From Mustelus asterias (Eukaryota), in contig NC_135818.1 of NCBI RefSeq assembly GCF_964213995.1, positions 24,056,001-24,120,000 of the forward strand: a stretch of DNA of 64,000 nucleotides. The letters are read 5' to 3'. The translations under genes and the position numbers were made by a program. Shown in pieces: positions 1-64,000 of this stretch. The notes beneath the pieces were generated by a model. That model saw only the letters and a list, made by a program, of their open reading frames with translations, ran no database searches and was not told where the DNA came from. Within the stretch, counting starts at the first letter, position 1, and every line of letters starts with the position of its first letter.

Positions 1-1045
1 GACCACATAGAGGACGACGGAGACCAACACGCAGAAAAAGGCCAATATCTGCCTGGGTACTTGCTAGTCACGCAAAAGTTAAGTCAGAGTCTAGTTTTGA
101 ACTTGAACTTTCGTATTCTGTAAGATAACAGTATTGATTGTGTGGGTGATTAATATCAATTGTGTGTGTGAATAAATATTACAGTGCTAACAAGAAGTCT
201 ACTCGCAATTCTTTGTCCACCGTATAAGGGTTAAAACAGACTGTGCGGCAGGTGCAGGGAACACCAAGCTGTGCAATTACAACTTCTTAACCTTCCTTAT
301 CCTGCTGCTACGTCTTGGTGCATCCCCAACATCCACAATAGAGGTGGAGGCAGCCTACTGACTTCGAAGCCCTGTTACACGTGATATCTTGGTATCACAG
401 TTACCTTGGTATCTCTGGAGGGCTGTGACCTGGGGAGTCCCGCCCTGCTTTCAGGGTCCTGTTGTGTGGCAGTGCCACTCTTCTCAGCCTATGGAGCTGG
501 AGAAGTTCCAGGAAATGCTTCCAGGAAGAGGGGATTTAAATGAGTGGGACAGTCCCAAAGTCACCTGATTAAATAGCACCGGGATCTGCCCCAGATGATC
601 CTCCTCCCTGTGATTGCCTGAGGGCCCCTGGCTGCCTCCCTGAGGGAGAGGGACAGCTGCAGTGAGCTCAAGGAGCCCACCATTCCACCACCCAGGACTG
701 AAACTGGTGGATGCCCACAACAGCCTCTGACATGGAATGCAGCCCCTGCAGTGGCGCAGGACAGAAGGTCTCTACGGCGGCCACCACACTACAAATGTTG
801 ACCTCAGTGTGTTGGCCTGTTGACACAACCACCTCAGTCTAAAGGTGGACCAACTCCTTTGCAATCTGAGGAATGCAGCAGACACCCTCTGATTTTTCCT
901 ATCTTGCATTTGGAACTCCAGCAACTGAGACATGACTGAGTCCAGAGGCTCATCATCTTACTCTGGATCAGCTGATTTCTGGCCTCCAGCAATCCTCCAA
1001 GTGCCAGCACCTATGGATGCCCCTGTCTCTGCCTGCTGTAGATTA

Positions 1046-1307
1046 TGATGTGGAGATGCCGGCGCTGGACTGGGGTGAACACAGTAAGAGTTTTAACAAC
1101 ACCAGGTTAAAGTCCAACAGGTTTATTTGGTAGCAAACACCATTAGCTTTCGGAGCGCTGCTCCTTCGTCAGATGGAGCGGAAATGTCATTTCCACTTCC
1201 CATTTCCACTCCATCTGACGAAGGAGCAGCGCTCCGAAAGCTAATGGTATTTGCTACCAAATAAACCTGTTGGACTTTAACCTGGTGTTGTTAAAACTCT
1301 TACTGTG
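1046..1307. mobile_element. Penelope-like terminal-repeat fold-back insertion with 12-bp TSD
   Basis: 107-bp inverted arms (1080-1186 / 1201-1307); TSD TGCTGTAGATTA at 1034-1045 and 1306-1317; contains hammerhead motifs. Confidence 0.75.
1211..1247 (+). ncRNA. Minimal type I hammerhead ribozyme motif (mirror copy at 1140-1176 on - strand)
   Basis: CCAT-CTGACGA-A-GGAGC(AGC)GCTCC-GAA-AGCT-A-ATGG: catalytic core, stem II, palindromic stem III and stem I. Confidence 0.75.
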
Positions 1308-1767
1308 CTGTAGATTAGACAGAGCGATGTGCTCACCAGGTTATGATCCTAAGGCTACTCTAGGACTAAGTCCCAGCTAGTTCAGTCTCTGAAGGATCTG
1401 GCTGAGCACTGTGATGATTCTTCTATTTCAGGCTCTGTGAATTCAGGTCCGTGCTACTGTCGAAACTGGAGTCAAGCACCTGGCCCCTGGACCCCTTCAA
1501 CAGCTTTACGATGTGCCTTCTAAAGAAAGGAGAGATCATTGGTGAATGGCAAGGACTTGGGAAGCAGGAGACATTACTCACAGCAGATGGATGTTGCAGT
1601 GCTGGGTCCTCACTTGGTAGAGCACTGCCGACCTCACCATCAGCATAGGAACAGTTCACTCCCTCATCTGAATGGTTCTCCCCTCAAAGTCTGTGTAGAC
1701 CTTCAATTCTGGCATCTCTCCACCCGTTTGGGATCTCATCCTCTTGTGTGCCAGCTAGCCCTACACA

Positions 1768-2076
1768 GGCGGTACGGTGGCACAGTGGCCTCACAGCGCC
1801 AGAGACCTGGGTTCGATTCCAGGCTTGGGTCACTGTCAATGTGGAGTTTGCACATTCTCCCTGAGTCTGCGCGGAGTTCCTCTGGGCGCTCCGGTTTTCT
1901 CCCACAGTCCAAAGATGTGCGGTTTAGCGGATTGGCCATGCTAAATTGCCCCTTAGTGTCAGGGAGACTAGCTAGGGTAAATGCATGGGGAGATTGGCCT
2001 GGGTGAGATTGTGGTCAGTGCAGATTCAATGGGCCGAATGGCCTCCTTCTGCACTGTAGGATTTTATGACTCTATG
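1768..2076 (+). mobile_element. tRNA-derived HE1/V-SINE-type SINE with CR1-like tail
   Basis: ggtggcacagtgg A-box, gggttcgattcc B-box, gtggagtttgcacattctcc..ggtttt..cccacagtccaaagatgtgc core, tatgactctatga tail. Confidence 0.85.
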
Positions 2077-2289
2077 AAGATAGAGGAAGGGAGTCTAAGC
2101 AGGACATATGCCAGTTCAATTGATAAGGATGCCCGGCATGTGTGAATGGGACCACAGAGGTGATGAGGATACGACTTGCAGGGGAGATGAAGCTGTGTGT
2201 GGGGGAGTTAATGATGTCCCTTGAGCTGGCATCAAGTGAGATCCCTGTAGATGTGTGATGGGTCTGCGAGTTTGTGAGTGATGAAAAGA

Positions 2290-5038
2290 GTAACTTACCC
2301 TGGCAGAATGGAGGAGTTTATTCATCCTCTTGAGGTGCTGGATGACTGTCCTCTTCTCCAGGACACTGGCACTGGTCTCCGCTGCCAGAGCCTCCCATGC
2401 TGGATGTCACCTTGATTGCAGGTCTTTGCCCAGAGAGGGGGTACAGTACATGATAGCAGTCCTCCACTGTGTCCAGCATGCATTGAAGGGGTGAGAGTAA
2501 ACTTGGGTGCTGAATGTTTCCTGGGTCATAGAGTCATCGAGGTTTACAGCATGGAAACAGGCCCTTCGGCCCAACTTGTCCATGCCGCCTCTTTTTTTAA
2601 CCACTAAGCTAGTCCCAATTGTTTGCATTTGGCCCATATACGTCTATACCCACCTTACCCATATATCTGTCTAAACGCTTTTTAAAAGCCAAAACTGTAC
2701 CCGCCTCTACTACTACCTCTGGCAGCTTGTTCCAGACACTCACCATCCTCTGTGTGAAAATATTGCCCCTCTTGGACCCTTTTGTATCTCTCCCCTCTCA
2801 CCTTAAACCTATGCCCTATAGTTTTAGAATCCCCTACCTTTGGGAAAAGATATTGACTATCTAGCTGATCTATGCCCCTCATTATTTTATAGATCTCTAT
2901 AAGATCACCTCTAAGCCTCCTGCGCTCCAGAGAAACAAGTCCCAATCTATCCAGCATCTCCTTATAACTCAAATCATCAAGTCCCAGTAGCATCCTAGTA
3001 AATTTTTTCTGCACTCTTTCTAGTTTAATAATATTCTTTCTATAATAGGGTAACTAGAACTGTACACAGTATTCCAAATGTGGCTTTACCAATGTCTTGT
3101 ACAACTTCAACAAGACATCCCTCCTCCTTCTTCTCCTTGACCAGGCCTCAATATCCCGAGTCATCCAGGGTTCCCTACTTCTACCAGCCTTGCCCTTCTC
3201 TCTGAGAAGAATGTGCTTACCCTGAGCTCTGGTTAACACTCTTTTGAAAGCTTCCCACTTACCAGACATCCCTTTGCCTTCCCACAGACTCCCCCAATTA
3301 ACTGTTGAAAGTTCCTGCCTGATACCATCAAAATTGGCCTTGCCCCAATTTAGAATTTTAACTTTTGGGCCAGACCTATTATTCTCCATAGCTATCTTAA
3401 AACTAATAGAATTATGGTCACTGGTCCCAAAGTGATCCCTCACTAACACTTCTGTCACCTGCCCTTTCTTATTTCCCAAGAGGAGGTCAAGTTTTGCCCC
3501 CTCTTTAGTCAGGCCATCCACATACTGAATGAGAAATTCCTCCTGAATACACTCAACAAATTTCTCTCCATCCAAGCCTCCAATACTATGGCTGTCCCAG
3601 TCAATGTTAGGAAAGTTAAAATCCCCTATAATTACCACCCTATTTTTCTTGGAGCTATCTGTAATCTCTTTACATATTTGCTCTTCAATTTCCCGCCGAC
3701 TGTTTGGGGGCCTATAGCACAATCCTTTCAAAGTGATTTCCCCCTTCTTATTTCTCAGTTCAACCCATATAGGCACAGTGGGCGAACCGTCGGATATATC
3801 CCCTCTCAGTACTGCCGTGATGTTTTCCTTAATCAAAACTGCAACTCCCCCTCCTCGCTTACCTCCTGTTCTATCTTTCCTATAGCATCTGTACCCTGGA
3901 ACATTCAGTTGCCAGTCCTGTCCTTCCCTTAGCTATGTTTCAGTAATTGCTATAATATCCCAGTCCCACGTACCCATCCATGCCCTGAGTTCATCTGCCT
4001 TGCCCGTCAGGCCTCTTGCATTGAAATAAATGCAGTTTAATCTGGACTTCCCTTGCTCTCTGCTTGCTTTTGCCTGATCTGTCTAGCAGTAGGATTACTG
4101 ACACTGCCTTTACTATTTAATGTGCTCTCTTTAACTTCTGTGCTGTCCTCAACCTTCTCTTCTGTCTCCCTATTGCTTTGGGTCCCACCTCCCTGCCAAA
4201 CTAGTTTAAACCCTCCCGAGTGGCTCTAGCAAATCTCCCCGCCAGGGTATTAGTAACCCTCCAGTTCAGGTGTAACCCTTCCCTCTTGAATAGGTCAGGC
4301 CTTCCCCAGAAGAGATCCCAATGATCCAAAAACCTAAATCCTTGCCCCCTGCACCAGCTCTCAAGCCATGCATTCATCTGCAAAATCTTCCTACTCTCAC
4401 TAGCACATGGCACTGGTCGTAGTCCTCGAAATTACTAACTTCGAGGTCTTCTGCCCAAGTCTCTATATTTACACTTCAGGACCTCATCCCTTTTCCTATC
4501 TATGTCGTTGGTACCAATATGTACAACGACTTCTGGATGCTCACCCTCCCCCTTAAGAATGTACTGCAACCACTCAAAGATGTCCTTGACCCTGGCACCA
4601 GGGAGGCAACACACCATCCTGGAGTCTCAATCACGGCCACAGAAACGCCTATCTGTGCCTCTAACGAATGAGTCCCCTATTACTACTGCTCCCTTGCTCT
4701 TTGCCCGGTCCTGCTCTACAGCAAAATAGGTGTGGTGCCACAGGCCTGGCTGCTGCTGGTATCTTCCCCTGACAGGCTATCCTCAACAGTATCCAAAACG
4801 GTATACCTGCTTGAAAGGGGGTACAGTACATGATAGCAGGTCTCCACTGCGTCCAGCATGCGTTGAGAGGGGTGTGAGTAAACTTGGATGCTGAATGTTT
4901 CCTGGGTGTGGCAGCCATGTGATACGGCATGGAACTCATGCCTACAAATAGTTTTCACCAAGTGACCCATCAGTGGACTAAACGCCGTGTTCCCAGATCG
5001 AAATTGGACATTGCCAATTTCTGAGATGATTCCACCCT
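2290..5038 (-). mobile_element. Degenerate PIF/Harbinger-like element (Myb/SANT ORF remnant) interrupted by CR1
   Basis: Minus strand APKF..MLDTVE..VLYP..AWEALAAETSAS..KRTVIQHLKRMNKLLHSAR|gtaagt; TIR-like gggtggaatcatc at ~5038. Confidence 0.5.
2527..4815 (-). mobile_element. CR1 LINE with ORF1 (SGNH-like) and endonuclease remnants; RT core internally deleted
   Basis: MVCCLPGARV..VVVHIGTND (ORF1), YRPP/GDFN/SDH (APE), then a jump near 3120 to [18 protein letters not shown]; catagagtc tail at 2527. Confidence 0.9.
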
Positions 5039-5605
5039 ATGAGTGTGAGTCAACAGGCGAGCTCTCAGTTAGGTCAGAATTAAATTCAAGCCCCGCTCCA
5101 GAGACCTAAGCACATCATCTATAAAAATGATGGTAAGATGGTATCTTAATTATTTTTCCATACTTACGTTATATAGGAAATTGGCTCATCTCATTGTCAA
5201 AGCTGTATATTGTTTATTTATTTATTGTAGATAAAATAAATCAATTAGTTGGGTTCAGTTATTCCTCATCTCAATAGTGTTGTTCAAACGTGGTGAAATA
5301 TGCAATATTTAGCATTGGCATATAGAGTAACAGTTTTTTGTCAAGATCCCTAAATCCTGTGAATGTTAACCTAGACATTGGGCAGTAAGAGGTTAGTTGA
5401 ACACATGAGGTTCACTTGCAAGAGAAGTTGATCATGTTGATCTAGAGAGGTTCTAAGGTAAAAGCTTGACAGTTTTTCTAGTTCCATTGCGATTATGAAC
5501 AACTTTCACCTTTCTGAGCATAAATGTTAGATTGGGATGGACAGTAAATGTAAAGAATGCAAGATGGGATTAATGAACTGATAGCCTCCAATGAAAGAGA
5601 TGTAC

Positions 5606-5668
5606 CTGTAGAACGCAATGTCCCCAGAGGTCTTGAACTTGTTGCTCTCAACTGCTTCAGCAAGTGCA
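5606..5668 (-). CDS. GANC: Neutral alpha-glucosidase C, coding exon 2
   Basis: Minus strand ccccaatag|63 nt|gtacat translates to (x)ALAEAVESNKFKTSGDIAFYR, resembling human GANC LEDEAVDKNIFRDCNKIAFYR. Phase 2/2. Lies head-to-head with TMEM87A, as in human. Confidence 0.8.
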
Positions 5669-5689
5669 CTATTGGGGTGGAAAAATAGA

Positions 5690-6260
5690 ATTTATTCTTG
5701 TTACTGCTTCTACATTCAAAATACTTTTAAATGTGGTCTCCTCTGCATTGCCGATTGGGTGACCGCTTTATGGAACACCTCTGTTCAGTCTGCAAATGTG
5801 ATCCCGAGTTTCTGGTTGTTTGCATTTTAATTCACATCTTGCTCACACTCTTGTTTTTTTGCCATGTTCCGGTTAAAATCTTGGTTTTCACATTTTTGCT
5901 TTTGGACAGAGCTGTTCATTATTCTGGTATGTATACTCACTCTTGACAAATACTTTGCCTCTTTACTGTAACCATTACCACTCCCTTTGCCTTTTCTTCC
6001 ATTACATCTTTGACATTTCAGTTCTCTGACCCTCTACCCTTCTCAGACAATATCATTCTTTCCACCGCCCGCCCCCCGCCCACAACCCTTTATATGCCTT
6101 TCAGCAGCTTAAAATCCAACACATTTCTACGCTTCTGAAGAAGTCATATTCAATCTGAAGCCTCAACTCCTTTGTCTCTCCACAGATGCTGCCAGATCTG
6201 CCAAGTATAAGGTTCTGTTTTTATTTTAGATTTGTAGCACTGGCAGAATTTTGCTTTTAC
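5690..6260 (+). mobile_element. Degenerate Penelope-like element (GIY-YIG remnant and terminal repeat)
   Basis: CGLL..CRLGDRFMEHLCSV..DPE GIY-YIG-like peptide; tctctccacagatgctgccaga terminal motif, also seen inverted at ~8250-8370, ~33200 and ~35620-35720. Confidence 0.55.
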
Positions 6261-6479
6261 TTTTAACAGTAGGTCAGTTTGAGATAAATATAAAAGATTA
6301 GCAAAAAGGATTTAAACTACTTGTTCAAAGGAAGATAAACTTCCAGGAGGTATCTTTGATCCAGGTTCTCTCAATGTCTCTTCTTCAGGGACTGACTGTA
6401 AACCCAGCAGTGAGCACCACTTGAACCTGGCGCTGCTCGGGCCATCCATCTGCCAGCAGCTCACAAAGCCAGCAATTCC

Positions 6480-6790
6480 TCATAGGCATCTTTTTGGCAA
6501 AACAAATAAACTAGATCAAATAAACTGAGGGACTAAGGAAAAGGACAGCCCCTTAAAAAAAGAGGGGGGGGGGAACCGTCCGAAGCAAACAAAAACAAAG
6601 TGTAATAGAAACTACATCAAATCAAAATGTGATTAAGATGGTCAATAAAACACGTCAGCCCCTGTGGGGCTCAACGGGCACAGAAGCCTCAAAGGTTCCC
6701 CTGGACTCCACATGCTCCCTCTCCAGGGACACCCGGCCACGAAGGTAACCGCGGTAGAGGGACCTCCTCATAAGGGAAGGTGCCTTGCCC
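6480..6790 (-). mobile_element. Tx1/L1-clade LINE 3' fragment
   Basis: Minus strand RGYLRGRVSLEREHVESRGTFEA-like ORF2 C-terminus followed by a T-rich 3' UTR. Confidence 0.5.
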
Positions 6791-6934
6791 TTCACCAATT
6801 AACACCCAATCAAATGTTAAATGGTTGCAGGTGTGCTACTTACTGACTCTTTGGAGGGCGAGGTTGGAACAATTCTGCTTCATTAATTTTTTCACGTTAT
6901 TATGGAGCTCATCCACACAACTGCCTCTACATAC

Positions 6935-7005
6935 CTCTTACCTACTCCCTTTTCACTTACAGCTCTCCCACCTGTCACTGTTCCATGTGTATTCAGATAT
7001 TCCAT
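6935..7005 (-). CDS. GANC: Probable first coding exon of GANC (MEYLNTHGTVTGGRAVSEKGVGK-S)
   Basis: ATG in attATGG context at 7005-7003. AG|GTATGT donor at 6935/6934 gives phase 2, compatible with the 5606-5668 exon. Possible acceptor near 7101. No sequence homology recognised. Confidence 0.45.
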
Positions 7006-8861
7006 AATTTGTAGGTTCTCTCCTCAATTTATCTAATCTGTGGAGTGGTCCACCTACTATGTAGTTTTACACTAGAAGACCTCTTTCCACTCGGGAGTAT
7101 TCTGCTTGAAATTAACAATTTTTATAAGTAAAATATTTTAAGTCTTCATACTTGATTATCTGATAATAAGTTGTTTCCATCATCAAAGTAATAAAGTTAA
7201 AAGGTTTGCCGAAGACATACCAACTGTTGCCTATTTTGATTATTAGGGAGGGTAGGCAACTTCCGTTTTCTCTGTTCTTTAATAAAATACATAAGAAATC
7301 AGGACAGAAATTTCTATTTCAATGACTTTGTGCAACTTATTTTCCCTGCCACATGCTGCATGAGAATCCTCTGACTTGTCAGTTTTTTGAGAAGTGTTTT
7401 GTTTTCCAGTTTTTGTTAGTGTCCTAGATTGACATTTTTATATATAGAACTGTAGCTATAAAGGTAGATAGATAGTTAAAAATAGATATCACTTAGAAAG
7501 CAAAGTGAATAAGTAACAGCCAGTCGTGATAATTGGCCCATGGTCAGTCTGTTTATATGTAAGTTGCATACGCTTTAACTGTACCTGGCCTCCTCAGCAT
7601 TTTCAATACTGGATTCCATCTTACTTCAGTTCCGTGCTTCAGCCTCCCTTGTGTGTTGCTGGACTGTCAGCATTGAACAGAGTACTTGAACAGCTGGCCT
7701 CTTTACGAGGTGACTTATATTTTAGATGTTCTGCCAACTGCTCACAGGCCTCTCCTCTGTTGCCTTTGACTTCCTTGACCCGTCACAGAAGGGATTGCTG
7801 GGAATTGTAGGCTGAATAAAGCTGGCTGCAATTTCAGAACAGAAACATAATTTACGCTGTAGACAATGAGTGATGAGCAATTATGAGTTGAAGCTGAGAT
7901 AGATAGTGGATATAGAGCTTGAATTCTTTTATGTTTCCATGTATCAGCTTTTTTTAACAAAGGGAATGTTGTGCTTAAAGCAGGGGATATCACAATTACA
8001 GGATATTTTCCACTTCAGACATCAAACATTCTCAGATTAGATCCAGCACAGACAATGGCATAATGCAGCTCCCTTGACTCAACCCCAGCGATGCACTTTG
8101 GTCTTGATTTCAAATTCACATTTTATATTGGTACAATATGACTAGTTTCATTTCCCACATCATCTACTCATTACTTGGTGTCAAAATAGGGGCACTTTTG
8201 GTCAGAAGAAAAGGCATTTTCCCCCAGGAATTGGGCTGAAATAAAAGCAAAATACTGTGGATGCTGGAAATCTGAAATAAAAACAGAAAACGTTGAATAA
8301 TCTCAGCACTTCTAGCAGCATCTGTGGAGACACAAACCACACACACATAGTTAATGTTTCAAGTTCATATGAAAACCTCATTTGGAATCTTGCAAATTAC
8401 AGGAAGCAAATTTATATTACAACTGGCTGACCTGTTAAAGATGTGAATCAGCAAGACAAACTTATATTTATATAGCATCTTTATTTCAAGGGTTCATGTC
8501 AGGAACATTGTAAAACAAAGAATGTCACCGAGCCACACTTTGACCCAGACATTAGCCAGACTCAAACGCAAACACAGAAAAGTAAACTGGCAAGTAAACG
8601 ATTTTATTTGAAGCTACTGACGACATATGGCTGAACTATGTTTCATGGCTTAATCAATTCTTTACATGTAAACTTAGACTGTCAGGAAAACATTTGAACA
8701 TTGCCCATGTCAGCTGAGAGGGGCAGGGAGTCAGGGGAAGGCATGAAAGGAGGGCTAACCGGAGTGAGAGTGATTAGAGTCAGAGAATGATGTGAAGGTG
8801 GAATGAAGAGGAACAGGGTATAAGGATCAAAACAAATTCAGCAACATTGGAATCAAGTCCA

Positions 8862-9222
8862 GGAGCCGGGCTGGAGCCACCTGGTGGCTGGAGGTCCCGG
8901 AGCCGGGCGGGAGCCACCTGGTGGTTGGAGGTCCCGGAGCCGGGCGGGAGCCACCTGGTGGCTGGAGGTCCCGGAGCCGGGCGGGAGCCACCTGGTGGCT
9001 GGAGGTCCCGGAGCCGGGCGGGAGCCACCTGGTCGTTGGAGATCTTGGTGCCGAGGGGAGCCACCTAGTGGTTGGAGGTCCCGGGGCCGGGCGGGAGCCA
9101 CCTGAGAGGTCCCGGGGCCGGGCGGACGCCACCTGGTGGCGGGTGGTACTAGGGCCGGGCGAGTGCCACCTGGTGGTTGGAGGTCCCAGGGCTGGGCGGA
9201 TACCATCTGGGTGCTGGGAGGT
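8862..9222. repeat. 37-bp GC-rich minisatellite (~9.5 units)
   Basis: Unit GGAGCCGGGCGGGAGCCACCTGGTGG(C/T)TGGAGGTCCC recurs at 8862, 8899, 8936, 8973 and 9010, then degenerates. Confidence 0.95.
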
Positions 9223-9239
9223 CTGAACTGTACCAAGCC

Positions 9240-9282
9240 GGAGACGGAAGTGACGCGTTGTGGCACTCGGAGATGGCGGCTG
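9240..9282. promoter_or_regulatory. Bidirectional promoter core: ETS/GABP-CRE composite plus YY1 motif
   Basis: CGGAAGTGACGC at 9245-9256; AGATGGCGGC overlaps the TMEM87A ATG; CpG-rich context between divergent genes. Confidence 0.7.
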
Positions 9283-9413
9283 CTGGACTGGGAATGAGAA
9301 TGATGTTGGGCCCAGGAGAAGGAAGCAGACCTTGGTTCTATCTAGTCTTACTTGGTGTTATCCGGGTTTGTATCGCTGCCGAGGTATCCAAATGGCGTCT
9401 TCCTGTCACGGAG
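9273..9413 (+). CDS. TMEM87A: TMEM87A exon 1 (signal peptide, MAAAGLG...SKWRLPVTE)
   Basis: ATG at 9273, hydrophobic signal-like stretch, SKW motif as in human DRSKWHIPIPS, GAG|GTATGT donor, 141 nt, phase 0. Confidence 0.85.
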
Positions 9414-12400
9414 GTATGTCAGCAGATAAACCTGCGCAGACAAGAGGTTAATGATTTGGCATAGGTGACAGAGGGAGAAGGAGGGAAGGAAGTGAGGGAG
9501 AGGAATAAGAATAGGGGGTGGGCGGAGGGTGAGAGACAAGGGTTTGATTTGATTTACTATTGTCACATGTATTAACGTACAGTGAAAAGTATTGTTTCTT
9601 GCGCGCTGTATAGACAAAACATACCGTTCATAGAGAAGGAAACGAGAGAGTGCAGAAGGTAGAAGGGATGGGAAAGAGTGAAAAAGGGGGTGAAGGAGAG
9701 AGGTTGGAAAAGAGGGAGCAGTGAATGTATAGTTTGATCACTTTGACTTGCATCCTTTTGATTTTTTTTTTGTAGATTTCAAAATTTTCACTAATGTCTT
9801 CTGTTAACCCCATAAGCCACACCTGCATCTTTTAGCAGGATCTTTAACTCTGACAAGTAGGTTGAGAAAATTGTCTATAATTGAAGACAATTTGCTTTAT
9901 TTCTTCCTTCTGATTCTTATTACCTGAAGTTATTAATACCTTTCTAATATGGTCTCTCAATTCTTCAATGTCCAGACTAGAACCACTGCAGTTCCACTGA
10001 CGTTCCAAAAATAATTGCTTTATCATGCTCCCTGTCAAGTTTAATTTGTACCTTTTTCATGGAAGCTTTACTCAAGAGCAAAAGTATCTCACAATGGACC
10101 ACATCAGTACTTATAAAATGGCTTATTCCAGCTATATTACATGGAATGTAATGTAATGAGTTCAATTGTCTTCCCCAAACCTCAAGCATGTATTACTGTT
10201 ATGTTCCTTAAGTTCATTACTTAACCAAGATAACATTTTAACCGGTCTGATCCTCACACTGTTGAAGTGTAAGCACTACCATGCACAGTTAAGCAAGTGC
10301 ATGACTAATGTATTAATCACATGACTAAAACTCCTGACCGATATAATTTGTTTGGATTTAATCACTTGGCGCATGAGAATATCAGCATCATAGTATTTGG
10401 TAGTTCTAGAGAATTGCATTTTGCTCAGGACTTGGCTTCCACATTTAATTGGGAAATGCAAAAGAGTTCTCCATATACTACAGGCTGAGTATTGGTTGAA
10501 TGACATACATCAGAATGATTACCTTACTTAAAAATCGTGTAGACCATGTGAAAGTTGTCATTCCCAATTGAAGATACAGGGTTTCACTTGGAGACTAAAC
10601 AAGCTCCTGAATAGTGAACTTCCTCAAGGTTCAAATCACTTCAATATCTTTGTGAATGATATGTCTCCCACCACAGAACCAACCTCAGCAGTACCTTGTC
10701 CTTGGACTTAACGGTGATGGAGCAATATTTCATCTACTGGCACTTCTGCCAAAACCCAACTAAGAGCACAGTACTGTTTTCCACCTCAGCAACTGACTGG
10801 TTGACGGTGAACTCCGGGTCTCCTTTTGCGGCAAAGGGTCACAGAAAATGCCAAGACGAAAGTAAACATGATCCAGCTGGGAATCCAGTGTAATCATTCT
10901 TCGTATTGCTAACTTTGTGTACTCTTTAGCAGAATCCTGCTCCCCGTGAGGGCAGAGAGCAGCTAGACAAAATACTTGGACCTCAAAACGTCAATGTAGA
11001 TCACCAGTGGTATACTGAAAACAACACCTGTACAATGGCTCTCGGGTCTAATATGCTACCTCCTCCTGGGTGCCGGAAAGCAAAAATGCTGAAGGGTTTG
11101 ATCGCATTGAAGCCAGCCCAGCACTGTCAATCCATGAAGACCTTCATAACCTACCGAATATATAGCTTAAATCTAGCACACCTTTCTGGAGCTTTGTGAA
11201 TGCTTTGAGCCATGCAGATTTTAACAAAAAGGATAAATGGTACAACCTCTGGGTTGACACTAATATTGCCAATGAAGATATGGTGAGTGATCTGATAGTA
11301 GAGCCACTGGATTGGAACTCCCTATAAGTGTGGTCTACACTCAAAAGGGTCCACGCTCTTCATGCATCCCACCTTCTCCACAAATGGAATTTCAAGGACT
11401 GCCCAGCGTGCGATTGTGGTCATCCAGATCAGAGTGGATTGACACCAGTACGTTGTGTATGAATGTGGCCAACGAAAATTTGCCACAGATTTCAAGGCAA
11501 TTCACCTAACAACACCATTCTGTGACTTGGCTGTCCAATTTGAACTGCAACTTATAAAGCTGCAAGTTCTGGTATATAAGAGAAAGATGATTATCTTCAT
11601 CACCTTTCTCAGAATTCTCTGCATTGTGTGATATTTTGAAGATCAAGCTTCCTGCACTTTGGGTAGTCCACCACCTAATGAACCTAATGATACTTCAAGA
11701 AACAGCTGAAGCACCTGCAACTGTTCCTTGGGTATTTCTGCGATTCATTCACCTATTATTACTGTTAGAATTTTAGTAATAGCCAGATCTGTTAAAGGTG
11801 CTTTCATCCTCATTCTGCCTGTATTTGACTCTTGTGTTGTAATGATGCTTGTGTGCAATATCTAGATTATTTTGAAGTCTAGTAATCTTTGTATCATCGT
11901 GGAATACTCCATTTGTTCCATGAAGGCTAAAGTAAATGACTGACTGTTTCCCCAGTATTTTCTTTCAAGGCAACAGACATATGATCCAACAGGGTCTTTC
12001 ACTTCAAGAACCAAGAATAGGTTATAACCAGGAGCATGTCCATTATCCAGAAATTTAAATACCAGCACTGATTCAGGGATTCCCAAATTGAATTTTATCC
12101 ATCCTTTATGCAATCTTAAAATCTATGATCTATTTTTCCATGGAATGACTACCTATTTTCTGAAGCCTATCAAAAGTCTGACCATATCTCATTGGCATTT
12201 AACAGATCATCTCAAAATTTGATCTAGGGACTCTGTTGCCGATCCAGACCTTCATTATCCTACTGACAGGCATGCATCTCTCAAAATACTTTGCTTCTGA
12301 CAGGAAGCTCCAACTCCAAGGCCAAACCTTATTTCCTATTTGGTCATGTAGTTCAGACTCCCAACACCAGAGGGTAACCATATTGTCATGTGTTACACTT

Positions 12401-15400
12401 ATTTTCTGCCATTCTCCAAGGGACGATTTCTCGATAGAGAGTCTTCTACAGACCAGGGCCTAACCTGGCACATTCTGGATCAAAGGCAACCATGCTGCAG
12501 CCTGAACCACACGGCCCTGAGCCTAAACCCTCACATTCTAAACCTTCATGGCCTTCCTGAAGTGTGGTGTCCCAAATTGGACATTTTCCCATCAGGACCA
12601 AACTATTGCTGTATAGATTTAGCATAATGTCCTGACTTTTGCGTAGTTGGCCTTCTGTTCATAAAGCTCAGTATCCGACATGCTTTATTAACTGCTTTGT
12701 TAATCTGTATCACAACCTTCAAAAGTATCTTTTCTTGCGCCCCTTTAAATTTTACCAGTTAATATTATCGTCCTCCCTCATTTTTCTCTCGCAAAATGTA
12801 TTACTTCAAACTTTTCTGCATTGAATTTCATCTGTCGTGAGTCCACCCATTCCACTAGTGTCTCTTTCCTCTTGAAGTCTATTATTATCTTCTTTACTAT
12901 TTACCACGCTTACAAGTTTCATTACATTTGGAAATATCAAAATTGTGCCTCTACCCACAAGTCCAAGTCATTTATGTCAGAAGCAACTCCTGTCCCAGTA
13001 CTGAACTTTGGAACCTCCACTGTAAATCTTCCTTCAGCCTGAAAAACAGTCATTCCTCTCAACTCTGTTTCCTGTCCCTTAGCCAATTGTGCATCCGTTC
13101 TGTATGCCCCTATTATCCCTGGTGAGAATTTTGTTAACAAGTTTAATACATGGCAGTTCAGCTGCCTTTTGGAAGTCTCTCTACACAACATGAACTGAAC
13201 AGTATTCATTCACCCACTATTACTTTATCAAAAAAAATTCAATTGCCAGATATATCCTGGTTCTCCTGTATTTGTCTATTTATGTAAATGGCTGTCAGTT
13301 TTCTTCTGGATTATTGTTTGTAAAAGCTGCCCCCCTCTCCCCTGCCACACTGATGTTAAATTGACCTTTCTGTAATTGCCATCTTTATCTTATTTCACTC
13401 TTCTGAATAAGAGTGCCCCATCTGCAATCTTCCTGCCCTTGCGTACCATCCCTGTACCTAAGGAGGATTGTTAGATTGTGGCCAACACTTCTGCCATCCA
13501 CACTTGCTTCCATCAGCAGACCTAGGATGCATTCCATCTGGACCAGGTGACATATTCACTTTAAGTCCTATCCAAGCAATCTCTTCATTTACCATAGTTT
13601 TGGAAAAGTTCTCTTCCTTAGTAAGCAACAATGCAATATACTAATTTAGAATGTCAGCCATGCCTTCTGCATCAACCAGTAGATCTCCATTTTGGTCCCT
13701 AATTGGCCCTAATGCTTTACTGACAATCTTTTTAATGTTGGAATATTTCTGTAGAAGATGCTTGGATTTGTTTTTTGTTGACTACCAATCTATTCTTATA
13801 CTGTCTCTTCAACCTTCTTATTTCCTTTGCATTTCTCCTCTGTCTTTTTTAATATTCAGCTGATTATTCCTCTGCTTTTTCTCCTACTATCTAACTCCTT
13901 CAGCATCCAGGGAGCTCAATGGTTGCCATCCCTTTCATCCTTTATCCAAATAGTTTCCTGTTTAAAGGTTGCCCATTGCTCATTACATTTTTAATGCCAG
14001 TTTTGACTACATTTTGCATGATTTGGAAGTCTGTTCAGTTCACCAAAATTAACCCTTCTCCAGTTAATAATCTTTATTCTAAATTTCTATATTTGTAACT
14101 AGTCCAAACATAACAATATTATGATCACTATTTCTGAGATATCCAACTCAGACATTCTTCACTTGACTACTTAATTCTCCAGGATTAGATCCACCAATGC
14201 TGCCTTCTTCAATGGGCAAGAAACATTGAAAATATTGTAACCCCACTATTCAAAAGGGAGGGAGAGAGAAAACAGGGAACTATAGACCAGTGAGCCTAAC
14301 GTCTGAACTGGGGAAGTTGCTATACTCCATTATCAAGGATTTCATAGTTCAGCATTTGGAAAGCAATGATGTAATCGGACAGAGTCAGCATGAATTTACA
14401 AAAGGGAAATCATGCTTGACGAATCTATTGGAATTCTTCGAGGATGTAACTAGTAGTGCTGACCAAGGAAAACTGGTGGAAGTGGATTATTTAGACTTTA
14501 AGAAGGATTTTGACAATGTCTCATGTGGCAGACTACTATGTAAAGTTAAAGCACATGAGATTGCAGGTAGTGTCTTGAGTTGGATAGAAAGTTGGTTGGC
14601 AGACAGGAAGCCAAAGACTTGGCAGAAATGGGTCTTTTTCTGATTGGCAGGCAGTGACTAGTGGGATACCACAGAGATCTGTGCTAGGACCCCAACTGTT
14701 CACATTACATATTAATGATTTGGAAGAGGTAACTGAATGCATTTTCTCCAAGTTTGCAGATGATACAAAGGGTGGGGATGAGCTGTCAGGAGGATGCAAA
14801 GATGCTTCAGTGTGATTTGGACAGACTGAGTGAGTGAGCATATGCATGCCAGATGCAGTATAATGTGGATAAACGTGAGATTATCCATTTCAGTAGCTAT
14901 AATAGGAAGACAGATTATTATTTGAATGGGTGTAAATTCGGAGAGGTGGATACTCAGCAAGACCTTGGTGTCATTGTGCATCAGTCACTGAAAGTAAGCG
15001 CGCAGGTACAGCAGGCAATAAAGGAGGCAAATGGTATGTTGGCCTTCATAACGAGAGGATTTGACTATAGGAATAGGGATGTTATGCTGCAATTATGTAG
15101 GGCATTGGTGAGGCCACACCTGGAGTATTGTGTGCAGTTTTGGTGCTCTTATCTGAGGAAGGATGTCCTTGCTATAGGGGGAGTACAGCAAAGATTTACC
15201 AGGCTGATTCCTGGAATGACAGGTCTGTCATACAAGGAGAGACTAAATCAGTTAGGATTATATTCACTGGAATTTAGAAGAGCAAGAGGGGATCTCATAA
15301 CTTATAAAATTCTAACAGAATTTGACAGGCTAGACTCAGAAAGCATGTTCCCAATGGTGGGGGAGTCCAGAACTAGTTTGAGGATAAGGGGTAAAGCTTT

Positions 15401-18400
15401 CAGAACTGAGGTAAGGAGAAATTGCTTCACCTAGAGAGTGGTGAATCTGTGGAATTCACTACCACAGAAAGTAGTTGAGGCCAAACATTGTGTGATTTCA
15501 AGAAGGAATTAGATATAGCTCTTGGGGTTAAAGGGATCAAGGGATGTAGGGTGAAGGCAGGATCAGGATATTGAATTTGATGATCAGCCATGATCAAAAT
15601 GAATGGCGGAGCAGGCTTGAAGGGGCGAATGGCCTACTCCTGCTTCTAGTTTCTATGTTTCTACGAAAAAGAAAGTTCTCCTGAACGCACTTCAGAAATT
15701 CCTCCCCTTCTCTGTTCTTAACACCATCAATTCCTCCTAAAGTTCCCATTGTATAATTTTTTCTGTTTGTACACCCCGGTATAATTCCAGTATGATATTG
15801 AAGCTTAGCAACTTTTAAAGTATTACTTCATGGGATGTGGGTGTCAATGAACAGGCCAGCGTTTGTTGCCCATCCCAGTTAAGAGTCAACAACATTACGG
15901 GGGGCTGGCTGTAGGCCAGACTAGGTAAGGACAGCAGATTTCCTTCCCTTAGGAGATTAGTGAAACAAATGGGTTTTTTGCAACAATTGATTATGTCATG
16001 GTCACTATTACTGACACTAGCTTTATAATTTAGTTATATTAATTTAACTTAAATTCCATCAGCTGCCGTGATTAGATCTGAAGCCATGTCCCCAGCGAAA
16101 TAGCCTGGCCTCTAGATTATTATCACTATCATGTCACCTCCCTTCAGTAACTGTTATTAATAGTGTGATCTGTATGTGTACCTTGAAACCAAAAAATGTG
16201 TATCTGACAACTTTCAAGAAGGCTGATGAATCTATGTTCATTATTTCTTCAAATGATTACTTAAAGACATAGTAACATCATCGTAAAACTACTGGCATGC
16301 TTATGGTTAGTCGGAGATGTGCTGTTTTAAAATGGGAGCATTATGTTCTTTAGATAAGTCTTGCTTCTGTGTGCACTCTTGTCATGACCCTTGCCTGTGC
16401 AGATTTTAGAAATGCGAAACTAAGAATTGTGTTATGGTGCCTACTACTTAGGAGGCCTCCCAGACAAAGCAAGAAAACATTGTTGTCTCCCCCAATCTTT
16501 TCACTACTTTAATATTTTTTTTAAATATGTGTTTTCTGCACTTAATTTCTGCTTAATGTTTGGGGCTCCCAGACCAACCCACTTCTGATTTTATCTGTGA
16601 CCCAATTTTCTATTGTTCATTATAGTGGGCAAACCTCAAGTCTGCCAGCTCAGAAGTCTATTTCCATTCTCCAACATATCCCCCTCTACATGACTAATCA
16701 TTTGACATTTGGATTACTTATGACCCATCCCTTCCTTCTGTAGATACTAGATATAACACCACAATAATGCATTCTTCATTGCAATGTGTTACAGAATAAT
16801 AGGAAAAAATAACTGCAGCAGTCACTGTAAATCAGTGGCCAAAAATACATCACACATTACATTGTATAACATCTTGTTTGCATATAATAACATATTGTCT
16901 AATTTGCTTTGATCTGTATGAATGGTTTTAAAGATGGTCTCTTAAAGAGGGAGGGGAAGGTAGAGGAATGAAGGAAATTTCAGGACATGGAGCTGAGGCA
17001 GCTGAATGCACAGTGCAGTCCACATGGTAAAGTGAGAGCGGGGGCGGCGGGGGTGATCAAGATGAGGCCAGAGTTAAAGGAATGGCAAGCTGAAGAGCTG
17101 GTGGTGTATCGTAGAGCTGGAGGAAGTTAGACTTCCGGAGGGACCACTAAAAGCAAAATCAAAGCTGAAACCAGTTTTTTTTTGTTCGTGATGGCCAAGA
17201 TTTGCAAAACGTGCCTATTGCTTTCGCTGAAATTATATTGTTGTTAGATATTCCAAAATTTATTTTTATACTGGCATGGGCTAATGGTTGAAAATATCTT
17301 TCAGTACTCCGATTTCACTGTTCACATAAAATTAACCTTTATCTTTCTGTTTTTCTTCAGCTAAATTCTAATTATACATTCAGGAAGACGCTTTTCAATG
17401 GCAGCACTATTTCTTTAAACTGTAAGTATTAGTTTTTACGTGGGTTGTATGTGAAATGGAAAGGAGTAGCAAGATGCAGGGACAAAATAGATTGAATGCT
17501 GTTAAATTCCCTAAGAAGGCTGATCCACAATTATCCACTAGGTTGTGCTCAAATGACTTGGGTGATGCTTTGTTTCAGATTGGAGGAATCTCAGTATCTC
17601 CCTCAGTGATTAGAGATCGAGGTGTCACCATAGAGCTGGAATGACACAAGAAGGCTATCCAGCCCATCAAATCCATGCCAGCTCTCTGAAAAGTAGTCTC
17701 ATCGGTCCCATTCCCTCGCTATGGCCCAGAAAGTTTTTTTCTCACAAATACTCGTTCAATTTTCTTTTAAACTGTTAATCGGGAATGCTTCTGTCATCCT
17801 CGTAGGCTTCAGACTATTATCATTCATTGTGTTAAAATGTTTTTCTTCACATCCTCCCACATCTCTTGCCCAAAACTTTAAATCTCGGTTGCAGGGTCAT
17901 TGTGTTTCCATCAGTTAATGGGAACAGCTTTTCTTTTTCTACATTATCAAAACGTCATGGTTTTGTACACCACTATCAAATCTTCCCTCAATTTATTTTA
18001 TTCAAGGAGAACAATTCCAGCTTCTTCAATCTAACATTGTAACTAAAATCCCTCAACTCAAGAACCATTTTGGTAAATATCCTCTGCACCTGCTCAAAGA
18101 CCTTCATATTCTTGCTGAAGTGCGGTGGCCAGAACTGAATGTAAAGCTCTAGTTGTGGCCTAATCATACACCTGTTTGAACAATTTCTTGAGGTTTATCG
18201 ATGCACTGTGTTGCAAAGCTGCCAACTAGATAATGTAGAAGTGGCCACTCACTAGCTGATATATCCTGACCTTTTGCTAGCTCGGCATCCACTTCATTCT
18301 GCTAAATGAGAAATCAGTCCAGTTACTCTATAAATGCTTTGGCAAAGTTTGTCTTTTTGCAAAGTTTGTCTTGGTGCAAACTTGTTTATGATTTTGCCGC

Positions 18401-21400
18401 AAATCACAAACAGAAAATGTTCTCCCTTTTTGACTTCAGTGAATTACAGCAGAAGGTGGGCCCAGAAGAAAAGAGGGAAGTTTGAATCAAGTGAAGATGT
18501 GTTTCTGATGCTAACAATGAGTAGTTTATGTCAAGCTCTGACATTATTTGCTTTTGTTCATAACTAAAGAATCATTGGTACTGCCGGTGAGAATATTTTT
18601 TTGGGCCAGTAGAGATGATTGATATCTTGCAGTGTCATTTCCTTTGGCAGTATCCATGATCTCATGCACAACTATACTTGTGATTGGTGATCTAATCAAT
18701 CTTAATGTTGAAGTGCAGTTGAATTCAGAATAATATGGTTACACCCTTGCTCCTTGCTCATACATTGCAAATCCTTTGCAAAGGCAGAGAGCAGCTTTCT
18801 CCACCAGAGAGAGAGACAATATTAAGGGTTACTTGGAGACATCTTCAGCTATTCGCCTGCCAACTCTTTAAACTTGTACTTCTCTCTCTGTGGGTTTAGT
18901 TAATAATATTTCTCCCAACATCAGCCCACAGTATAATTCAATACTTGTTTAGTGGTTAGGTTTGATGAGGTGACCCACTGCATTTTTATATTGATCATTT
19001 ATAAACCAAATGAGTATTGGCTGCTGAGTTTTATTGGTTCTGGAGTGCACAGGTAAAATGTGCTGAGTACATTAGTGTTTCTATTGTCTCACTGAAAGGA
19101 CTAATGACATATGATCTCTGTGGATCTCTGCTTCCTCAGAGCCTGAAACCTATTGTAAAAATGACTAGAAATACAGTATGTTGCTGATCACATTGTTTCT
19201 CATTCTTTCGTTGTTCTTACATCTAGTTCTTAATGGGAACACGTGTGATTCCTCGCTGACTTTTAACATCTCCTGGTACCTCAGGTATTCACACTGCTAC
19301 AATGAAGTCTTCAACATGCAAGTAAGTTTAATTTGCAGTAGGTTAGACTTGCAAGTAGTATATTGCAGTGCTGTTTCGTGAAGCTTTTGACATAGACAAT
19401 TTGCTGGATGCACAACAGAATGTTGGTCCCCATTTGCAGCCACACACATTTTGTTTATGTAACTATGAAAAATGCTGAGCAAAGGGTGACAGAAGAAGAA
19501 GGGTGAAAAATTTAGGATTTTAGTTGTATTTGAATAGGGCTGTTTTGCTTGGTGGATGGAATGCTTTCTCCTGGTATCAGCATCTTACATTTTCTGGAAA
19601 GTAACATCAGACGAAACTGTGTTGAATCCCAGTTTAGTCAATGTTCCACTTCCATTTAGTCCACAGACATGGAGACCATTAAGTCTGGCGGGGTAGGGGG
19701 GAGTGCCTTTGGGCTTGTGAAGACAAAGATTGCAGGTAGTTATCAGTACCACTGCAATTGCGTAGAATTCAGTCTGCAATTTGAAAGAAGGAAGGCAGAA
19801 TCAGATGTGAAGGTTCTACAGTTAAATAAAGGTAATTACAGGCGCATGAGGGAGGAACTGACAAAAATCGACTGGAAGCAGAGCCTAGTGGGAAAGACAG
19901 TAGAACAGCAATGGCAGGAGTTTCTGGGAGTAATTGAGGACACAGTGCAGAGGTTCATCCCAAACAAAAGAAAGGTTATCAGAGGGGGGATTAGGCAGCC
20001 ATGGCTGACAAAGGAAGTCAGGGAATGCATCAAGGCAAAAGAGAGAGCCTATAATGTGGCAAAGAGTAGTGGGAAGTCAAGATTGGGAAGGCTATAAAAA
20101 CAAACAGAGGATAACAAAGAGAGAAATAAGGAAGGAGAGGATCAAATATGAAGGTAGGCTAGCCAGTAACATTAGGAATGATAGTAAAAGTTTCTTTAAA
20201 TACATTAAAAACAAACGGGAGGCAAAAGTAGACATTGGGCCGCTCCAAAATGACGCTGGTAATCTAGTGATGGGAGACAAGGAAATAGCTGAGGAACTTA
20301 ATAAGTACTTTGCGTCAGTCTTCACAGTAGAAGACATGAGTAATATCCCAACAATTCAGGAAAGTCAGGGGGCAGAGTTGAATATGGTTGCCATCACAAA
20401 GGAGAAAGTGCTAGAGAAACTAAAAGGTCTGAAAATTGATAAATCTCCGGGCTCAGATGGGCTACATCCTAGAGTTCTAAAGGAGATAGCTGAAGAAATA
20501 GTGGAGGCGTTAGTTATGATCTTTCAAAAGTCACTGGAGTCAGGGAAAGTCCCAGAGGATTGGAAAATCGCTGTTGTAACCCCACTGTTCAAGAAGGGAA
20601 CAAGAAAAAAGATGGAAAATTATAGGCCAATTAGCCTAACCTCAGTTGTGGGCAAAATTCTAGAATCCATCGTTAAGGATGAGATTTCTAAATTCTTGGA
20701 AGTGCAGGGTCGGATTAGGACAAGTCAGCATGGATTTAGTAAGGGGAGGTCGTGCCTGACAAACCTGTTAGAGTTCTTTGAAGAGATAACAAATAGGTTA
20801 GACCAAGGAGAGCCAATGGATGTTATCTATCTTGACTTCCAAAAGGCCTTTGACAAGGTGCCTCACGGGAGACTGCTGAGTAAAATAAGGGCCCATGGTA
20901 TTCGAGGCAAGGTACTAACATGGATTGACGATTGGCTGTCAGACAGAAGGCAGAGAGTTGGGATAAAAGGTTCTTTCTCAGAATGGCAACCGGTGACAAG
21001 TGGTGTCCCGCAGGGTTCAGTGTTGGGGCCACAGCTGTTCTCTTTATATATTAACGATCTAGACGACGGGACTGGGGGCATTCTGGCCAAGTTTGCCGAT
21101 GATACAAAGATAGGTGGAGGGGCAGGTAGTATTGAGGAGGTGGGGAGGCTGCAGAAAGATTTAGACAGTTTAGGAGAGTGGTCCAAGAAGTGGCTGATGA
21201 AATTCAACGTGGGCAAGTGCGAGGTCGTGCACTTTGGAAAAAAGAATAGAGGCATGGACTATTTTCTAAACGGTGACAAAATTCATAGTGCTAAAGTGCA
21301 AAGGGACTTGGGAGTCCTAGTCCAGGATTCTCTAAAGGTAAACTTGCAGGTTGAGTCCGTAATTAAGAAAGCAAATGTAATGTTGTCATTTATCTCAAGA

Positions 21401-24400
21401 GGCTTGGAATACAAAAGCTGGAGGCTGGAGCGATCCGATGCTGGATGGGAGACACCGAACGGGCCACGTGAATGGCAGGATGGTAGAAGGTGATGGGATA
21501 TGTTGATCATTATAAAGGATCTTTGATATTTCATTAGCTGCAAGAAAGCAATGGAATTGTTTGAAGAAGAGTTGACATGTCCCATCTGTTGCTGTTTATT
21601 TGAAGACCCACGAGTTCTCCCTTGTTCACATAATTTCTGCAAGCGATGTTTAGAAGGCATTTTGGAAGGAAGTGGGAGAGGTATGCAATGCAAAGTTGCT
21701 TTCAAATGTCCAACCTGTCGCAAAGAAACCCCTATCATGGGAATTAACAATTTGCAGGTGAATTATTCGCTGAGGGGAATAATTGAGAAGTACAACAGGA
21801 TTCGGAACACACCTAAAGTGCCACTCTGCAGGAAGCATAGTGGGCAACCATTGAACATCTTTTGTTCAACGGACCTTGAATTAATCTGTGGGTTTTGCGC
21901 CACTATGGGAGACCATGAAGGACATTCCTTCTGTGCCATCAAAGATGCCTACAGAGAGGAGAGGGAAGCTTTTGATGGGCTTTTCCAAGGGCTAGAAACT
22001 TGGTGTTCTGCTGATGTGCAGACATGTCTGGAGAAGTTAGAAAGTGATAAGAAAAAATCCCTGCAGCTAATAAGCAAGGATGCAAAAAAGGTGATGGAAT
22101 ATTTTACCAAGTTGCAGCACACACTGGAGCAGAAGAAGAATGAGGTTCTTTCCGATTTTGAAACCATGAAGCTGGTGGTGATGCAGGCCTATGATCCAGA
22201 GATAAATCAACTGAAGATGATCCTAGAAGAACAGAAAAGGGCTATCACTATGGCAGAGACGTTTAAGGATGTCACTGATCCAGTCTTATTTCTACAGCAG
22301 ATGCAAGAGTTTCGCAGTAAAATTAAAGTTGTAAAGGAAACCCCATTGCCTTCTTGCACAAATCTTGAGGTGCACCCTGTAATGAAAAATTTTAACACAA
22401 GCCGTTGGGATAAGGTGAGGCTGAAGGATGTTGATAAAGTTACTTTACCTACAGAGAATTATACCTTCAGATTCAAAGACCCTACTAAATGGTCAGGTAG
22501 AGAATTTGCACCTCCTATTATCAGCCTCCTGCTCCTTATCATAGCGTTCTGGCCTAGTGAGATAATACTTGGCAGCTTTGAGGCTTTGGAAAGCCATATG
22601 ACCACACTCGCTGGCTTATTGCACTATAGTGAGATTGTGGGCATACTTTCACTTGGGTGTCAAGGGTGTAAAAGTATTATTCACGAGTTGTGGCAGAAGG
22701 TAGCAGAATTTGTGCAAATATGAAATACTGTAATGGGTGTGAAAGATTACTGCTAAATTGGAACTACACATCAACCGTCATAGGTGTTGCATGTCTGAGA
22801 TCTCTAGGACCAGATATGTGTGACCTATCTTTTTCACGATCCGAAGATGCAAGAAATTGTGAAAGGAGGCCTGATTATTTTGGATGTTTAGTACTTTAGT
22901 GAATTGGGGATTTTATTTTTAGGTTCAAGTTTTAAATTTATAGCAGTGATTCATGATTTGATCAGATGGATACATTTTAGCTGTGGAATCCATCTGCCTA
23001 CATGACTGGGGACTGTTGTAACTGAACAGTAGTCTCCCTCAGACTTATTTTATATTGTAACGTGGTGATACGCAAATGATCTATTGAGTAATGATTAATA
23101 TTCTTCTAAATTGCCACTTTCATTGTATAATTAGACATGCTTGCTCAGTGATGCATTTCTGCTCCTGTTTTTTAAAAAAAAAAGTATCAGTGCAGCTTTT
23201 CACAAAGATGTGCTTTACCAAAATGAATATACTTTCATTTTTCCTGTGGATGAACACCATGCTGTGCGCTATGAATGTATTTCACAAAAACTGATTCTGG
23301 ATGTTTGTATTTAATAAATGTGAAAGAAAAAAAAAAGGTAGTAATCTCAGGATTACTGCCTGTGCCACGGGAAGGTGAGGGCAGGAATGGAGTGAGGTGG
23401 AAGATGAATGTGTGGCTGAGGGACTGGTGCAGGGGGCAGGGATTCAGGTTCCTGGACCATTGGGACATCTTTAGGGGCAGGGGTGATCTGTATACAAAAA
23501 ACGGGTGGAACTTGAATCACAGGGGGACCAATATCCTGGCCGGTAGGTTGGCTAAGGCTACTGGGGAGAATTTAAACTAGATAGGTTGGGGGGAGGGGAG
23601 CTAGAAGAGTTGACTAGGATCAAGGAACTAATTGATGGGGGGGAGGATGCAGGGGTAAGGGGAATTACAAAATTAATGGTAGAGGAGAGGGTGCAAGTGA
23701 ATGAAGGCGGTAATTTAGATAAGGGAGTAGAGGGAGAGGGTGTTCGCGACTCATCAAAGCGGGTCCAGATAAAAGCTGGAATAAGGACACTTGGCCTGAA
23801 TGCACGAAGCATTCGGAACAAGGTAAATGAGTTGATGGTGCAAATCAGCACAAGTGGGTACGATCTAGTGGCCATTACAGAAACGTGGCTGAAAGGTGAC
23901 CAGGACTGGGAGATGAATATCCAGGGGTATCAGGCGTTTAGGAAGAATAGACCGGAAGGAAAAGGTGGTGGGGTCGCGCTATTAATAAGAGATAATATCA
24001 GGGTAGTACTGAGGGAGGACATAGGCTCTGAGGAACAAAACGTGGAATCATTATGGGTAGAGATGAGGAATAGTAGAGGGAGAAAGACACTAGTAGGTGT
24101 GGTATATAGGCCCCCAAATAATAATGTTGAGGTAGGGAGGGCTATAAACAAGCAGATAAGGGATGCGTGTAAAAACGGAACGGCAATAATCATGGGGGAC
24201 TTCAACATGCACATTGACTGGCAGACTCAAGTCGGTAAGGGTGGAATGGAGGAAGAGTTCTTAGAATGCTGTCGGGATAGTTTCCTTGAACAGCATGTTA
24301 CGGAACCGACGAGGGAACGAGCTATTTTGGATCTGGTATTGTGTAACGAGGTAGGTAGAATTAAGGATCTTATTGTGAAGGACCCTCTTGGGTCTAGTGA

Positions 24401-27400
24401 CCACAATATGGTCGAATTTCTGATTCAGATGGAAGAGGAGAAAGTTTGGTCCCAAACCAGTGTCCTCTGTTTGAACAGAGGGAAATATGATAGGATGAGG
24501 GATGAATTGGCTAAGGTAGACTGGGAGAGCAGGCTGGCAGGTAGGATAGCTGAGGAACAGTGGAGGATTTTTAAGGAGATCCTTTTCAGTTCTCAGCAAA
24601 AATATATTCCAGCAAAAAACAAGGATTGTAAGAAAAGGGAGAACCAGCCGTGGATAACGAAGGAAATAAAGGAGAGTATTAAAATAAAAACAGCTGCGTA
24701 CAGAGTGGCCAAAAATAGTGGAGAAACAAGTGATTGGGAAAAATTTAAGAAACAACAAAGAGAGACTAAGAAAGCGATAAAGAAAGGAAGGATAGACTAT
24801 GAAGCTAGGCTAGCAATTAATATAAAAAATGATAGTAAAAGTTTTTATAAATATATAAAAAGGAATAGAGTGGCTAGAGTGAATGTTGGACCCTTGGAGG
24901 ACGAGAGGGGGGAGTTAATAGTGGGAAATGAGGATATGGCTGAGTCTTTAAATAAGTTTTTTGTGTCGGTCTTCACGGTGGAGGACACAAATAGTTTGCC
25001 AAATATTAACGATAGAGGGTTGGCAGCAGGAGAAATACTTAATACAATTAATGTTACCAGAGAGGCAGTGCTGGGTAGACTAATGGGACTGAAGGTGGAC
25101 AAGTCCCCGGGTCCGGATGGAATGCATCCCAGGGTATTGAAAGAAATGTCAGAGGTAATAGTGGATGCATTAGTGATTATTTATCAAAACTCGTTGCATT
25201 CTGGGGTAGTGCCGGTTGATTGGAAAACGGCTAATGTTACGCCGCTGTTTAAAAAAGGAAGGAGACAAAAGGCGGGTAACTATAGGCCGGTCAGCTTAAC
25301 GTCTGTAGTAGGGAAAATGCTGGAATCCATTATTAAAGAGGAGATAGCAGGGCATCTGGATAGAAATGGTTCGATCAATCAGACGCAGCATGGATTCATG
25401 AGGGGAAAGTTGTGCTTGACGAACATGTTGGATTTTTATGAAGATGTGACTAGGGCGGTTGATGGAGGAGAACTGGTGGATGCGGTGTTTTTGGATTTCC
25501 AAAAGGCGTTTGATAAGGTGCCCCATAAAAGGCTGCTGAAGAAGATTAGGGCGCACGGAGTTGGGGGTAGTGTGTTAAAGTGGATTGGGGACTGGCTATC
25601 CGACAGGAAGCAAAGAGTCGGAATAAATGGGTGTTTTTCCGGTTGGAGGAAGGTAACTAGTGGCGTGCCGCAGGGATCGGTACTCGGGCCGCAACTATTT
25701 ACCATTTATATAGATGATCTGGAGGAGGGGACGGAGTGTAGGGTAACGAAGTTTGCAGACGACACAAAGATAAGTGGAAAAGTGAATCGTGTGGAGGACG
25801 GAGAAGATCTGCAGAGAGATTTAGACAGGCTGAGTGAGTGGGCGAGGATATGGCAAATGGAGTATAACGTTGATAAATGCGAGGTTATACACTTTGGAGG
25901 AAATAATAACAAATGGGATTACTATCTCAATGGAAACAAATTAAAACATGCTACCGTGCAAAGGGACCTGGGGGTCCTTGTGCATGAGACGCAAAAGCCC
26001 AGTCTGCAGGTACAACAGGTGATCAAGAAGGCAGATGGGATGTTGGCCTATATTGCGAGGGGTATAGAATATAAAAGCAGGGATGTCTTGATGCACCTGT
26101 ACAGGGCATTGGTGAGGCCGCAGCTGGAATACTGTGTGCAGTATTGGTCCCCTTATATGAGGAAGGATATATTGGCATTGGAGGGAGTGCAGAGAAGGTT
26201 CACCAGGTTGATACCGGAGATGAGGGGTTTGGATTATGAGGAGAGGCTGAGGAGATTGGGTTTGTACTCGTTGGAGTTTCGAAGGATGAGGGGGGATCTT
26301 ATGGAGACTTATAAGATAATGCGGGGGCTGGATAGGGTGGAGGCGGAGAGATTCTTTCCACTTAGTAAGGAAGTTAAAACTAGAGGACACAGCCTCAAAA
26401 TAAAGGGGGGTCGGTTTAGGACAGAGTTGAGGAGGAACTTCTTCTCCCAGAGGGTGGTGAATCTCTGGAATTCTCTGCCCACTGAGGTGGTGGAGGCTAC
26501 CTCACTGAATATGTTTAAAGCGTGGATGGATGGATTCCTGATCGGTAAGGGAATTAAGGGTTATGGGGATCAGGCGGGTAAGTGGTACTGATCCACGTCA
26601 GATCAGCCATGATCTTATTGAATGGCGGGGCAGGCTCGAGGGGCTAGATGGCCTACTCCTGCTCCTATTTCTTATGTTCTTATGTGTTATTTTCCAGCTA
26701 ATCAGCCATTTGCCTGAATTTCCAGATTGTTGTTGCCACAGTTACAGTGCTCATACTAATATGATCATCTTCACGCTCCCTGTAGTCAGTTGTGGGCAAG
26801 TTACTAGAATCTGTCATTAGTGTTTGAGTGACTGAGTGCTTGGAATATAAAGAGTTGATCAGAGGGTGCCAGCATGGCTTTGTTAATGATAGGTTATCTC
26901 TGACTAACCTAATTATTATTTTTTTAAAAGGTAGGGAAGGGAATATCTGTGGATGGGTGGAGCATAGAAACATGAGTTGGCCAATCAGCCTTTCGAGCCT
27001 GCTCTGCCATTCAGTTAGCTCATTGCTAATTTGGATCTTAACTCCATTTTCCCACCATTTTTTCCATATCAACAGCCATATGTGAGATGGTGGCAAACGG
27101 GATCACAGAAAAAGCGATTCACATTTCCATTATTCTTTGAGTGAAAAGTGCTTGCTAAATTTTAAAATTATGTCCCTTGTTCTTGATTTTCCTATCACAG
27201 GAAATAGTTTTTCCATATCCACCTCATAAAATTCTTGAACATAAACACCTTGATCAGATCAACCTGATATATATGGAAATACAAGTGAAATTCATGCCTC
27301 AAAGACCTACTAGGGAATAGTCCTGTGTTTTGCTGACCATGCTCATGGTCCCAAATACCATCAAAAACATGTGAAGATAGAAATCAAAAACAGGCTCCAT

Positions 27401-30400
27401 TGATATTGCACCTTATTGCTCCTCTTAACAATGTTGGGTCAGTGGGAGAACTCTCACCTGTGAGTCAGAGGTTTGTGGGTTCATGTCCCTCTCTTTTGCC
27501 TTGAGCGTGAAGCCATTGCTGCAATGTTGAAGAGATGCCGGAGTAAATTTTCTCGTCCCGCCTGCCAATGGAATCGTAGCAGGCGGGACAGAACTTTAAC
27601 CGGAATATTTAAATGTCTGTTGACCTCGGGTGGGAATTTCCGGTCTTGGGGCTTGTGTGGCTGGAAAATCCTGCCTGCCATCTCTCAGTAAGAAGTTTAA
27701 CAACACCAGGTTAAAGTCCAACAGGTTTATTTGGTAGCCAAATTTGGCTACCAAATAAACCTGTTGGACTTTAACCTGGTGTTGTTAAACTTCTTACTGT
27801 GTTTACCCCAGTCCAACGCCGGCATCTCCACATCATGCCATCTCTCAGACAGAGACATTTGCCGGAATTCTACCACCCCGCCCACCAATCGGAGCGGGCA
27901 AGGGGCGGACAACGGAAATGTCCGTTGATCTTGGGCGGGAATTTCTGGTCTTGCTTCAATGAGGCCGTAAAATCCCGTCGATTAAATCAAGGCCCAATCT
28001 GCCCTCTGTAATGGAGGTAAAAGATCGCTTGACATTATTGTGAAAAAGAGCAGGGGGCATTCACCCCAGTGCAGATATTTATCCCTCAACCAATATTACC
28101 AAAGATAGATTGTCAGGTCATTGGCACATAGCTGTTTATGGGAACTTGCTGTGTGCAAAATGGTTGCTGCATTTCTTATACTAAATGGTGCCAACACTTC
28201 AAAAGTGTTTTATTCGCTGCAAAGCACTTCAGAATATACAGAAGTCAGAAAAAGAAGCTATATAAGTGCGGATCTTTCTTTATCTCAAAATCTTAGTGAA
28301 TTAGTTTGAACTCAGTTCTGTAGATCTTTTTCTGGGTAGTACATCAGCAGCAGATGTAAGGAATGGCTGCATATGACTATCTCTTAACGGGAAGACACTT
28401 ATTCCCTTCCCTCCATGACTTATCCTCCTCCCCCCATTTTGGCCCCTTCCCTGCTTTTCTAACTATGCCTCATTCTACAGTGAAACATTGAAGCCTTCAA
28501 TTTTTATATTTCCGTATTTCAATTCATTGCAGGATGAGCAGAGTATTGTATACTTTGAAAATAACCGAGAAGTACATGATGGATGGTCGGGAAGCTATGC
28601 ACAGAATTTCATCATTATTGCGAACTGCACGGAGCTCCTTAAAAAACAGGTAACTCAGAGCATTGTGAATCTCGTAGTGCGAAGTATAAACGCTGTAGTG
28701 TATTTATGGGGTGGGCTCTGTTGTGTGAGGGGAAGGGGGGCAATTTTGTAGTTTGTCTATAGGGAGGGGGCAATTCGATAGTTTGTGTACGGGGAAGGAG
28801 CACTTTACATTTGTGAGAGCTACGGGAAAATTCTGTACTTTGTGAGTCCAGAGGGGGTAATTCTGTCATTTATGTGTGTGGAAGGGGCGACTTTATAGTT
28901 TGTACGCATGGAGGGGCACCTCTAGTTTGTACACACAGTAGGGGAGGGCGCCTTTGTAATTTGCATACATAGAGTGGGGGTGCCTCTGTAATTTGTACAC
29001 ACGAGGTGTGTGCCTCTGTAGCTGTGCATACAGAGGGAACTCCTCTGTAGTACTTTTAAAGATGGGACAATGGGTTCACATAAGGGGAGATTTAGAAACT
29101 TAGCGAGAAAGGTCAAGACAATAGTGTAGGTTAGCAATGCGGGGAATGATGACCAGTGTGTGTCTGGAAGGGTCAGAGGATGAGGTCAGGGTAGAGAAAA
29201 TTGGTAAGGAAACAGATTTAATGGCTCTTTATCTCAATACAAGTAGCATTCATAGCAAGTTGGATGAATTAATAATACACAAAAAATGTGTTTAATATGA
29301 AAGGTATTACAGAGATATGCTTGTAAGATGATCAAGGATGTCAACTGAATATTCAAGAGTATCTACCATTCCGGAAGTATAAGAAGAAAGGAAAACAAAG
29401 TGGGGTGACTCTATTGATAAAGGATGAGAACAACACAATAGTGAGAAATGTTGATGGCTAGGAAAGTCAATATGTAGAATCGGTTTGGATGAAGCTGAGA
29501 AATATCGAAGGAAACAAGTCACTTATGGGAAGCTTATAGGCCTCCTAACAGTAACTACACCAGGACTGAGCATAAATTAAGAAATAATGGGGACTTCTAA
29601 GAACAGGACTACAATAATCGTGAGTGATTTAATTATCTTGAAGATAGCTTTGAGAATAAGTTAATAGAATGTATTCGGGACTGTTTCGTAGCTGGTATCA
29701 CCCAGGGAGTAGGCTATTTTAGATCCCTTTAATGTGTAATAGGACAGGATTAATTAATCACCTCAGTAAAGAATCTTGCCAGGACAAGCAATTATAACAT
29801 ATTAGAATTTCACTTTGAGGGTGAGAAACTTGGATCTGAAACTAGTGTCTTAAACTACAATAAAGAAAATTACAAAAGTAGGCAAAGTAGTGTACAATAG
29901 GCAGGGAAAATAAGTGAAAAGGTGAGACGATAGAGAACCATTTAATGAGATATTTCATAACTCTGAACAGATATATATTCCATTGAGGAAAAAATGAATC
30001 TATAGGGAAGATAACATTTTGCGGATAACTTAAGAAAGTTAATTATAGTATCAAATTAAAAGAAAAGGCATACAATGCTTTATAAGTTAGTGATAGGCCA
30101 GGAGATTGTGAAAAAATTAGAAACCAGAAAACTATGACTAAACATACTAAAGAGGGAGAAATTGGAATACAAAAATAAACTAGCAAGGGATTTAAAAATA
30201 TGGTAAGAGCTAGTACAAGTATATATAAAAAGGAAGAGAGTAGCTAGGTAAACATTGGTCCTTTAGAGGATAAGACTGGGAAATAAGGAAAAGGCAGAAA
30301 CTTTGAACAAGTATTTTTTATCTGTTTTCAGGGTGAAAACACAAAAATCCCAATAATAACAGAAGAAAATCAAGGGGAAAAAAGGGAGGGTGGAAATGAA

Positions 30401-33400
30401 ATCAAATTACTATCACTAGAGAAAAAGCCCTGGGAAAACTAATGGGACTAAATGCTGGAAAATCCCCTGGATCTGATGACCTGCATCAATATGGTCTCAA
30501 AAGAAGTAACTGCCGCGATAGTCAATGTATTGGTTTGATATTCCAAGGTTCCCTGGATTCTGGAAAGGTCTCAGCTGATTGGAAAACCACAAATTTGATA
30601 CTGCTGTTGGAGAAGGGAGGGAGACCGAAAGCATGAGCCTATACACGAGTTAACCTAACATTGGTCATTGGAAAAATGTTGGAATCCATTATTGTGAATG
30701 TAAAAGCAGGATATTTAGAAAATCATAATTCAGTCAAGCAGAATCAACAAGGTTTTACAAAAGGGAAATTGTGTTTGGCAAATTTATTATAAAGTTCCTT
30801 CAGTATGTAACAAGCAGAGTGGATAAAGGGGAATTAGAAGATATAATGTACTTGGATTTCCAAAAGGCATTCCAGAAGGCACCACAAAAGGGTTAACTAC
30901 ACGATAAGAGCTCATGATTTGGGGGGTAATATGTTAACATGGATAGCAGATTGGCGAACAAGAAACAGAGTCAGGATAAATGGGTCATTATCAGGTTGGT
31001 AAACTGCCACAAGAATCAGTACTGGGGCCTCAATTATTTTGTTGTCATGATCTGCATCCTTCCATCCATAAAAGATGGTGGACATAGAGCAAACAAATTC
31101 AGTTCAGATGAGGTGTCTTCAAAAGGCACACCTTTGCTTTTTTTTTCATAGGATTTGGGCATCATTACTGGCTAGGCCAGCATTTATTGCCCATCCCGAA
31201 CTGTCCTTGAGAAGGTAATGGTGAGCTGCCTTCTAGAATCACAGCAGTCCATGTGGTGTAGGTATAACCACAGTGCTGCCAGGAAGGGAAATGGTTGATG
31301 GTTGAAGAGTTCAATTCTTGAGAGGCAAGTACCACAAATAAAGCTACTGCATATTGTTGGTTGCTTTCAGCATTGATGTCTGTTGCCTAGCCACTGGTCA
31401 ACATGGTACCACTCACAAGACATATTGCCATTTTCCACTATCATCAACTGGTGACTCCTAGGTACAATAATCAATATCTAGGACCTTCATGTCACACTTA
31501 CAAGCCTCATTGAAGTGGAGCTTTAGATGTCATCTAGTGCCTGCTATCTCACTATACAGAAAATGCTTGGGTATATGGCCATCTTGCAAGCTGTGATGTC
31601 CCTGAACCAACAAAGCCACCTGTTGGATGACTGCTAACAAATTTGCGAGCACTGCCTTTGAGAGGATTGCCCATTCGTTGTTTTTGTTCTACTAAATTAT
31701 ATCCATAACGCGCAGAAAAGATGGAAATTCTTTTGCTGTTAAGTTGCTCATGTTTCACAGTTACAAGAAGGTGCTAGGAAAGGCAACAAAAACCTTTGGC
31801 TGACTCGCGGAATGTAAATAGAAAAACAGCAAGTTGCCCCTTTGGATCAAGCTGATGGACTCTATAGTGAGGGGAGGCATAATTGAGATGTATAGTATAT
31901 GAGAGGCACGGATGGAGCCAACAGGAATAAACTTTTCTCTTTGGTGAAGGGATCAATGACAGGAGGTTTAGAGGGGATGTGAGGAAAATATTTTCACACA
32001 AAGGGTGGTGGGAGTCTGGAACTCACTGCCTGAAAGGGTGATGGAAGCAGAAACACCCATAGTTTAAAGTTTTTTTTAAAGTTTATTTTAGTGTCACAAA
32101 TAGGCTTACATTAACATTGCAATGAAGTTACTGTGAAAATCCCCTAGTTGCCACACTCCGGCGCCTGTTCGGGTACACTGAGGTTTAGCATGGCCAATGC
32201 ACCTAACCAGCACATCTTTTGGACTGTGGGAGGAAACTGGAGCACCCGGAGGAAACCCACGCAGACACGGGGAGAACGTGCAGACTCCGCACTGACAGTG
32301 ACCCAAGCTAAGAATCGAACCCGGGTCCCTGATGCTGTATTTAATAATTATTTAGATGTGCAATTTCAATGGCGAGGCATATGGGTCAAGTGCTAGGAAA
32401 TGGGATTAGAACAGTTAGATGGTTTATCTTTGACCAGCGCAGATGCAATGAGTTGAACGGTCTTTTTCTGTGCTGTATACCTCTATGACTCTAATATCTA
32501 TGTGCTCAGCACCTTGTTCTGCACTGTTTGTCATTGTGGAACCAAGCTAGCAGAATTTAGTAACCACTAGCAGCCAAGTGTTACTGTGATCAGGGCTGAG
32601 GTATAACACCTTGTTCCATGATCACTTTTCTTGACGCTTGTACATGTGGTGAAAAAGTTGCAAGCGTGGGAGAGACAGTCCATGAGTCTTTGTAGCTGAG
32701 TTTCATGTGGGTGATTTCTGCAGCATCATCAACGTAGGGATTCTCTAATCATGTCGACATGTGTTTTTGTCTTCGCTTTCGGTCTTGATAAGTGTATAGC
32801 TTGCTGTTTGACCTGTATGCAAATAGACTTCTTCCATTTCTAAAGGGAAGACAAAGGTCAGGTTAACGATTTACAACCTACATTAATAACTTGAATGAAG
32901 GGGCCAAGTGTATTGCAGCCAAATTTCCTCACCATACAAAGATAGATAAGAAAGCAAGTTGTGAGGGGGAGACAGTCTGTAAAGAGACATAGATGGGATA
33001 AGTGAGTGGGCAGAAACTTGGCAGATGGAATATACTGTGGGGAATGTGACACTATCCACAGCAAGAATAGAAAAGCATTTAAATGGAGAGAGGTTGCAGA
33101 ATACTGCAGTACAGAATGTTCTTGTTCTCATACACAAATCATAACATGTTAGCATGCGGGTACAGCAAGTAATCAGGAAGGCAAATACAATGAAAGCCTA
33201 AGACTGCAGATCCTGGAAATCTGAATTAAAACAGAAGCTGTGGCATAGTTGGGTGAGATCTTAGCAGATCTGCAACAAAACTCAATAAACCTACTTCTGC
33301 CCCATATCCCTTAATAACTTTGGTTAATAAAAATATATCAATATCAAATATTTACAATTGATAAAGCATTTTTTCTGGTAGTAAGTCCCAAACTACCACA

Positions 33401-36400
33401 ACCCTTTGTGTTTCCTAACATCACTTTGGCAATGTCTGGCTCTAATTTTCAGATGGCACCCTGAGTCCTAGACTCCCTAACAGCAGAAAGGTTTATCTGT
33501 CCCATCTGTCACCTTCATATCTTGAAAACTTTGATTAATCCATCCCTTATCTTCTAAATTACAGACAGTACAATCCTGCTTTATACAACCTCTCCTTGTA
33601 GCTTGGCACTTGGAATCCAGGAATCACTCTGTCAAATCTACACTGCACTTCGTCTAAGACCAATATATTGTTCCTAAAGTGTGGTGCCTAGACACACTGG
33701 TTAGCACCGGTAGCTCACAGCGCCAGGGACTCGGGTTCAATTCCCAGCTTGGGTCTCTGTCTGTGTGGATTTTTCATGTTCTCCCCGTGTCTGCGTGGAT
33801 TTCCTCCGGGTGCTCTGGTTTCCTCCCACAGTCCGAAAGACATACGGTCAGGTGGATTGGCCATGCTAAATTCTCCCTCAGTGTACTTGTACAGACGCCG
33901 GAGTGTGGCGACTAGGAGATTTTCACAGTAACTTAATTACAGTGCTAATGTAAGTCTACTTGTGACGCAAACTTCAAATTTTAGATCTGCTCACAGTACT
34001 CCCAGGTGTCGTCTTACCAAAGCTTTGTATAACAGCCAAACGTCTACCATCTTGCAGTGTTTTTTTTCCAAGATAGTAATGTCATTCTTCTTTTTCAGTT
34101 TTACCATCCATCTTTAATCCATGTGAAGAAATTGGAACCCCTGAAAGAGGTGAGTGCAACTTGGGTTTTTTTTTGTTCATGGATGTAAACATTGTCAGCT
34201 GGGCCAGCATTTATTGTCCATTCCTAATTGACCTTGAGTTGATGGTAGTAAGCTGCTGCCTTGAACCGCTTGAGTCCATGTGGTATGGATACACCCACTG
34301 TGCTGTTAGGTAAAGAGGATTTTCACCCAGCAACAGTGAAGGAACAGCATTATGGTTACAAATCAGGATGGCGTGTGGCTTGGAGGGGAACTTGCAGGTG
34401 GTGGTGTTGCCAAGCGTCTGTTGCCTTTGTCCTTCTAGGTGCAAGAGATTGCAGGTTTGGAAGGTGTTGCTGAAGGAGTCTTGGTGAGTTGCTATAATGC
34501 ATCTTGTAGATGGTACACACTACTGCCACACTGTGTCGGTGTAGGGAGGAGGGAGTGATTGTTTAATGTGATGGATGGGGTGCCAATTAAGCGGACTGCT
34601 TTGTCCTGGATAATGTTGTTGGAGCTGCACTCATCCAGGCAAGTGGAGAATATTCCATCACTCTCCTGACTTGCACCTTATACATGATGGATAGTCTTTG
34701 GGGAGTCATGAGACGATTTATCCTCTGCAGAATTTGCAGCTTTTGACCTGCTCTTGTAGCCACAGTATTTACATAGCTCTTCCAGTTCCACTTCTAGTCA
34801 ATAGTAACCCCCAGGATGTTGGATGTTGATTGTGGGGATTCAGCAATGGTAGTGCCATTGAATGTCAGGGGGAAATGGTTATATTCTCTGTCGTTGGAGA
34901 TGGTCATTGTCTGGCATTTGTGTGGCATGAATGTTGTTTGCCACTTATATAACCTCATATAACCTAAGTCAAGCCTGAAAATTGTCTGGGTCTTGTACAC
35001 ATATGGACATCAATTGCTTTGTATCTTTAAAAATCTCTTCAAATGTAAGCAGTGGCTCCATTCCGAAACTCTAAGTTATGATCAGCTGTGATTTGTTGTA
35101 TATTCTGCACTGTATAATAATAAATTGATGATGTGAAGAATTGGGTAATGTGATTTAAAAGAAGATTGTGCATACTGCAATACTCAATCATTTTGGGTTG
35201 TGTTTGTGTTCTCACACCCAATGCACAGGACAGCAGAAATTATACACATTAAGGGCCACATTTATCAAGGCCATTAGCTGTACAAAGCTCAAGTGTTCAG
35301 AACCAACATTTGCACAATACAGAAACAGCTTCCATTCCTTGACAGATTGGCCCAGGCCTTTAGAGCCAATGCAAGTCATCTTTCTTCCAACTGCCCATCC
35401 CTTTCCTCCCTTTGACAGCACTACTTAAAAATTGACCCTGGTTTTTGTCCTGTACTTTACATTTTCACTCTTGCTAGTTGTTTGCACTTTTGGCTTTGTC
35501 CTTCATTCTTTGTTTTGAATATTGTTTCAACACTTAAAGGACTACAGTCCAAAGCTACTTGTGAAATATGATTTGTGGAAACATTGCTGTGAACGTATTC
35601 TATGGAACAGTTCAACTCCATAATAAAAACAGAAAATACTGGAAACACTCAGGCCCAACAGCAAATTTGTAGAGAGAAACCGAGTTAACGTTTCAGGTCA
35701 ATGACCTATCATCAGTACTCAGCTCAAGTATTTTACTACCTCAAATTTAGCTTTCATAAATTTAAAACTTAGCCACATATTCTTCTCCAGACTAAGCTCC
35801 ATTAGCTCCTTGTCCTTGCTCCTTTCCGAAATGCATTAAACTTTTAAAACCTCATATCCTGGACTTAGCATCACATTGTGTAATATCCCCCTCTGGAACC
35901 CCCAACAATTTCTTTGTGTGTGCATTACTTTTTGTAAAATGATCAAGCAGTTGTTCCTTTGCACCTAGCAATTTAATTTTATAGGTTTTCTTTCCAGCAT
36001 TTATTTCAAGTCAGCAAAGTGATTTACACCCAATTAAGTAGTTCTTAAAGTGTGGTCACTATTTAGGGGTGACACGGTGGCACAGTGGTTAGCACTGCTG
36101 CCTCACAGCGCCAGGGACCCGGATTTGATTCCTGGCTTGGGTCACTGTCTGTGTGGAGTTTGCAATTTTCCTCGTGCTGGTTAGGTGCATTGGCCACGCT
36201 AAATTTTCTCTGTGTATCCGAAGAGGCACTGGAGTGTGGCGACTAGGGGATTTTCACAGTAACTTCATTGTAGTGTTAATGTAAGCCTACTTGTAACACT
36301 AATAATTAAACTTTAAAACATTATTTAGGAAACGCAACAATCAATTTAAGCACAGCAAGCTTCTACAAATCCAAATATAACAATGACCTGATGATGTTTT

Positions 36401-39400
36401 TTAGTGATGTTGATTGAAGGATAATTATTGACCAGAACATTGGGAAGAACTCCTGCAGTAAGTGTCATGGAATCTTTAACTTCGACTCGAGAGAGAACAG
36501 ATGGGCCTGTGGCTTAACATCTCCAGAAGACCATACAACACTTGTTCAGTACTGCGTTAAAAGGAGAGTCCAGATTTCTGTCCTTATGTCTTTGGTCTGG
36601 GACATGAACCCACGACATTTTGATGCAGGCAAGAGTGCTATCAACTAAGTCAGGCTTGTCGAACCTTTTGGTGTAGGGGTGGATCACATTTCATTTTTTT
36701 TTGTCACTCAAGGGACTGATGAGCAAGTTTTGGAAGAAAAAGATTTGAAACAATGTTGGACATGAACTTTAAAAAAAACTGGTATGAAAAAAAAATCAAA
36801 GCAACAAATTCATAATTTAAAAAATTTTTGGAAGCGGCATCTCGGCCTTTTGGCTGGGATGCAAATGAGCTCAAGTCTTGGAGGAGGATCCTCCCCCTTC
36901 TCCAATCAGCTTGGCTCATGTAGATCAGGCCCAGGACAGGGTGGTTTGGTCGCTCGCCCTGTCTTGTCAGCCTAGATCTGAAATGTCTCAACTTGTTGAG
37001 ACTCTGAATTGGATTTGATTTGATTGAATTGGAAAAGTATATTAAAAAAAAGTCACAAATAAAGATGACCATTCACTACATATGAGAGTGCATGAGAGCA
37101 TATGTTAGTGTGTGGAGTGAGAGCGAATGAGAAGCCCAAGACTGGGAGTGAACCAGCCTTATACACACCATCTTGTTTGCCTCCTCTCCCTCTAGAGAAC
37201 ACATTCCCCCTCGTTTTCTCTTCCCCTCCCCCACCTCCATTCTCTCATACCCTCACATGCCCTCTCCCCCCCCCCCCCCCAACTCCTTGCTCACTCGCTC
37301 TCCTCTCATCTCTGCCCCCTCGCACTCGCCCCCTCACTCTTCCCCTCCCTCCCCTCACTCCGCCTTTGCATCCTCCCCCCCCCCCCCCCCCCCCTCGCTC
37401 TCATGGCCCCCTCTTCCCTTGCTCTCTTCCTCTTCGCAATTGTCATTTTAAAATTTTTTGGGTGTGCTTTTCTCTCCCTACTTAAGGGCTGCTGGAAGAC
37501 TGGGGATAAAGCCTATGGCCTTCTAATCTGAGTGGCTCAGTGCTATACCAGGCCTTTATTTACTAGTGCTTTTCATTGAAATTTTCATTTGATGTATGGA
37601 ATTGGGGAAATCCAAGTTACTCATTAATCAGAGCTGCAACCTGCTGTGGCAACAATGCAGAAGCTGCTGACTGAAGTGAGCTGAGCATTCAGATATCATC
37701 AGCAAGTTCATGCATGGCTGATGATGGTGCTCACAAAGTTCACCTGCATTGCAGAACGCTGAGGTTTTCACCCACCTTTGGATGTCCTATATAATCTTCA
37801 TCTTTTGAAGAATTTCCATGGCAATGATTGTTTTGGAAGAACAAAAGCTTGTATTTAAGTAGCACTTTTCATATTTCATTTTTCATGTCCCAAAGCACTG
37901 TACAACCAATGATGTACTTTTGAAGTGTAATCGCTGGAAACATACATAGCAGCCAGCTTCCAACAGACAGTAATGTAACACTGACCAGATGAACTGTTTT
38001 ATGTGATGTTGAATTAGAGGGAACTATCGGTCCGAACACCAAAGAGAATTCCCCTCTTTTCTGGAATAGTGGCATAGGATCTTTTATGGCTATCTAAAAG
38101 ACAGGACCTCAGTTCAGCATCTCACCCCTAGTGTAGCACTCTGCTGGACTATAAGCCTTGATTTTTCTGCTCAAATCCTGGAGTGAAATGTACTACCGCA
38201 TGGTAGGTTGTTACCTAAGGTTAAATCTCATGGGATCCAGGGTGATGTAGCTAAATGGATACAAAATTGGCTTGATGACAGAAGCCAGAGGATGGTTGTA
38301 GAGGGTTGTTTTTCAAACTGAAGGCCTGTGACCAGCGGTTTGCCTCAGGGATCGATGCTGGGTCCATTGTTATTTGTCATTTATGTTAATGATTTGGGTG
38401 AGAATATAGGAGGCGTGGTTAGTAAGTTTGCAGATGACACCAAGATTGGTGGCATAGTGGACAGTGAAGAAGGTTACCTCGGATTGCAACAGGATCTTGG
38501 GCTGATGAATAGCAGATGGAGTTTAACTTAGATAAATGCAAGGTGATGCATTTTGGTAGATTGAACCAGGGTAGGACTTACTCAGTTCATAGAACATAGA
38601 ACATTACAGCGCAGTACAGGCCCTTCGGCCCTCGATGTTGCGCTGACCAGTGGAACCAATCTAAAGCCCCTCTAATCTACACTATTCCAATATCATCCAT
38701 ATGTTTATCCAATACCATTTGAATGCTCTTAATGTTGACGAGTCCACTACTGCTGCAGGTAGGGCATTCCACGCCCTTACTACTCTCTGAGTAAAGAACC
38801 TACCTCTAACATCTGTCCTATATCTCTTACCCCTCAATTTAAAGCTATGTCCCCTCGTGCTAGCCATCACCATCCGAGGAAAAAGGCTCTCACTATCCAC
38901 CCTATCTAATCCTCTGATCATCTTGTATGCCTCTATTAAGTCACCTCTTAACCACCTTCTCTCTAACGAAAACAACCTCAAGCCCCTCAGCCTTTCCTCA
39001 TACGATTTTCCCACCATACCAGGCAACATCCTGGTAAATCTCCTCTGCACCCTTTCCAACACTTCCACATCTTTCCTATAATACGGCGACCAGAACTGTA
39101 CGCAATACTCCAAATGCGGCCGTACCAGAGTTTTGTACAGTTGCAGCATGACCTCCTGGCTCTGAAACTCAACCCCTCTACCAATAAAAGCTAACACACC
39201 GTACGCCTTCTTAACAACCCTATCAACCTGGGTGCCAACTTTCAGGGATCTCTGCACATGGACACCCAGATTCCTCTGTTCATCCACACTACCAAGTATC
39301 TTACCATTAGCCCAGTGCTCTGTATTCCTGTTACTCCTTCCAAAGTGAATCACCTCACACTTTTCTGCATTAAACTCCATTTGCCACCTCTCAGCCCAGC

Positions 39401-42400
39401 TCTGCAGCTTATCTATGTCCCTCTGTAACCTGCCACTTCCCTCCGCACTGTCTACAACTCCACCGACTTTAGTGTCATCCGCAAATTTACTAATCCATCC
39501 TTCCACGCCCTCATCAAGGTCATTAATAAAAATGACAAACAGCAGTGGCCCCAAAACAGATCCTTGCGGTACACCACTAGTAACTGAACTCCAGGATGAA
39601 TATTTCCCATCAACCACCACCTTTTGTTTTCTTGCAGCTAGCCAATTCCTGATCCAAACCACTAAATCACCCTCAATCCCATGTGTCCGTATTTTCTGCA
39701 AAAGCTTACCATGGGGAACCTTATCAAACGCTTTGCTGAAATCCATATACACCACATCAACCGCTTTACCCTAATCCACCTCTTTGGTCACCTTCTCAAA
39801 GAACTCAATAAGGTTTGTGAGGCACGACCTACCCTTCACAAAACCGTGCTGACTATCCCTAATCAAATTATTCCTTTCTAGGTGATTATAAATCCTATCT
39901 CTTATAATCCTTTCCAATACTTTGCCCACAACAGAAGTAAGGCTCACCGGTCTATAATTACCAGGGTTGTCTCTACTCCCCTTCTTGAACAAGGGGACAA
40001 CATTTGCTATCCTCCAGTCTTCTGGCACTGTTCCTGTAGACAATGACGACACAAAGATCAAAGCCAAAGGCTCTGCAATCTCCTCTCTAGCCTCCCAGAG
40101 AATCCTAGGATAAATCCCATCCGACCCAGGGGACTTATCTATTTTTACCCTTTCCAGAATTGCTAACACCTCCTCCTTATGAACATCAATCCCATCCAGT
40201 CCAACAGCCTGCATCTCAGTACTCTCCTCGACAACACTGTCCCTCTCCAGTGTGAATACCGACGAAAAATATTCATTTAGTGCCTCTACCTAATGGTAGG
40301 TTGTTGGGGAGAGTTACAGAACAAAGAGATCTAGGGGTACAGGTTCATAGCTCCTTGAAAGTGGAGTCACAGGTGGACAGAGTGGTGAAGAAGGCATTTA
40401 GCATGCTTAGTTTCATTGGTCAGAACATTGAATACAGGAGTTGGAGTGTCTTGTTGAAGTTGTACAAGACATTGGTAAGGCCACAGTTGGTATACTGTGT
40501 ACAGTTCTGGTCACCCTATTATAGAAAGGATGTTACTAAACTAGAAAGAGTGCAGAAAAGATTTACTAGGATACTACTGGGACTTGATGGTTTGAGCTAT
40601 AAGGAGAGGCTGGATAGACTGGGACTTTTTTCTCTGGAAGGTAGGAGGCTGAGGGCCGATCTTATAGAAGGTCCATAAAATAATGAGGGACACAGATCAG
40701 CTAGATAGTCAACATCTTTTCCCAAAGGTCGGGGGGTCTAAAACTAGAGGGCATAGGTTTAAGGGGAGAGATACAAAAGGGTCCAGAGGGGCAGTTTTTT
40801 CACACACGGTGGTGAGTGTCTGGAACAAGCTGCCAAAGGTAGTAGTAGAGGCGGGTACAATTTTGTCTTTTAAAAAAACGTTTGGACAGTAACATGGGTA
40901 AGATAGGTATAGAGGGATATGGGCCAAGTGCGGGTAATTGGGATTAGCTTAGTGGTTCAATAAAAGGACAGCATAGACAAGTTAGGCCGAAGGGCCTGTT
41001 TCCATGCTGTAAACCTTTATGACTCTATGAATACTATCCACTTATCTGGATAATTGCAGATCCAACCATATTCAAGTTTGACACCATCCAGAACAGCCTG
41101 CTTAATTGGCACTACATGCACCACCTGAAACATTCACTCCATCCATTGTGATAGCAGCATGTTCCATCTATCAGAAGCACTGCAGCAATTTGCCTTTGAT
41201 AGCATCTTCTAAAACCACAATCTCAACCACCTAGAAGAACAAGGCAGCACATGCATTGGAACCCACCAGCTGCTGGTTAGCCTCAACACCATCCTGCCTT
41301 GGAATTATATTGCCACTCCTTCACTATTGGTGGGTCAAAATCATAGAACTCCCTCCCTAGAAACACTAAAGTTCAAGAAGGCTATCACCTTGTCAAGAGC
41401 AATTAGGTACAGATAAATGAAAGCTTTGCCAACACTACCCGCACCCCATGAATGAATAAAAAAATCTTGACACGCCCAATTACAGCACAGCCAAATTTAG
41501 TTATTTCTATGGCTTCATCTGTTACTTCCCCAAACAGTGTACTATCATTTTCCCTATTTAAATAGACTACAAATGAATGCTGAAGTTAACAGGTTGAAGT
41601 AGCCATGTATAAGAAAATATGGTGGCATGTCTATATTCATGGTGAGTTCAACTTAGTTTGGATTGATTCTGTGGCAGTTTCCCCACTCCAGAATTTGTTT
41701 TTGTGATGCGGATGACACAGGCAAGGCAGCACCTATTGTCTATCCCCGATTGCCCCTAATTGACAAGAGCATTTTGGAGAGCATATAAGAGTCAACCACA
41801 TTGCTGTGGGTCTGGAGTCTCACACAGAGGCCTGAATAGATAAGGACAACAGATTTCCTTCCTTTAAGGACATGAATGAGCCAGGTGTGCTTTTATGACA
41901 ACTGAGCAGTTACATGATCGCATTACTTATCCAAATTTATTCCAGATCTATTAATTGTGTCAACGCTGTGGTGGGATTTGAACTGATGTCTCTCATTAGT
42001 GTTAGTCTCTGACTTATTGGTCCAGTAACATAACCACCGTTGCGTGCATTTGGGGAACTCTCCTGGCTGCAACTTATCTTTTTGCATCATGAATTTGACT
42101 AGGATGAGCATGATATATTCATTTTAGGTATGATTCAACAACCCTCAAGAGAGCTTTTATCAAACAAAGTTTATTTAAGAATATAGTTAACATGTATAGA
42201 AAGAAAATTAGCAATACCTTTTAACAATTACAAACAAAAAGAACAAAGAAAACAACCACAATCATGTATTAACTCTTAATTGAATATTAAAGCTGTTCCA
42301 ACAAACCAAAAACCTTTCACAAACAAAACCCTTTTCACAGGCTTAACACAGCATAGATTAAAACCTCACTTGACTGGGATTGAGTCTTTTCGAAGGCTGC

Positions 42401-45400
42401 ACTTTCCTTCCGGAAGGCAAAACGTTGCCTTGAGATAACCAGCAGACTTTCCAAATAGAACAGGGAGACAGAGACTTCAGCTTCTTTCTTGATGCCCCTG
42501 CTAAAAACTAAACTGCAGCCTTCGAACTCTCTAAACTGGAATCTTACAAGGGAAAAAAAACTGTCCAAAACATACGACCTTTTCTCCTAACAATGCAGGA
42601 TTGTAAACTAATCCCAGAGTAACCATAAATAACCCCACTTAAGCTTTGAAATAACAATAAAAGGACAATTCCAGTCAAGTCAGGAACAATAATGACATCA
42701 CTGAAGCTTTGAGCTAAGAAATCACTGAAGCTGTGAGAGCTGCAGAGAAATGTAAAAAAAACCTTTCTTAAAAGGGGCACTAACGTCACACCAATGCTGT
42801 CAGCTACAAGGGGAAATGTAAAATTAAAAGCCTCCAAAGACATTTTGAAGGTGCTAAGCACATGGGGTAATGGTAATTAGCATGAGCAAAGATTTTGATC
42901 AGGCTTTAAAGGGCTACCAGTTAAGTAGCATGTCTTGGTAGGGATAGGAGGAGTAAGGCTGTAATATTTTTAAGGCTTGGCTCCTTGTGGGCTAGGATGT
43001 CAGAATGAGTGAAATCAAGGATTTGGAGTAGAAGAAGTAGGTTGAATTAAGGTCATGTAGACTCTTTGAAATCGGGACTAGGATTTTCAAGACCAGAAGA
43101 GGAAATGGAGGAAATAGACAAACAACATTTTTATTTTCTATTTTCAGAATCCAAGAAGTGCTCAAGGTGATAGTAAAGATAATACAACAGTTGAAGTAAA
43201 TCCCCCTCCGCACACTACATTTGAGGTGAGTACAGCAGAAATGTGTAAGTTCACTTGGTGACTTTCGAAGAGAAACTTTTATTAAAGACTACAATTATTT
43301 AAGGCCTTGATAACGTCACAGCGAGAGTACTGAGTGCAGTTTTGGTCTCCTGAGCAAAGAAGGGATATATTTGTCTTGAAGGGAGCAGAATGAAGCCTCA
43401 CCTAGTTTGATTCCTGGAATAAGAATATTGTCTGATGAGGAGAGATTAGATAGACTGGTCTTGTATTTCCGAGAATTTAGAAGAATAGGCTATTTGAAAC
43501 ATATAAAATTCCTACAGGGCTTGAATAAATTCTGGAAGAACATTCTCCTAGCTGAAGACTCTAGAACATGGGGTCACAGTTTCAGAATAAGGGTTGACTA
43601 TTCAGCACATAGATAAGGAAAGATTTCTTCACTTAAGCATTGTGAATTTTGGGAATTCTGTACTCCGGAGATTTGTGGATGTCAATGGTTGAGTATATTC
43701 AAGAAAGAGATGTTTTGAGGTACTGAAGGATATGTGATTAGAACAGGAAGATTAATCAATATTATTACATTATTGAATGGCAGAACAGGATTGAAACTCC
43801 AAATGGCCTATTCCTGCTCCTGTTTCTTGTGTGTTTAAAATAATTTCAGTGCAAATTATAGTGGGCAGTTAACTATTGTAATTACGGAACTGAGGATAAT
43901 TAATTGAGTGGCACTCTACAGACTTATCTGTTTGTGGAGTCAAAAAAATTCTTTAAAACTCTGTCTTCCTCCTGAGGGATTTCCACTCCTCTGCTTCAAA
44001 CGGTTAATCTGATCACAAGCCAAAAGCAGCTATACAAGTTCCACAGGTACGATCTTAATGCAAAAGACACACCATTCAACATTTTCTCTCACATTTGCTG
44101 ACAGGTCCAGCATTCTTGGTCTTCTTTCCAGCTGAGTTAACCGACTGAGACCGAGTTCCTCCACCACCCCGGCTCACATTGGCTAGTTCAATGTCTCAAC
44201 TCAAGCAAGTTCCCAGCTTCTCAGGCACACAGCTGCCAACAATTGCTTCTGGGCTCCCCTGAACTCCAACTCTGAGCAATACAGAGCTACCAGCAGCTCC
44301 AGGGCTTTCCTGAGACCTATCAGCGCAGAACTAATAGCAGTGCTTCAGCCGCATGGGACGAACTCACCTCCTCTTCTGCTTCCCACCACCTGTTGTGACC
44401 ATTTTCAATTTCTGAAGAGGGTTTGCCCTTCCTAAGCAAGGTGTAATATATGCAACCTTTGTAGATGGGTATATTCAGTGCCTTAAATGTTACAATCTTC
44501 CAATCCACCAGAGCTCCCCTGTCCCTCCCCCCCCCCCCCCCCCGCGTCCCTCATCCCCCCGCCCCCCCCCCTGTCGTCGTCCCCCGTCCCCGTCCCCCTC
44601 CCCTGTCCCCGCCACCCCCTCCCCTGTCCCCCGCCCCCCCTCCCCTGTCCCCCGCCCCCCCTCCCCTGTCCCCCGCCCCCCCTCCCCTGTCCCCCGCCCC
44701 CCCTCCCCTGTCCCCCGCCCCCCCTCCCCTGTCCCCCGCCCCCCCTCCCCTGTCCCCCGCCCCCCTCCGCTGTCCCCCGCCCCCCCTCCGCTGTCCCCCG
44801 CCCCCCCTCCGCTGTCCCCCGCCCCCCCTCCGCTGTCCCCCGCCCCCCCTCCGCTGTCCCCCGCCCCCCCTCCGCTGTCCCCCGCCCCCCCTCCGCTGTC
44901 CCCCGCCCCCCCTCCGCTGTCCCCCGCCCCCCCTCCGCTGTCCCCCGCCCCCCCTCCGCTGTCCCCCGCCCCCCCTCCGCTGTCCCCCGCCCCCCCTCCG
45001 CTGTCCCCCGCCCCCCCTCCGCTGTCCCCCGCCCCCCCTCCGCTGTCCCCCGCCCCCCCTCCGCTGTCCCCCGCCCCCCCTCCGCTGTCCCCCGCCCCCC
45101 CTCCGCTGTCCCCCGCCCCCCCTCCGCTGTCCCCCGCCCCCCCTCCCCCTGTCCCCCCCTCCCCTGTCCCCCCCTCCCCTGTCCCCCCCTCCCCTGTCCC
45201 CCCCTCCCCTGTCCCCCCCTCCCCTGTCCCCCCCTCCCCTGTCCCCCCCTCCCCTGTCCCCCCCTCCCCTGTCCCCCCCTCCCCTGTCCCCCCTCCCCTG
45301 TCCCCCCTCCCTGTCCCCCCTCCCCTGTCCCCCCCTCCCCTGTCCCCCCCTCCCCTGTCCCCCCCTCCCCTGTCCCCCCCTCCCTGTCCCCCCCTACCCT

Positions 45401-48400
45401 GTCCCCCCCTACCCTGTNNNNNNNNNNNNNNNNNNNNNNNNNNNNNNNNNNNNNNNNNNNNNNNNNNNNNNNNNNNNNNNNNNNNNNNNNNNNNNNNNNN
45501 NNNNNNNNNNNNNNNNNNNNNNNNNNNNNNNNNNNNNNNNNNNNNNNNNNNNNNNNNNNNNNNNNNNNNNNNNNNNNNNNNNNNNNNNNNNNNNNNNNNN
45601 NNNNNNNNNNNNNNNNNACCCCACCCCCCCACCCCTCCTCCCTGCCCGGTCCCCCCCCACCCCCACACCCCCTCTTGCCCGGTCCCCCCCCACCCCCACC
45701 CCCTCTGCCCGGTCCCCCCCACCCCACACCCCCTCTGCCCGGTCCCCCCCACCCCCACCCCCTCTGCCCGGTCCCCCCACCCCCACCCCCTCTGCCCGGT
45801 CCCCCCCACCCCCACCCCCTCTGCCCGGTCCCCCCCACCCCCACCCCCTCTGCCCGGTCCCCCCCACCCCCTCTGCCCGCTCCCCCCCACCCCCACCCCC
45901 TCTGCCCGCTCCCCCCTCACCCCTCTGCCCGCTCCCCCCCTCACCCCCTCTGCCCGGTCGCGCCCCCTCTGCCCGGTCCCCCCACCCCCTCTGCCCGGTC
46001 CCCCCCCCCCCCTGCCCGGTCCCCCCCCCCCCCCCCCACCCCCTCTGCCCAGTCCCACCCCCTCTGCCTGGTCCCCCCCCCCCACCCCCTCTGCCCGGTC
46101 CCCCCCTCTCCCCGCCATCGCTCTCCCCCGCCCCCCCCCCCTCTCTCTGCCGTCGCCCCCCCGCCGTCGTCCCCCGTCTCTCCCCCGCCCGTCCCCAACC
46201 CAGTTGTTAACTCACAAAACACACAGCAAAATGCAAAAAATATTGATTTCCTCACGACCTGTGGAACTTTCACCCTATAGTGTTTGAAAACGTGTATTGA
46301 TTCAGTAATATTTCCCAATTTATCTCATCTCTTTTACCAATTTTGGTAAAGCCTCACATGATCGGCTTAGCTCTTGCTGGGTTTCTCTAAAATTCCTTGA
46401 ACTATGAAGTTCAAAGACAAAACTAGTGAGGTGTTTTTAACCACATTTAATCTTCTGTAATATTCTTCTGCTGAGATTAATCCTCTGAGATTGGGGCCAA
46501 GGAGTTAAATTGGCATTCAATCTGGCAGGCCTGGGACTTGGGTACTGAAAGAACGCGTTGCAATTTTCAGGAATGAATCCTGATCAAGTCCAGGTTAGCG
46601 GTGGCTAATTTGGTGTATTTGCATTTTATGTTTATTGTCTTGTGGGAATACTATGAAATTAAATGCAAGTGCTGAAAATCAAAGGACAGATCACTGCCGA
46701 ATCTGTGAATGAGTACTGCAGAATCACTTTAATATTTTTTGCAGTCTTTTTCTTTCTTTCTCAATATCTGTTTACAAATTTCAGCGACTGGTTTGCCTCA
46801 TTGACTCTTCTTTCTCCATAGTTCACTGATTACTTGACTTTGTAGTTTTATCACAGGACATTCAGTCACAACATTGGTTAAACGGTCCCACGTTGGTGCT
46901 TTACTAGTCACACATTGGTTAACTTGTTCACGCTGTGTTTTACTTCTCATGCCTTTAACAGTCTTTAGAAATGGTATTGATTTTCATGTTTGATTGTAAC
47001 CTAGCTGCAGTCTTCTGTTGAACTAAAGTTAAACTGAAAACCAAAAAGGATCAAGTATATGGTTCCTGACCCGCATAAAGGGCTAATTGCCAATTAAGCT
47101 GGATGCACTCCAGTTTTTCTCAGTTCATGAATTATTGGACCCACTTGTAATGGTACCACTTTCACTCTCCAAAAAATAGCTAAACAAGTATGTAACAAGA
47201 ACCCCCCAAGTGTTTCTTCCATCTGTGGAGTGTATAGAGTTATCACCAACCTAATCTTACTTCATGGTATAATAATCCAGAGAAAGATAAAATTAAATAG
47301 TGGCAGCAAAACTGATGACTTAAGGGAGAGAGGGAGGGGGGATGAACTGACAGCTGTGGCCTGTCCCTTCAGCCTTGGACAACTACGAATGAAATGAAAC
47401 AAGAATTACTGAAGAGCAATGTATGCAGTCATATCTTGACTATCCATTACTTGAAGCAAAAAAGATATTTTTTTTTGGACACAAGTTTCCATTGCCACGT
47501 AAACTAGTTGGATGCGGCCCAGTACCTGATATAATATGGCCGGGGAATGCAACTTTTTGTTTTTCTGGTCATTTTCCATCCTAAAGGAAAGCACATGAAA
47601 ATTTGGTTCCTTTCTCATTGTTGTGCATGTTCTTTATTTCCTTAAACAGAGGCCTGGCTTGTTCACAAGTTGGGAAGATGGGCCATATTTATTTATAATT
47701 AAAATCCAAGCATCAAAGAAAGAGTCAAAGAAAGAAGAAAACAGCCAAGACATAAAATCCACAACAAAAGTAACTAACCAGATAACGAATAAAAGTAAAG
47801 GGCAGGCAAATGCAAAGAAGAAGGCTGTGCCAGCAGAGGAAGATCATTTGTCACTTACAAGTAAGTACTGTTCATTAACTTGGACGTTGTCACTTCGAAC
47901 ATAGAACAGTGCAGGCCCTTCGGCCCTCGATGTTGTGCCGAGCTTTGTCCAATACCAAGATCAAGCTACCCACTCCCTATCATTCTGGTGTGCTCCATGT
48001 GCCTATTCAATAACCGCTTGAAAGTTCCTAAAGTGTCCGACTCCACTATCACAGCAGGCAGTCCATTCCACACCCCAACCACTCTCTGAGTAAAGAATCT
48101 ACCTCGGACATCCCTCCTATATCTCCCACCATGAACCTTATAGTTATGCCCCCTAGTAACAGCTACATTTACCCGAGGAAATAGTCTCTGAACGTCCACT
48201 CTATCTATCCCCCTTATCATCTTATAAACCTCTATTAAGTCGCCTCTCATCCTCCTCTGCTCTGAAGAGAAAAGCCCCAGCTCCCTCAACCTTTCCTCAT
48301 AAGACCTACCCTCCAAACCAGGCAGCATCCTGGTAAATCTCCTTTGCACTCTTTCCAATGCTTCCACATCTTTCTTATAGTGAGGTGATCAGAACTGCAC

Positions 48401-51400
48401 ACAATATTCCAAATATGGTCTCACCAAGGTCCTGTACAGTTGCAGCATAACCCCACGGCACTTAAACGCAAACCCCCTGTTAATAAACGCTAACACACTA
48501 TGGGCCTTCTTCACGGCTCTATCCACTTGAGTGGCAACCTTCAGAGATCTGTGGATATGAACCCCAAGATCTCTCTGTTCCTCCACATTCCTCAGAACCC
48601 TGCCGTTGACCCTGTAATCCGCATTCAAATTTGTCCTACCAAAATGAATCACCTCGCACTTATTAGTGTTAAACTCCATCTGCTATTTTTCGGCCCAGCT
48701 CTGCATCCTATCAATGTCTCTTTGCAGCCTACAACAGCCCTCCACCTCGTCCACTACTCCACCAATCTTGGTGTCATCAGCAAATTTACTAACCCACCCT
48801 TCAGCCCCCTCCTCCAAGTCATTGATAAAAATCACAAATAGCAGAGGACCCAGCACCCTGTGGTACACTGCTGGTAACTGGTCTCCAGTCTGAAAATTTT
48901 CCATCCACCACCACCCTCTGTCTTCTATGAGATAGCCAGTTCTTATCCAATCGGCCAAATTTCCCTCTATCCCACACCACCTTACTTTCTTCATAAGCCT
49001 ACCATGGGGAACCTTATCAAACGCCTTACTAAAATCCATGTATACGACATCAACTGCTCTACCTTCATCTACTCACTTAGTTACCTCCTCAAAGAATTCA
49101 ATCAAATTTGTGAGGCAAGACTTACCCTTCACGAATCCGTGCTGACTATCATGGATTAAGCTGCATCTTTCCAAATGGTCATAAATCCTATCCCTCAGGA
49201 CCTTTTCTATTAACTTACCGACCACCGAAGTAAGACTAACCGGCCTATAATTACCAGGGTCATTCCTATTTCCTTTCTTGAACAGAGGAACAACATTCGC
49301 CACTCTCCAGTCCTCTAGCACTATCCCCGTGGACAATGAGGACCCAAAGATCAAAGCCAAAGGCTCTGCAATCTCATCCCTTGCCTCCCAAAGAATCCTA
49401 GGATATATCCCATCTGGCCCAGGGGACTTATCGACCCTCAGGTTTTTCAAAATTGCTAATACACCTAATTAATAGTAGGTAATGTCTACACCTGCCCCTC
49501 AGTCCTATGTTCATAAACTCCCCAAAAAACACTCAAACGTTCATAAACTTTGAATTAATGATACCTGTCACTTGAATCGAGCTGAATATTAACTAAGAAA
49601 ATGAGCACCTGAGAGAGAAAGATAGGTGGCTGGGTAAAAGCCTCCTTTGGGTGGTCCACACGTGTGCTAATATGGTGCATCCTACCCGTGTACAAGAGTT
49701 TGTCTTTATTCAAATGACGTTGCAAGTTGAAATAATTGATTGAAAAGGTTATTGCAAAATAGCAAAAGAATGAGTGGGGGAGGAGAGTCTCTCTTTGGGA
49801 CTGGTCTGTGTTATCCATGCTCAATGCCTTTTATGTCTTTCAGTGATTGTGGAAATGAAAGGGCAATATGATTACATCTCACCTGCAGACTGGCCACTAA
49901 TGATGGTAAGTTATACCATTAAATATTTGTGAGTTGTTTTTTCTACACTCAACCTGGTAAAAGTTTAATTTCTGTGACAGTATATGGTATGCATATGTGT
50001 GCTTTCCTCCATGTTATTCCCAGTTGGGAGCTTGTGATGAACTGCATCAACTGTCCAACTTCAAGCAACCAAACTATCACTTAAAGGATTAGAGTCATAG
50101 AGGTTTACAGCATGGAAACAGGCCCTTTGGCCCAACCTGTCCATGCCGCCTTTTTTTTTAAAACCCCAAAGCTAATCCCAATTGCCTGCATTTGGCCCAT
50201 ATCCCTCTATACCCATCTTACCCATGTAACTATCTAAATGCTTTTTAAAAGACAAAATTGTACCTGCCTCTACTACCTCTGGCAACTTGTTCCAGACACT
50301 CACCACCCTTTGTGTGAAAAAATTGCCCTTCTGGACACTTTTGTATCTCTCCCCTCTCACCTTAAATCTATGCCATCTAGTTTTAGACTCCCCTACCTTT
50401 GGGAAAAGATATTGACTATCTAACTGATCTATGCCCCTCATTATTTTATAGACCTCTATAAGGTCACCCTTCAGCCTCCTACGCTCCAGAGAAAAATGTC
50501 CCAGTCTGTCCAGCCTCTCCTTATAACTCAATCCATCAAGTCCCGGTAACATCCTAGTAAATCTTTTCTGCACTCTTTCTAGTTTAATAATATCCTTTCT
50601 ATAATACGGTGACCAGAAGTGCACACAATATTCCAAGTGTGGCCTTACCAATGTCTTGTACAACTTCAACAAGACATTCCAACTCCTGTATTCAATGTTC
50701 TGACGATGAAACCAAGCATGCCGAATGCATTCTTCACCACTCTGTCCACCTGTGACTCCACTTTCAAGGAGCTATGAACCTGTACCCCTAGTTTCTTTTG
50801 TTCTGTAACTCTCCCCAAAGCCCTACCTTTAACTGAGTAAGTCCTGTCCTGGTTCAATCTGCCAAAATGCATCACCTCGCATTTGTCTAAATTAAACTCC
50901 ATTTGCCATTCGTCAGCCCACTAGTCCAAATAAAGGAATTAACATGTAGGCCATTTTTAGTGGCCAGGTGTGGATCCTCAGATTGAAGAAAAAGTGGGAC
51001 AATGTCAATCATATGCATGAATAAGAAACACACCACAGTTGTTTCCTTTACTCTCTTAGGTGTGGCCTAAAATGCCCATGGCAATGATTGCAAGTAGATT
51101 TTACTAATCCGTTTGAGGAACAGGCCCTTCGGACCTGTTGTGCAGAACATGACGCCAATTTAAACTAATTCCTTCTGCCTGCCCCTGGTCCATAATCCCT
51201 CTGGTTGTTGCATATTCATGTGCTTATCTAAAAGCCTCTTCAAACATCCCTGCCGTATCTGCCCCCACCACCACTCCTGGCAGTGCGTTCCAGACACCTA
51301 CCACTCTCAGTGTAAAAACATTTGCACCTCACACGTTCTTTGAACTTTTCCCCTCTCACCTGAAAGTGCATGCCTCCAAGTATTAGACATTTCAACTCGG

Positions 51401-54400
51401 GGGGGAAAAAGATTCTGACTGTCAACCCTATCTATGCCCCTCATCATTTTATACACGTCTATCAGGTCTCCCCTCAGCCTCCGCCGCTACAGAGAAAACA
51501 ACCCTAGTTTGTCCAGCCTCACCTTGTAGATCATACCCTCTAATCCAGGCATCATCCTGGTAAATCTCAATTCTCAAACCAAGCAACCAAGTCACCTTGG
51601 ATCCCATGCATTTTAATCTTCTGGATGAGCTTACCATGACTGACCTTGTTGAAAACCCTCCCAAAATCCACGTTGACAACATCCACCACTCTACCCTCGA
51701 TCACCTTTGTTTCGTGGCGCGAAGCTGATTATGCAAAAAAAAATAGCCCGAGAAATTCACAACCAGCCGGCCGCCAGGTGGGAATTCTAATTTCTGACTC
51801 CTGCTTATATTTCCCACCCCGCTACGCTACTCGACCAGCGTAACGGGGCGGGAAAACCATGCCATTATTTTTACATGCTTCAGGGTGGTGGAACAAAAAT
51901 GTATTGGAAAAAAACAAAGACACCATGTCAATACATGCACAACAAACACAGCTAAAAGACCAACATTTGCTCCAACTATTCATGAGCATGTCTGGAGAGG
52001 TTATAAGGTTATTTTAAGCAAATAGTCCCAAATGTATCAAGCACTACAGCAGCGCTAGTAGATTGGTTTGAACATGTAACTTGATTTTGTCAAATTCCAT
52101 GATACTGTATTGTTCCAGGTGGCTGGTATTGGTAGAGTGAGTCCAGAGGGTACTCACATTCTGATAACAACTGAAAAGTGAACCATCAATAGTTCCCAAA
52201 TTTCTATACCATTAAGACAATAGATGTAAACAACTGTTTTTCCAAAATATAAAATGAAGAGAAAGTATTGATAAATGTAAACATTTTAGCTTTACCAGAT
52301 TTTGCATGGTGAATTCACTGAACCGCCAGGAGCATAGACTTGACCATTTAGAACACAAGGGCAGCGCCTTAGAGGTACACACATGTCCTCAGCAGAAATG
52401 ACAGTATGTTTCCAGGCTTGTTCCTGCCTGTTTCCTTTTGTGTAATTGGAACCAACATCAGAATGCATAGATTTAAACTTAACAACAATCACCTGCATTT
52501 GTATATCACCATTAACATAACAAATCCAAGATACTGTAGAGGAGGCAGGTAAAGTCAGGTGGTTTCATGGATGTGGAAATATTCAGCTATCGTGATGGTC
52601 ACAACATCATCTCAGGTAATACAATAACAAAGTTGCAAACAGTCCGATTTAGCCTCAGATTGTTGCCGGATTAGTGCAATCCGCGTTGGGCGTCCGGCCC
52701 CCAAGCACGTCTCCCAGCGCCAGATTTCTGGTGCCATCAGCTCTGCATCGGAAATAGGCATGGACAGAGCTGCATTAGGCATGCAATGGAGCATGCAAAT
52801 CTAATTTAAATAACATCCACCCCCCGCCCCCCCCCCCCCCCGTCCCACCGGCCAGGAGTATTTCACTCCAGCGGGGTTTACAGCAGCTCCCTACTTTCGG
52901 GAAGCTAGCAGCTCAACCCACTGGAGTGAAGGGGGTCAATTGTCGCCCCCAGAGGGTTGGGCGGCGGTGGTGCCCCCAGGCATTTGCACCCTGGCATTGC
53001 CAGGCTGTGCCCAGTGCCAATGCCCAGGGGTCACCTTGGCACTGCCCATCAGTCATGGGTGGGGTCTGATGGGGCAGGGCCTCTGCGACGATCGGGGAGG
53101 TGGGGGGTCCCGCTGCCGCTCTGCATACAGATCGCGAGCAGAGGAAGTGAGGCCAACGATCAGGGCTGAACATCGGGGTGGGTGGTGGAGGGGCCCAGGG
53201 GTGGGTGGTGGAGGGGCCCAGGGGTGGGTGGTGGAGGGGCCCAATGGTGAATGGAGGAGGGGGCATGTGCCCACGAGTGAAAGGGTGGAGTGGGCGCGTG
53301 AGAATGGGTGCAGTGCACAGGCGCCTCTGAGAATGAATAGGGCATGCAGGCACAGGCATGAGCTCTCAGGTGTATGGGAGGCATGAGCCCACAGGTGAAT
53401 GAGAGGTGTGGACACGAACCAGCAGGTGAATGGGAGGCATGGGTGCTGCCCCGCGAGTGAATGGGAGGCGGGGGTGTGAACCTGCAGGTGAATGGGAGGC
53501 ATGGGCCCTGGCCTGCGGGTAAATGGGAGGCGCAGAAATCAGCCCACAGGTGAATGAGAAGCAATGGTGCTGGCCTGCGGGTGAATGGGAGGTGGATGAA
53601 TGGGAGGTGCGGGGAGCGGGCCAGCAGCTTAATGGGAGGAGCGGGCTGGCGGGTGAATGGGAGGCATGGGGAACTGGCCGGCAGGTGAATTTGAAGTTCT
53701 GAGATAGGTGAGTTCCTGTTGGGGAGGTGACAACACAGTCAAGGAGCATGGGTTGAAAAGTGAGGGTCAAGATGTGGAGATGGTTTGCAATGATGGATGG
53801 GTGAGGAGTTTTTGAAGAGAGGGGAGATCTTTGTAATTGTTATAAGGTCTGAAAGAACATAATTAGGAGCAGGAGTAGGCCATCTGGCCCGTCGAGCCTG
53901 CTCCACCATTCAATAAGATCATGGCTGATCTTTTTGTGGACTCAGCTCCACTTACCCGCCCGCTCACCATAACCCTTAAATTCCTTTACTGTTCAAAAAT
54001 GTATCTATCCTTGCCTTAAAAACATTCAATGAGGCAGCCTCGACTGCTTCACTGGGCAGGGAATTCCACAGATACACAACCCTTTGTGTGAAGAAGTTCC
54101 TCCTCAACTCAGTCCTAAATCTGCTTCCCCTTATTTTGAGGCTATGCCCCCTAGTTCTAGTTTCACCTGCCAGTGGAAAAAACTTCCCTGCTTCTATCTT
54201 ATCTATTCCCTTCATCATCTTATATGTTTCTATAAGATCTCCCCTCATTCTTCTGAATTCCAATGAGTATAGCCTCAGTCTCTCCTCATAAGCCAACCCT
54301 CTCAACTCCAGAATCAACCGAGTGAATCTCCTCTGCACCCTCTCCAATACCAGTATATCCTTTCTCAAGTAAGGAGACCAAAACTGTACACAGTACTCCA

Positions 54401-57400
54401 GGTGTGGCCTCACCAGCACCTTATACAGCTGCAACATAATCTCGCTGTTTTTAAACTCCATTCCTCTAGCAATGAAGGACAAAATTCCATTTTGGGGAGG
54501 GACTAAATGATAATGTTAGTGTCCAAATTTATCACTAGATTGAATTTGCAGCTGTGAAATATGTTCTTGATGGATTGTACAGATTCACAGTAAATTAGAG
54601 TTGTTCTCTCCCCCTGCCAGTTTTTCATGGTGATGTGCATTGTGTACGTGCTATTTGGAGCTCTATGGCTGGTCTGGTCTGCTTGCTACTGGAGGGACCT
54701 CCTGCGCATCCAGTTCTGGATTGGAGCAGTCATCTTTCTAGGAATGTTGGAGAAAGCTGTATTTTATGCTGAGTACCAGAGCATCCGATACAAGGGTGAA
54801 TCAGGTAGGAAACGTTGCTAACTTGTTCATAAAACAAAGTTTTCAGCCCAGTTGATGAATCTTCTTTGGAAGTTGATCATGGGTAGAGAAACTTCTAGTT
54901 GGGTTTGCTCTATTAGGGTGCAAGAGGTTATCTCTTCTTATAACAGAAGGAACTTTAGTCTGTATCCTGACTTCCCTGTACCTGTGCACACAGGCCTCAG
55001 CTGCACATGAATTTTGGGGTGCCCCCATCCACTTCAGTTGACTATTGACTGCCGGTTGCCTGAGTGAACACACCACCTTGCGTCCAGCGGGAAACAACGG
55101 CAGAAGCTATTTTCACTTGCATTCATGCAGTTAACCTTACACCTACCTATTATGTGCAGATGGATGCTGATTTCAGATTTGTGGGAGGAAACCAGAGCAC
55201 CCAGAAGAAACCCACACAGACGGGGAGAATATGCAGACTCCGCATAGACAGTGACCCAAGCCAGGAATCGAACCTGGGTCCCTGACATTGAGGCAGCTGT
55301 GCTAACCATTGTACCACTGTGCTGCCCTGTGAGGACTATGCGCATAGTTTTGAAGTGTTCTTCATGCAAACCTCCAAAAGCATGTTCTTGTATTGACATA
55401 ATTTATCTCCGTCAATACAACAATTCATAACAAAGAAATTGAGTTCATGCCATAGCTTCTCCAGTACAACAATGACCTCTTCTTACTCTATGGAAAAAGG
55501 GTCACTTAAAACGTGTCAATCACAGTGCTTCTGAGAGGAATCTTTTTCTAAAGTATCAATGTAATAACTTGCCTGTAGTAAACAGTATACCCTGTGAGAA
55601 TTCAATTTAACCAATGCTGTGTATTGTACCCAGTAGAGATGGTAAGCAGTTGATGTGCTTTCAGTGCCCTACATCTAGCTGCTGTCGTATCGCTGACTGC
55701 AACTCCGATCCTTTATTTTCATTCTCAGGGCAATGCTTGGCTTTGGCATCAGTGAAACTGGGAACTCAGGAATATTGGATATAGATCCTCTGTTGTGGAA
55801 CACTGCCGACCTTGGCTCTGGGTTTTGGTAAACATTGCAGTGCATGTAAAATTGCAAATCAAAACCTGCCTTTGTTCCATAGCCCTACTTTTGGATCTTG
55901 CATTAAGTTGAAAGTGCTGCATGAAAAAATCATGCTGCTGTCACTGAGATATTTCAACCTGTATAACTATGACTGTTGTCTAATTTCTGTTTAACCCAGT
56001 GCAAGGAGCAGTGATTTTTGCTGAATTACTTTCTGCATTGAAGCGTTCCCTGGCTCGTGTACTGGTCATTATAGTCAGTCTTGGATATGGAATTGTGAAG
56101 TAAGTATAAACAAAATGTCAATACTAGTGACCTAACTTTGATCTATATAGATTGGTATTGTGGAGTGAGTAGAAGAATTGAAGTGAAGAGTTGCACTAAG
56201 TACACTTCTTATGCTCCTTTGAAAAGTCCCATGTACTGTGAAGAACAAGGAGTGTGGTTAGAAGCTACTTTTAAACAGCTGCCATCTGAGGACATTTCTC
56301 TCCCGGGCATTGTCAACTAACCATCAGTGAAGATCACTCACTCATTAATTTCACTATTCAATATTGCATTAATGCAGCTCCCCACACTGTGTAGCTCGAG
56401 CACTTTTATGACCAAATCATTAGAAGGTTTAAAATTGGATAGGAGTAATTAGAAATCAAGAAAGTATCATTGTGCACCCCTCAAAATGCTGTCTCAAGTT
56501 AGGGGAGAGTTATGCAGAAAATAGGGCTATTATGAATACATGCTCTTCTTCTCTCACATGCCAACTCCTCTCGCTCGCCCCCTCCCCACCGCGCGCCCAC
56601 CGCTGCCCCTCCCCCCCACCATGCCCTCCCCCCGCCACCATGTCCTCCCCCCACCAACAAACCAACCCACATCTGTGCCCACCAACTCTTAATGCCTGTC
56701 CCTCCCCTCGCCCACCATCGTCTTAAGGATGTCTGGAAAGTAGGATAATTCACATTTGTTCATGGTGAAACAATAGTACCTACTTACATTTGTAAATCTC
56801 CTTTATGGTAGGGAATGGTTCGCACTCGCAGGAATGTTAACAAGCAAAAGATTGACACACAACTAAGAAGATGGTTAACTTAGTTAAAGAAATCTTTTTT
56901 AAATAGCCTTAAAGGAAATGGAAGAGGTGGAAAATGTCCACGGACAAAATTCTTGAGCTTAGCACCTGTAAAAGCACGCCTGGCACTAGTGGGGTTAAGG
57001 AAGTGTGATGAATGTGCATTGTACCAGAGTTGAAGGAATGAATATCCCTTGGAGAGTTGCAGGCCTCGGGGATGTTTCAAAGCTAAATTCAAATGAGAGC
57101 TTTGAACATGAGGCTAAAAATTTTAAAATCAAGGCTTTGGTGGTCTGGGGCACCTTGAATGCTTGACTGTTGTGAAGAAAAATATTTTGGCTTGTGTTGT
57201 ATTAGAACACTAATGCCACTGTTTATTCAGCTACACAGTTGGTGAGTGGTGTCTTGCATTAAGTGTGCTGTACTGTTTGGTCTGGACAACAAATTTTATG
57301 AGACTGATGTTTGCTTTACCACAGACCTCGTCTGGGAGCCATGTTGCACAGAGTTGTTGGTGTCGGGGTCCTCTATTTAATTTTCTCTGCAATAGAAGGC

Positions 57401-57418
57401 ATCCTTCGAGTCACTGGT
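9273..57418 (+). CDS. TMEM87A: Transmembrane protein 87A (GOLD-like luminal domain + 7TM), exons 1-11; gene continues beyond the window
   Basis: Eleven GT-AG exons join in one open frame. The TM region [61 protein letters not shown] is near-identical to human TMEM87A. Adjacent to GANC. Confidence 0.93.
9538..9660 (-). mobile_element. LINE 3' end fragment with (TCAAA)n tail
   Basis: Reverse complement ..aatactttcactgta..atacatgtgacaatagtaaatcaaatcaaa. Confidence 0.5.
10540..11600 (+). mobile_element. Highly degenerate LINE (Vingi/Ingi-like) RT and 3' region
   Basis: [18 protein letters not shown]-like peptide; many stops. Confidence 0.35.
12480..14220 (-). mobile_element. Old degenerate CR1 LINE
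   Basis: Reverse-strand remnants such as ggatgcattccatctggaccaggtgac ([10 protein letters not shown]) and gcagctgccttttggaagtc. Confidence 0.55.
14236..15664 (+). mobile_element. CR1 LINE RT region and 3' end
   Basis: [27 protein letters not shown]; gcctactcctgcttct plus (ttctatgt) tail. Confidence 0.9.
17361..17421 (+). CDS. TMEM87A: TMEM87A exon 2 ([20 protein letters not shown])
   Basis: ttttcttcag acceptor, GTAAGT donor, 61 nt; resembles human NYFSFGKILFRNTTIFLK. Confidence 0.85.
19227..19321 (+). CDS. TMEM87A: TMEM87A exon 3 ([32 protein letters not shown])
   Basis: atctag acceptor, GTAAGT donor, 95 nt; matches human CDLSLNITWYLKSADCYNEIYN. Confidence 0.9.
19762..21418 (+). mobile_element. 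CR1 LINE ORF2 fragment, truncated at both 5' and 3' ends (element A)
   Basis: VEFSLQFE...KSPGSDG...[12 protein letters not shown]...[20 protein letters not shown], with one frameshift near 20080. Stops abruptly at 21418 and has no 3' tail. Confidence 0.92.
21551..22723 (+). CDS. TRIM13: Tripartite motif-containing 13 (RING, B-box, coiled coil, C-terminal TM E3 ligase); intact 390-aa ORF, probable retrocopy in TMEM87A intron 3
   Basis: [42 protein letters not shown]-box [34 protein letters not shown] and hydrophobic [12 protein letters not shown] all match human TRIM13. Followed by AATAAA (23313) and A10 (23327-23336); flanked directly by CR1 on both sides. Confidence 0.92.
   Translation: MELFEEELTCPICCCLFEDPRVLPCSHNFCKRCLEGILEGSGRGMQCKVAFKCPTCRKETPIMGINNLQVNYSLRGIIEKYNRIRNTPKVPLCRKHSGQPLNIFCSTDLELICGFCATMGDHEGHSFCAIKDAYREEREAFDGLFQGLETWCSADVQTCLEKLESDKKKSLQLISKDAKKVMEYFTKLQHTLEQKKNEVLSDFETMKLVVMQAYDPEINQLKMILEEQKRAITMAETFKDVTDPVLFLQQMQEFRSKIKVVKETPLPSCTNLEVHPVMKNFNTSRWDKVRLKDVDKVTLPTENYTFRFKDPTKWSGREFAPPIISLLLLIIAFWPSEIILGSFEALESHMTTLAGLLHYSEIVGILSLGCQGCKSIIHELWQKVAEFVQI
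23313..23336 (+). terminator. Polyadenylation signal and A-tract ending the TRIM13 cDNA-like segment
   Basis: ttAATAAAtgtgaaagAAAAAAAAAA, directly abutting CR1 ORF1 sequence. Confidence 0.7.
23337..26685 (+). mobile_element. CR1 LINE, 5'-truncated in ORF1, intact ORF2, (TTCTTATG)n tail (element B)
   Basis: ORF1 C-terminus [18 protein letters not shown].., then ORF2, a 3' UTR with gaatggcggggcagg..gcctactcctgctcc, and an 8-nt tail repeat. Confidence 0.95.
23586..26591 (+). CDS. CR1 ORF2 (APE endonuclease + reverse transcriptase), uninterrupted 1001 codons
   Basis: APE motifs NARS, ITETW, YRPP, GDFN, LDL, SDH; RT motifs [25 protein letters not shown]. Confidence 0.93.
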   Translation: MGGGELEELTRIKELIDGGEDAGVRGITKLMVEERVQVNEGGNLDKGVEGEGVRDSSKRVQIKAGIRTLGLNARSIRNKVNELMVQISTSGYDLVAITETWLKGDQDWEMNIQGYQAFRKNRPEGKGGGVALLIRDNIRVVLREDIGSEEQNVESLWVEMRNSRGRKTLVGVVYRPPNNNVEVGRAINKQIRDACKNGTAIIMGDFNMHIDWQTQVGKGGMEEEFLECCRDSFLEQHVTEPTRERAILDLVLCNEVGRIKDLIVKDPLGSSDHNMVEFLIQMEEEKVWSQTSVLCLNRGKYDRMRDELAKVDWESRLAGRIAEEQWRIFKEILFSSQQKYIPAKNKDCKKRENQPWITKEIKESIKIKTAAYRVAKNSGETSDWEKFKKQQRETKKAIKKGRIDYEARLAINIKNDSKSFYKYIKRNRVARVNVGPLEDERGELIVGNEDMAESLNKFFVSVFTVEDTNSLPNINDRGLAAGEILNTINVTREAVLGRLMGLKVDKSPGPDGMHPRVLKEMSEVIVDALVIIYQNSLHSGVVPVDWKTANVTPLFKKGRRQKAGNYRPVSLTSVVGKMLESIIKEEIAGHLDRNGSINQTQHGFMRGKLCLTNMLDFYEDVTRAVDGGELVDAVFLDFQKAFDKVPHKRLLKKIRAHGVGGSVLKWIGDWLSDRKQRVGINGCFSGWRKVTSGVPQGSVLGPQLFTIYIDDLEEGTECRVTKFADDTKISGKVNRVEDGEDLQRDLDRLSEWARIWQMEYNVDKCEVIHFGGNNNKWDYYLNGNKLKHATVQRDLGVLVHETQKPSLQVQQVIKKADGMLAYIARGIEYKSRDVLMHLYRALVRPQLEYCVQYWSPYMRKDILALEGVQRRFTRLIPEMRGLDYEERLRRLGLYSLEFRRMRGDLMETYKIMRGLDRVEAERFFPLSKEVKTRGHSLKIKGGRFRTELRRNFFSQRVVNLWNSLPTEVVEATSLNMFKAWMDGFLIGKGIKGYGDQAGKWY
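27430..28280 (+). mobile_element. Deu-domain SINE (SacSINE/AmnSINE-like) with nested MITE-like and Penelope insertions
   Basis: tRNA-like head at 27437; aagagcagggg..atttatccctcaaccaa..gctgtttatgggaacttgctgtgtgcaaa core. Inverted copies at ~36330-36650 and ~37840-38190. Confidence 0.6.
27686..27835. mobile_element. Same Penelope-like terminal family; perfect 114-bp palindrome plus tail, 13-bp TSD
   Basis: Palindrome at 27686-27799; TSD TGCCATCTCTCAG at 27676-27688 and 27836-27848; shares sequence with 1046-1135. Confidence 0.75.
28533..28649 (+). CDS. TMEM87A: TMEM87A exon 4 (DEQSIVYFE...NCTELLKKQ)
   Basis: ttgcag acceptor, CAG|GTAACT donor, 117 nt, phase 0/0; NCTEL resembles human NCSEL. 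Confidence 0.85.
28700..29060. repeat. Degenerate ~30-bp tandem repeat (ggggc..tgtagtttgt..)
   Basis: Recurrent ggggcaatt/ttgtagtttgt motifs at roughly 30-bp spacing. Confidence 0.6.
29200..33195 (+). mobile_element. Old degenerate CR1 (29200-31040, resumes 32850-33195) split by an RTE remnant (-), a CR1 3' end and a SINE
   Basis: KSPGSDDLH and [11 protein letters not shown] remnants; minus-strand KAKTKT..IRE..DD RTE-like motif near 32730-32780. Confidence 0.6.
32060..32340 (-). mobile_element. HE1/V-SINE-type SINE, alternative-tail subfamily
   Basis: V-SINE core plus ggagtgtggcaactaggggattttcacagtaac tail; related copies at 33690-33975 (+), 36066-36315 (+) and 55178-55327 (-, partial). Confidence 0.8.
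33690..33975 (+). mobile_element. HE1/V-SINE-type SINE
   Basis: ggttagcac..cacagcgccagggac..gggttcaattcc head, core and tail. Confidence 0.8.
34099..34149 (+). CDS. TMEM87A: TMEM87A exon 5 ([17 protein letters not shown])
   Basis: Strong tcttctttttcag acceptor and GAG|GTGAGT donor, 51 nt, phase 0/0, at the expected position; weak homology. Confidence 0.65.
34165..35010 (-). mobile_element. CR1/L2-clade LINE 3' portion
   Basis: ggccagcatttattgtccattccta 3' end motif and cttgcctggatgagtgcagctccaaca; related ends at ~15830-16140, ~31140-31290, ~41030-41462 and ~41700-42040. Confidence 0.65.
35682..35720 (-). ncRNA. Hammerhead-like motif in a Penelope-derived terminal repeat
   Basis: Reverse complement reads GAGTA-CTGATGA-T-AGGTCA(T)TGACCT-GAA-ACGT-T-AACTC. 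Confidence 0.55.
36066..36315 (+). mobile_element. HE1/V-SINE-type SINE with internal deletion
   Basis: gacacggtggcacagtggttagcactgctgcctcacagcgccagggacc head and the same tail. Confidence 0.8.
37170..37440. repeat. Polypyrimidine/poly-C low-complexity tract
   Basis: Long C runs and CT-rich sequence. Confidence 0.8.
38195..41030 (+). mobile_element. CR1 3' half (38195-38587 + 40291-41030) hosting an inverted younger CR1
   Basis: The host reads ..gacttactcagt | taatggtagg.. across the insertion; FADD, YCVQFW and tatgactctatga tail. Confidence 0.85.
38588..40290 (-). mobile_element. CR1 LINE RT region and 3' end, nested
   Basis: ORFs 39771-40214 and 38682-39755 separated by one stop; catagaacatagaa tail at 38588. 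Confidence 0.92.
42131..42790 (-). mobile_element. Probable solo LTR
   Basis: Minus strand begins TGTGACG, has AATAAA near the distal end and ends ..TCA; no TSD confirmed. Confidence 0.4.
43148..43225 (+). CDS. TMEM87A: TMEM87A exon 6 ([26 protein letters not shown])
   Basis: ttttctattttcag acceptor, GAG|GTGAGT donor, 78 nt, phase 0/0, N-glycosylation sequon NTT; weak homology. Confidence 0.65.
43320..43830 (+). mobile_element. Degenerate CR1 3' end
   Basis: gtgcagttttggtctcc, EERLDRL..FRR and tggcctattcctgctcc. Confidence 0.7.
44516..46200. repeat. C-rich (G-rich on -) compound minisatellite with 21-, 15- and ~28-bp units
   Basis: (CCCCCGCCCCCCCTCCGCTGT)n, (GTCCCCCCCTCCCCT)n and (ACCCCCTCTGCCCGGTCCCCCCC..)n. 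Confidence 0.95.
45418..45617. other. Assembly gap (200 N)
   Basis: Run of exactly 200 N. Confidence 1.
47650..47860 (+). CDS. TMEM87A: TMEM87A exon 7 ([19 protein letters not shown]...SLT)
   Basis: aacag acceptor, GTAAGT donor, 211 nt, phase 0/1; [10 protein letters not shown] resembles human TWQDAPYIFI. Confidence 0.85.
47897..49465 (-). mobile_element. CR1 LINE RT region and 3' end
   Basis: Four frameshifted ORF2 pieces ([27 protein letters not shown]); gaacatagaa tail. Confidence 0.92.
49844..49905 (+). CDS. TMEM87A: TMEM87A exon 8 ([21 protein letters not shown])
   Basis: tctttcag acceptor, GTAAGT donor, 62 nt, phase 1/0. Confidence 0.9.
50093..50925 (-). mobile_element. CR1 3' end, same subfamily as 2527-3120
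   Basis: Near-identical 3' UTR ggtttacagcatggaaacaggcc and ORF2 C-terminus. Confidence 0.9.
50935..51120 (+). mobile_element. Gypsy integrase remnant
   Basis: [23 protein letters not shown] zinc-finger/integrase-like peptide. Confidence 0.45.
51120..51710 (-). mobile_element. Internally deleted CR1 fragment
   Basis: caggcccttcgg 3' UTR, RFTRM-like and FNKV-like remnants. Confidence 0.7.
52600..53710. repeat. GC-rich Harbinger-like non-autonomous remnant with (gcaggtgaatgggaggcatgg)-type tandem repeats
   Basis: Recurrent ggtgaatgggagg at 53390-53690 and a duplicated ggggtgggtggtggaggggccca. Confidence 0.45.
53853..54490 (-). mobile_element. CR1 3' end
   Basis: 168-aa ORF2 C-terminus [17 protein letters not shown]; aggagcaggagtaggcc 3' UTR. 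Confidence 0.9.
54621..54804 (+). CDS. TMEM87A: TMEM87A exon 9 (TM1-TM2)
   Basis: cccctgccag acceptor, CAG|GTAGGA donor, 184 nt; near-identical to the human protein. Confidence 0.95.
56000..56099 (+). CDS. TMEM87A: TMEM87A exon 10 ([34 protein letters not shown])
   Basis: acccag acceptor, GTAAGT donor, 100 nt, highly conserved. Confidence 0.95.
57325..57418 (+). CDS. TMEM87A: TMEM87A exon 11 ([31 protein letters not shown])
   Basis: accacag acceptor, GTAAGT donor, 94 nt, conserved. Confidence 0.93.
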
Positions 57419-58529
57419 GTAAGTAGCATATTTTTTTAAATGTATACATGTGTTTTAGGAGAGGTGCGGAAGATCAGTTGCAGACTAGGACTTGTCGCAC
57501 CATTTTCTTTATAAAGGAAACATTGAAATTATAAGTGCCTTATCAGGGTTGCCTTCATTTATTAAAGCTAAATTGTTTTTGCTGGCTTCTGCTTTCTGAA
57601 CTGACTCCTGGGCCCTGCGGCCTCAGGAATTTGGGTTGCAAATCCATGTCCTACGACTTCACTACGTGCTTTCTTTGGAGAGGGTTTGATTATTGCTACA
57701 CCACAGTTACCATGCGATTGAGTATCCCACTTTGTAGCAAAACATACCAGTTGATTTCATTTCCTGAACTTTTTTGACCTCTAGTCATTTTATTAACCAC
57801 CCAATAAATGTATAATGTCATGACAAAACACCTCCTTATTCAAGGTCTAGTTCATGGAGGTTTTTTGCTGAATATAAGAAAAAAGACAAAGTGCGAAATA
57901 GGTTGATCGTTCCAACTGGTTGAAAAGTACACATCAGCCTGGATTGTTCTTTTTGTAGTTGAAATTGACACTATTTTGTTCCTGATTTAGACCCCACTTG
58001 TTACCCTGGCTCTCGTAGGGAACATCACTCTCTCAGTGATTGACTCCTGTGTGCTCTGGTGGATATCCTTTACATTATATTGAAATGTCATATCTTCTAT
58101 TACATGGATAGCGGAGTCAATGGCTGCAAGGATGGTTCTGCTTTCGAGTGAAGTGAGCATGGGATTTGCTGTCAAGGGGAGAGAGTATGGAGTTCGTGTT
58201 GTTGATTAAATAAGTATGGGGTCAGTGTTGTGGAGAGGAGTGAGTACAGAATCTGTGCTGTGAAGGAACTGAGCCAGGTGCCTGTACTGTCGAAGGGAGT
58301 GAGTATGTTTCAAGTGGTGAATGAAATTGCTTCTCTCTCGAGCATACACTAAAGATAACATTAAGTCACATGGCTTGCAAGTTTATAGCCACATTGTACA
58401 AAGGCACTTCTCAAAAAATTCCTCTTTCATAAAAAATACTCATTTAGAGTTGCAAGTCAGACACATAGATAGTCTATAATGAAAATCATCTCACAGGCAT
58501 AGAAAACTGGTCATTCTAGTCTGATCCCT

Positions 58530-61500
58530 TTTTATCTGTCCCTACATAGGTATTGTACACACAACCCTTAAAGTGTTTAGATTTTCTAATGGTACGCATG
58601 CAAATTGTTATTGGCTGCTTGTCTGAAGTCTGCACATTCCTGTGGTGATGGAATTCCTGGGAATTTTGCTCCTAAGGCAAGTGTTGCTGCCATGGTAATC
58701 GTTGCTGCTAATCTATTGCTTTTGTTGGGAAACAGTTGACTTCTGGAGCTGATGTTCATTCATTCCCATGTGTGATTGATGAATTAACATCTTGCTCATC
58801 AAGTTGGTGTGAAGGAGCAGCTTCTCCAGTTGTATGTATAATTCTGCAGCCACAACAATATATTTGGTTGTTCATTTTCACTGTGTAGGATTGAGGTGCT
58901 AACTTCTTTACACAGATCCCAACTTGCCAAATGGACTGACTTTTGAGAGCATTGAATGTTTGCACTGGAAATGAATTGGCAGCCTTATCAAAGTGAAATT
59001 TGGCTCCCTATCGTTTCACTTTGATTCTGTCACACTAGTTAGCACTTCTGGCTTCAGTGGTGTTTTAGCTGTTAGAAGAGTAGTTTTGAGTGCAGCATGA
59101 TGTTAGTTGCTGAACTGGACTACTTTCCATGCCCTCAGAAGATGTGTTTCTCCACTCTAAGGTTGCCTTCTACACCAGTGTTGGATCTGCTTGATTTTTT
59201 TCACTGCTGCACCAGCCTTTCCATTGACTGGGATAGTGTGGAGATACTGTGCTATGCTGAATTTCCCAATCATTGGTGAAGTGCTTGAATTCTGAATACT
59301 TCATTGACTGGTATGGCCCTTGAGCTCATTGCTCATATTTGGTCAGTAGAGCCTTCCCCAGACTTGACTTGATTTCCTGATAGCTTGCATGGATGTGTAC
59401 CCTTTCCCCATCATATCAGGATGATGATTCTAGTTCCTTTGTGCAAGATGTCATCATGAGCAATCAATTCATCCCTGTTTGCCCAATACTCTCTTATAAC
59501 AACAGTTGTGCCCTTGATGGTTTCTGGCCATTCTTTCATCAATACTTCTTGAAGCACTTGGGGAGTTGCATCTTGTGTAGTTTGCTTGATCTGAGCTGAG
59601 TTGATGACTTCCAGGGCATTTCATGCTGTTGCTTCTTATTGAATCTGAAAGATTTCACAGTACTAGTAAAGGAGTGCAGCTCTTAACAGCATGTAGACGA
59701 TGTAGATTTTCTTCCCTTGTACTTCACTTCCAAATAGTATCTCTGTCAATGGTATAACATCCTTTGCAGACACTTTAGAGTGCATAGAAGTGATTTGAGT
59801 AAGATGCTTTGAAGTGGCTTGTGGTCAGACTCCGGTATCACTTTCTCTCTCCCAAACAGGTACTATTTAAAATGCCCAGAAGCAAAGACAATAAGCAGGC
59901 ACCCAATCTTAATCTGTCTTGCAGGCATCACATTGCAGGGTGACCTTATCGTTATCATCAGGGTTCTTCAGCAACGACTTTGTCCTTGCTAGTTGTTTGA
60001 TACAAGTGAAAGCTGCTCCTGTGCCCAATACCATTGAACATACTTTGTAGTGAGCTTTCATTGAGGTTCTCATTCTAGTGACAAATTGGACAAGAACTTA
60101 GCTAGGTAGTTCATAAGTTCAACAAATCGTTGCACTGCCATCACATTTGTTGGTGGCTGCATCTCTGCTACACCTCTCACCATATCAGAATCAGGGTGTG
60201 CACCTTTCAAGTACTAATGTACTTGGCTTCAATCATCTTCAGTTGCAATTTTTTCTTGTTCAGTATCAGATTCATCTGATGAGCTCTCTAGCAGTCTCAG
60301 ATTTTGATCATGGTCTGCGATGGCTTATTACATCATATCCCTATTTCCACAAGCTAACAGATCATCCACACTTGCCTCCACTTCTGGAAGATTATTGACT
60401 ATCTCATGCTGTCTGTGTTGAGTCGTCCTGAGCAGTAAAGATGCCAAATGGCATATGCAACCATCTGTACCTCCTAAATGACATCCACAATGTAGTCAGG
60501 AAACTGCTATTTTCATCCCACTTCACTTGCCAGTATCTGTCCTGCTACCATGCTGCTATTCCAGTCCATAGCAGTTGTCACCTTCTTGATTATTCCCATC
60601 TTTTCAAGCTGCTCTATCTTGTATTTCAGGCTGGACCTGGGGGCAGCTGGAGTTCTCCTTGGAAGATGTCGAATTGATCACACACACTCTATTTCAAAAT
60701 GATAATCACCAGGAAGGCACCCAAGACTTGCAAAATATCTCTGTAATATTTTTGGATTTGTTCAGCAGTCAATGGCTTTGCGCCATGCAAAACACTGCAA
60801 CTTCTTCTGGTACATGGAGGGTTACCAATCCAAGCTTTGGATTTGTTTTAGCTGTGATGGGTGGATTATGCCTCACGTCTACTATTTGGAACTGCAATTT
60901 TTCTTCATTTCTGTTGCATTGGGCTCTCGGCTTAGTTTACTCTCTTGAGATGAACATGGCTCCATCACATGCTCATGCAACTTTAGCTTCAATGGCTTAA
61001 TTTTCAGATTACCATCTTGAGGAATTTCACACAGGCCTGTGAAACTCATGATGTTGCATATAACGGCAGTGCCTATCTGACATGTTTTTCCCTTGAGACT
61101 TGGATGCCAACCTAATCTCAGGTGTAGAGATTCATTATCCAAAATCTCTCCATGAAACCATCTACATAGGCTTGCCTTACTACTTTCCAGCAAAACACAT
61201 GACAGAGGGGTTCAGCTTCTTGCAACTCGAGCACTGCTTTCCCCACATGGACATGCTTCCTTTAGTTTTGCGTGCTGTCCTCTGCAATATTTACATCCAG
61301 TACTCTGCTCTGATCTTTCTGTTGGCCCTTTTGCAAATACTTGGTCCTTCTCTCCAATGTATTGTGCTTGGAAGGTCTGAACCGCAAAGTGCAAAACCTC
61401 ATCAATTCTTCCATTAATACTCTGCAGCTGCTGATTAACTACTTAAGAGTGGGGTCAGTGCCGCCGAGGGGAGCGAGCGCTGCGTCAGTGCCGCCGAGGG

Positions 61501-61920
61501 GAGCTCCACAGGCTGACTATATCAGTCAGGGCACTGATGTGAAACTCCTTTTTCCTGAGATTTGAAGAGCAAATGTAATTAATTAGTAGACTTCCTACTG
61601 ACTAATAAACTGATGTCCGTGATAAAGTGTTCTGTAGAACATGAGTCCTTATTTACTGTTGCCAAATCTGGGATGTTTATCACCTCAATTCAGCTGAATT
61701 GTCTCAAGTGTCAGGGTGAAGAGACCATGGCCACACAGAATTGTTGTTGCGTAAATTGGACATTGGAATGTGGGTTCATATCCAGATCAAACTGTTGGTA
61801 TGCAAGTCCCTGTTTACTAACTGTAGGGGCCCTGGTTAAAATCGCTTTCAACCTACTTCTTAATGGGTGTGGGTGCAGCGCCCTGGGGAGTGAAACCACA
61901 AATTAATTTTCCTGTCTTGA
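58530..61920 (-). mobile_element. Degenerate Gypsy LTR retrotransposon (gag zinc knuckle, PR, RT, RNase H, IN remnants)
   Basis: CKYCRGQHAKLKEACP..CSSCKK knuckle; RYRWLHMPFGI (RT); ESDHKPLQSIL..LQRM (RNase H); APQSYTV (IN C-terminus). Confidence 0.75.
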
Positions 61921-64000
61921 ATTTATTTGTAGATTCAATGCAATGCAATGTCTTGTCTCAGATCAGTGAAAACTTTGCCTACGGTTTATGTTATGCTACT
62001 GCCATTTCCTAGTTGATGTCACAGGAAATCATTCTTTCCTTTTATCCCCTCTTTCCCTTGCTTTTATCTGACTGTGTCCTTTCCTTTTTTAGGAGAATTT
62101 CGACTTGACCCTCCTAGCCTTTATCCCTCTGGCTGTTCTCGACACTGCCCTTTGCTGGTGGATATCCTTTCTGGGTATGGGATTTTCCAGGGAAAAGGAT
62201 TTCTGATCTGTTTTCTATTTTCAGTCAAGGAAAGGTTATTCTGCTTAACACGCCTACTCTTTCTCGATGTATAATTCGTGACTTAGGGACAATATAGCAA
62301 CTGGAATAGGGAGATAATTAAAGGCCAGAAAGTAAATGGTGAATGTTGTGGAAGGTTTCTTGGAATATAAAGATATGGTGAATGGTTTTCCACACATGCA
62401 TGTGTTCAGGCTGCTCTTACTAGCTTTACAAGTAAATTATTTGAACATAAGAACTGAGACACTATTGACTGCTGTCATTAAACTGGTGGATGTAGACTGC
62501 AGAGGCAGATAGATATGTAGAAAGATGTGAAATAATACACAAAGAATAGGGAATGAAATTATACTTTGATTTAGCAAGATTTTAAAGTAGAGGGATACTA
62601 GTGTGGCTAAACGTTGGATTGAAGTGTCACAATAAGGTAAATAATAATGACTTGATCCCAATGGCCAACAAGATAACAACAGGGCACAAAAATCAGTTGC
62701 AGGGTTGGCTGGAAAGTACATCTCCACTTACAGGCTGGGATGTGGAATTTTCTGCTAAAAATAGTGAAGAGCTTTTATATATATTAATTTGAGAAGAAAT
62801 CAGACAGCTGTTTAGAAAACAACAAATACTAAGAAGTGGGAGTGAGGAGGAATGTAGGATTAGATTAGATGACTGATGTGACCCTATTTGAATTTCCTTT
62901 GCTTGGCATATGAAATTATCATAACCCTTAGAATAAGTATGTCTCATTACTGTCAGCTTTCTTCAACCTTATGTAGGAAGGGGGAAGTGAGCACTATCTG
63001 TAAATCAAGTTGGTACTCTCAAACCCAAGTACCAATTCCTCCTCCTGAAAACACCTGCTCAGTGTGCGATCAGAGATGCGACTCTAGACGAGCTCACCAA
63101 CCACACAAGGACCCACAGAACCCTTGACCAGTAACAAGGAGTTTTTTAGGTGAACAATCATACTCATTAGCAAGTGATCACCAAAAAAGATTTAAGTAAC
63201 AGTTCTTGTTAAATTTGAAGCTTAATTTTTTTTCTCATGAAGAGCTTGCTGCTCTTTGACTTGGCTCTAAAGTGCATTACCTTTGGCAGTGGTATCTATA
63301 ATTGCCTGTGCATTGCACCATGGAGTTGAAGGTAACTGGTTTGCCACAGATGTTTTTACATGGGGCTGTCAATTGTGCTACTGGAAAGGAGCACTGGCAA
63401 CAGAGTAGGAGAAAATGCTAGTGGGACAATCTGCCTTACATTTTTATACCTGTCTACCTGTCTTTCAATCTTAAAATTTGAGTTAGACCATTTAAGAGAG
63501 AAATCAGAAAGTGTGTTTTCCTGTAATTGAAATTTTGTACTTGCTCCCCCAAAAAACTGGGAATACTAGATCAATTGAACTTCTCAAAACTGAGATTGAT
63601 AGAGCTGTCAAGATATGAAGTAAAACTGGTAAATAGAGTTGAGGTATAGACCTTCCTCCTGTAGTATCAACATTCATCAGTCGGAGAGTGAGAAAGTTCC
63701 AGCTGGCATACCATCAAACGCTAAGTTTTTCTGGAGCTATGTTTATTATTTGATTTTCAAATCTCCAAAATACTTTTACATAGGACAAGATTGGTATTGT
63801 TGTGTGCCTCCAATTTTCTTCTTCTGAAGCTGGGGTATGACTTTTGTCCCTTGCACAAGGCTGTTAGTCTGTTTTAGAAATGATACCATGCTAGGGTTGG
63901 AGAGGCTCTGGAAAGGGTGCATATTTTGTATTTGGAAGTAAGAAGAATTTGGGAACATCGGTAAGATCCGAGAGGGCATGTTGCAGCTTTACACAGCCTG

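Follow-up and report, generated by a model that had tools for sequence, protein, structure and literature searches.

A spliced TRIM13 mRNA copy between pieces of two young CR1 families in a host-gene intron, a probable single insertion

The window, a stretch of 64,000 nucleotides, carries an exon of a TMEM87-like host gene (19227..19321, with bounds taken from AG/GT), whose match to PF21901 (TMEM87A/B) at 19208-19285 lies below the cut-off (E=1.8e-4). In the host-gene intron, a spliced and still readable copy of TRIM13 is located between two young CR1 pieces, and the insertion and all of its features have the same strand (+) as this exon. The first piece, A (19762..21418), is an internal ORF2 fragment of CR1 family 1 that is truncated at its 5' and 3' ends and was recognized by RVT_1. 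Three extra bases, TGG (21419..21421), which are absent from both parents in the family and parent alignments, separate it from B (21422..23322), a spliced TRIM13 mRNA copy comprising exons 1-3 according to the parent alignment. Translation and domain search revealed in B a TRIM13 ORF of 390 aa (21551..22723) with RING, B-box, and coiled coil. B begins at the predicted start site, ends 4 nt past an AATAAA signal (23313..23318), and is followed by an A-rich linker consisting of AAAG and A10 (23323..23336). The last piece, C (23334..26685), belongs to CR1 family 2, is 5'-truncated in ORF1, and contains an open ORF2 of 1011 codons with EN and RT domains (23556..26591). We set the start of C at 23334 because the final 3 A of the linker are also C-family sequence. 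Thus, the limits given for A in a preliminary description (19762-21418) were retained, while those of B changed from 21419-23336 to 21422-23322 and the start of C from 23337 to 23334. The sequence and family alignments bore out that the co-oriented pieces adjoin without any genomic spacer, and the tripartite A-B-C sandwich is real.

A and C represent two young CR1 families that are about 66% alike, in agreement with the earlier assignment of C to a different subfamily than A. We take both to be CR1 elements, following the naming of the preliminary description and characteristic motifs; an ORF2 with APE endonuclease and RT and a short-repeat 3' tail, features of the CR1 clade, are present. An 80-aa ORF1 remnant of C matched Lipase_GDSL_2 below the cut-off (E=8e-4). 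A is 99.4-99.6% identical to 29 other family copies and carries one private 2-nt deletion. All 29 copies continue with family sequence both upstream and downstream of the points at which A stops, confirming that A is cut at both ends. About 590 nt of the family 3' end are missing from A and, as had been proposed, do not recur 3' of C in the family alignment. C lacks at least 1202 nt of its 5' end, and its tail of 8-nt repeats is indeed the only 3' tail of the whole block. A 5'-truncated, tailed LINE that is directly joined on the 3' side in the same orientation, as C is, has been used as an indication of template switching (PMC2104539).

The parental TRIM13, expected to lie elsewhere, was found as three exons on C17, adjoining a KCNRG-like gene. 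Two GT-AG introns, one about 6.7 kb and the other about 4.0 kb long, are precisely absent from B, confirming its description as an mRNA-like segment; with an intron-containing parent elsewhere and a precise loss of introns, B is a processed retrocopy, and it was the sole place in the assembly where a spliced DNA copy of TRIM13 was found. The ORF at 21551-22723 proved to be intact and differs from that of the parent at 9 codons, 7 of them synonymously. In the comparison of B with the parent, 10 changes fell on the parent side and 5 on the copy side. The three ORF changes of the copy lineage are all synonymous (p about 0.04), which hints that a diverged TRIM13 allele may have served as template. 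The first base of B is located at C|A, 32 nt past the TATAAA of the parent, as expected if a reverse transcriptase ran off the mRNA end and then jumped. With this predicted start site, the cellular RNA would be complete at its 5' end, as in template-switch chimeras. A spliced TRIM13 contig of run X3, in which both CR1 families are also covered, spans 21437-23322 and hence starts within 15 nt of the start of B. Among the matches listed, TRIM13 in this run displayed parental letters only, and no RNA set holding the B copy was listed. B lacks its own promoter and is probably a passenger.

The A-tract had been regarded as a simple poly(A) tail marking the end of the mRNA. This view found no support, since the tract starts early: it follows AATAAA by 4 nt, and the transcript would end at least 10 nt farther downstream. 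The tract also bears a partial likeness to CR1, as the left part of the linker resembles C-family sequence upstream of the point where C is cut. The TRIM13 contig of run X3 extends 10 letters beyond the start of the tract, and a minor cleavage site may exist. The proposed merging of the tract into C is correct for the three final A, but the tract as a whole is not pure A. Both the missing 10 or more nt of the mRNA end and the partial mimicry of C would be accounted for by one insertion with one jump, in which a preformed TRIM13-CR1 RNA was mobilized via its CR1 tail and the RT jumped to an A RNA at the cap. Such an RNA might stem from RNA ligation or from read-through of a TRIM13 allele, lost since, in which C had inserted downstream of AATAAA but ahead of the cleavage site. 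The resemblance of the template to a diverged allele and a nominally higher private change in C than in A point in the same direction. However, the latter difference is not significant (p=0.33), no A- or C-family copy of >85% identity occurs in the parent stretches tested (C17:4867000-4900999), and the parental TRIM13 contigs in run X3 and in a relative do not run on into C. We consider a preformed RNA unlikely. Transduction from a young CR1 in or near the parental TRIM13 was rejected, as none above 85% identity was present in these stretches.

The A|B junction is spanned by a 7-nt tandem repeat formed by 21419-21421 and neighboring bases, for which simulation gave a chance occurrence of 313 in 200000. 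Short templated echoes are present at the block junctions, among them one at 19755-19761 (shuffled rate about 2.1%); as a family trait, such echoes were not enriched (3 of 54 other junctions compared to 2.1% in shuffled sequence). The sequence CAAAA occurs 6 nt upstream of A|B. This site, together with the A-rich stretch of C at the B|C junction and the existence of L1-type copies of similar age (L067, 95-100% identical to exons and with a 10-nt duplication), would fit a poly(A)-primed L1-type insertion of B into A or C, followed by an insertion or deletion that removed the missing CR1 parts. Like an ordinary L1-type processed pseudogene, B has lost its introns and has an A-tract after AATAAA. 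In contrast to such a pseudogene, B has no flanking target duplication, its tail appears to lie off the cleavage site, and it is bordered on both sides by CR1 with halves missing. Furthermore, the CAAAA motif occurs at 11% of positions by chance, and three events confined to a few tens of bases would have had to follow each other in a short time, rendering an L1-type origin improbable.

Among the pieces listed, no read or contig crossed either the A|B or the B|C junction, and A and C are high-copy repeats, both of which would be compatible with a mis-assembly at one of these junctions or at the two of them. However, in run X1, which is possibly the assembly's own sample, a contig from the left flank reaches 30 letters into A without difference, a right-flank contig begins 17 letters inside the tail of C, and copy-specific TRIM13 letters occur at a depth of about 20, equal to that of the flanks. 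The assembly contains the flank as a single copy and no haplotig with an empty site. A spliced DNA copy of TRIM13 needs some locus, and the fact that only one place was found for it also argues against a mis-assembly, which we regard as very improbable.

The site was compared with that of the one relative covering the flanks (organism D), with run X10 being left out since it did not cover them. In this relative both flanks are present, but position 19754 is not followed by the start of A and position 26682 is not preceded by a CR1 tail, so that, as read indirectly from contig ends, the insertion appears to be absent in one of one relative; among the pieces listed, this organism had only an unspliced, parental TRIM13. 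The expected empty site was thus confirmed with regard to the block ends, but not as a clean join, as at least 54 further bases occur there. Because the relative's contig stops aligning at 19754, the 7 nt to the left of A (19755..19761) are probably not flank. On the other side, its contig aligns from 26682 and shares with the end of the tail of C a 4-nt overlap of tail and target site (26682..26685), likely a priming microhomology. No separate target duplication surrounds A, B, or C; direct repeats flanking the whole chimera are also absent, and the site appears truncated. In 23 of 24 A-family copies the target duplication was absent or 4-7 nt, and the remaining one lay within a tandem repeat. 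Owing to the lack of flanking direct repeats, the block resembles a template-switch chimera without formal proof.

Private substitutions amounted to 4/1657 in A, 5/1780 in B, and 15/3352 in C (p=0.43 in an age test of low power), supporting an equal age of the three pieces as far as sequence divergence can tell. A is not older than C (p=0.33 for these two), which argues against an order in which A came first. Such an order is part of a two-step scenario with a pre-existing A and a B+C chimera inserted just downstream, its 5' end being joined inside A with deletion of the last 590 nt and some flank. An identical final structure would be expected, the locus lacks at least 54 bases that the relative has at its site, and long target truncations are known for L2-clade elements, ranging from 343 to 50187 bp in Ku70-deficient cultured cells (PMC2666801). 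However, two steps would require a young, co-oriented A at the very same spot, and nested CR1 insertions in this genome behave differently. Among 63 other young CR1 copies with both ends, a CR1 match was found at the 5' junction in 19, one of them representing an intact upstream element. In 16 of the remaining 18, the host CR1 resumes past the insertion, nearly always within 20 nt; in the two unclear cases, the host CR1 is antisense and old. None of the 63 was preceded by a young co-oriented CR1 without its 3' half. The earlier conclusion that B+C did not simply insert into A is in accordance with these data, as nested CR1s here normally keep the other half of the host, and we judge the two-step order improbable.

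Taken together, the block was probably inserted as a whole. One insertion with two template jumps of a CR1 RT is the best mechanism, which we favor by a modest degree. This double jump in one event had been proposed before; the parent, the splicing, the equal ages, and the absent block ends agree with it, while the jumps themselves are what we infer. Reverse transcription would have been primed at the target via the tail of C with the 4-nt overlap, and 3.35 kb of C RNA would have been copied until the enzyme, on reaching an A-rich part of ORF1, switched to the 3' end of TRIM13 mRNA. Stutter, or a short trimmed-and-tailed mRNA end, may have created the A-rich linker. Copying would have continued up to the mRNA 5' end, followed by a short slip, a second jump onto a family-A CR1 RNA, and a stop after 1.66 kb of A. 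Joining to the left flank would then have added a few extra bases and removed some tens of bases of the target.

Bi- and tripartite LINE chimeras are already known, and the block is likely a rare variant of a known gene-copying route. WEIRD-MgSINE-MGL in Magnaporthe and B2-U6-L1 in mouse (PMC2104539) likewise consist of three co-oriented RNA copies with the LINE 3' end rightmost, attributed to a double template jump. In these, a single event is proven by outer direct repeats of 14-16 bp, and the middle part is not a protein-coding mRNA, whereas the block has a CR1-type LINE, a spliced mRNA with an intact ORF in the middle, a second LINE family as 5' part, and no direct repeat. U6-L2 and U6-RTE chimeras and a possible U6-CR1 chimera of stringent LINEs (PMC4476161) similarly show a tail-priming LINE capturing a cellular RNA on its 5' side, with short or no duplications, but they are bipartite and restricted to snRNA, and the sole CR1 case (turkey) is ambiguous due to a gap. 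In 17 human mRNA-L1 5' chimeras (bioRxiv 10.1101/2025.02.02.635956), a spliced RNA that begins at the start of a gene's transcript is fused in sense 5' of the LINE. Those comprise first exons only, often ending at splice donors, with near full-length L1 and target duplications, in contrast to the whole mRNA, A-rich joint, and third part found here. LTR-mediated retroposition via a double template switch (PMC5131818) also yields element-mRNA-element sandwiches whose joints show microsimilarity or short stretches of new bases; there, both sides derive from one LTR element and switching occurs inside the particle, unlike the two different non-LTR families and the target priming of the block. Neither a CR1-mRNA or CR1-mRNA-CR1 chimera nor a mechanism for shark retrocopies was found in the openly readable literature, which does not establish absence from print.

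CR1 is described in PMC5470649 (citing Suh 2015) as unable to mobilize ordinary mRNAs because its own 3' sequence is recognized. If the favored mechanism is true, this young CR1-mRNA-CR1 insertion with hardly any mutations would represent a bypass of this stringency and would extend template-switch capture by stringent LINEs beyond snRNAs to whole coding mRNAs. Two distant CR1 families would moreover have come together in a single reaction, from which mosaic LINEs and new SINE tails could plausibly arise. We see an about even chance that a tail-specific CR1 RT copied a whole coding mRNA from its end to the cap without using poly(A) and, still within that reaction, switched by recombination to another family that is 66% alike, such that CR1 alone makes intact retrogenes and inter-family chimeras. 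This is one event, and it is probably functionless.

The block structure provides a concrete signature for screening CR1-rich genomes. We screened this genome with Pfam families for proteasome, chaperonin, UBC, Ras, mitochondrial carrier, and DEAD proteins and for kinases, and inspected the top loci. Other long-frame matches presumably represent intronless genes. Six loci were read as processed copies (L067 and L127-L131): for three PSMA7-like copies the parent exons were confirmed by DNA, and the other three were assigned from a contiguous, decayed frame. A search for further CR1-mRNA-CR1 sandwiches had been suggested; 0 of these 6 copies were CR1 chimeras, and a need of this genome for such a CR1 route was not supported, as it also produces copies of the ordinary poly(A) type that are flanked by target duplications. 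This small screen suggests that CR1 capture is not the main source of retrocopies here. The PSMA7-like L067, 95-100% identical to its parent exons, is of the poly(A) type; a fusion of its poly(A) to CR1 was rejected, since its 10-nt target duplication lies inside an old CR1.

The block at 19762-26685 of the window (within G000:C18:24056001-24120000 of the 3.68-Gb assembly) consists of three abutting parts on the plus strand and is genuine, young and in good preservation. The first part (A) starts at 19762 and is an internal piece of a CR1 ORF2. The middle part (B) contains a TRIM-type ORF between a leader and a 3' UTR and adjoins its neighbors without a spacer. The last part (C) is a 5'-truncated CR1 of approximately 66% similarity to A, with an open ORF2 and a tail ending at 26685. 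An exon located 440 nt upstream of the block on the same strand displayed a weak match to TMEM87A/B. A 200-base N gap of the assembly occurs at 45418-45617, far from the block.

A DNA search of the assembly with B yielded a single parent on contig C17, comprising three exons at 4-45, 44-126 and 125-1904 of the query. The parental GT-AG introns (about 6.7 and 4.0 kb) are missing from B, which is a processed copy. The parent lies beside a KCNRG-like gene, as predicted in the preliminary description: on the same strand, a BTB_2 frame follows after about 3.5 kb. TRIM13 and KCNRG are neighbors in human. Provirus-like and other LTR-element open frames are located 20-50 kb downstream of the parent (L135-L137, G000:C17:4827000-4856999). 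B starts 32 nt from the first base of the parental TATAAA, and a spliced TRIM13 contig of sequencing run X3 begins 15 nt further inside; both positions indicate that the 5' end of B likely corresponds to the mRNA cap. The ORF of B is intact and differs from that of the parent in nine codons, seven of them synonymously. Six differences (21543-23322) concern CpG sites of the copy at which the parent has TpG/CpA; at five of the six a relative, organism D, agrees with the copy, indicating that the CpGs were lost by the parent and not by the copy. In the 3' UTR, 23146-23192 differs from the parent (L002) by a micro-inversion of about 35 nt between short inverted arms. The inverted orientation occurs in the parent allele of the assembly but not in the copy, the X3 transcript contig or the relative, and read depths in run X1 suggest that the parent is heterozygous.

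The A-tract had been regarded as a plain poly(A) at the mRNA end. However, B diverges from the parent 4 nt past AATAAA, and the X3 contig has 10 further letters at the TRIM13 3' end that do not fit the window, which places the tract off the usual end. Its final three A are C-family sequence, and 8 of 9 positions in its left part and the preceding bases fit the C-family sequence immediately before the cut, with the register off by one. The tract may be either a short mixed tail or reverse transcriptase stutter on C. A single insertion with one jump, starting from a preformed TRIM13-CR1 RNA, appears rather unlikely. At the A-B junction, the sequence past this point differs from the window in 29 of 29 A-family copies examined, and three extra bases make up a 7-nt tandem repeat together with the first bases of B (313 of 200000 simulations by chance). 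At the left end, seven bases preceding A repeat part of an 8-mer within A, and the organism D contig stops aligning immediately before this echo; similar echoes were not enriched at the junctions of other copies (3/54 versus 2.1% by chance). At the right end, the alignment with the flank of organism D extends over four bases of the tail of C. For zebrafish ZfL2-2, extra 5' nucleotides in about 40% and 3' microhomology in about 80% are described (PMC2666801), and target duplications of L2/CR1 are given as 3-5 bp (PMC4245944).

Four runs were compared with the window, all as contigs. In X1 (same organism, perhaps same sample), one contig spans the left flank to 30 letters inside A, the right-flank contig begins 17 letters within C's tail, and copy-specific TRIM13 letters occur at a depth of about 20, like the flanks. 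Among the X1 pieces listed, none represented an empty allele or bridged A-B or B-C. We consider a mis-assembly very improbable. The flanks of organism D (run X7) are about 97% alike to the window. Its left contig aligns up to 19754, followed by 27 unlike letters, and its right contig aligns from 26682, preceded by 57 letters unlike the window. Both extensions represent neither A nor a CR1 tail. Since the overlap between contigs of the same path does not exceed 30 letters, we infer from the contig ends that organism D holds at least 54 bases between the flanks. Thus, the block is absent from this relative as expected, but the predicted clean join is not there, pointing to either a truncation of the target here by some tens of bases or additional sequence inserted in D. 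The abundance of family C in organism D is about the same as here (X7 versus X1 depth), whereas family A is much rarer there, indicating that A expanded mainly after the split. Run X10 (organism E) did not cover TRIM13 or the flanks, and contained a contig of 2934 nt with 99.5% similarity to A together with C pieces that are nearly identical. Several other organisms show a similar share of A/C-like sequence; this would be due either to horizontal transfer or to DNA of this animal carried over at a low level.

To compare ages, private substitutions were counted column by column within the best 40 of 2367 (A) and of 1037 (C) candidates, all 99-100% alike, a sample biased towards close copies. 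Private substitutions numbered 4 in 1657 positions for A (39 copies) and 15 in 3352 positions for C (38 copies). B and its parent were polarized in the last exon with TRIM13 of organism D as outgroup; of the 15 differences listed, 5 were assigned to the copy and 10 to the parent, and three exon-1 differences were left unpolarized. In weak tests, the private rates of A, B and C did not differ (p=0.43) and A was not older than C (p=0.33). This comparison, though weak, contradicts no single-event model. The anatomy, the splicing of B, the absence of the CR1 ends from one relative and the similar ages are shown by the data; the block probably arose in one event.

As controls, 77 young CR1 copies were taken; 14 were dropped, leaving 63 with both ends and sufficient flank. 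A CR1 match occurred at the 5' junction in 19 of the 63. The host CR1 resumed within 18 nt past the insertion in 14 of these, beyond a further insert in one and, on closer look, in another; one upstream element was intact and two cases had no assignment. All four co-oriented host CR1s resumed, and a young co-oriented CR1 piece lacking its 3' half preceded none of the 63 copies. According to this survey, large deletions and CR1-CR1 jumps are both uncommon and the structure in the window is exceptional. Multi-step histories including a deletion would require that two or three events, all of them young, took place within tens of bases and are, taken together, doubtful. On balance, we slightly favor a single insertion during which the reverse transcriptase would have jumped templates twice. 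Tails of young CR1s adjoin the tail of an opposite-strand CR1 at three loci (L163, L176, L179), perhaps due to a target preference.

The block would work like LINE template-switch chimeras; however, proven members are defined by flanking repeats, which the block does not have. Tripartite double-jump chimeras are described in Magnaporthe (one, beside 33 bipartite) and mouse (PMC2104539), and seventeen gene-RNA/L1 chimeras in human (bioRxiv 10.1101/2025.02.02.635956). Stringent L2 and RTE elements make U6 chimeras, with one U6-CR1 case left unresolved by the authors, who state that tripartite forms can also result from two insertions (PMC4476161). LTR elements form sandwiches through a double switch (PMC5131818), and the restriction of CR1 is stated in PMC5470649. 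The accessible parts of PMC3747384 and PMC13320880 contain no CR1-mRNA-CR1 case, and no report of such a chimera was found in the literature searched.

The further CR1-mRNA-CR1 sandwiches sought did not emerge: a seven-protein-family screen of the genome identified six processed copies, none a CR1 chimera. A young, 5'-truncated PSMA7-like copy (L067, G000:C9:99365354-99368818; parent exons on C20) lies in an old CR1, is flanked by a target duplication of 10 nt and carries a normal A10 tail at 20 nt past AATAAA, which demonstrates that poly(A)-type retroposition operates in this genome; ordinary L1-type retroposition is recent. Two older PSMA7-like copies occur on C13 and C11, and full-length chaperonin (CCT-like) frames without introns at L075 and L076/L077 are likely old retrogenes.

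Follow-up and report, generated by a model that had tools for sequence, protein, structure and literature searches.

A spliced TRIM13 mRNA copy between two young CR1 pieces in Mustelus asterias: likely capture through template switching

How can a complete, spliced messenger RNA come to rest in an intron of a shark genome, joined at both ends to LINEs that are held to copy cellular mRNAs only seldom? Reviews that state this stringent-recognition view cite Suh 2015. According to PMC5470649, cellular mRNAs are seldom copied by CR1, since it recognises its own 3' end, and the same view is found in PMC3747384. Retrocopies in cartilaginous fishes number 14,081 in a VGP preprint on 244 vertebrate genomes (10.64898/2026.06.26.734816), which ties them to CR1 or Tx1 content and does not use the word 'template' in its main text. 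Here we describe a near-full-length copy of a spliced TRIM13 mRNA that lies between two young CR1 pieces. We propose, with moderate confidence, that it is the likely product of one insertion during which the CR1 reverse transcriptase (RT) switched template twice, and that it is probably non-functional.

The host intron and the spliced TRIM13 copy

The window, by which we mean the whole stretch analysed, comprises 64,000 nucleotides of a 3.68-Gb assembly (G000:C18:24056001-24120000), and its features are collected in Table 1. Along the + strand, a piece that we call LINE-A, three nucleotides, the TRIM13 copy, an A-tail and a second piece, LINE-B, make up a composite of 6.9 kb. Pfam profile matches identify the host as a TMEM87-family gene whose strand matches that of the insert. 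Exons with PF21901 bracket the insert, which thus lies entirely within a single TMEM87-family intron in the sense orientation, and GOST_TM exons of the same gene follow farther downstream on the same strand; of the neighbours named in a preliminary description of this DNA, TMEM87A is borne out by these exons at the level of the family. Elsewhere in the window (44416-46287) there is a C/T-rich low-complexity tract with a GC content of 65%, strong skew and long open frames on both strands.

Table 1. Features of the composite and its host intron (positions within the window)
Feature	Position	Strand	Evidence
Host exon 5' of the insert, TMEM87A/B GOLD domain	19227..19321	+	PF21901 positions 39-65, E 5e-12; AG/GT borders
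LINE-A: CR1 piece lacking both ends, middle of ORF2/RT	19762..21418	+	99.1-99.7% to 22 family loci; RVT_1
Three junction bases	21419..21421	+	in neither LINE-A nor parent at this place
TRIM13 non-coding exon 1	21422..21462	+	C17:4891071-112; parent donor GTAAGA
TRIM13 non-coding exon 2	21463..21544	+	C17:4884279-361, identical to parent; borders TTTCAG / GTAAGT
TRIM13 exon 3: 6 nt of leader, CDS, most of 3' UTR	21545..23322	+	98% to C17:4878538-4880317; parent acceptor TAATAG
Intact TRIM13 frame, 390 aa	21551..22723	+	open reading frame list, no stops; profile matches
Micro-inversion of ~33 nt relative to parent	23153..23185	.	copy's orientation is that of another species (X5)
AATAAA poly(A) signal	23313..23318	+	sequence; also in parent
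A-tail, 14 nt with one G	23323..23336	+	absent from parent DNA; last three A common to LINE-B
LINE-B: 5'-truncated CR1, other subfamily	23337..26685	+	full-span matches 98.6-99.4% among 17 family loci; Pfam
Next host exon after the insert	28533..28649	+	PF21901 positions 70-103, E 0.014, below cut-off

The parent gene lies on contig C17, and NCBI names its protein TRIM13 (XP_078088064.1, Mustelus asterias). About 4 kb downstream of it there is a BTB_2 exon, which we take to fit the TRIM13-KCNRG neighbourhood. A DNA search of the assembly gave six matches, namely the copy, three blocks on C17, an inverted 47-nt echo within the third of these blocks and a 45-nt piece on C2. At E <= 1e-20, the protein search found only the copy, the parent and a 39% paralogue on C3 among the 106 of 370 candidates that were scored. 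A spreading chimeric family was considered and rejected, since among the scored matches there is one copy besides the parent and the C3 match is another TRIM gene. This C3 locus (L062:983-2386; G000:C3:56742890-56743813) is itself a second single-exon RING/B-box gene, which is probably TRIM59.

The mRNA origin that had been suspected from the look of the leader holds when the leader is aligned to the parent, where it falls into three C17 blocks with GT..AG borders, its last 6 nt belonging to the third; the parental introns between the blocks, of ~6.7 and ~4.0 kb, are precisely absent from the copy. The second leader junction, 21544|21545 followed by 6 nt to the ATG, had been placed correctly, and the first, put at ~21478, lies 16 nt away at 21462|21463. 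Two GT-AG introns have been lost, the parent sits on a different contig, and the tail has no counterpart in parental DNA, which proves the mRNA origin. The spliced origin, the order and orientation of the pieces and their exact junctions are therefore demonstrated. With a non-parental tail and a parent still present in its own neighbourhood, this is a real, young and intact TRIM13 retrocopy, ordinary as a gene.

At its ends, the retrocopy is slightly shorter than the span 21419..23336 first assigned to mRNA: it does lie there, with a parental match that runs from 21422 to 23322. In the parent, the first matching base stands 26 nt after a TATAAA, and one deep contig from another species (X5) begins at exactly that base, which makes 21422 the likely transcription start. 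Through the three bases before it, a 7-nt stretch of the 5' end of the mRNA is fully repeated in tandem. At the other end, the AATAAA had rightly been noted 8 nt before an A10 run. The copy-parent match stops 4 nt past this signal, where the parent goes on to read TTTTAATC, and X3 and X5 contigs extend 10-11 parental bases beyond 23322. The 3' UTR, described as full, is thus present for the most part and lacks at least the last 10 bases of the mRNA. Priming on an internal A-rich tract, which the preliminary description had raised, is rejected, as the parent has no A-run after the last shared base; the 14-nt tail is not an internal tract. Part of the tail may be LINE-derived, since the AAAG present in LINE-B itself would equally account for its single G.

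Across the 33-nt micro-inversion in the 3' UTR, X5 aligns to the copy with one 3-nt insertion, and X3 and X4 carry the parent form. The inversion lies between short inverted repeats in the parental 3' UTR, and the parent's form appears to be the derived one, with the retrocopy keeping the older orientation. The 45-nt piece on C2 (L006:1501-1545; G000:C2:88591506-88591550) is 88% like the TRIM13 3' UTR and has the orientation seen in the copy. It takes the place of a stretch of decayed sequence that resembles histone H2B, and is possibly a templated patch and possibly chance.

The coding frame is open throughout, as had been reported. RING, B-box and coiled coil are recovered by profile matches, the coiled coil (TRIM_CC) with 24.6 bits, below its cut-off of 30, and the proposed membrane anchor corresponds to a hydrophobic 19-mer at residues 323-341 (Kyte-Doolittle mean 2.24). 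TRIM13 acts as an ER-membrane E3 ligase. Nine coding differences separate copy and parent, seven of them silent and two changing an amino acid (positions 199 and 312). The intact frame carries less weight than had been implied, given that an unselected copy at this divergence stays open in ~65% of cases (0.82 x 0.79). A LINE-TRIM13 fusion protein is rejected: ORF2 of LINE-A and TRIM13 share a frame, yet two stops intervene.

Two young CR1 pieces joined to the copy

The preliminary description was silent on what is the most informative feature of the locus, namely that both ends of the copy are fused to young CR1 pieces. The sequences place both flanks in the CR1 clade: LINE-B through an ORF2 with APE endonuclease and RT, an esterase-type ORF1 and a short-repeat tail, and LINE-A through its RT match and its 66% likeness to LINE-B. 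The clade name rests on this anatomy. LINE-A breaks off inside ORF2 and lacks 593 nt of the family's 3' end; in all 11 loci read, family sequence runs on past this break at 21418, which lies 3 nt before the first parental base of the TRIM13 copy. One private 2-nt deletion lies near 20079. LINE-B consists of the end of ORF1, an open ORF2 and an intact microsatellite tail. Its ORF2 (23556-26591) is fully open, 1011 codons from stop to stop with endonuclease and RT, in an element without its 5' end. The tails of the two families finish in a common TCTTATG repeat. Seen as parts of an LTR element the flanks do not fit, for they carry endonuclease and RT and a microsatellite tail.

The A-tail of the copy abuts LINE-B directly; the pieces join directly at both junctions and share the sense orientation. 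In natural copies of LINE-B, 11 of the 15 bases before the break point are A, a richness equalled by 6 of 4237 windows of one full copy (a post hoc count over overlapping windows). In the LINE-B junction test, the 20-nt overhang was A-rich LINE-B sequence in the 10 loci, out of 11, that could be read. The genome contains a single instance of eight A running into this LINE-B site, the one described here, and so the join is not a family variant; a hot spot at the A-rich site is rejected on the same count, the sole genome match being this locus. None of the other 39 scored junction matches carries TRIM13 sequence across either junction.

Around the composite we found no target-site duplication, with no shared word longer than 5 nt at its outer ends; three young CR1 copies in older repeats (L026, L053, L055) also look blunt by eye. 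Nor is there one around the mRNA copy alone, whose immediate flanks are the CR1 pieces. A search of this assembly for the empty site gave 0 matches. Among the loci fetched, three young LINE-B copies (L056, L057, L058) have inverted or nested CR1 pieces at or inside them.

Outside the inversion, copy and parent differ at 17 sites. Contigs of two other species, over 40 of 70 alignment rows, place six of these on the copy's side and six, together with the inversion, on the parent's; three conflict and two lie outside those rows. About half of the coding differences arose in the parent. Private changes number 4 of 1657 in LINE-A (0.24%), 14 of 3349 in LINE-B (0.42%) and 6 to 11 of 1901 on the branch of the TRIM13 copy, the two LINE counts being upper bounds because the family loci (22 and 17) come from the best 40 scored among 523-1096 candidates. 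The three rates (0.2-0.4%) are not different (P 0.30-0.59), in a comparison of low power. Were the rate given for the epaulette shark in PMC10587355 (7e-10 per generation) to hold here, 0.3% would correspond roughly to 4 million generations, with a range of 2-21 million. Matching young copies of LINE-A and LINE-B each make up ~0.02-0.09% of the genome by lower-bound counts, and they are rare enough that a chance landing beside two of them is unlikely.

One insertion or more

We hypothesize the following course of events. Target-primed reverse transcription would begin on LINE-B RNA, at its 3' tail, in keeping with what CR1 presumably requires. After 3.35 kb, the RT would reach the A-rich patch in ORF1, where the nascent DNA would end in T and could jump to the poly(A) of a TRIM13 mRNA. 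The RT, skipping or lacking at least the final 10 bases of that mRNA, would copy it through to its 5' end, slip by 3 nt and jump into the middle of a LINE-A RNA. Another 1.66 kb would then be copied before blunt joining to the intron. The first of these switches, from LINE-B RNA to the mRNA poly(A), accounts for an mRNA that ends in a CR1 tail, for the A-rich break and for the agreeing ages, and we hold it with considerable confidence; we are less sure of the second, from the 5' end of the mRNA to LINE-A RNA. The locus has several of the marks, listed in PMC2104539, by which LINE template switching is recognised: a cellular RNA on the 5' side that is full length but for at least its last 10 3' bases, a LINE on the 3' side that is truncated at its 5' end and keeps its own 3' end, and direct joins in the same sense.

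One insertion is favoured by the lost GT-AG introns, the direct sense junctions, the A-rich break, the unique join, the likely start site and the equal private divergence. Against it counts the missing target-site duplication around the whole, which leaves the usual proof of a single event absent, though the blunt look of the three other young CR1 copies takes away the force of this sign. Transcript-like contigs go 10-11 nt beyond the start of the A-tail, which lies just 4 nt past AATAAA, and the searches for other mRNA-CR1 joins found no second case; both of these also count against it. The second switch could be dispensed with if a TRIM13-LINE-B chimera had inserted at or in a pre-existing LINE-A and deleted its last 593 bases, with the common TCTTATG repeat guiding the priming. 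Such a course needs just the well-supported 3' junction, and the loci fetched include young CR1 copies that sit inside older repeats. It also needs a rare, very young LINE-A as its target (by the lower-bound counts given above), LINE-A is not more diverged than LINE-B (P 0.45), and at the 5' junctions of the 11 LINE-A and 17 LINE-B loci there is no truncated young CR1 of the other family in the same sense. We regard it as possible but rather unlikely.

We find it improbable that the copy is an ordinary poly(A)-primed one, for which an L1- or Tx1-type enzyme would have cut LINE-B at its A-rich patch, with loss of the sequence between it and a LINE-A nearby. For an L1-type endonuclease, an A-rich target is fitting. 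CR1 or Tx1 are named as drivers of retrocopies outside mammals in preprint 10.64898/2026.06.26.734816. Two very young CR1 copies would have had to lie side by side and to lose up to about 890 nt of LINE-B and 593 nt of LINE-A, and the target has no duplication. Long-tailed insertions are moreover scarce: the 3.68 Gb yield 15 matches to AATAAA plus 18 A, at 6 places, against 8 for the control. Duplication at the DNA level or an assembly artefact is extremely improbable in the face of two introns removed to the base at GT-AG borders, a non-parental tail, and 17 substitutions plus an inversion relative to the parent, of which six and the inversion are in the state of other species.

The insertion with two switches has counterparts in known systems. 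Template-switch chimeras, tripartite ones included, are known for L1 and fungal LINEs, and their 5' parts are full length, according to PMC2104539; the TRIM13 copy, which begins at a likely start site, resembles them in this. The chimeras described there (U6-L1, WEIRD-MgSINE-MGL, B2-U6-L1) likewise join a full-length cellular RNA directly and in the same sense to a 5'-truncated LINE, and have three pieces through two switches. Here, in contrast, a CR1 carries a spliced mRNA that codes for a protein and has an open frame; the piece on the 5' side comes from the interior of another CR1 subfamily, and direct repeats do not flank the insert. The same source describes fungal switch sites without microhomology, whereas an A-rich patch marks the first switch here. 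In PMC4476161, stringent LINE clades (L2, RTE) yield U6 copies solely as template-switch chimeras, one incomplete and unresolved U6-CR1 case is given for the turkey, and tripartite structures are said to be able to arise in two events as well. Those U6 chimeras share with our locus a LINE that requires its own 3' end and carries cellular RNA only as a chimera, with small or no target duplications; their cargo is the U6 snRNA, mostly 5'-truncated in the platypus, and ours is a 1.9-kb mRNA (PMC4476161).

LTR-mediated retroposition, as portrayed in PMC5131818, also places an mRNA copy between discontinuous pieces of retroelements, and brief similarities or added bases are found where the pieces meet. 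Unlike there, the elements here are non-LTR, of two subfamilies that are 66% alike and not colinear parts of one element, and with one copy further spread is not seen. With a classical L1-type processed pseudogene the locus shares lost introns, an A-tail and a new chromosome, but it has no target duplication and a short tail, and the insert ends in a CR1 3' end instead of an A-tail. In the literature covered, subscription papers only weakly, we found no full-length mRNA captured by CR1, and no mention of TRIM13 in the papers listed by one search.

Generality, gene function and meaning

The chimera looks like a one-off. At 35 other loci with AATAAA and an A-run, none had a sense CR1 directly behind, a weak test in that most of these loci look like chance or SINE tails. 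They comprise the 6 places with AATAAA plus 18 A and 29 of 30 loci fetched from 75 matches with exactly 12 A (one overlap was dropped), a number only mildly above the 52 of the control. The AATAAA-to-A12 motif recurs nearly unchanged on L115 (C10) and on the eight small contigs C200, C283, C319, C369, C540, C567, C746 and C755, which marks a multi-copy element. A search with SLU7 returned five exons of one gene only, and one with RPS3A the gene and one old retrocopy, at which there was no directly fused CR1 3' piece. This old RPS3A processed pseudogene (L071/L072; G000:C9:90795859-90797278) is split by a 1-kb antisense CR1. As far as tested, in samples that are small and mostly not retrocopies, these results speak against a common route.

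The TRIM13 copy is probably not a working gene. That it is a retrogene under purifying selection, whatever made it, is quite improbable in our view, and the observations can be read both ways. NCBI lists the copy's protein, too, as a gene product, and its branch has three silent and no clear amino-acid changes, with two unpolarised changes, one of each kind (P 0.04-0.11 with transition weighting). Measured against the rate of the flanking LINEs, 2.8 amino-acid changes would be expected and 0-1 are seen (P 0.06-0.23); the silent/replacement split is no different from that of the LINE pieces (P 0.21-0.59), and the silent changes may stem from the source allele. One X4 contig aligns from 21389, 30 nt inside LINE-A, to 23322 and may reflect RNA from the locus. 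It seems to cross the copy's 5' junction, and it would also fit host pre-mRNA, library DNA or a mixture in the assembly, and it is no demonstration of a TRIM13 transcript from this locus. The X3 and X4 contigs, from runs that may be of RNA or DNA, show the parent's alleles at every listed site. The copy has no promoter of its own: it is without a TATA box and the LINE-A piece is without a promoter region, so any RNA is likely read-through from the host intron, and by a simple rule the stretch from the host exon to the ATG contains no strong splice acceptor.

It would be a bolder claim that CR1 switching onto poly(A) is a general route to whole, intact retrogenes in sharks, whose long-tailed L1-type insertions are few, and that this copy is an expressed second TRIM13 under selection; we find that joint reading very doubtful. 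The copy matters little as a gene unless expression and selection are demonstrated. The interest of the locus is moderate and lies in how cleanly it illustrates a likely capture of an mRNA by CR1. If the insertion arose through template switching, the youngest shark retrocopies would often be expected to have the 3' piece of a CR1 at their end and the break at an A-rich site. The locus is a young example, resolved to the base, of how CR1 could carry a complete mRNA despite its stringent recognition.
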